From Candidatus Aphodomorpha intestinavium (GTDB lineage: Bacteria; Bacillota; Clostridia; Christensenellales; CAG-138): a DNA stretch of 29,871 bases. The stretch is taken from the NCBI GenBank assembly GCA_018713965.1, contig DVNZ01000133.1:1-29871 (forward strand), written 5' to 3'. Made by a program: the position numbers and the translations under genes. Every line of letters begins with the position of its first letter. Positions within the stretch are counted from its first letter, which is position 1. The notes under the pieces are model-generated. The model searched no databases, was not told the origin of the DNA, and saw only the letters and a list, made by a program, of their open reading frames with translations. Below are positions 1-29,871 of the stretch, in pieces.

Positions 1-14
1 GGAGTTTCAAAAAA

Positions 15-1001
15 TCACTCCCACTCAATCGTCCCGCAGGGTTTGGGGGTGAGGTCGTAGAGGACGCGGTTGACGCCGGGCACTTCGCTGGTGATGCGTG
101 CGGTGATGTGCTGCAGCAGGGCGAAGGGCACGTCCTCTACGGTGGCGGTCATGGCGTCGCGGGTGTTGACCGCGCGCAGGATCACCGGGTAGGCGTAGGT
201 GCGCTTGCCGTCCTGCTGCACGCCCACGGACTTGAAGTCGGGCACCACGGTGAAGTACTGCCACACCTTGCCCGCCAGTCCGTTCTTTGCGAACTCCTCG
301 CGCAGGATGGCGTCGGACTCCCGGACGCACGCGAGCCGCTCCCGCGTGATGGCGCCCAGGCAGCGCACCCCCAGCCCGGGGCCGGGAAACGGCTGGCGGT
401 AGACCATGCCGGCGGGCAGGCCCAGCGCCTCGCCCACGACGCGCACCTCGTCCTTATAGAGGAACTTGAGCGGTTCCACCAGCGCAAGGCCCATCCGCTC
501 CGGCAGGCCGCCCACGTTGTGGTGGGCTTTCACGCCCTTCTCGCTCTCCAGAATATCGGGATAGATGGTGCCCTGCGCCAGGAATTCCACGTCCTCGAGC
601 TTCTGCGCCTGCTCCTCAAAGACCTTGATGAACTCCGCGCCGATGATCCGGCGCTTGGTCTCCGGGTCGGCCACGCCGGCGAGCCTGTCCAAAAAGCGGT
701 CGGCCGCGTCCACATAGATGAGGTTGGCGTCCATCTGGCCGCGGAACACCTCCACCACCTGCTCGGGCTCGCCCTTGCGCAGCAGGCCGTGGTTCACATG
801 CACACAGACGAGCTGCTTGCCGACGGCCCGAATGAGCAGCGCGGCCACCACGGAGGAATCCACCCCGCCGGACAGGGCCAGCAGCACCTTCTTCTCCCCC
901 ACCTGACGGCGCACGGCCGCGACCTGTTCCTCGATAAAGGCCAATGCGGCCTCCCTCGTCGTGATCCGCTCCAGCGAAGCGGGGCGCGTGTTCGTATCCA
1001 T
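15..1001 (-). CDS. GMP synthase ATP-pyrophosphatase plus dimerisation domains only (no glutaminase domain); paralog of the upstream guaA
   Basis: SGGVDS PP-loop, [28 protein letters not shown]-terminal KPCGTIEWE. No GATase domain precedes the PP-loop. GGAGG lies 8 nt upstream of the ATG at 1001, so this start is preferred over 1007. Confidence 0.9.
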
Positions 1002-1072
1002 TTGCATATCCTCCCGTTACAATGATCCATCGTTTGCGCGCACAGCGCGCCGTTGCGTTCCGGTGCCCATCC

Positions 1073-2599
1073 TCACAGCCATTCGATCGTGCCGGGAGGC
1101 TTGCTGGTGATGTCGTAGACGACGCGGTTGACGTGCGGCACCTCGGCGATGATGCGCTCGCTGATGCGGCGCAGCAGCGGATAGGGCAGCTCCGCCCATT
1201 CGACGGTCATGGCGTCAGTGGAGGTGACGGCGCGCACGCCGATGGTATAATCGTAGGTGCGCAAATCGCCCATCACGCCCACGCTGCGGATGCCGGTAAA
1301 GACGGTAAAATACTGCCAGATCTGCTCGGCCAGTCCGGCCAGGCGGATCTCCTCGCGCAAAATGGCGTCGCTGCGGCGCAAAATGGCGAGCTTTTCCTCC
1401 GTGATCTCGCCCAGGATGCGTACGGCGAGGCCGGGCCCCGGGAACGGCTGGCGCCACACAAGCTCGTGCGCGATGCCGAGATGCTCGCCCAGCGCGCGCA
1501 CCTCGTCCTTGAAGAGCATGCGCAGCGGCTCCACAAGCCCCTTGAAGCCCACATCCCGGGGCAGGCCGCCGACGTTGTGGTGGCTTTTGATGGTGGCGCC
1601 GGTCTCCGTGCCGCTTTCGATGACGTCCGGATAGATGGTGCCCTGGAGCAGATAGTCCGCGCCGCCGAGCTTTTTTGCCTCCTCCTCGAACACGCGGATG
1701 AACTCCTCGCCGATGATCCTGCGCTTGCGCTCGGGCTCGGTCACGCCGGCGAGGCGGTCGAGAAAGCGCCTGCGCGCGTCCACGGCGACGACGTTGAGGC
1801 GGAGCTTGTCGCGGTAGAAGCCGAGCACCTCCTCAGCCTCATTCTCGCGCAGCAGGCCGTGATCCACAAAGATGCAGGTGAGCCGGTCGCCCACGGCGCG
1901 GTGCACCAGCACGCTGGCGACGGAGGAATCCACCCCGCCGGAGAGCGCGCCCAGCACGCGCGCGTCACCCACCTGCGCGCGCACCTGGTCGATGAGCGCA
2001 TCGGAAAGACCCGCGACGCTGTAGGTGCAGGCGCAGCCGCAGATGTTCTGAAGGAAGTTGCGGAAGATGCGCTCGCCCTGCGGCGTATGCGCCACCTCCG
2101 CATGGAACTGGATGCCGTAGAGGCGGCGCGCATCGTCGGCAAAGGCGGCGATGGGGCAGTGCTCCGTGGCGGCGATGGTGTGGAAGCCCTGCGGCAACGC
2201 GAGCACCGCGTCGTTGTGCGTCATCCAGACGGTTTCGCTGTCCACGCCGGCAAAGAGCGGGCTTTTGGCAAAGCGGATGGCGGTGCGGCCAAACTCGCGC
2301 ACGGGCGCCTCGCCCACGCGGCCGCCCAGCTGCTGCGCCATCAGCTGCATGCCGTAGCACACGCCCAGCACGGGCACGCCCAGCTCGAACACGCCCGGGT
2401 CGCAGCGCTTGGCGCCTTCCCAATAGGCGCTGTCCGGCCCGCCGGAGAGGATGACGCCCGAGAGCGCGTCGCCCCGGATGCGGGAGAGCGGCGCGTTGTA
2501 CGGCAGCAGCTCGGAAAAGACGCCCGCCTCGCGCACGCGGCGCGCGATGAGCTGGTTATACTGCGCGCCAAAGTCGAGCACCACGATGCGCTCAGGCAT
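1073..2599 (-). CDS. guaA: GMP synthase (glutamine-hydrolysing), full length
   Basis: [21 protein letters not shown] (catalytic Cys), QFHAE (His/Glu), [30 protein letters not shown] lies 6 nt upstream of the ATG at 2599, which overlaps the xpt stop. Confidence 0.97.
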
Positions 2600-3179
2600 C
2601 GCCGTCCTCCTCGCGGAAAACGAAGCCGTTCTCATCCGCCGCGTCGATGATGGCCAGGGACTTGAGGTTGTAGCCGGATTCGCGCAGGCGGCGGCCGCCG
2701 GGCTGGAAGCCCTTCTCCACCGCGACGCCGATGCCGACCAGTTCCGCCCCCGCCTGCCCGACGATCTCCACCAGGCCGCGCAGCGCCTCGCCGTTGGCGA
2801 GGAAATCATCCACGATCAGCACGCGGTCATCCCTGCCGAGCCACTGGCGCGAGACGAGCAGGGTCACCTTCTTTTTATAGGTATACGAAAAGATCTCGCT
2901 CTGGTACAGGCCGCCCTCGATGTTGTCCGACTTGGCCTTTTTGGCGAACACCAGCGGCACGCCGAACTCCTCGGCGCAGATCGTAGCCAGCGGGATGCCG
3001 CTCGCCTCGACGGTGAGCACGGCCGTCAGCCCCTCCGTGGGGAACAGGCGCTTGAACTCGTGCGCGATCTCGCGCAGCAGCGCGGTATCCACACGGTGGT
3101 TCAAAAACCCGTCCACCTTGACGATGTTGCCCGGGAGCACTTTGCCGTCCCGTCTGATCCTCTCTTGCAGCAGGCGCAT
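2592..3179 (-). CDS. xpt: xanthine phosphoribosyltransferase
   Basis: [32 protein letters not shown] (PRPP motif), [17 protein letters not shown] upstream of the ATG at 3179. Confidence 0.93.
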
Positions 3180-3233
3180 GCCTTGGCTTCTCCTTTCGTC
3201 GTACGCTGTCGTATCCTGCGTACCATGGTTTCT

Positions 3234-3262
3234 ATTATCGCGCATCGCGGCTTTGGAATCAA
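3234..3262 (-). promoter_or_regulatory. sigma-A-type promoter for xpt-guaA
   Basis: TTGATT-17 nt-GATAAT on the minus strand, about 50 nt upstream of xpt. Confidence 0.6.
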
Positions 3263-3353
3263 GGGGGGCGGCGTCAAAATTCATCGTCCCGCGCGCACGC
3301 GCCCCGCCCCGCCGCGGCGCCGGAAACGCGCGGACTTTTGCCGAAAGTTTCCC

Positions 3354-3382
3354 TTGCATTTATGGTGCGCATGTGTTAGAAT
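3354..3382 (+). promoter_or_regulatory. sigma-A-type promoter (extended -10) for rpsT
   Basis: TTGCAT-17 nt-TAGAAT with TGn before the -10. Confidence 0.7.
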
Positions 3383-3427
3383 GGTCGTCGGTTAAAATTT
3401 GCATCTTGCACACAGGGGGTGAATGAT

Positions 3428-3691
3428 TTGGCAAACATCAAGTCCGCCATGAAGCGGGTCAAGGTGACTGAGAAGCAGAACCTGCGCAACCGCATGGTCA
3501 AGTCCGCGCTCAAGACCTCCATCCGCCGCTATGACGAGGCGCTGCAGTCCGGCGACAAGGACGCGGCCGAAAAGGCGTACGTCCATGCCGTGAGCACGGT
3601 CGACAAGGCCGCCGCCAAGGGCGTGATCCACAAGAACACCGCCAGCCGCAAAAAGGCGCAGCTGGCCGTCAAGCGCGCGCAGGCGATCTGA
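3428..3691 (+). CDS. rpsT: 30S ribosomal protein S20
   Basis: ANIKSAMKRVKVTEKQNLRN...KGVIHKNTASRKKA. TTG start at 3428 after GGGGGTGA. Confidence 0.97.
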   Translation: MANIKSAMKRVKVTEKQNLRNRMVKSALKTSIRRYDEALQSGDKDAAEKAYVHAVSTVDKAAAKGVIHKNTASRKKAQLAVKRAQAI

Positions 3692-3729
3692 CCCCCTGCA
3701 TCTCAGCTCAGCTTTCGATGCAATTGCAG

Positions 3730-3772
3730 CGGGAGGGAAGTGCCTAAGGGCATTCCCTCCCGTTCTTTTTTT
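3730..3772 (+). terminator. Rho-independent terminator of rpsT
   Basis: Stem CGGGAGGGAA/TTCCCTCCCG plus inner TGCC/GGCA, followed by TTCTTTTTTT. Confidence 0.85.
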
Positions 3773-3855
3773 GCCTTTCATTTTTGCGCCCTGCGCTTCC
3801 ACGGCCCGCGGCCGTCCGTTTGCCCGCCCTGGGGATTGCGCGGGCCCGCGGCGCG

Positions 3856-4695
3856 TCAGAGCGCGCACAGCCGCTCCAGCTCGCCCCAGACAAAGGCGCG
3901 GTAGGCGGCGTCCTGCGCGAGCGCGTCATAATACCAGGTGTAGAACTGCACCATCCACCAGCGGACGGCCGCCCGGTCGCAATTACCATAGCCGTCGAGA
4001 AAACGGTCGATCTGCCCGGGCGTATCGAGAAACGCCTGCCCCGGGCGGCGCAGCAACGCCCACGCGATATCGCGCGACGGGTCGCCCATGCCGGCCAGCT
4101 CAAAATCAAGGATGCCGGAGAGCCGCCCACCCTCCCAGAGGAGGTTGGCGTAATGGAAATCGCCGTGGCAAAAGCACGGCGGCGACGGCGGCGGCCGGCG
4201 CGCGAGCAGATAGGCGCGCACGTCCTCAAGGCCGTTGTCCGCAAAAAACGCCCCGTCGCGCAGGCAAAAGACCTGCCTCTCCCGCATCGCCGGGAACGCG
4301 CCGGACGCGCCGTGCAGCCGCGCGAGCGCGCGGCCGTAGGCGGGCAGGTAGTCGCAGGGCGAGGCGTGCGGATTTCCTTGCAGGATGGTCGAAAGCCGCT
4401 CCCCCGGCTTGGCGAGCGTGACGAGGAAGCGCCCGCCGCGCGCGTCATAATCGATGACCTCCGGCGCGAGCGGACATTCCAGCGCGGCGAGGACGGCGAG
4501 CTCGTTGCAAACGCCCGCGCCGCTGCGGCGCGCGACCTTGACATACGCCTCCACCAGGCGGCCGCGGTACAGGCCGCGCATCTGGAACACGTCGTTACCC
4601 GCGTGCGGGCAGCCGAGCACCTCCACCGGCTCAAAGCTGCGGTAGGGCAGGGCGAACGGGTCGGCCGTCGCGCGCCATTTTGCCGGATGCTGCAC
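3856..4695 (-). CDS. aminoglycoside phosphotransferase / choline kinase-like (APH/ChoK fold) protein, substrate unknown
   Basis: AYVKVAR (ATP-binding Lys), Brenner motif HGDFHYANLL, ILDFE, GDPSRDIA. Probable GTG start at 4695 after GGGAAGGGGG. Only the C-terminal 279 aa of the 987-aa track ORF look real. Confidence 0.8.
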   Translation of the reverse strand: MQHPAKWRATADPFALPYRSFEPVEVLGCPHAGNDVFQMRGLYRGRLVEAYVKVARRSGAGVCNELAVLAALECPLAPEVIDYDARGGRFLVTLAKPGERLSTILQGNPHASPCDYLPAYGRALARLHGASGAFPAMRERQVFCLRDGAFFADNGLEDVRAYLLARRPPPSPPCFCHGDFHYANLLWEGGRLSGILDFELAGMGDPSRDIAWALLRRPGQAFLDTPGQIDRFLDGYGNCDRAAVRWWMVQFYTWYYDALAQDAAYRAFVWGELERLCAL

Positions 4696-4737
4696 CCGCG
4701 CCCCCTTCCCGGCCGCATCTAAGGCCGCGTTTTCCCC

Positions 4738-4766
4738 AGTATACCACGCGGCGGGCGGCGTGAAAA
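4738..4766 (-). promoter_or_regulatory. sigma-A-type extended -10 promoter for the APH-like gene
   Basis: TTTTCA-17 nt-TATACT with TGn. Confidence 0.55.
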
Positions 4767-4773
4767 CCCGCTC

Positions 4774-4802
4774 TTGCTTTCGCGCGTTAAAGCGTATACA
4801 AT
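4774..4802 (+). promoter_or_regulatory. sigma-A-type promoter for yerC-rqcH-rdgB
   Basis: TTGCTT-17 nt-TACAAT, about 20 nt upstream of the yerC start. Confidence 0.65.
4775..4794. promoter_or_regulatory. candidate YerC/HisR-type operator palindrome
   Basis: TGCTTT-CGCGCGTT-AAAGCG (GCTTT-N8-AAAGC) overlaps the -35 and spacer of the yerC promoter. The geometry matches the CTTTA-N6-TAAAG HisR motif as I recall it. Confidence 0.45.
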
Positions 4803-4821
4803 GGAAAGCGAGGTGATGACC

Positions 4822-5127
4822 ATGGCGGCCTATGAATCCCGGCTGCGCTCCGACGAGCTGGACGCGCTGTTCGACGCGATGCTCCTGCTGCGCGACCGGA
4901 GCGAATGTTACCGCTTTTTTGAGGATGTGTGCACCATATCGGAGCTCAAGTCCATCGCGCAGCGCTTCGGCGTGGCCCAAAAGCTGGACGAGGGCGTGAC
5001 CTACCAGGAGATCTCCCAGCAGCTGGGCGCCTCCACGGCGACCATCAGCCGCGTGAACCGCGCGCTCGCCTACGGCGCGGGCGGCTACCGGCTGCTGCTG
5101 GACCGCATGAAGCGGAAGGAGGAGTGA
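4822..5127 (+). CDS. yerC: YerC/YecD family TrpR-related regulator (HisR-like)
   Basis: ECYRFFEDVCTISELKSIAQRF...TYQEISQQLGASTATISRVNRAL.YG.GGY. GAGGTGA upstream of the ATG at 4822. Confidence 0.9.
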   Translation: MAAYESRLRSDELDALFDAMLLLRDRSECYRFFEDVCTISELKSIAQRFGVAQKLDEGVTYQEISQQLGASTATISRVNRALAYGAGGYRLLLDRMKRKEE

Positions 5128-5130
5128 CGC

Positions 5131-6831
5131 ATGGCCATGGACGGGCTGGCGCTGCACGCCGTCCGCTGCGAGCTGCTGCCGCTCATCGGCGGCCGGATCG
5201 AGCGCGTGCAGCAGCCGGATCGGGACGCGCTGGTGCTGACGGTGCGGCAGGCCGGGCAGAACCACCGCCTGCTGCTCTCGGCGCACGCGGAAAACGGCCG
5301 CGTGCAGCTGACGCGGCAATCGCCCCCGAACCCGCCGGAGCCGCCGATGTTCTGCATGCTGCTCAGGCGCCGCCTCACGGGCGGGCGGCTGACGCAGATC
5401 CGCCAGCGCGGCCTGGACCGCGTGCTGACGCTCGTGATCGAGGCGTACGACGAGCTGGGTGACCTTACGGCGTTGCAGCTGGTCGTGGAGCTGATGGGCA
5501 AGCACTCCAACATCATCCTCGTGCAGCCGGACGGCGCCGTGGCCGACTGCATCCGCCATGTGGGGCCGCAGATGTCCTCCGTGCGGACGCTGCTGCCCGG
5601 CAGCGCGTTTCGGGAAGCGCCCGTGCAGGACAAGCGCGACCCGCTGCAGGCGGGCGCGGAGGAGCTGGGCGACGCGCTGCGCGCGCCCGATCCGGTCCGG
5701 GCGCTGGCGGCCCGCTACCAGGGCCTCTCGCGCGCGACGCTCGAGGCGCTGCTCACAGAGGGCATGGACGGCGCGGCGCTGTGCGCGCGCATGGCCGCGT
5801 TTGGCAGGGGCGAGTTCTCGCCCACGCTTGTGGAAAACCAATTCGGCGAACCGGCGGCCGTGTTCCCGTTCACGCCCGCGGACACGGGCGGCGCGCTGAC
5901 GCGCTGCGCGAGCATGTCCGAGGCGTACGACCGCTTCTATGAGAAGCGGGATATGCTCGTGCGCATCGCGCGCCAGGGCGCGCGGCTGCGCCGCACGCTC
6001 GAGAGCGCGCTCGGCCGCGCGCAGCGCAAGCTGGCCGCCTACCGTGAGGCGCTCCAGAACGAGGCGGCCTGCGACCGGCTGCGGCTCTACGGCGAGCTGG
6101 TCACGGCGAACCTGCACGCCATCCGGCGCGGACAGAGCGCCCTGACGGCGGAAAACTATTACGCCGACCCGCCGGAGCCGTGCACCGTCCCGCTCGACCC
6201 GCTGCTCAGCGGCAGCGACAACGCGCAGCGCTACTTCCGCCAATACCGCAAAAGCCGCGCCGCGCGCGCCTATGCCGAGGGAAAGATCGCCGAGGTGGAG
6301 GCCGAGGCCGCCTATCTGGAGGGGCAGCTGGACAACCTTGGCAAATGCGATGAGCTGGCCGACCTCGACGAGATCGCCGAGGAGCTCACGCGCGAGGGAT
6401 ACCTGCGCCCGGAGCGCAGGGGCGCGAGCCGCCCGCGCGCCGCATCGCGGCCGATGCGCTTCCTCTCGCCGGACGGCGTGGCGCTCCAGGTGGGAAAAAA
6501 CAACCGCCAGAACGACGCGCTGACGCTGCGCGCCGGCGGCGAGCAGTACTGGCTGCACGCAAAGAACATCCCCGGCTCGCATGTGATCGTGGAGCTTGCG
6601 GGCGAGCCGCCGGCCGATACGCTCTACGCCGCGGCGCAGCTGGCCGCCTACTACAGCCGGGCGCGCCAGAGCGCCTCCGTGCCGGTGGACTATACGCCGC
6701 GCAAGTTTGTCAAAAAGCCGTCCGGCGCGCGCGCCGGCATGGTCATCTACACCACCAACCGCACCCTGTACGTCACGCCGGACGAGGCGTACATCCGGTC
6801 GCTCAAACGGGAGGATCAACCGACGCCATGA
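5131..6831 (+). CDS. rqcH: Rqc2 homolog RqcH (NFACT / FbpA family), ribosome-associated quality control
   Basis: N-terminal MAMDG, ELMGKHSNIILV, central coiled coil, DNAQRYFRQYRK, NFACT-R VGKNNRQND and WLHAKNIPGSHV, VPVDYT.RKFVKKP. Confidence 0.93.
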   Translation: MAMDGLALHAVRCELLPLIGGRIERVQQPDRDALVLTVRQAGQNHRLLLSAHAENGRVQLTRQSPPNPPEPPMFCMLLRRRLTGGRLTQIRQRGLDRVLTLVIEAYDELGDLTALQLVVELMGKHSNIILVQPDGAVADCIRHVGPQMSSVRTLLPGSAFREAPVQDKRDPLQAGAEELGDALRAPDPVRALAARYQGLSRATLEALLTEGMDGAALCARMAAFGRGEFSPTLVENQFGEPAAVFPFTPADTGGALTRCASMSEAYDRFYEKRDMLVRIARQGARLRRTLESALGRAQRKLAAYREALQNEAACDRLRLYGELVTANLHAIRRGQSALTAENYYADPPEPCTVPLDPLLSGSDNAQRYFRQYRKSRAARAYAEGKIAEVEAEAAYLEGQLDNLGKCDELADLDEIAEELTREGYLRPERRGASRPRAASRPMRFLSPDGVALQVGKNNRQNDALTLRAGGEQYWLHAKNIPGSHVIVELAGEPPADTLYAAAQLAAYYSRARQSASVPVDYTPRKFVKKPSGARAGMVIYTTNRTLYVTPDEAYIRSLKREDQPTP

Positions 6832-7439
6832 AGCTCATCATCGCAACGAACAACGCGCACAAGGCGCAGGAGATCCGCCAGATCCTGGCGGACAGCTTCT
6901 CCGCGCTCGATACGCTCCGCGAGGCGGGGCTTGCCATCGAGGTCGTGGAGGACGGGGCGACGTTTGCCGAAAACGCCGTAAAAAAGGCCGAGCAGGTGCT
7001 CGCCGCCGCGCCGGGGTACGACGCGGCGCTCTCGGACGACAGCGGCCTCGCCGTGGACGCGCTCGGCGGCGCGCCGGGCGTGTACAGCGCGCGCTATGCG
7101 GGGCCGCAGCACGACGACGCGGACAACAACCGCAAGCTGATGGCCGATATGGCCGGCGTGCCGGACGGGCAGCGCGGCTGCCGCTTTGTCTGCGCGGTGG
7201 CGCTGGCGCGCCGCGGCCGGCCGACCGTCACGGCCGAGGGCGCCTGCGAGGGCGTGCTGCTGCGCGCGCCGCGCGGCGAGAACGGCTTTGGCTACGACCC
7301 GTATTTCTATTACCCGCCCGCCGGGCGGACGTTTGCCGAACTGACGGGCGAGGCGAAGAATGCCGTGAGCCACCGCCGCCGTGCGCTCGAATCGCTGCGG
7401 GCGCTGCTTGCGCAGGAGCGGAGACAGCGCGGCGCATAG
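6828..7439 (+). CDS. rdgB: non-canonical purine NTP pyrophosphatase (XTP/dITP diphosphatase)
   Basis: IATNNAHK, EDGATFAENAVKKA, DDSGL.VDALGGAPGVYSARY, GFGYDPYF, KNAVSHR. ATGA overlap with rqcH. Confidence 0.95.
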   Translation: MKLIIATNNAHKAQEIRQILADSFSALDTLREAGLAIEVVEDGATFAENAVKKAEQVLAAAPGYDAALSDDSGLAVDALGGAPGVYSARYAGPQHDDADNNRKLMADMAGVPDGQRGCRFVCAVALARRGRPTVTAEGACEGVLLRAPRGENGFGYDPYFYYPPAGRTFAELTGEAKNAVSHRRRALESLRALLAQERRQRGA

Positions 7440-7586
7440 GGCTATGCGGCGCTTTTCCCAAAGGGCGGCACGCGGCGCATTTTAAGGAAGCGGCGGCGCG
7501 CCGCGCGGGCGGGCCCGCGCCGTGCAAAGCGGCGCGCGCGGGAGATGAACAGCGGGATGGGGAACGAACAAAGGAGGGAGCGCGGC

Positions 7587-8051
7587 ATGCGGATCGCCGT
7601 CTTTTCCGACACGCACGGCAATCTCAGCCGCCTGCCGGCGGCGCAGGCGCGGCTTGGGCGGGTGGACGCCGTCATCCACCTGGGCGACCACTGCCGCGAC
7701 GCGGAGCGCATCGCCCGCGCGTTCGGCGCGCCCTGCCTCGCGGTGCGCGGCAACTGCGACATCGGCGCGGACGCGCCGCTGCTGCGCGTGGCGGAGCTGG
7801 GCGGCGCGCGGCTGCTGTGCGTGCACGGGCACCTCGTGCCGGGCCCGGACGCGCTCAGCTACCGGGCGGAACAGGAGCGCTGCGGCGCAGCGCTCTTTGG
7901 CCATACGCATATCCAGTGGATCGAGACGCGCGGCGGCGTGCTGCTGGTCAACCCCGGCAGCCTGTCGCGCCCGCGCGGCGGGAGCCCGTGCGGCTGCGCG
8001 CTGCTCACCATCGAGCAGGGCGCAATCCGCGCTCAGCCCATCGCGCTCTGA
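7587..8051 (+). CDS. YfcE/MJ0936-family metallophosphoesterase (YsnB-like)
   Basis: SDTHG, HLGD, VRGNCD, HGH, FGHTH, NPGS. AGGAGG upstream of the ATG at 7587. Confidence 0.9.
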   Translation: MRIAVFSDTHGNLSRLPAAQARLGRVDAVIHLGDHCRDAERIARAFGAPCLAVRGNCDIGADAPLLRVAELGGARLLCVHGHLVPGPDALSYRAEQERCGAALFGHTHIQWIETRGGVLLVNPGSLSRPRGGSPCGCALLTIEQGAIRAQPIAL

Positions 8052-8683
8052 TCCGCATCCTCCAGCGCTTCGCCGTCCGCCAGGCCGGCGAAGCGCTCGT
8101 ACTCGGGCAGCTCGGCGAGCGAGTGCAGCCCGAAGCGGCGCAAGAACGCATCCGTCGTGCCCAGCAGCGCCGGCCGGCCCACCGTATCGCGGTGGCCCAC
8201 CGTCTGCACAAGGCCCAGCTTTTGCAGCTGGCCCACCGCATACTCGCAGCGCACGCCGCGCACGGCCTCGATATCGCCGCGCGTGACCGGCTGCCGGTAG
8301 GCGATGATGGCGAGCGTCTCCAGCAGGGACTGCGACACGCTGCGCGTGCGCTCCGGCTGGAGCAGCGCCTCCACATCTGCCGCATAGGCGGGGTTGCTGA
8401 CCAGTTGCGCCGTCTCCTCCGTGACGAGCGGATACACGCCCGCGCCCGCGGCGCGGCACTCCGCCTCCATCTCCCGCAGCAGTTCCCGCACCCGTTTCGC
8501 CGGCAGCGCGAGCACGCGCGCCAGCTCCGATACGGGCACCGGATCACCCGCCACGAACAGCATGCACGCCAGGCGATGCCTGAGCGGCGCGGCCGCCTCT
8601 GTCCGCGGCCGTCCTTCCCCTGCCTGCGGCGCTGCGGCCGCGGCCTGCGCCTGCCGGCTTTCCGGCGGCGTCCTGTTTTCCAC
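8033..8683 (-). CDS. scpB: SMC-Scp complex subunit ScpB
   Basis: LFVAGDPV, SLLETLAIIAYRQPVTRGDIEAVRGV, GRPALLGTTDAFLRRFGL..L.ELP. Start (GTG 8683) is uncertain because of an Ala-rich N-terminal extension. Confidence 0.92.
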   Translation of the reverse strand: MENRTPPESRQAQAAAAAPQAGEGRPRTEAAAPLRHRLACMLFVAGDPVPVSELARVLALPAKRVRELLREMEAECRAAGAGVYPLVTEETAQLVSNPAYAADVEALLQPERTRSVSQSLLETLAIIAYRQPVTRGDIEAVRGVRCEYAVGQLQKLGLVQTVGHRDTVGRPALLGTTDAFLRRFGLHSLAELPEYERFAGLADGEALEDADQSAMG

Positions 8684-8697
8684 TCCGTTTCCCCCCT

Positions 8698-9477
8698 CTA
8701 CTCCGTAACCTCGTCCATAAAGGCGTATGCGTCGTCGTCCCCATCGTCGCGCAGCGCGCCCGCGCGCACCGTGATGGGCGCAAACGGCGCGCCCTGGCGC
8801 ACGTGCGCCTCGCCGCGGGCGAGCATGTCCAGCAGCGCCATGAACGTCACGATGATCTCCAGCTTGTCCGCCCCGGGCGAAAACAGCGCTTCAAACGGCA
8901 CCGGCCCGTCCGCGCCGCGCAGCCGGCTGCGGATGGCCGCCAGGCAGCCGCGCACGGTATACCGGTCCGGATGGACGTCGTGCAGCTCGTTCAGGCGCGG
9001 CTCCTCCGCCCGGCGGGCGAGCAGTTCGCGCAGCGCCCGATACAGCCCGTCCTGCGTCGCGCCCGTCAGCTCCACGCGCGGCGGCGGCAGCGGCACGTCC
9101 TCCGGCAGGCGCGTGAAGCTGTCGCGCGCGCTTTGCAGCAGCGCCTGCAGCTCGCCGCCGGCCTCCTTGAACGCCTTGTATTCCCGCAGCTGGCGGATGA
9201 GCGCCTGCTCCGGGTCCTCCTGCGCGTCCTCCGCCTCCTCGCGCGGCGGGCGCGGCAGCAGGTGGCGCGACTTGATGTACAGGAGCGTGGCGGCCATGGC
9301 GAGAAAGTCGCTGGCCGTGTCCATATCCACCTCGTCGAGCTGATCCATATAGGACAGGTACTGCTGCGTGATCTCGGACACGAAGATATCGGCGATGTCG
9401 ATCTCCGCGCGGCCGATCAGGTGCAGCAGCAGGTCGAGCGGCCCGTCGAACTGGCGGATGTGGACGCGATAGGCCAT
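8698..9477 (-). CDS. scpA: segregation and condensation protein A (kleisin)
   Basis: FDGPLDLLLHLI, ITQQYL, FLAMAATLLYIKSRHLLP, IIVTFMALLDM. Confidence 0.93.
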   Translation of the reverse strand: MAYRVHIRQFDGPLDLLLHLIGRAEIDIADIFVSEITQQYLSYMDQLDEVDMDTASDFLAMAATLLYIKSRHLLPRPPREEAEDAQEDPEQALIRQLREYKAFKEAGGELQALLQSARDSFTRLPEDVPLPPPRVELTGATQDGLYRALRELLARRAEEPRLNELHDVHPDRYTVRGCLAAIRSRLRGADGPVPFEALFSPGADKLEIIVTFMALLDMLARGEAHVRQGAPFAPITVRAGALRDDGDDDAYAFMDEVTE

Positions 9478-9493
9478 GGCGCGCCTCCCCCCG

Positions 9494-10168
9494 TCAGGCG
9501 AACAGGCCCACGATGGCCCACGCCGCCTCCGACATCCAGCCGTAGAACCAGTTCACCGCCGGCGAGAGCACCCGCGAGACGAGCCCCAGCAAGACGCAGG
9601 CCAGCAGGATATACTCCCCGTAGCGCTGCAGGAACAAGCACAGCTTCAGAAAACGCCGCATGCACAGGCAGAAGAGCACATGGGAGCCGTCCAGCGGAGA
9701 GAGCGGGATGAGGTTGAACACCATGAGCGACAGGTTGACCACGACGATATTGTCCATCACCAGCAGGAACGCCCATGAGCCGAACAGCGACGGCACCAGC
9801 CGCAGCAGCGCGGACGTGAGCAGCAGGAACGCAAAGGCGGTGAGGAAATTCATCGTGACGCCGGCAAGCGACACGATGATGTCGTCGCGCCGGTAATGCC
9901 GGAAATTGCGCGGCGAGATGGGCACGGGCTTGGCCCAGCCGTACCCGAACAGCATGAGGCACAGAAAGCCCAGCAGGTCGAAATGGGCCAGGGGATTGAG
10001 CGTCAGGCGGCCCAGGTTGCGGGCCGTCGGGTCGCCAAGGCGGAAGGCGGCATAGGCGTGCGCCCACTCGTGCACGGTCAGCCCGATGCACACCGCCGGC
10101 AGCGACAGCACCAGCCCACGCAGCATGGAAAGCGGGTCGCTGAACCACCCTGACACATAGCTGAACAA
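9494..10168 (-). CDS. site-2 protease family (M50) membrane metalloprotease
   Basis: HEWAH, GDPTARNLGRLTLNPLAHFD, GWAKPVP, FNLIPLSPLDGSH. Several transmembrane segments; TTG start. Confidence 0.92.
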   Translation of the reverse strand: MFSYVSGWFSDPLSMLRGLVLSLPAVCIGLTVHEWAHAYAAFRLGDPTARNLGRLTLNPLAHFDLLGFLCLMLFGYGWAKPVPISPRNFRHYRRDDIIVSLAGVTMNFLTAFAFLLLTSALLRLVPSLFGSWAFLLVMDNIVVVNLSLMVFNLIPLSPLDGSHVLFCLCMRRFLKLCLFLQRYGEYILLACVLLGLVSRVLSPAVNWFYGWMSEAAWAIVGLFA

Positions 10169-10219
10169 ACGGAACCCCTCGCTTTACGGGCAACGCCAAT
10201 GTCGCCAAAATCAATTTTC

Positions 10220-10248
10220 ATTATACGGGAAAACGCGGCGGGATGCAA
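10220..10248 (-). promoter_or_regulatory. sigma-A-type promoter for site-2 protease-scpA-scpB
   Basis: TTGCAT-17 nt-TATAAT. Confidence 0.75.
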
Positions 10249-10257
10249 CTTTGGCGT

Positions 10258-11409
10258 TCACAGCCCGGCGGGCAGGCCGAAAAAGCTGCGCACGATCGCG
10301 CGCAGGATGTCCGTCAGCGCAAATGCCGGCACGTCCGCCGCCGGGTACAGCGGCGCCTCGGCCACGAGCGCGCCCGCGGCGTCAAAAAAGCGGACGGTCC
10401 CCACCGCCGTATCCGCCGACAGCGGCGCGCACAGCGGCTGCGGCGCCTCCGCCGCCGCCTGCGGCGCGGCGTCCGCGCGCGGCAGCAGCAGCGATACGTC
10501 CCCGCGCACGACCAGGTCGACCGTGCGCGCCGCGCCGTCCTGCACCGATGCGTCCTCCACCACGGCGTCGCCCGCGCGAAGGAGCGTCTCCACGCGGTAG
10601 GAGGCAAACCCGTAATCCAGCAGCGCCGAAGCCGCGGCCGTGCGCGCGGCCGGGTCGTCCGCGCCGATGACCACGGCGATGAACGCCGTGCCGGAGCGCA
10701 CGGCGGCGAACACGCCGCAGTACCCGTCCTCTGCGGACGAGCCGGTGAGCAGCCCCACGCAGCCGGCATAGCTGCGCACGAGCTGGTTGGCGCTCACAAG
10801 ATCCGTCTGCCGCCCGTCGGCATGCGCGAGCCGCTCATAGTACAGCGCGCTGTAGCGCAGAAACGTCCCGCTCTGCGCGGCCGCCGCGCCGAGCACGGCC
10901 AGCTCCCGCGCCGAGAGCGCGAGCCCCGTGCCCAGCGCGTCCGTCACGGTGCGGCCGATGCCAAGGCCGGCGAGCGTATCGTTGACCGCCTCCACAAACG
11001 CGGCCTCGGAGCCGAACGCCCCCTCGCCAAGCGTCACGATCGCATCCCCGGCGGAGATCATCACGGCGGCCTTCATCAGCTCGTCGGCGGCCATCTGCTC
11101 GCCGCTTTCCAAAAAGGCCGTCGGCCCGCCGATGCCCGCGGCGCGCTCGCTCACGCGCAGCGCCGCCGCGCCGTCGAGCGCGCCTGCGTCGAACGCGCGC
11201 GCAAGCGTGAGCAGCGCCGGCAGGCGGGCGAGCCCGGCCACCTGGCGCGCCTGCTCCTCGCCGCTGCCGCAGAGCAGGACCCCGCCCGTCCCATCCGTCA
11301 GCGCCGCCGCGTCCACATCCTCCGGCATCGTCCACTCCGCCGCGCGCGCCGCGCGCGGCGGCAGGCACAGCGCCAGGACCAGCAGCAGCGGCAGCATCCG
11401 TCTGGCCAT
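10258..11409 (-). CDS. DacF-like D-alanyl-D-alanine carboxypeptidase homolog (S11 plus PBP5 C-domain), predicted catalytically inactive
   Basis: Signal peptide; FLESGEQM..DELMKA, NQLVRSYAG..GL.TG, ALLDYGFASY, APLSADTAVG. SxxK reads GLAR, SxN reads SAG, KTG reads LTG. Confidence 0.85.
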   Translation of the reverse strand: MARRMLPLLLVLALCLPPRAARAAEWTMPEDVDAAALTDGTGGVLLCGSGEEQARQVAGLARLPALLTLARAFDAGALDGAAALRVSERAAGIGGPTAFLESGEQMAADELMKAAVMISAGDAIVTLGEGAFGSEAAFVEAVNDTLAGLGIGRTVTDALGTGLALSARELAVLGAAAAQSGTFLRYSALYYERLAHADGRQTDLVSANQLVRSYAGCVGLLTGSSAEDGYCGVFAAVRSGTAFIAVVIGADDPAARTAAASALLDYGFASYRVETLLRAGDAVVEDASVQDGAARTVDLVVRGDVSLLLPRADAAPQAAAEAPQPLCAPLSADTAVGTVRFFDAAGALVAEAPLYPAADVPAFALTDILRAIVRSFFGLPAGL

Positions 11410-11430
11410 GCAAAAACCCCCTTCCGGCAC

Positions 11431-11460
11431 CAGTATATGCCAAAAAAGGGGGCTGCATGT
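11431..11460 (-). promoter_or_regulatory. possible sporulation-sigma promoter for the dac-like gene (sigma F/G or E/K type, ambiguous)
   Basis: Minus strand ACATG-15 nt-GCATATACTG in the deoB-dac gap. The -10 region fits well; the -35 fits only partly. Confidence 0.35.
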
Positions 11461-11487
11461 ATCGCCCGGCGGCGCATGGCCGCGCCG

Positions 11488-12666
11488 TCAGTCCCGCCAG
11501 ATCTCCCGCAGGAAGGACGTCCCCGTCCGCCAGGCGCTGCCGGTCAGATGCTCGTAGACCGTGGCGCCGATGTCGGCAAACGTGCTGCGCGTGCCCAGGT
11601 TCACGCCCGCGCGCACGCGCGGCCCAGCGGCCACGAGCGGGATGTATTCGCGCGTATGGTCGGTGCCGGGGGTGGTCGGGTCGCACCCGTGGTCGGCCGT
11701 GACCATCAGCAGGTCGCCCTCGCGCAGGGCGCCCAGCATGGCCGGCAGCGCCGTGTCGAACGCCTCGAGCGCGGCGGCGTAGCCCTCCACGTCGTTGCGG
11801 TGGCCGTAGAGCATGTCAAAATCGACGAGGTTGGCGAAGATGAACGCGCCCTCGCCCGATTCGAGGAAGCGCTGCGTCGCGGCGATGCCGGCCGGGTTGT
11901 TGCGCGTGTGATCCACGACCGTGACGCCGCGATGGCAGAAGATATCCTCGATCTTGCCGATGCCGACGACCGGCAGCCCGACGCGGTCAAGCGCGTCCAA
12001 AATGGTGTCGGAAAACGGCGGCATCGCATAGTCGCGCCGGTTCTCGGTGCGCGTATATGCGCCGCTGCCGCCGATAAACGGCCTTGCGATGACGCGGCCC
12101 ACGAGATACTCGCCGGTGAGCATGGCCCGCGCCGTCTCGCAGATGCGGTACAGCTCCTCGAGCGGGATGACCTGCTCGTGCGCGGCGATCTGGAACACGC
12201 TGTCGGCCGAGGTGTAGACGATGGGGCTGCCGGTGCGCACATGCTCGTCGCCCAGGCGCTGGATGATCTCCGTCCCGCTGGCCACGCAGTTGCCGAGCGT
12301 GCCGCGGCCGATGGCCTGCTCGAACCGGCGCATCAGCTCCGCGGGAAAGCCGTCCGGATAGGTGCGGAACGGCTCGTCCAGCGGCAGCCCGGCCATCTCC
12401 CAATGGCCGCAGGTGGTATCCTTGGCGTGCGTGCGCTCGGCGCAGCGCCCAAAGGCGCCAGCCGGGTGCGCCACGGCGTCCGGCAGCCCGCTGCCCTCGA
12501 TGTTGGCAAGGCCCAGCCGGTACAGGTTCGGCAGCTCCAGCCGCCCGCGCACGCGCCGGATGTTGCCGATGGTGTTCACGTCCGCCCCGTCGCCAAAGGC
12601 GGCCGCGTCCGGCATGGCGCCGATGCCGGCGCTGTCCAGCACGATCACGATCGCGCGTTTCTGCAT
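11488..12666 (-). CDS. deoB: phosphopentomutase
   Basis: IVLDSAGIG, KDTTCGHWEMAG, YTSADSVFQIAAHE, GRVIARPF, NLVDFDMLYGHRND, TADHGCDPT, DHTREY. Confidence 0.97.
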   Translation of the reverse strand: MQKRAIVIVLDSAGIGAMPDAAAFGDGADVNTIGNIRRVRGRLELPNLYRLGLANIEGSGLPDAVAHPAGAFGRCAERTHAKDTTCGHWEMAGLPLDEPFRTYPDGFPAELMRRFEQAIGRGTLGNCVASGTEIIQRLGDEHVRTGSPIVYTSADSVFQIAAHEQVIPLEELYRICETARAMLTGEYLVGRVIARPFIGGSGAYTRTENRRDYAMPPFSDTILDALDRVGLPVVGIGKIEDIFCHRGVTVVDHTRNNPAGIAATQRFLESGEGAFIFANLVDFDMLYGHRNDVEGYAAALEAFDTALPAMLGALREGDLLMVTADHGCDPTTPGTDHTREYIPLVAAGPRVRAGVNLGTRSTFADIGATVYEHLTGSAWRTGTSFLREIWRD

Positions 12667-12710
12667 GGATGATCACGCTCCTTTTCGGGGGCGCCGCCCC
12701 CTTTCAAACA

Positions 12711-12739
12711 AGTGTATCATCGCGCGCGCGGGCCGTCAA
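12711..12739 (-). promoter_or_regulatory. sigma-A-type promoter for deoB
   Basis: TTGACG-17 nt-TACACT with TGn. The -35 overlaps the spoIIM stop codon. Confidence 0.65.
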
Positions 12740-13296
12740 CGTGCAAGCGCATACAGCAGCAGCGGCAGCAGCGCCGTCTCGAGCGCGGCGATGAGCAGCA
12801 GCGTCGCCCCCAGGTGCAGCCCCTCCGCAAGCGGCGGCGCGCCGCGCCGAGGCGCGCGCAGGCAGCGGATGGCGAACGCCGCAAGGCGCAGCGCCGCCGG
12901 CAGCAGCGGCGCCTGCGTCAGCGCGAACAGCAGCCACAGCACGGGGCTTTGCAGCAGCGCGCACAGCGCCGCCGCCGCGCCCGCGGCAAAGCCGCGCAGC
13001 GCCACGCAGAGCATCCACAGCGGCACCGTCCACGCCTGGAGCCCGCTAAACAGGATCGCGCAGGCCCATGCCCCCTCGTGCAGCAGCGAAACCGCCGCCA
13101 CGGCCAGCAGGCGCGGCGCGCTCCCGCCCGCGAGCAGCGCCCGCGCCGCATCGAGCAACGCGTCGCCCAGCAGCGGCCGGCAGGCCGCATAGCCGCAGGC
13201 GGCGCCCAGCATGAAGAAAAAGAAAAAGGCGACGCAGGATGGCAGGTTCTCCCGCCAGAACTGCGCCGCCCTCTGTTGCAGTCCGAACTCCCGCAT
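12736..13296 (-). CDS. spoIIM: divergent SpoIIM-like membrane protein (stage II sporulation protein M)
   Basis: Multi-pass hydrophobic protein with F.LGA.CG, LRGF..G and AALET patterns. Position between spo0A and deoB; sigma-E-like promoter upstream. Confidence 0.65.
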   Translation of the reverse strand: MREFGLQQRAAQFWRENLPSCVAFFFFFMLGAACGYAACRPLLGDALLDAARALLAGGSAPRLLAVAAVSLLHEGAWACAILFSGLQAWTVPLWMLCVALRGFAAGAAAALCALLQSPVLWLLFALTQAPLLPAALRLAAFAIRCLRAPRRGAPPLAEGLHLGATLLLIAALETALLPLLLYALAR

Positions 13297-13301
13297 ACAC
13301 A

Positions 13302-13330
13302 AGCGTATGCGGGCTTGTACGCGCGTATGC
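13302..13330 (-). promoter_or_regulatory. sigma-E-type promoter for spoIIM
   Basis: GCATACG-14 nt-CATACGCT, matching (G/T)CATA..-14-CATAcanT geometry. Confidence 0.65.
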
Positions 13331-13342
13331 CCGCGCCGCGCG

Positions 13343-14128
13343 TCAATCCCAGCGTGAAACGCCCTGCGTCGGCCGCAGGCGCACCTGCTCGGCCATGCGC
13401 GCGATGAACTCCGCATTGCCCGGCTTGCCGCGCTGCGCGTTGACCGAATAGCCGAAGCGCTCGTGGATCGCGGCGAGGTCGCCGTGCGACCACGCGTATT
13501 CGATGGAGCTGCGGATGGCGTGCTCCACCACGCGGCCGTGGCAGCCGTACGCCTCCCCGATGCGCGGATATATGTCGCGCGTGATGCGGATGGAGGCGGG
13601 CTGGCCCGACTCGGCGTAGAGGCGCACGGCGTCGCGCAGCATGTAATACCCGCGGTGATGCGCCGGCACGCCGATGCCCAGCAGCTCGCAGGAGATGCGG
13701 CGCTCGAGGATGGAGACGCTGTCAAACCCGACGGAAAGGCCGCGCTGCCGCTCGTTCTGCATGCCCTCCTGCAGCACGCGCAGCACCAGCAGCTCCGGCA
13801 GGTACGGCCTGATGAAGCAGCGCACCGTGTCGCCCGCCCACGGGGCCAGCAGCCGGTCCTCGGTGTATGGCGTGATGAGGAACAGCAGCGGCCGCCGCCG
13901 CTCCGGCAGCGCGTTGAGCGCCGCAAGCACCGGCTGGCCCTGCGCGCTGTCGAGCATCATCTCCAGCACCAGGATGTCCACGCGCCCCTGTTCGAGCAGG
14001 CGCAGCACCGTGGCGGCGTCGCCCGTGGGCGGCAGCAGGGTGATCTCCTCCAGGCCGCTGAACGCCTCCGCCAGCGCGGCGCGCTCCCGCTCGGATCTGA
14101 AGGCGAGCAGCAGATTGCGCTTCTCCAT
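13343..14128 (-). CDS. spo0A: Spo0A-family regulator with atypical (pseudo-)receiver domain
   Basis: C-domain LGIGVPAHHRGYYMLRDAV, IYPRIG..Y, VEHAIRSSIEYAWSHG, RGKPGNAEFIARMAEQVRL. Directly downstream of spoIVB. N-terminal receiver-like domain has E56 at the phospho-Asp position. Confidence 0.85.
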   Translation of the reverse strand: MEKRNLLLAFRSERERAALAEAFSGLEEITLLPPTGDAATVLRLLEQGRVDILVLEMMLDSAQGQPVLAALNALPERRRPLLFLITPYTEDRLLAPWAGDTVRCFIRPYLPELLVLRVLQEGMQNERQRGLSVGFDSVSILERRISCELLGIGVPAHHRGYYMLRDAVRLYAESGQPASIRITRDIYPRIGEAYGCHGRVVEHAIRSSIEYAWSHGDLAAIHERFGYSVNAQRGKPGNAEFIARMAEQVRLRPTQGVSRWD

Positions 14129-14162
14129 CGTCATCCCCCTCGTGTCGGCGCACCGGCGGCGC

Positions 14163-15392
14163 TCAGGAAGCCTGCTCCCCGATCTGCCGGTACATCCATT
14201 CGGCATAAATGCAATATCCCTTGGCCGGGTCGTTCACGAACACATGCGTGACCACCCCGACGAGTTTCCCATCCTGCAATACAGGGCTGCCGCTCATGCC
14301 CTGCACGATGCCGCCGGTCTCGGCGAGCAGCTGCTCGTCCGTCACCTCGACGACCATGCCCTTTGTCGCCGGGCCCTGCTGCGCGCTGACGCGGACGATG
14401 CTGCACGCATAGGGCCGGACCCCGCCGTCCGACACCGTGGCAAGGAGCGTGGCCGGGCCCTCGTGCGCCTCATACGCGTAGGCCAGCGGCACCGCGCCCG
14501 CGCCGTCGGGCGTTTCCAAAAGCGGTCCGTAGACGCCGTACTCGGTGTTGCGCGCAATGCTGCCAAGCGGCGCATCCGTGGCGGAGAACACGCCCAGCAG
14601 CTCGCCGGGCTCCCCCGCCTGGCCGCGCGTGACGCCGACGATCTCCGCCGGGACGATCCGCCCCTCGCGCACGGTCAGCGTGGAGTGGGTGTCCACGTCC
14701 GATATGGCGTGCCCCAGCGCCGCGAACCAGCCCGATTCCGCATCGTAAAACGACAGCGTGCCGACGCCCGCGGTGCTGTCGCGGACCCACAGGCCCAGGC
14801 GGTATTCGCCCGCGGCGGAATCGAGCGCCGGGCGCACGGAGAGGCTCAGCTCCCGCCCCTCGCGCTCGATCACGAGCGGCACGCTGCCCTCGTGGCGCGC
14901 GCACAGCGCCGCCAGGTGCGCCGAATCGCGCAGCTCCTCGTCCAGGGCGCGCACGATCACATCGCCGGGCTGCAGGCCCGCGGCGCTGCCGGGGCTGACC
15001 GGACCGCCCGCCGTCTCCACGGAGCCCAGGCCCACCACGAGCACGCCGCGCGTATACAGCGTGATGCCCACGGCGCTGCCGCCCGGGACCAGCTGCGTCT
15101 GCTCGGTGCGCACGACCTGCACCGTGCGCAGCGGCACCACGCCCAGGAAGCGGAACGTATACGTCTCGCCCCCGGTCACATCCGACAGGCGCTCGGCCTG
15201 CTGCACGTCCACCGCCGCCGCGCCGCCATCGGCGCCAAACAGCGCGCTCACGCCGCTGCCGCCGGTCAGGTACAGCGTCTCGGGCAGGGCGCGGATCTGC
15301 CGCATCCTGTCGGAATAGTTGACTGCAAACAGCAGCGCGGCGGCGCAGAGCGCCGCAAACTGAATACTCCACCGGAAAACCCGTTTGCGCAA
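14163..15392 (-). CDS. spoIVB: SpoIVB serine peptidase (PDZ plus S55)
   Basis: LVPGGSAVGI, GLQPGDVI (PDZ), LGLWVRDSTAGVGTLSFY, ALGHAISD, GGIVQGMSGSPVLQDGKLVGVVTHVFVNDP. TTG start after GAGGTG. Confidence 0.96.
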   Translation of the reverse strand: MRKRVFRWSIQFAALCAAALLFAVNYSDRMRQIRALPETLYLTGGSGVSALFGADGGAAAVDVQQAERLSDVTGGETYTFRFLGVVPLRTVQVVRTEQTQLVPGGSAVGITLYTRGVLVVGLGSVETAGGPVSPGSAAGLQPGDVIVRALDEELRDSAHLAALCARHEGSVPLVIEREGRELSLSVRPALDSAAGEYRLGLWVRDSTAGVGTLSFYDAESGWFAALGHAISDVDTHSTLTVREGRIVPAEIVGVTRGQAGEPGELLGVFSATDAPLGSIARNTEYGVYGPLLETPDGAGAVPLAYAYEAHEGPATLLATVSDGGVRPYACSIVRVSAQQGPATKGMVVEVTDEQLLAETGGIVQGMSGSPVLQDGKLVGVVTHVFVNDPAKGYCIYAEWMYRQIGEQAS

Positions 15393-15428
15393 AGCCAGAG
15401 CACCTCAACATGCAGGATCCGCCGTCCA

Positions 15429-15435
15429 TTCGACA
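15429..15435 (-). promoter_or_regulatory. Spo0A box (0A box) upstream of spoIVB-spo0A
   Basis: TTTGTCGAAT on the minus strand, containing a perfect TGTCGAA, in the recN-spoIVB intergenic region. Confidence 0.55.
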
Positions 15436-15491
15436 AATAGAACGGCTGGCTCTATGTTGCGCAAAGCGGCGCTCCGCTATGCCGCCCTTTG

Positions 15492-17180
15492 TCAGGAAAC
15501 GGCGGCCGCCTGCGCGTCCAGCAGCAGCTGGCGCGCATGCCGCAGCGCGACGGGATCGTCCGGACGGCTGCCCATGATGCGGGCCAATTCGCGGCAGCGG
15601 CCCGCCTCGTCAAGGCGCGTCAGGGAGGACACGGTCTTTCCATCGATTTCCTGTTTGAATACGTGAAACTGCGCGTGGGCGCTCGCGGCGATCTGCGGCA
15701 GGTGCGTGATGCACAGCACCTGATGGCCGGACGCGATCTGCCTGAGCTTTTGCGCGACGGCGTTGCCGACCTGCCCGCTGATGCCCGCGTCGATCTCGTC
15801 GAACACCATGGTGTCGATGCCGTCGCCGTCGGAGAACACGCACTTGAGCGCGAGCATCACGCGCGAGAGCTCGCCGCCGGAGGCCACGCGCGAGAGCGGC
15901 TTGAGCGGCTCGCCCCGGTTGGCGGAGAACAGGAACTCCACCCCGTCCACGCCGCGCGCGGAGGGCGCCTCGCCGTCAAGGCGCGAAAACTGCACGCCAA
16001 AGCGCGCGTGCGGCATGCCGAGGCCGGCAAGCTCGGCGCTCAGGCGCGCGGACAACTGCTCCGCCGCGCCGCGCCGGATGTCGGAGAGCCGGCCGGCCAG
16101 CCCGTCATAGGCCGCCAGCGCCTCGCCGTACGCCTCCGTCAGCGCTTCGCGGCGCTGCGCGGCGTTTTGCAGCGCGTCGTACTCATCGCCAATGGACGCG
16201 CGGTAGCGCAGGATCTCGTCGATGTCCGCGCCGTATTTGCGCTTGAGGGCCGCGATGGTTTCCAGCCTGTCCTCGATCTGTTCGAGCGCGCCCGGGTCAA
16301 AGCTGAACGCGGCGCGCAGGTCGCGCAGCGCGTAGGAGATGTCCTCGATGGCGTAATACCCGTCGCGCAGCCGGTCGGAAAGCTCCGCATACTCGCCGCT
16401 GTACTGCGCCACGCCCGCCATGGCGCGCATGGCCGCCGAAAGCGGGCCGAGCGCCCCCTCGTCCCCGGAGAGCGCCGCGGCGCTGCTCTCGAGCGCATCC
16501 AGGATCGCCTGCGCGTTTTGCAGCAGGCGGCGCTGCTCGTGAAGCGGCTCCTCCTCGCCGCTTTTGAGCTGCGCGGCGTCGATCTCCTTCATCTGGTAGG
16601 CCAGCAGATCCAGCCGATGCGCGCGCTCGCGCTCGTCCATATCCGCCTCGCGCAGCGCCCGCCGCGCCTCGTGCGCGGCGGCGTATCGCTCGCCGAGCGC
16701 GGCGAGCAGCGGCTCCGTCTGCGCGGCGGCAAAGCGGTCCAGCAGCGCCAGGTGGCGGCGCACGTCCAGCAGCGACTGATGCTCGTGCTGGCCGTGGATG
16801 TCCACGAGCTGATCGCCCACCTGCTTGAGCGCCGCGGCGGAGATGAGCGTGCCGTTGACGCGGCATACGCTGCGGCCCGTGCTGAACAGCTCGCGCGAGA
16901 GGACGATCTCGCCGTCCTCCGCCGCAAGCGCGAGCTCCTCGAGCACGCGGTGCACGGGCGCGTCCGGCTCGAGCGCGAACGCGGCCTCCACGGCCGCCTT
17001 CTGCGCGCCGGTGCGGATGAGCTCGCGGCTGGCGCGCTCGCCAAGCACGAAATTGAGCGCCTCGATGATGATGGATTTGCCCGCGCCCGTCTCGCCCGTG
17101 AGGACGGTGAACCCATCCTCGAGCGAGACCGTCAGCCGGTCGATCAACGCGATATCCCTGATCCTGAGCGTCCGTAGCAT
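15492..17180 (-). CDS. recN: DNA repair protein RecN
   Basis: Walker A TGETGAGKS, DIHGQHEHQSL, ASGGELSR, Walker B FDEIDAGISG, CITHLPQIAA. Confidence 0.97.
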   Translation of the reverse strand: MLRTLRIRDIALIDRLTVSLEDGFTVLTGETGAGKSIIIEALNFVLGERASRELIRTGAQKAAVEAAFALEPDAPVHRVLEELALAAEDGEIVLSRELFSTGRSVCRVNGTLISAAALKQVGDQLVDIHGQHEHQSLLDVRRHLALLDRFAAAQTEPLLAALGERYAAAHEARRALREADMDERERAHRLDLLAYQMKEIDAAQLKSGEEEPLHEQRRLLQNAQAILDALESSAAALSGDEGALGPLSAAMRAMAGVAQYSGEYAELSDRLRDGYYAIEDISYALRDLRAAFSFDPGALEQIEDRLETIAALKRKYGADIDEILRYRASIGDEYDALQNAAQRREALTEAYGEALAAYDGLAGRLSDIRRGAAEQLSARLSAELAGLGMPHARFGVQFSRLDGEAPSARGVDGVEFLFSANRGEPLKPLSRVASGGELSRVMLALKCVFSDGDGIDTMVFDEIDAGISGQVGNAVAQKLRQIASGHQVLCITHLPQIAASAHAQFHVFKQEIDGKTVSSLTRLDEAGRCRELARIMGSRPDDPVALRHARQLLLDAQAAAVS

Positions 17181-17193
17181 CGGCCCTGCCCCG

Positions 17194-17649
17194 CTATTTC
17201 ATCATTTTCTGGAATTTGCGCACGACCTCCTGCGCCGCGCGCTCGTCATGGATGGCGATGAACACGGTGTTGTCCCCCGCGATGGTGCCGAGGATCTCCG
17301 GCCAGCGCAGCGAATCGATGGCCTCGCCTGCGGCGGACGCGCTGCCGGTGATCGTCTTGACCACGATCAGGTGGCCGGCGGAGGCGACCGAGAGGACGCA
17401 GTTTTCAAACATCTGGATGAAGCGCTCCTGCAGGTCCGCCTCCGCGCGCTCGGCCGTCGCATACTTGTAGCGGCCCTCGGGCGTGAGCACCTTGATCAGG
17501 CGCAGCTCCTTGATGTCGCGCGAGACGGTGGCCTGCGTGACGGAAAAGCCGTACTCGCGCAGCGCGCGCGCCAGCTCCTCCTGCGTTTCGATGTTCTGTG
17601 CGGCGATCATCTTCACGATGACCTCGTGCCGCTTGGATTTCACCGCCAT
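17194..17649 (-). CDS. argR: arginine repressor
   Basis: IETQEELA, VTQATVSRDIKEL, KT..GSA, EILGTIAGDNTVFI. Confidence 0.96.
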   Translation of the reverse strand: MAVKSKRHEVIVKMIAAQNIETQEELARALREYGFSVTQATVSRDIKELRLIKVLTPEGRYKYATAERAEADLQERFIQMFENCVLSVASAGHLIVVKTITGSASAAGEAIDSLRWPEILGTIAGDNTVFIAIHDERAAQEVVRKFQKMMK

Positions 17650-17675
17650 ACCGATCCCCCTGTCTACCGTGTGTT

Positions 17676-18464
17676 TTATGATAGTTTTTCCCGGATCAGC
17701 CGGAACAGATCGCTCTTTTCAAACCGAAGGAAGCTGCATGTGCGCTCCGCGCCCGTGACAAGCAGCACGTCGCCGCGGCGCACCTCGCTCACGCGCGTGC
17801 CGTCGGCCAGGATGACCCCGCCGTCGGCGGTGCAGAAGCGGATCTGCGCGCCCGGCGCCGTCACGATGGGCCGGAAGTGCAGCGTGTGCGGGCATACGGG
17901 CGTCACGGCGATGGCGTCGAGCCCGCTGGCCAGGATCGGCCCGCCCGCCGAAAGCGTATACGCGGTGGAGCCGGTCGGCGTGGCGGCGATTACCCCGTCG
18001 CAAAAGACCGTGCCCACGGGCGTGCCGTCGATGTCGATGGCGATCTGCGCCACGCCTGAGAGCGATTCGCGCGATACCAGCACATCGTTGAGGCAGTAAA
18101 ACGGCTCGCCGCCGTTGAGCGAGCAGCGCAGCATCATGCGCCGCTCGATGAGATAGTCGCCCGCGCGCAGCCGCTCAAGCGCGGCCGGGAACATGGTGCG
18201 CGACAGCTCCGAAAGAAAGCCGATCCGCCCGAGGTTGATGCCGAGCAGGGGCACGCCGCACGCCGCGGCCGCCGCCGCAAAGCGCAGCAGCGAACCGTCG
18301 CCGCCCGCCACGACCAGCGCGTCGAGCGCGCCGCAGCCGGCGAGCGCCGCCGCGTCCTCCACCAGCGCGCAGCAGACGCCCTGCGCCGCGCAGCAGCGCA
18401 TCAGCTCGTCCCGCGTGTCGATGGCCCCGTCCTTTTTGGGATTTGCAGCAAACCCGATCCGCAT
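17676..18464 (-). CDS. nadK: NAD(+) kinase
   Basis: GGDGSLL, GINLGRIGFL, LNDV, DGVIAATPTGSTAYTLSAGGPI, PVCPHTL. Confidence 0.95.
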   Translation of the reverse strand: MRIGFAANPKKDGAIDTRDELMRCCAAQGVCCALVEDAAALAGCGALDALVVAGGDGSLLRFAAAAAACGVPLLGINLGRIGFLSELSRTMFPAALERLRAGDYLIERRMMLRCSLNGGEPFYCLNDVLVSRESLSGVAQIAIDIDGTPVGTVFCDGVIAATPTGSTAYTLSAGGPILASGLDAIAVTPVCPHTLHFRPIVTAPGAQIRFCTADGGVILADGTRVSEVRRGDVLLVTGAERTCSFLRFEKSDLFRLIREKLS

Positions 18465-18511
18465 GTCCGGCGGTCCGTTCCTTTCCTGTCGGGCAAACAG
18501 CCCTTATGTTC

Positions 18512-18540
18512 AGTATACCGCGCCGCGCGGGCGATGACAA
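18512..18540 (-). promoter_or_regulatory. sigma-A-type promoter for nadK-argR-recN
   Basis: TTGTCA-17 nt-TATACT. Confidence 0.7.
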
Positions 18541-18544
18541 GCGG

Positions 18545-18579
18545 AAAAACCGCCCGGCCCCGCCGCGCGCCGCCGGGCG
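18545..18579 (-). terminator. probable terminator after tlyA
   Basis: CGCCCGGC-13 nt-GCCGGGCG followed by GTTTTT on the minus strand. Confidence 0.5.
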
Positions 18580-18585
18580 CGCCGC

Positions 18586-19407
18586 TCAGCCCTCCCCCGC
18601 ATGCGCGCGCACGCCCGCGTGCGCCGCGGCGACGACCGCCTCCACCGCCGCCGCATCCGGCACGGGCGGGCGGTCCTGCGCCCTTTGCAGGTGGAGCAGA
18701 AACTCGATGTTCCCCTTCGGCCCGGTGATGGGGGAAAAGGACAGCCCGCGCACCGCATAGCCCAGCCCGTCGGCAAAGCCGATGACCTGCCGGCATACGG
18801 CCGCGTGGACGGCCGGGTCGCGCACGACGCCGTGCTTGCCCACCTCGCTGCGGCCCGCCTCGAACTGCGGCTTGACCAGCGCGACCACCGTGCCGTCCGG
18901 CGCGAGGCAGGGCAGCAGCGGCGGCAGGATCAGCCTGAGCGAGATGAACGACACGTCGATGGACGCAAATGCCGCCGGCTGCGCAAACCAGCCCGGCTCC
19001 ATATACCGCGCGTTCGTGCGCTCCATGACGGTCACGCGCGCGTCGCCGCGCAGCTTCCAGTCGAGCTGGCCGTACCCCACGTCGATGGCGCACACGTGCG
19101 CCGCGCCGTTTTGCAGCATGCAGTCGGTAAACCCGCCGGTGGACGCGCCCACGTCGAGCGCATAGGCGCCGGTCAGGTCGATGCCGAACACACCGAGCGC
19201 CTTTTGCAGCTTCAGCCCGCCGCGGCTGACGAACGGCACCGGGTCCTCGCGCACCTCCACGGCCGCGCCCTCCGGCACCGGCATGCCCGCCTTGTCCGCC
19301 CGGCGGCCGTCCACATACACCACGCCCGCCATGACGAGCGCGCGCGCCCGTTCGCGGCTTGGCGCAAGACCGCGCCGAAACAGCGCGACGTCCACCCGTT
19401 CGCTCAT
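18586..19407 (-). CDS. tlyA: TlyA family rRNA (cytidine-2'-O)-methyltransferase
   Basis: S4 domain, FVSRGGLKL, LDVGASTGGFTDCMLQ, IDVSFISL, LVKPQFE, SPITGPKGNIEF. ATG 19407 overlaps the dxs stop. Confidence 0.96.
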   Translation of the reverse strand: MSERVDVALFRRGLAPSRERARALVMAGVVYVDGRRADKAGMPVPEGAAVEVREDPVPFVSRGGLKLQKALGVFGIDLTGAYALDVGASTGGFTDCMLQNGAAHVCAIDVGYGQLDWKLRGDARVTVMERTNARYMEPGWFAQPAAFASIDVSFISLRLILPPLLPCLAPDGTVVALVKPQFEAGRSEVGKHGVVRDPAVHAAVCRQVIGFADGLGYAVRGLSFSPITGPKGNIEFLLHLQRAQDRPPVPDAAAVEAVVAAAHAGVRAHAGEG

Positions 19408-21192
19408 GCTCCCTCCAAAATGGCCCGCCGCAGCGCGGCGGCCGTCATGCCAAAGCGCGCGCGCTGCTGCGCGACGGTCCCCTGCGCCACGGGCCGGTTT
19501 TCCACGCCGATGGCGCGCACCGGCAGGGGCGAGAGCGCCGCCTGCATGCGCGTGCCGAAGCTGACCACGCCGTCCTCGAGCGTGATGACGCGCCGCGCGC
19601 CGCCGCGCAGCGCCGCAAGCGCCGCCGCGTCCAGCTCGTGCAGGAAGCGCGCGTTGATCAGCCCCGCCCCCGTCTCCCGCGCGACGGGCAGCGCCAGCTC
19701 GACCATGCAGCCCGTCGCCACGACCGTGACGGCGGCCACGGGCAGCAGCGTCTCCCACCGGCCAAACGCGAGCGGCTCCGCCGGGACGGCCTCCATCAGC
19801 CCGCCGCGGTTGTAGCGGATGGCCGCGGGCTCGCCCCGTTCAAGGGCCATCTCCAGCATGGCGGCAAGCTCCTGCTGCGTGGCCGGGGAATAGATCGCCA
19901 TGCCGGGCATGGCGGACAGGTAGGCGACGTCGTACACGCCCTGGTGCGTCTCCCCGTCCTCGCCGACGAGGCCGGCGCGGTCCACCGCGCACACCACCGG
20001 CAGGCGCTGCAGGCACACGTCGTGCAGCAGCTGGTCATAGGCGCGCTGCAAAAAGGAGGAATAGATCGCCACCACCGGGCGCAGGCCGCCCGCGGCCATG
20101 CCGGCGGCCATGGTGACGGCGTGCTGTTCGGCGATGCCCACGTCGAAAAACCGCTCCGGGAACCGCGCCCGGAAGGCGGAAAGCCCCGTGCCCCCCGGCA
20201 TGGCGGCGCACACGGCCACGACGCGCTCATCGCGCTCAGCCAGGCGCACGAGCGCCTCGCCAAACGCCTCGGAATTGCTGCGGCGGCACGCCGTGGAAGC
20301 GCTCCGGGTCCCGCTCCGCCGGCGCATAGCCGCGCCCCTTTTTGGTGACCGCGTGCACCAGCACGGGGCGGCGCAGCGCCTGCGCGCGGCGCAGCACGCG
20401 CACCAGCTCGCCGATGTCGTGCCCGTCGATGGGGCCCAGATAGGTAAAGCCCAGCTCCTCAAAGAGCATGTGCGGCAGCAGGAAATTCTTGACGCGGTTT
20501 TTGAACTCCTCCATGCGGTGCGAGACGGCGCGGCCCAGCGGCCCGGCGTCGAGCGTGCGCACGATGGCGCGCTTGAAGCGCAGGTAGCCCTGGCTGGTGC
20601 GCATGTTGAGCAGCGAGCGCCGCAGCGAGCCGACGTTGGCGGCGATGGACATGCCGTTGTCGTTGAGAATCACGACCAGCGGCGCCTCCGACGCGCCCGC
20701 GTCGTTGAGCGCCTCAAAGGCCATGCCGCCGGAGAGCGCGCCGTCGCCCACGAGCGCGACCGCGCAGCCCTCCTCGCCGCGCAGCTGCATGGCGCGCGCC
20801 ATGCCCAGCGCCGCGGAGACGGCGGTGCTCGCGTGTCCGGTGTCGAACGCGTCGTGCGCGCTCTCGGCCCGCTTGGGGAAGCCGCTCACGCCCCCCTCCG
20901 TGCGCAGCGTGTCAAAGCGCGCGTTGCGCCCGGTGAGGAGCTTGTGCGCGTACGCCTGGTGGCCCACGTCGAACACGAGCCGGTCCTTTGGCGAGCTGAA
21001 CACGCGGTGCATGGCGATGATGAGCTCCACCGCGCCGAGGCTGGAGGCCAGGTGCCCGCCGGTTTTGCCGACGACCTCGATCATGCGCGCGCGCAGCTCG
21101 CCCGCGAGCGCGTCGAGCGCGCTGTCCGGCAGGCGCAGAAAATCCTCTATGCCGTTGATCCCGCTCAAAAGCGGATACGCCTTATCGTCCAT
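19404..21192 (-). pseudogene. dxs: 1-deoxy-D-xylulose-5-phosphate synthase, frameshifted at about 20280 (true lesion or sequence error)
   Basis: N-half (21192 down to about 20281): GGHLASSLG, FDVGHQAY, TGHAST, GDGALSGG.AFEALND, NDNGMSI, GPIDGHD, FHGV. C-half in another frame (about 20279 down to 19404): FDVGIAEQHA, YSSFLQRAYDQ, DRAGLVGEDGETHQG. Confidence 0.9.
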
Positions 21193-21218
21193 GTCCCGTT
21201 CCCGTCCGCGGGGCCGCC

Positions 21219-22073
21219 TCAGCGGCTGCGCGTGAGCGTCCTGCCGACGAGCTCCTGCAAAAACATCCGGTCGCCCTCGACCTGTTCGAGCGCCTCGGCC
21301 GCCAGGCGCGCCGCGATGCCCGCCTCCTCCCGCGCCGGCTCGAGCCCGTAGAGCGTGACGAACGTCGCCTTGTTCTCCCGCGCGTCCTTGCCGGCGGTCT
21401 TGCCCAGCAGCGCCGGCTCGCCCGTCACGTCCAGGATATCGTCCGTGATCTGGAACAGCAGGCCGAAATGCTCCGCAAAGGCGGTGAGCGGCGCAAGGTT
21501 GCGCCCCGTCTCGGACGCGCCGGCCGAATACGCGCCCGCCAGCACGGCCGCGCGGATGAGCGCGCCGGTCTTCCTGGCGTGCATGTCGAACAGGCTCTCC
21601 GCGCCGTGCGTGCCGTTGATGTCCATGCTCTGGCCCGATACCATGTCGAGCGCGCCGCGGGATACGCACTGCATGACCTTGGCGTTGCCCGTCTGCGAGA
21701 GCACATAGAACGCGAGCGAGAGCAGCCCGTCGCCGGCGAGGATGGCGTTCCCCTCGCCAAACGCCTTGTGCGAGCTGGGCTTGCCGCGGCGCATGTCGTC
21801 GTCGTCCATGGCGGGCAGATCGTCGTGGATGAGGGAATAGGTGTGGATCATCTCCACCGCGCACGCCGCCTTGATCGCGTCCGCCGCCGTGCCGCCGAGC
21901 AGCTCGCACACGGCAAGGCACAGCACCGGCCGCAGCCGCTTGCCGCCGCCCATCAGGCTGTAGGCCATGCTTTCGTACAGCTTCGCCGGCGCGTCCGCCT
22001 GCGAGAGCAGCACGTCGAGCATGCTCTCCGTCATGGCGGTGTAATAGGTCATCCGCTCGTCAAAGCCGTTCAT
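21219..22073 (-). CDS. ispA: farnesyl/geranyl diphosphate synthase
   Basis: GGKRLRP, SLIHDDLPAMDDDDMRRGKP (FARM), GDGLL, KTGALI, FQITDDILD (SARM). Confidence 0.95.
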   Translation of the reverse strand: MNGFDERMTYYTAMTESMLDVLLSQADAPAKLYESMAYSLMGGGKRLRPVLCLAVCELLGGTAADAIKAACAVEMIHTYSLIHDDLPAMDDDDMRRGKPSSHKAFGEGNAILAGDGLLSLAFYVLSQTGNAKVMQCVSRGALDMVSGQSMDINGTHGAESLFDMHARKTGALIRAAVLAGAYSAGASETGRNLAPLTAFAEHFGLLFQITDDILDVTGEPALLGKTAGKDARENKATFVTLYGLEPAREEAGIAARLAAEALEQVEGDRMFLQELVGRTLTRSR

Positions 22074-22276
22074 GCGCCGCCCTCCTTCGGCAGGCGGAGC
22101 ATGGTCAGCTTCTGCTCGTAGCCGTCGAGCATGGCCGCGCACCGGTCGTGCAGGCGCACGCCCTCCTCATAGAGCGTCATCATATCCGCAAGGCTCCCGC
22201 TGCCCGATTCGAGCGTTTTGACGATCTCCTCAAGGCGCTGCACGGCCTGTTCATAGCTCATGGACCGTTCTTCCAT
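22070..22276 (-). CDS. xseB: exodeoxyribonuclease VII small subunit
   Basis: SYEQAVQRLEEIVKTLE...SL...YEEGV.L...C...L; follows xseA. Confidence 0.93.
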   Translation of the reverse strand: MEERSMSYEQAVQRLEEIVKTLESGSGSLADMMTLYEEGVRLHDRCAAMLDGYEQKLTMLRLPKEGGA

Positions 22277-22279
22277 GCG

Positions 22280-23500
22280 TCAGGACTCCTTCCTGTGGAT
22301 GTCGTTCACCGCGGCGGACAGGCTGCCGTCGCGCAGGCGGACGGAGATCTCCATGCCCGCGCGCGCATCGTCCACCGACGAGAGCACGGCGCCCTCCGCC
22401 GTGCGCACCACGGCGTAGCCGCGGCCGAGCACCGCGTCCGGGTCGAGCGCGGCGAGCTTACCGCCCAGCTGCGCGAGCCGGTGCCGCTCGGCGAGCAGCC
22501 GCTGCTCGGCGCCGCGCTCGAGCGATTGCCGCGCCGCATCGAGCGCAAAGCGCGCGTCCGCCAGGCGGCGCTGCGGCGCGGCGAAGCCGGCCCCGTGCAG
22601 CAGCAGCGCCAGCCGGTCGCGCCGCCGGGTAAGCCCGGCGCCGAGCGAGGCGGCCAGCCGCGCGCCGAGCGAGGCGAGCGCCGCCGCGCACTCCTCATAC
22701 GCCGGCACGGCCAGCTCCGCCGCGGCGGAGGGCGTGGGCGCGCGCAGGTCCGCCACAAAATCCGCGATGGTGAAATCCGTCTCGTGCCCCACGGCGCTGA
22801 TGACCGGCAGCTCGCTCTCGTAGATGGCCTTCGCCACCGCCGGCTCGTTGAACGCAAAGAGATCCTCGATGCTGCCGCCGCCGCGCCCCACGATCAGCAC
22901 GTCCGCGGCGCGCTGGCGGTTCATCTCCCGGATGCCGGCGGCGATCTCCTGCGCCGCGCCCTCCCCCTGCACCTTCACCGGGCAGAGGCAGACGGGCATC
23001 TTCGGGAAGCGGCGGCCGATGATCTGCATCACGTCCTGGATGGCCGCGCCCGTGCCGGACGTGACCACGCCCACGCAGCGCGGCAGGAACGGGATGGGCT
23101 TTTTGTGCGCCGGGTCGAAATACCCCTCCTGCTCGAGCTGCTGTCTGAGCGCCAGAAACCGCGCGTACAGCGCGCCCGCGCCCTCCCGTTCGAGCGCCTG
23201 CACATAGAGCTGGAAGCTCCCGTCGCGCGCATACAGCGCGGCGTAGCCCTGCGCGCGCACCTGCATGCCGTCCTCCGGGCGAAAGCCCAGCCGCAGCGCC
23301 TGCCCCTTGAACATGACGCAGCGCACCAGGGCGGACTCATCCTTGAGGGAAAAATAGAGATGGCCCGAGCTGTGGCGCTTGAAGCCGCTGATCTCGCCGC
23401 GCACGGTCAGGCTGCGCAGCCGCTCGTCCGCGGCCAGCAGCGCGCCGACATAGGCGTTGAGCTCCGAGACGGAGAATACCATCTGCGGCGTTTCGCTCAC
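22280..23500 (-). CDS. xseA: exodeoxyribonuclease VII large subunit
   Basis: VRGEISGFKRHSSGHLYFSLKD, GVVTSGTGAAIQD, GRGGGSIEDLFAFN, SAVGHETDFTIADFVADLRAPTPSAAAE. Confidence 0.96.
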   Translation of the reverse strand: MSETPQMVFSVSELNAYVGALLAADERLRSLTVRGEISGFKRHSSGHLYFSLKDESALVRCVMFKGQALRLGFRPEDGMQVRAQGYAALYARDGSFQLYVQALEREGAGALYARFLALRQQLEQEGYFDPAHKKPIPFLPRCVGVVTSGTGAAIQDVMQIIGRRFPKMPVCLCPVKVQGEGAAQEIAAGIREMNRQRAADVLIVGRGGGSIEDLFAFNEPAVAKAIYESELPVISAVGHETDFTIADFVADLRAPTPSAAAELAVPAYEECAAALASLGARLAASLGAGLTRRRDRLALLLHGAGFAAPQRRLADARFALDAARQSLERGAEQRLLAERHRLAQLGGKLAALDPDAVLGRGYAVVRTAEGAVLSSVDDARAGMEISVRLRDGSLSAAVNDIHRKES

Positions 23501-24456
23501 GGCGCGTCACCTCCCGCTTCGTCCGCGGCCAGCAGCGCGGCCCCCACGGCGTTGTCGCCCGAGAGCGCGCTCTGCCCAAAGTACAGCCGCACGCCGCCGG
23601 CAAGGCGCTTTGCCAGCAGCTCCCGCAGCAGCGCGCTCGACGCCACGCCGCCGCACAAAAGCGCCTCCTGCCTGCCGGTCTGCCGCGCGGCCGACGCGAG
23701 CAGCCGCGCGAGCGTGCGCGCAAGAAAGTCATATACGGCGTAGGCCACCTCCTGCGCGGGCGCGCCGGAAGCGAGCAGGCGCTTTGCCTGCGCCTCCGCG
23801 CCGGAGAGGGAGCAGTCGAGCCCGCGCACGGACGCCGGGAAGCGGAGCGACCGCTCCCGGGCCTGCCGCGCCAGCGTCTCAAACCGCGCGCCGCACGGGA
23901 AGGCAAGCCCCATCGCCACGCCCAGGCGGTCCACCAGCTGGCCCGCGTGCAGGTCCGCCGACGCGCCGAGCGGGACGGCCTCGCCCAGCCGCCCGTGCCC
24001 GGCGCGCACCAGCAGCAGGTCCGTCGTGCCGCCGGAGAGGTGCACGGCGAGAAACTCCCCCGCAAAAAGAAGCGCCTCGTTGCCCAGCAGCGCGGCGCGC
24101 AGGTGCCCGGCCTGGTGCGTGACCGGCACCAGCGGCACGCCGAGCGCCCCGGCCACGGCCGTCGCGGCGAGCTTTCCGGCGAGGAACACCGGCATGTAGG
24201 AGCCCGGCGCGGCGGTGGGCGACAGGCTGGCGGCGACCGCGCGCACCGTCCCCCCGCCCGTGCGGGCGAACAGCTCGTCCAGCAGCCCCGGCAGGTTGCG
24301 GTCGTGCTGGAAGAGCGCATCGCTCTGGCGCAGGCCGCGGCCGCCCGGCGGCACGGTCAGCCCCGCGCGCAGATCCGCCACGACCGCCCCGTCCGCCACG
24401 GCGGCGGCGGAGGTGGTGTAGCAGCTCGTATCAAAGCCGAGGAACAGATCCTTCAT
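23497..24456 (-). CDS. TsaD/Kae1-like paralog ('O-sialoglycoprotein endopeptidase' family), function unknown
   Basis: LGFDTSCYTTS, HQAGH, LSGGTT, AGQLVDRLG, CGGVAS, GDNAVG. Confidence 0.85.
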   Translation of the reverse strand: MKDLFLGFDTSCYTTSAAAVADGAVVADLRAGLTVPPGGRGLRQSDALFQHDRNLPGLLDELFARTGGGTVRAVAASLSPTAAPGSYMPVFLAGKLAATAVAGALGVPLVPVTHQAGHLRAALLGNEALLFAGEFLAVHLSGGTTDLLLVRAGHGRLGEAVPLGASADLHAGQLVDRLGVAMGLAFPCGARFETLARQARERSLRFPASVRGLDCSLSGAEAQAKRLLASGAPAQEVAYAVYDFLARTLARLLASAARQTGRQEALLCGGVASSALLRELLAKRLAGGVRLYFGQSALSGDNAVGAALLAADEAGGDAP

Positions 24457-24872
24457 CCCACCGGCGCGGCGCAGCGCTCCCGCGCGACGGCGCCCAGGAT
24501 GCCGTTGACAAACGCGGAGGATTTTTCGCCGCCAAAGCGCTTGGCCAGCTCCACCGCCTCGTTGATGGCCGCGCCGCAGGGCACGTCGTCCCGGTACAGC
24601 ATTTCGTAGACCGCGATGCGCAGGATGGACAGATCCACGCGCGCGATGCGCCCGATGGACCAGTCGATGGCGTGCGCGGCGATGACGGCGTCCAGCTCGT
24701 CCGCGCGCGCCTCCACGCCGGCGGCCAGCGCCTCGGCAAAGGCGGCGTCCTCAACGCTCAGCGGCTCCGCTTCGCCGGACTTTTCCAGCACGGCGGCGGG
24801 GGTATCCTCCCCGCCGAGCAGGCGGGAATAGGCGAGCTTCATGGCGACCTCGCGCGCCAGCGACCTGCTCAT
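24453..24872 (-). CDS. nusB: transcription antitermination factor NusB
   Basis: RSLAREVAMK, WSIGRIARVDLSILRIAVYEM, INEAVELAKRFG, FVNGILG. Confidence 0.96.
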   Translation of the reverse strand: MSRSLAREVAMKLAYSRLLGGEDTPAAVLEKSGEAEPLSVEDAAFAEALAAGVEARADELDAVIAAHAIDWSIGRIARVDLSILRIAVYEMLYRDDVPCGAAINEAVELAKRFGGEKSSAFVNGILGAVARERCAAPVG

Positions 24873-25108
24873 GCGTCACGCTCCCTGCCGAAGACCCGGC
24901 CCGCCGCACGGCGCAGCCACGCGCCCAGGCGCGCGCCGCCGTGCGCGTCCAGCTCGCGCCCGAGCGCAAAGCCGCCGCCTGCAAGGGCGCACAGCAGCAG
25001 CGTGCGCCAGAACCCTGCCGTCAGCAGCAGGATGGCGCACGCCAGCCCCAGCAGCGCGCACGCCACCGTCCATTTGTGCGCCGTGACAAACGCGATCAGC
25101 TCGCTCAT
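24869..25108 (-). CDS. DUF2273-type small membrane protein
   Basis: 79 aa, two hydrophobic helices (G.ACAILLL..GFWRTLLL...GGGF.LG...D); conserved position between amaP and nusB. Confidence 0.75.
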   Translation of the reverse strand: MSELIAFVTAHKWTVACALLGLACAILLLTAGFWRTLLLCALAGGGFALGRELDAHGGARLGAWLRRAAGRVFGRERDA

Positions 25109-25117
25109 ACGGGCTCC

Positions 25118-25687
25118 TTACTCCACGCGGGATACGCCGCCGGCGGGCGTGGCGTTCATGTTCTCCACGAGGATGTCCGTGCTGCGCACGTGCACGCCCG
25201 TCAGGCTCTCGATATAGGTCTTGAGGCTCTGCTGCAGCTCCTCGGTGAGCTTGACCGCATCCGTATCGGGCAGCACATGCAGCCGGATGCCGATGGAAAC
25301 GCCGTCCTCGGCGGCGCGCACGGTGCTGTAGCAGTCGCGCACGCGCGCCTGCGCGCGGCAATGCCGCTGCACCATGCTGTCGATGGCGGGCAGCGTGATG
25401 AACGCGCCGCCGATCTCGCTCTGGCGGATCAGCGCCGTGGTGGGCTGCGCGGGCGCCTTGGCGCCGCGCCCGGCAAAGAGCAGCTTGATCGAGATGGCCA
25501 GCAGCACCAGCCCCACGCCCGCGAGGATCAGCGCGTTCTGCCAGGCATAGTAGAACAGCGAGATGAACCCCGTCACCATATCCTCGGGGATGAGGTTGGC
25601 CGCCATGCCAAAGAGCACGAACGAAAAGACGATGGCGATGATCAGCAGCAGCGCGAGCAGCACGCGGTCAAAAACACTCAGCTTCAT
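25118..25687 (-). CDS. amaP: alkaline shock response membrane anchor AmaP
   Basis: Two N-terminal transmembrane segments, then IRQSEIGGAFITLPAIDSMV...EELQQSLKTYIESLTGV.V; follows asp23. Confidence 0.8.
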   Translation of the reverse strand: MKLSVFDRVLLALLLIIAIVFSFVLFGMAANLIPEDMVTGFISLFYYAWQNALILAGVGLVLLAISIKLLFAGRGAKAPAQPTTALIRQSEIGGAFITLPAIDSMVQRHCRAQARVRDCYSTVRAAEDGVSIGIRLHVLPDTDAVKLTEELQQSLKTYIESLTGVHVRSTDILVENMNATPAGGVSRVE

Positions 25688-25725
25688 GCGGGAGGTCCCC
25701 CTTTCACTTGCATCTTCGGTAAACG

Positions 25726-25754
25726 GGGCGGGGCATATGCGCTACACCCCGCCC
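25726..25754 (-). terminator. GC-rich hairpin between asp23 and amaP (weak terminator or processing/stability element)
   Basis: GGGCGGGG-13 nt-CCCCGCCC, extendable by G.U pairs on the minus strand; only a short U run (CGTTTA) follows. Confidence 0.4.
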
Positions 25755-25782
25755 GCACTTGATCCTTCAGGAGACACGCATG

Positions 25783-26241
25783 TTATTTGACGCGCGGCGG
25801 CTCCGGGAGCTTCTCCTCCTTGGGCGGCTTTTCCTTCTTCTCCTTCTTTTCCTTTTCCGGCTCGGCCGGCTTTTCAAACACGACGGACTGCACAAAGACG
25901 TTGACCTCGACCACGCGCAGGCCGGTCATGGTCTCGATGGCGTTCTTGACCGCGTTTTGCAGGTTCTGGCACACTTCCTGGATGGCAAAGCCGTAGCGCA
26001 CGTTGATCGAGATGTCCACGGCCGCTTCCTCGCTGCCGACCTCAACCTTGACGCCCTTGGTCAGGTTCTTCTTGCCGAGCATCTCGGTGATGCCCTCGAC
26101 CACGCCGCCGCTCATGCCGGCCACGCCCGCCACGTCGGCTGCGGCCAGCGCCGCGATGGTCGCTATCACGTCGTTTGCAAATATGATCTTGCCGCTGTCG
26201 GCGCTCTTGACTTCCAGTCCGGTCTCAACGGTTTCCGCCAT
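25783..26241 (-). CDS. Asp23/Gls24 family envelope stress protein
   Basis: GKIIFANDVIATIAALAA..V.GV.GM, KGVKVEV, VDISINVRYG, VKNAIETMTGL.VVEVNVFV; Lys/Glu/Pro-rich tail. Confidence 0.93.
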   Translation of the reverse strand: MAETVETGLEVKSADSGKIIFANDVIATIAALAAADVAGVAGMSGGVVEGITEMLGKKNLTKGVKVEVGSEEAAVDISINVRYGFAIQEVCQNLQNAVKNAIETMTGLRVVEVNVFVQSVVFEKPAEPEKEKKEKKEKPPKEEKLPEPPRVK

Positions 26242-26271
26242 ACTATCAGCCTCCTCAGGTATTTGTTTCTC

Positions 26272-26300
26272 ATTATACCAGTTCCTGCACGGGCTGTAAA
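26272..26300 (-). promoter_or_regulatory. sigma-A-type extended -10 promoter for the asp23-amaP-nusB... operon
   Basis: TTTACA-17 nt-TATAAT with TGn. Confidence 0.8.
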
Positions 26301-26324
26301 GCGAAAGCCGCGCAAAACCGCGCG

Positions 26325-26855
26325 CTACTGCGCGGTGGTGACCTTGACGTTTTCCGCCGGCTCGCCCGTCTCGCGGATGACGATATCGAGCACCTGGGCG
26401 ACCTGCTCCTCCGAGAGCGACTCGGCCGAAAGGATGACGTTCACGGAGCCGGCGTGCAGCGTCACCGCCGCGTCGGCAAAACCCTTGGCCTTGAGCAGGC
26501 TCTCGACCGTCAGCTCCTTTTCCATGTTGTTCACGATGTCGAGCTTCTGCTGCTGCGCGTCGGAGAGCGTCTGCTGGTCCGCCCCCTGCTCGATGATCGC
26601 ATCGAGGTAATCGATCTCCTTTTCGCGCGTGGTGTCGCGGTCGGCGCGGAAGGCGGCAAAGAAGCCCTGCGCGCCGGATGCGCCGGCCGACACGGCGTCC
26701 TCGTCCTGCCCGGCGGCCTGCTGCCCCGCCTGCCCGTCCGCGCCCGCGCCGATGAGGATGTTGGCCGCGACCGCGCCGCACAGCAGCAAGCCCACGCCCA
26801 CCAGCGTCCAGACCTTCCTGTTCCACCGGATGTGGAACCCGCTCCATTTTTTCAT
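26325..26855 (-). CDS. spoIIIAH: stage III sporulation protein AH
   Basis: N-terminal TM, FFAAFRADRDTTREKEI..L, E...ESLLKAKGFADA.V, VNVIL, QVAQVLDIV.RETG; last gene of spoIIIA. Confidence 0.92.
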   Translation of the reverse strand: MKKWSGFHIRWNRKVWTLVGVGLLLCGAVAANILIGAGADGQAGQQAAGQDEDAVSAGASGAQGFFAAFRADRDTTREKEIDYLDAIIEQGADQQTLSDAQQQKLDIVNNMEKELTVESLLKAKGFADAAVTLHAGSVNVILSAESLSEEQVAQVLDIVIRETGEPAENVKVTTAQ

Positions 26856-26867
26856 TGCGATTCCTCC

Positions 26868-27491
26868 TTACTGATTTGGCTGCGCGCTCCGTTCAAACAC
26901 CTCGATGCGCGAAAGCGGGATATCGAGCACCGCGCGCACGGCGCGCTGCAGGTCGAGCCGGACTTCGATATCCGCCGCGCCCTCGGCGACGACGATCACC
27001 CCGCGCACGACGGGCTCGATCTCCTTGAGCACGATGGGCTCGTTCCCCCCGCTGCCGGAGACGGTCGCAGGCTCCGTGCTCTCGGTCGACTGCTGCGACG
27101 AGCTGCTGCGCGACCCCTCGCTCGTTTCCGAGCCGGTGCTGTTGACGTTTGTGGACATGGCGGGCACGATCTCCGGTCCGGAGTCGTAGGTGATCATCAC
27201 GTCCACCCGCCCGGCGCCGCGGATGCAGGAGAGCACCTGCTCGAGCCGCTCCTCCAGCTCCGCCGCCGCAAGCTCCCCCTGCGCGGCGGCCGGCTGCTCC
27301 CCCTGCGCGGCGGCCGGTTCGCCCTTTCCGGCCCCGCCGAGCAGGTACAGCGCCACGACCAGCAGCGCGACGCCGCCGTAAACGGCCAGCTCCACGCGGC
27401 GGTCCGCGCGCATGCGCATGAGCAGCCGCCGCCAGAGGGCGTTCCCCTCCGCCGGGCGCGCCGCCGCGCCCGCCTCCGCTTCCCGCTTCAT
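26868..27491 (-). CDS. spoIIIAG: stage III sporulation protein AG
   Basis: TM, then LEERLEQVLSCIRGAGRVDVMITY, PVVRGVIVVAEGA, AVRAVLDIPLSRIEVF. Start 27491 chosen from AGGA spacing. Confidence 0.92.
   Translation of the reverse strand: MKREAEAGAAARPAEGNALWRRLLMRMRADRRVELAVYGGVALLVVALYLLGGAGKGEPAAAQGEQPAAAQGELAAAELEERLEQVLSCIRGAGRVDVMITYDSGPEIVPAMSTNVNSTGSETSEGSRSSSSQQSTESTEPATVSGSGGNEPIVLKEIEPVVRGVIVVAEGAADIEVRLDLQRAVRAVLDIPLSRIEVFERSAQPNQ
27272..27317. repeat. in-frame tandem duplication, 24-nt period, in spoIIIAG
   Basis: GCTCCCCCTGCGCGGCGGCCGG exact at 27272-27293 and 27296-27317; encodes PAAAQGEQ/PAAAQGEL. Confidence 0.9.
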
Positions 27492-27541
27492 ACCCGTCCT
27501 TTCCGGCCCCCGCCGCACAGGCGGGGGCGCCGTCTTTTCAA

Positions 27542-27570
27542 AACTTATACGCCCCATGCGTCAAATATGC
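27542..27570 (-). promoter_or_regulatory. internal sigma-E-type promoter for spoIIIAG-AH
   Basis: GCATATT-14 nt-TATAAGTT at the 3' end of spoIIIAF, where the internal spoIIIA promoter of B. subtilis is known to lie. Confidence 0.55.
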
Positions 27571-27724
27571 CCATGATCTGCGCGGCGGCGGCGGATGCAA
27601 ACGCAATCCCGACGGCCGTCGCCGCCGCGCCGCGCAGCGCGCCCTCCGGCACGAGCAGCTCCGCCGCGCCGGCCAGCAGCGCCATGACCGCCAGGCGGAT
27701 GAACAGCGCGGCAAACCATTCCAT
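27545..27724 (-). CDS. spoIIIAF: miniature SpoIIIAF-like protein (59 aa, transmembrane hairpin only)
   Basis: MEWFAALFIRLAVMALLAGAAELLVPEGALRGAAATAVGIAF resembles the AF N-terminus (..E.L.P....+.Y.+...G). GGAGG lies 7 nt before the ATG at 27724; it sits between AE and AG. Hidden at the end of the 27545..29182 track ORF. Confidence 0.7.
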   Translation of the reverse strand: MEWFAALFIRLAVMALLAGAAELLVPEGALRGAAATAVGIAFASAAAAQIMGIFDAWGV

Positions 27725-27753
27725 GCGGGCCCCTCCTTCCCATGCGCGCGCCC

Positions 27754-29025
27754 TCAGGCGACCATGGCAAGCCCCGTCAGCCCCGTCATCAGGGCGACGG
27801 TTACAAGAAACATCAGCGCCACGGCGAGCGTGGCGGCAAAGAGGAACGAGAGCATATCCGCCGCCGCGGAGAACATCGCCGGCAGCTGCGCGCCGGAGAG
27901 CGGCTCGGCCAGCGCCGCCGCCGCGCGCAACAGCAGCATCTGCACCGCAAGGCGCATGAGCGGCAGCAGCACGACCGACAGCGTCAGCAAAATGGCCGCA
28001 AGCCCGGCCGCGTTCTTGACCAGCAGCGCGCAGCCGAGCATGGTGTCCATCGTGCCGGACACCATGCCGCCGACCATCGGCACCAGGCTCGACGCGGCGT
28101 ACTTGGCCGTGCGGATGGCCACGCCGTCGTAGGCGGCGGCCGCCATGCCGCGCACGGCGGTCGCGCCCAGGTACAGGGCGGACACCGCGCCGGTGAGCCA
28201 TTTGGCGAGGCGCTTGAGCAGCCCCGCCGTCTCGCCCATGCGCACGCGCGCGCTCAGCGCGCCGACGAGCCCCATCACGCCGCCCGCCACGGCCAGCGGC
28301 ACCACCGCGCCGCGCATGGCGCCCGTGACCGTGCCGCACAGCGCCGTCATGGCCGGCTGGAACACGCCCGCGGACGCGACGCCGCCCACCGCGGTGAGCA
28401 GCAGCGTCAGTGCCGGCAGCGCCAGCTCCATGAACGCGGCGAGCGTATCCATGCACGAGAGCACGAGCGTTACCGGCGAAAGCGACGCGGCGAGCACGGC
28501 CGAGAGCGAAAAGCAGCGGCAGACAAAGCCCGCCGCGTCCTGCACGCCGGCCTCGCGCCCGGCCGTGAGCGCCTGCACCAGCGCCGTGAGGAACGCGAGC
28601 CCCAGCAGCGTGAGCAGCAGCCCGGCCGAGGCGCGCGCCTGGCCGAGCAGCACCCCGCCGAGCTGGCGCAGCAGCGCGTCCGGCGCGCCGTCCATGCCGC
28701 CGGAGGCCCATTCCCCCACGAGCGTCTCGAGATCCGCGTCCGCCCAGAGCGCGCGCACATCCTGCGGCAGCGACGCAAGGAATGCCTGCCAGGCGGCAAG
28801 ATCCAGTTCGCCCAGCCAGGCGTTCACCCCGTCCTCGATGGACAGGTCGCCCTCCTCCGCAGCCGCGCCCGGATTGCCCGTCCCCAGGTCGGGCTCCGCT
28901 GTGACGCCGATCTCCGCCGCCTCCCCGCCGGTCCCGTCCGCAGCCGCGCCCGCCAGCGCCGCGCCGGGCGGCAGGCACAGCAGCAGAAGAAGCAGCAGCA
29001 GGATCAGCGGCGCGCGCCGCCTCAC
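27754..29025 (-). CDS. spoIIIAE: stage III sporulation protein AE
   Basis: Signal peptide, FMELALPAL..LL.AVGG..SAG.FQP, YDGVAIRTAKYA..SLVPMVGG..SGTMDT..GCALLVKNAAG. Confidence 0.93.
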   Translation of the reverse strand: MRRRAPLILLLLLLLLCLPPGAALAGAAADGTGGEAAEIGVTAEPDLGTGNPGAAAEEGDLSIEDGVNAWLGELDLAAWQAFLASLPQDVRALWADADLETLVGEWASGGMDGAPDALLRQLGGVLLGQARASAGLLLTLLGLAFLTALVQALTAGREAGVQDAAGFVCRCFSLSAVLAASLSPVTLVLSCMDTLAAFMELALPALTLLLTAVGGVASAGVFQPAMTALCGTVTGAMRGAVVPLAVAGGVMGLVGALSARVRMGETAGLLKRLAKWLTGAVSALYLGATAVRGMAAAAYDGVAIRTAKYAASSLVPMVGGMVSGTMDTMLGCALLVKNAAGLAAILLTLSVVLLPLMRLAVQMLLLRAAAALAEPLSGAQLPAMFSAAADMLSFLFAATLAVALMFLVTVALMTGLTGLAMVA

Positions 29026-29420
29026 GGCGCGGCGCGGCGCAGCAGCTCCGCCGCGGAGGCGAGCATGGCGACGGCCGCCGGCAGCGCCGCCGCGAGCACG
29101 AGCACGCGCCCGGCCAGCTCCACCTTGGCCGCCGCGGCCGATTCGCCCGCGTCCCGGCAGATCTGCACGCCGAACTGCGCAAGGTAGGCGATGCCTATGA
29201 TCTTGAGCAGCACGCCCAGATAGCCCTCGTCCACGCCGTACTGCCGCGCCGCGGCGCGCAGCGCATCGATCACGCCCGTCAGCTCGCCCACAACGCTCAG
29301 CAGCACGGCGATGCCCGTTGCAACGCCGATGAGCAGCGCAAGCTCCGGACGGAAGCTGCGCACGGTCAGCGCAAGCGTCACGCCCAGCACCGCAAGGCCG
29401 ACGATGGTGAAGATGCGCAA
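29022..29420 (-). CDS. spoIIIAD: stage III sporulation protein AD
   Basis: VRSFRPELALLI, YLGVLLKIIGIAYLAQFGVQICRDAGESA.A.KVELAGRVLVL. TTG at 29420 has better SD spacing than 29426. Confidence 0.95.
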   Translation of the reverse strand: MRIFTIVGLAVLGVTLALTVRSFRPELALLIGVATGIAVLLSVVGELTGVIDALRAAARQYGVDEGYLGVLLKIIGIAYLAQFGVQICRDAGESAAAAKVELAGRVLVLAAALPAAVAMLASAAELLRRAAP

Positions 29421-29460
29421 GCCCAACCCCCTCCCTTCGGGGCGCGCCGCACGGGCGGCG

Positions 29461-29658
29461 TCAGTACAGGTGGAACGTCTGGCGCACGGTGCTGAGCAGC
29501 TCCTCCACCATATCGAGCATCATGAGCAGGCCGATGATCAGCCCGGCGATGGCCGCGATGGTGGCCAGCTCGTCGCGCCCGCTCTGCTTGAGCAGCTGCG
29601 TCACGATGGCCGCGATCACGCCGACGCCCGCGATCTTGAACAGGATCTCCACATCCAT
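29461..29658 (-). CDS. spoIIIAC: stage III sporulation protein AC
   Basis: MDVEILFKIAGVGVIAAIVTQLLKQSGRDE; ATG 29658 after GAGGTG. Confidence 0.95.
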   Translation of the reverse strand: MDVEILFKIAGVGVIAAIVTQLLKQSGRDELATIAAIAGLIIGLLMMLDMVEELLSTVRQTFHLY

Positions 29659-29668
29659 ACGCACCTCG

Positions 29669-29871
29669 TCACAGCAGCAGCAGCGCGACGGCCGCGCCGC
29701 AGAGCGCGCCCATCGCGCGGCAGACGCGCCCCCGGCTGCCGTACGCCGCGTCCGCCTCCTCCCGCCGGCGCTCCAGCTGCGCAAGCGCCAGCTCCGCGTT
29801 GCGCTTTTCGCCCTCCATCCCGGCCGCGCCGAGCGACTCCATGAACGCGCGCAGCACCGCCCGGTCGCCCG
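29669..29871 (-). CDS. spoIIIAB: stage III sporulation protein AB, 3' end only (cut by the window edge)
   Basis: F.ESLG.....GEKRN.ELALAQL....EEA......GRVCR.MG.L.GAAVALLLL; upstream of spoIIIAC. Confidence 0.85.
   Translation of the reverse strand, partial: GDRAVLRAFMESLGAAGMEGEKRNAELALAQLERRREEADAAYGSRGRVCRAMGALCGAAVALLLL

Follow-up and report, generated by a model that had tools for sequence, protein, structure and literature searches.

The locus described here raises the question of what a Spo0A homologue does when it occupies the usual place of spo0A, behind spoIVB, and has lost the residues through which Spo0A is phosphorylated. Such a gene lies in the window, a stretch of 29,871 nucleotides of contig DVNZ01000133.1 (assembly GCA_018713965.1) from Candidatus Aphodomorpha intestinavium. 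A preliminary description offered two readings, a sole and phosphorylation-independent master regulator or a specialised paralogue with a phosphorylatable Spo0A encoded elsewhere, and held that sporulation would start in a new way under either. The choice has practical weight, as sporulation ability is commonly predicted from the presence of spo0A and its place behind spoIVB, which also serve to choose "the" Spo0A in metagenome-assembled genomes.

The reading frame (P0001; Table 1) is full length, with a Shine-Dalgarno-like sequence and a 34-nt gap to an intact spoIVB that matches PF05580 and TIGR02860 above cut-off, so that the gene structure originally reported is confirmed. The start codon giving 261 aa, rather than an upstream ATG at 14206, is common to all orthologues (P0003-P0013), and the order recN-spoIVB-paralogue-186 aa-deoB-dacF is found in orthologous loci. 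Against TIGR02875, the NCBIfam equivalog for the Spo0A sporulation master regulator, P0001 scores 107.5 bits, below the curated cut-off of 200 bits. Sequencing error was considered as the source of its unusual residues and ruled out: the 98%-identical P0003, found on 23 contigs of other samples, has the same F10, R11, E56, R107, and H203, and the codons are identical in an independent DNA contig (run X8) and, where covered, in RNA-library contigs (X15; 13739-13980 and 13408-13618). The check for errors in reads that had been proposed thus came out in favor of the sequence.

Table 1. Features of the paralogue locus in window coordinates
Feature	Position	Strand	Basis or remark
Spo0A paralogue CDS, P0001	13343..14128	-	261 aa, starts MEK
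Pseudo-receiver, residues 1-123, (beta-alpha)5 fold without acidic pocket	13760..14128	-	AlphaFold2, Foldseek, family profile
F10-R11 codons, place of metal-binding D10-D11	14096..14101	-	Gapless alignment to 9phz_E and the genome's canonical copy
E56 codon GAG, place of phospho-acceptor D56	13961..13963	-	Alignment to 9phz_E
R107 codon (FIRPY vs KP), place of pocket Lys	13808..13810	-	Alignment to 9phz_E
Spo0A_C domain, residues 141-252	13373..13708	-	PF08769 92.3 bits, profile positions 4-103 of 104
H203 codon, recognition helix, place of Spo0A R214	13520..13522	-	Alignment to 1lq1 and 1fc3
Shine-Dalgarno-like GAGGGGGA	14134-14141	-	5 nt before P0001 ATG, within 34-nt gap
spoIVB, 409 aa, probable operon partner upstream of P0001	14163..15392	-	PF05580 266 bits, TIGR02860 377 bits
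sigmaG/sigmaF-like spoIVB promoter: GCATA, 18 nt, CAACATA	15453..15482	-	Motif conserved, flanks diverge
Perfect 0A box TGTCGAA	15429..15435	-	17 nt downstream of -10 element
Downstream 186-aa membrane ORF	12736..13296	-	Weak SpoIIM-like match, PF01944 17.6 bits (below cut-off)

The pseudo-receiver and the recognition helix

Residues 4 to 105 of P0001 align by phmmer without gaps to the receiver of Bacillus subtilis Spo0A (PDB 9phz chain E). Where a phosphorylatable receiver has D10, D11, D56, T/S84, and K108, P0001 has F10, R11, E56, Thr, and R107; LVLEMML stands against LVLDIIM, and the Thr of LITPY falls on the switch Thr. The four substitutions and the retained Thr noted at the outset are thus borne out. 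With both metal-binding Asp residues, the acceptor Asp, and the pocket Lys gone, P0001 would be incapable of His-Asp phosphotransfer, and its residues make it quite probable that the protein is kinase-independent.

Pfam detects the receiver at an E value of only 0.18, and a single-sequence PDB search with the N-domain gave a marginal match (E 0.012). The identification of this part as a Spo0A-type receiver therefore rests on the family profile, the best PDB receiver matches of which are Spo0A receivers (5wq0, 5e-16; 9phz, 6e-15; 1dz3, 3e-13), and on the AlphaFold2 model. The latter has an overall pLDDT of 88.5, with about 90 to 97 in the receiver part, and runs in the order beta1-alpha1 through beta5-alpha5; Foldseek aligned the receiver model to 5wq0 (TM 0.84 to 0.86) and 1qmp (0.82). 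Within the paralogue family, conservation is 0.74 to 0.79 in alpha4, beta5, and alpha5 and 0.74 in the DNA-binding domain, compared with 0.47 to 0.57 from alpha1 to alpha3. The alpha4-beta5-alpha5 face is the usual dimer surface of receivers; a homodimer prediction with two copies of residues 1 to 128 scored 0.00, a value that speaks neither for nor against a dimer.

The Glu at the acceptor site had been put forward as a phosphomimetic clue. The substitution itself stands, and is also present in P0003-P0007 and in two congeners (G002 and G004), while Asp is retained in the congeners G001 and G003 and in more distant members. Arg at the pocket-Lys site is limited to the species of P0001 and P0003; the rest of the paralogue family retains Lys almost throughout. 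Across genera, the receivers form a graded series from DD to AD, then to no acidic residue, and then to D56E. In other words, both metal-binding Asp residues were gone far earlier in the lineage, with D56 still present in sister species, so that the Glu would have arisen late, in a pocket that was dead by then, rather than as a designed phosphomimetic. It carries less weight as a clue than had been assumed.

The C-terminal domain is more readily recognized, with E values of 4e-21 to 1fc3 and 8e-20 to 1lq1 and a Foldseek TM of 0.84 to 0.87 to both. Alignment to these structures sets the recognition helix of P0001, RVVEHAIRSSIEYAW, against SRVERAIRHAIEVAW. The Arg after Glu is indeed His, as the preliminary description had it, whereas E202 and R206 correspond to a retained E213 and R217. 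Accordingly, the canonical helix SxVERAIRHAIEVAW is not found in P0001; among 121 clusters of the canonical clade, SKVERAIRHAIEVAW is found unaltered in 85, and 32 differ from it only by HSIE. The suggested survey of related genomes for fixation of the altered residues gave a divided answer: His or Asn at the R214 site is fixed in a 10-row clade (99% SH-aLRT) of five genomes of genus g1 and five of other genera, but E56 and R107 are not fixed (Asp in G001 and G003; Lys elsewhere). Work on 1LQ1 reportedly assigned base contacts to E213, R214, and R217 of Spo0A. With R214 replaced by His, P0001 probably reads a changed 0A-like site, although from the sequence alone we regard an actual change in its DNA specificity as evenly balanced.

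The canonical copy and the two-copy layout

The search for a D56-bearing Spo0A_C protein that the preliminary description called for was successful. A canonical Spo0A is encoded in the genome of P0001 itself, at positions 666-1448 of contig C8 (minus strand); it scores 268.3 bits against TIGR02875 and has an intact DD/D/S/K pocket and the recognition helix SKVERAIRHAIEVAW. Six HisKA kinases are also encoded in this genome. C8 is short (6 kb) and the source genome is 80% complete. Contamination as the origin of this gene was examined and rejected: C8 fits the genome in GC content (0.706 versus 0.681) and tetranucleotides (correlation 0.94), G002 has a 96%-identical orthologue, and relatives with closed genomes have both copies. 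In two of these, the single-contig genomes G015 and G033, both Spo0A copies lie on one chromosome, and the pair is therefore not a binning artefact. Of the four further genomes of the genus, G001-G003 have orthologues of the C8 copy, 86 to 96% identical to it; none was found in G004, which is 67% complete. We consider it very likely that the C8 copy acts as master regulator of sporulation and that P0001 is a side regulator, a paralogue rather than the master switch. This supports the reading of a specialised paralogue with a phosphorylatable Spo0A elsewhere, and it does not follow that a genome holding the C8 copy starts sporulation in a new way.

The label of canonical locus is nonetheless right by synteny, since the gene takes the last place in recN-spoIVB-X and spoIVB lies upstream of spo0A in 28 of 30 outgroup cases. 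In the tree, the five genus-level spoIVB-adjacent copies that include P0001 form a 99% clade, nested in a 97% clade of 15 rows, and apart from the copies located elsewhere, which form one clade with 100% SH-aLRT and short branches. Taken together, synteny and tree indicate that the gene is the positional descendant of the ancestral spo0A, which has since diverged. The layout is not peculiar to this species: a lower-scoring copy (92 to 133 bits) follows spoIVB and a copy of 134 to 148 bits lies elsewhere in 17 of 24 family genomes, and several further families of the order show the same arrangement. Only a C-domain of 115 to 117 aa is left of the spoIVB-adjacent gene in G027 and G036, and that of G009 is extremely diverged. 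The asporogenous G022 (93% complete) has retained the paralogue directly after recN and lacks spoIVB, a sigmaG/F-like gene, and canonical Spo0A.

Given this order-wide layout, in which the gene behind spoIVB is not the master regulator, synteny-based annotation chooses the wrong gene. Likewise, a claim of phosphorylation-free sporulation made from the spoIVB-linked copy would be in error if the rest of the genome had not been searched as well.

Glu or Gly also occupies the phospho-acceptor site within the main Spo0A clade, in sister genera, with Glu in a large clade; P0165 is one such D56E member. For the original question of phosphorylation-free Spo0A, this Glu in the main lineage weighs more than P0001.

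Selection, expression, and rival explanations

Compared with its orthologue in G002, P0001 has a dN/dS of 0.20 (0.28 in the N-domain and 0.13 in the C-domain) and a dN of 0.171. For the canonical copy, the same two genomes give a dN/dS of 0.04 and a dN of 0.020, so that the paralogue has about 8 to 8.5 times the dN. The ratios range from about 0.2 to 0.45 for the paralogue and from 0.04 to 0.17 for the canonical copy, and those of the N-domain reach 0.4 to 0.67 between more distant genomes, at a nearly saturated dS. Within the species, five nonsynonymous differences and one synonymous difference were found, all in residues 28 to 62. The preliminary description had named decay as a possible refutation. 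Against it stand the overall ratio and the reading frames, with no frameshifts or stops in the more than 25 full-length orthologues fetched; the N-domain ratios and within-species changes are compatible with relaxed constraint on the pseudo-receiver. In addition, 58 positions, including the HTH core and alpha4-alpha5, are invariant across a paralogue family with identities down to 43%. By these measures, the paralogue gene is under purifying selection, though fast-evolving.

The expression of the gene is best approached from spoIVB. A scan found no sigma-70-like promoter or terminator in the 34-nt gap, and gaps of 12 to 48 nt separate the two genes in most family members. Closeness alone is no proof of an operon, however, as the single canonical spo0A of G025 lies 109 nt behind spoIVB. 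In B. subtilis, GHATR-17/18-CAHWHTA is the consensus of sigmaG/sigmaF. This motif, taken from that organism and possibly not the host's own, occurs with at most one mismatch at the same place upstream of spoIVB in 17 of 23 regions (22 relatives and the source genome), compared with 0.24 matches per 700 nt in shuffles, and the genome has a sigmaG-like gene (416 bits). The 0A box that follows is found as TGTCGAA at the same place in G002 and as TGTCAAA in L103, with no box in G001 and G004, and as a single 7-mer may be due to chance. A weak sigmaH-like match (AGGGATATT ... GAAT), seen by eye in the last 90 nt of spoIVB, overlaps conserved coding sequence; a promoter may lie within this 3' end. 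RNA-library contigs match parts of spoIVB and the paralogue at a depth of 2 to 4, at which DNA carry-over is possible, and none of these low-depth contigs bridges the junction at 14129-14162. Cotranscription of the paralogue with spoIVB in the forespore is thus a tentative proposal, and the retention of the paralogue in the asporogenous G022 speaks against a role confined to the forespore.

On balance, we favor an account in which P0001 is a diverged Spo0A paralogue at the ancestral locus that acts as a phosphorylation-independent transcription factor set by the amount made. The second, slowly evolving copy on C8 keeps the phosphorylatable receiver and the recognition helix and would act as master regulator. 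Activity of the paralogue would depend on the amount of protein, without phosphorylation, and paralogue and SpoIVB may be made together from the conserved sigmaG/sigmaF-type forespore promoter. The conserved alpha4-beta5-alpha5 face might serve dimerisation or interdomain control, and the intact DNA-binding domain with its R214H change would probably act on an altered 0A-like site. A fuller version holds that an old spo0A duplication passed the master role to the relocated copy and left the spoIVB-linked copy as a kinase-independent, sigmaG-made forespore factor, with R214H specificity, that is also useful outside sporulation, as the asporogenous relative may suggest. In this complete form, it is rather unlikely.

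Possibly, P0001 has no regulon of its own and is a partner or antagonist of canonical Spo0A, which it would tune or terminate by forming a heterodimer with Spo0A~P or by competing for 0A boxes. The alpha4-beta5-alpha5 region is the best-conserved part of the pseudo-receiver, E202 and R206 are retained, the operon's promoter is closely followed by a perfect 0A box both here and in G002, and the two copies occur together in almost all sporulating relatives; the heterodimer of the atypical regulator WhiI with BldM in Streptomyces offers a precedent, reviewed along with comparable models in PMC12632262. Yet G022 has kept the paralogue without canonical Spo0A, spoIVB, or a sigmaG/F-like gene, and the fixation of R214H across several genera suggests that its DNA target differs from that of Spo0A, which makes such a role unlikely. 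That the resident copy is a decaying relic, drifting without a function of its own after a relocated duplicate took over, would account for its roughly 8.5-fold higher dN, the long branches throughout the spoIVB-adjacent clade, the stepwise loss of pocket residues, the excess of nonsynonymous changes within the species (five to one), and the remnants in G027 and G036 and extreme divergence in G009. We consider this very unlikely in view of frames that are intact in every genome examined, from many genera, the low dN/dS against G002 (0.2 for the whole gene, 0.13 for the DNA-binding domain), the 58 invariant positions, the RNA-library contigs that match the gene, and its survival in G022 despite deletion of the neighboring spoIVB. 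Finally, the ancestral position behind spoIVB and the ability of an acceptor-site Glu to mimic aspartyl phosphate in some regulators (PMC4395418) could be taken to mean that P0001 serves as the sole master regulator of the Spo0A type in this organism and needs no phosphorylation. The canonical Spo0A on C8, with its orthologues in G001-G003, contradicts such a reading; P0001 is also below the TIGR02875 cut-off, and Asp-to-Glu alone leaves Spo0A not constitutively active (PMC4395418). We judge it extremely improbable.

The locus would then be a clean natural case in which the role of a two-component regulator was handed to a duplicate and the resident became a pseudo-receiver protein. Its graded intermediates should be useful for asking how pseudo-receivers are controlled, a question that recent reviews leave unresolved.

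Comparison with known systems

Like the canonical Spo0A of B. subtilis, Geobacillus stearothermophilus, and Clostridioides difficile (9phz, 1qmp, 1dz3, 1fc3, and 1lq1), P0001 combines a receiver fold with Spo0A_C, is about 38 to 41% identical in the C-domain, has the equivalents of E213 and R217, and is encoded after recN-spoIVB. Unlike these proteins, it lacks equivalents of D10, D11, D56, and K108, has His for R214 and Ser-Ser for H218-A219, reaches 107 bits where 200 are required, and is not the only copy in its genome. In sad67 and other constitutive alleles, which are laboratory-made variants of the master regulator itself, the DNA-binding domain works without phosphorylation. P0001 would share this phosphorylation-free principle by analogy, but is a natural, separately evolving paralogue with an altered recognition helix.

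Second Spo0A copies have been described before. In Clostridium (Acetivibrio) thermocellum, deletion of the primary Spo0A, Clo1313_1409, abolishes sporulation, and a second homologue, Clo1313_0637, is present (PMC4890492); Galperin et al. (2022) found two Spo0A paralogues in 10 of 118 Spo0A-positive genomes (10.1101/2022.02.25.481979). Compared by description only, P0001 resembles Clo1313_0637 in that each is full length, accompanies a primary Spo0A, and has diverged more than its partner. It differs from this protein and from the two-paralogue Clostridiales as described in that the diverged copy sits at the ancestral locus, and neither report mentions a dead receiver for the second paralogues.

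The receiver of P0001 is reminiscent of the aspartate-less or pseudo-receiver response regulators (ALRs), among them ChxR, HP1043/HsrA, RitR, BldM/WhiI, and CmrT. Their acidic residues are degenerate and kinase-independent activity is expected, with Glu being the commonest acceptor replacement, in 26% of ALRs; Spo0A_C is not mentioned among their output domains (PMC4395418, PMC12632262). P0001 likewise keeps a recognizable (beta-alpha)5 fold and has its phospho-acceptor Asp replaced, by E56. In contrast, ALRs have OmpR-, NarL-, or other output domains and usually keep the first acidic residue and the Lys, whereas P0001 carries a Spo0A_C output and has both of these residues changed.

A degenerate Spo0A and the canonical copy of the same genome

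The Spo0A copy 3' of spoIVB carries the substitutions that the preliminary description had read from it. Residues 4 to 105 align without gaps to the B. subtilis Spo0A receiver (PDB 9phz chain E), which places F10-R11 at the D10-D11 positions, E56 at D56, R107 at the pocket Lys and the Thr of LITPY at the switch Thr position; the assignments are identical when the canonical Spo0A of the same genome is used. The C-terminal half is unmistakably Spo0A_C (PF08769, 92 bits; 1fc3 and 1lq1, ~1e-20). Its recognition helix reads RVVEHAIRSSIEYAW vs SRVERAIRHAIEVAW, so that Glu213 and Arg217 are retained (as E202 and R206) and Arg214 has become His203. The codons named for E56 and H203 also proved right, as did the intact upstream spoIVB and the Shine-Dalgarno sequence (GAGGGGGA) ahead of the ATG. 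Orthologues in other assemblies start at the MEK Met and not at the in-frame upstream ATG at 14206. The protein scores 107 bits against TIGR02875 (cut-off, 200), and in the Pfam search its receiver reaches an E value of only 0.18.

Sequencing error, which had been considered, does not account for these residues. Contigs from other samples, 23 in all, encode a 98%-identical protein that shares the five residues, and the E56 and H203 codons are unchanged in an independent DNA contig and in RNA-library contigs from chicken-gut runs; the substitutions are real. The 98%-identical strain variant, P0003, differs from the window gene by five nonsynonymous and one synonymous change, all within residues 28 to 62. 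The replacements (E28G, A39D, T40A, R49C, and A62V) lie in beta2-alpha2-beta3 of the pseudo-receiver (13943-14047, minus strand). The neighboring spoIVB shows one nonsynonymous and two synonymous changes in the same comparison. Though too few for a test, these differences are compatible with an outer face of the pseudo-receiver that is under loose constraint or is changing adaptively.

Searching the whole assembly (a 1.58-Mb MAG of 255 contigs, 80% complete) with Spo0A_C gave four matches. The best, on contig C8, is the D56-bearing copy that the preliminary description had proposed to look for (TIGR02875, 268 bits; Response_reg, 80 bits). C8 is short (6 kb), and its GC content and tetranucleotide pattern match the genome; the neighbors are thpR, rlmH, an acyl-ACP thioesterase gene, and a response regulator gene, with spoIVB not among them. 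Two further matches are small stand-alone Spo0A_C open reading frames (ORFs), of a kind frequent among relatives. The genome also holds a sigmaG-like gene, spoIIE, and six HisKA kinases. With the C8 copy, these make an ordinary route to Spo0A~P plausible. The spoIIE match is divided between contigs C225 (residues 180 to 763) and C246 (residues 4 to 177), which probably reflects a break in the assembly and not in the gene.

Features of the window, its genome, and related loci
Feature	Location	Strand	Remarks
Spo0A-paralogue ORF	13343-14128	-	261 residues, N terminus MEK
spoIVB, intact			3' end 34 nt upstream of paralogue; TIGR02860, 377 bits
0A box TGTCGAA, perfect	15429-15435	-	17 nt downstream of -10 of sigmaG-like spoIVB promoter
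Membrane ORF, 186 aa	12736-13296	-	3' of paralogue; weak SpoIIM match, 17.6 bits (cut-off, 26.9)
Canonical Spo0A	C8:666-1448	-	260 aa; VDD, LLDLIMP, SAM, KP, SKVERAIRHAIEVAW
Stand-alone Spo0A_C-like ORF	G000:C175 (L004:1480-1839)	+	28-33 bits range, just above Pfam cut-off
Stand-alone Spo0A_C-like ORF	G000:C114 (L003, about 1500-1710)	-	28-33 bits range, just above Pfam cut-off
Paralogue of relative G022, intact	L125:2510-3355 (G022:C37)	-	directly after recN
Canonical-clade Spo0A loci of sister genera (proteins P0165-P0284)	L040:67-870	-	
	L060:67-870	-	
	L030:213-1022	+	
	L038:52-867	-	
	L034:219-995	+	

Origin of the two copies

Among 40 relatives (24 of the same family, 16 from other families of the order), 38 have Spo0A_C and 35 have spoIVB. 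By coordinate comparison, spoIVB is followed by a lower-scoring Spo0A_C protein (92 to 133 bits), with a copy of 134 to 148 bits elsewhere, in 17 of the 24 family genomes, and five genomes of other families (G026, G033, G035, G037, and G038) share this layout, which is thus order-wide. The arrangement is reversed in G029 and G030, where the better-scoring copy adjoins spoIVB, and G025 has this better-scoring, spoIVB-adjacent copy only; G004, of the same genus as the window, shows the spoIVB-adjacent copy only. A binning artefact is ruled out by G015 and G033, single contigs that each bear both copies. In G027 and G036, from two other families of the order, spoIVB is followed by a stand-alone Spo0A_C of 115 to 117 aa (L065, G027:C4:34283-35000; G036:C3:20265-20567), and a full-length canonical copy lies elsewhere.

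When key residues of both copies were tabulated for at least 25 genomes, the copies located elsewhere nearly always had SKVERAIRHAIEVAW, and the spoIVB-adjacent copies formed a graded series. Basal families have DD/D/K and RVERAIRHAIEVAW; several genera of the family have AD..D..K with LVERAIRNAIE; and the clade including this genus lacks an acidic residue at 10-11 and has VEHA(I/M)R. In the proposed survey of related MAGs, E56 is confined, among spoIVB-adjacent copies, to this species, G002 and G004 of the same genus, and the nearest metagenomic kin.

Tree inference by maximum likelihood, with 30 Spo0A proteins of the phylum as outgroup, unites all copies located elsewhere in one short-branched clade (100% SH-aLRT) and places the basal spoIVB-adjacent copies among the outgroup. 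The five genus copies, the window protein included, form a 99% clade nested in a 97% clade of 15 copies from the family, on long branches. Since spoIVB lies directly upstream of spo0A in 28 of the 30 outgroup loci, and the recN-spoIVB-X-deoB order of the window is preserved in orthologous loci, the window gene is the positional descendant of the ancestral spo0A, and a relocated duplicate performs the canonical functions.

In sister genera of the family, the canonical-clade copy has itself changed. It has DG or DS instead of DD, and the acceptor site is Glu in five genomes (G006, G009, G016, G021, and G023) and Gly in two (G014 and G018), with the recognition helix intact as SKVERAIRHAIEVAW; there the spoIVB-adjacent copy is degenerate too. 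Among the 121 clusters (90% identity) nearest the G023 protein, 47 have an acceptor Glu, in each case beside an intact recognition helix; P0165, from this group, occurs on 894 contigs under the NCBI name Spo0A. Judged by their residues, these copies are candidates for a truly kinase-independent Spo0A, and phosphorylation-independent entry into sporulation may therefore apply to those sister genera rather than to this genome.

Constraint, fold, and expression context

Against G002, the window gene has a dN/dS of 0.20 (dN, 0.171), with 0.28 for the pseudo-receiver and 0.13 for the DNA-binding domain; for the canonical copies of this genome pair the value is 0.04 (dN, 0.020). More distant pairs give 0.40 to 0.51, with dS near saturation. 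The paralogue family (12 clusters, down to 43% identity) has 58 invariant positions. Conservation is 0.47 to 0.57 in alpha1 to alpha3, 0.74 to 0.79 in alpha4, beta5, and alpha5, and 0.74 in the DNA-binding domain. In receivers, one face normally contacts kinases and phosphotransferases and another serves dimerization or output. The former surface has been freed from constraint, and the latter is still constrained.

AlphaFold2, run on a 118-sequence alignment (pLDDT, 88.5), models a receiver with the complete (beta-alpha)5 fold, a disordered linker (residues 124 to 140), and a six-helix Spo0A_C domain. Foldseek matched 1fc3 and 1lq1 (TM, 0.84 to 0.87) and the Spo0A receivers 5wq0 and 1qmp (TM, 0.82 to 0.86), and Spo0A receivers are also the best PDB receiver matches of the family profile. 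The N-terminal domain is thus a Spo0A receiver that has degenerated, not a domain of foreign origin.

The gap between spoIVB and the paralogue is 12 to 48 nt in most family genomes; in the window, a scan of it revealed neither a promoter-like nor a terminator-like site. Upstream of spoIVB, GCATA-18 nt-CAACATA is conserved between diverging flanks. It resembles GHATR-17/18-CAHWHTA, which we take from B. subtilis studies to be the sigmaG-type pattern. Of 23 regions (22 from relatives, one from this genome), 17 have a match with at most one mismatch at this position, against 0.24 matches per 700 nt in shuffled sequences. B. subtilis spoIVB is a sigmaF/sigmaG gene, and the paralogue may therefore reasonably be supposed to be expressed together with spoIVB in the forespore. 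The 0A box below this promoter could be an operator for Spo0A or the paralogue, or chance; at the same place G002 has TGTCGAA, locus L103 has TGTCAAA, and G001 and G004 have none. The downstream membrane ORF is syntenic in orthologous loci.

A purely forespore role is disfavored by G022 (93% complete), in which spoIVB, a sigmaG/F-like gene, and canonical Spo0A were not found. At its paralogue locus spoIVB is neatly missing, as is the SpoIIM-like gene. The 146-nt gap upstream of this paralogue contains GGTCGAA and two AACGAAAT repeats, 21 nt apart.

Possible roles and known relatives

The preliminary description had offered a sole master regulator or a specialized paralogue. The former is hardly tenable, contradicted as it is by the intact residues of the C8 copy found in the whole-assembly search. 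To read a dead-receiver Spo0A as a sign of sporulation begun by another route thus calls for a search of the entire genome for the relocated canonical clade. We lean toward a phosphorylation-independent, Spo0A-derived transcription factor that would be controlled by its own level, probably with a shifted DNA target and probably with a working alpha4-beta5-alpha5 face. The conserved dimer face and the retained Glu and Arg contacts would also suit a partner or competitor of Spo0A~P, which we consider rather unlikely given that R214H is fixed and that G022 keeps its paralogue without a canonical Spo0A, arguing against the need for such a partner. That the gene is a decaying relic seems quite improbable: its evolutionary rate is high and truncated or extremely diverged versions exist in G027, G036, and G009, but the dN/dS values and long-term retention speak against decay, and neither a frameshift nor a stop was found in any full-length orthologue examined.

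Not too much should be made of Glu56, because the metal-binding Asp residues were lost first (D56 is still kept in lineages already without both) and Asp-to-Glu by itself does not activate Spo0A (ALR survey, PMC4395418). Aspartate-less or pseudo-receivers are a recognized class, and Glu most often takes the place of the missing Asp (PMC4395418). How such proteins are controlled is described as an open problem, one model being heterodimers of the BldM/WhiI type (PMC12632262); neither source mentions a Spo0A_C output. In the nearest 125 full-length cluster representatives, DD-D-K is present in only 26 and an acceptor-site Glu in 19; degenerate pockets are common among uncultured Spo0A-like proteins. 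Four metagenomic proteins ranking among the nearest relatives in the representative library (P0018, P0021, P0024, and P0039; 390 to 450 aa) have three or four tandem Spo0A_C-like stretches. C. thermocellum has two Spo0A proteins; it no longer sporulates once Clo1313_1409 is deleted, and no role is known for Clo1313_0637 (PMC4890492). Two spo0A paralogues were reported in 10 of 118 Spo0A-positive genomes, all Clostridiales (10.1101/2022.02.25.481979); second spo0A paralogues are already on record.
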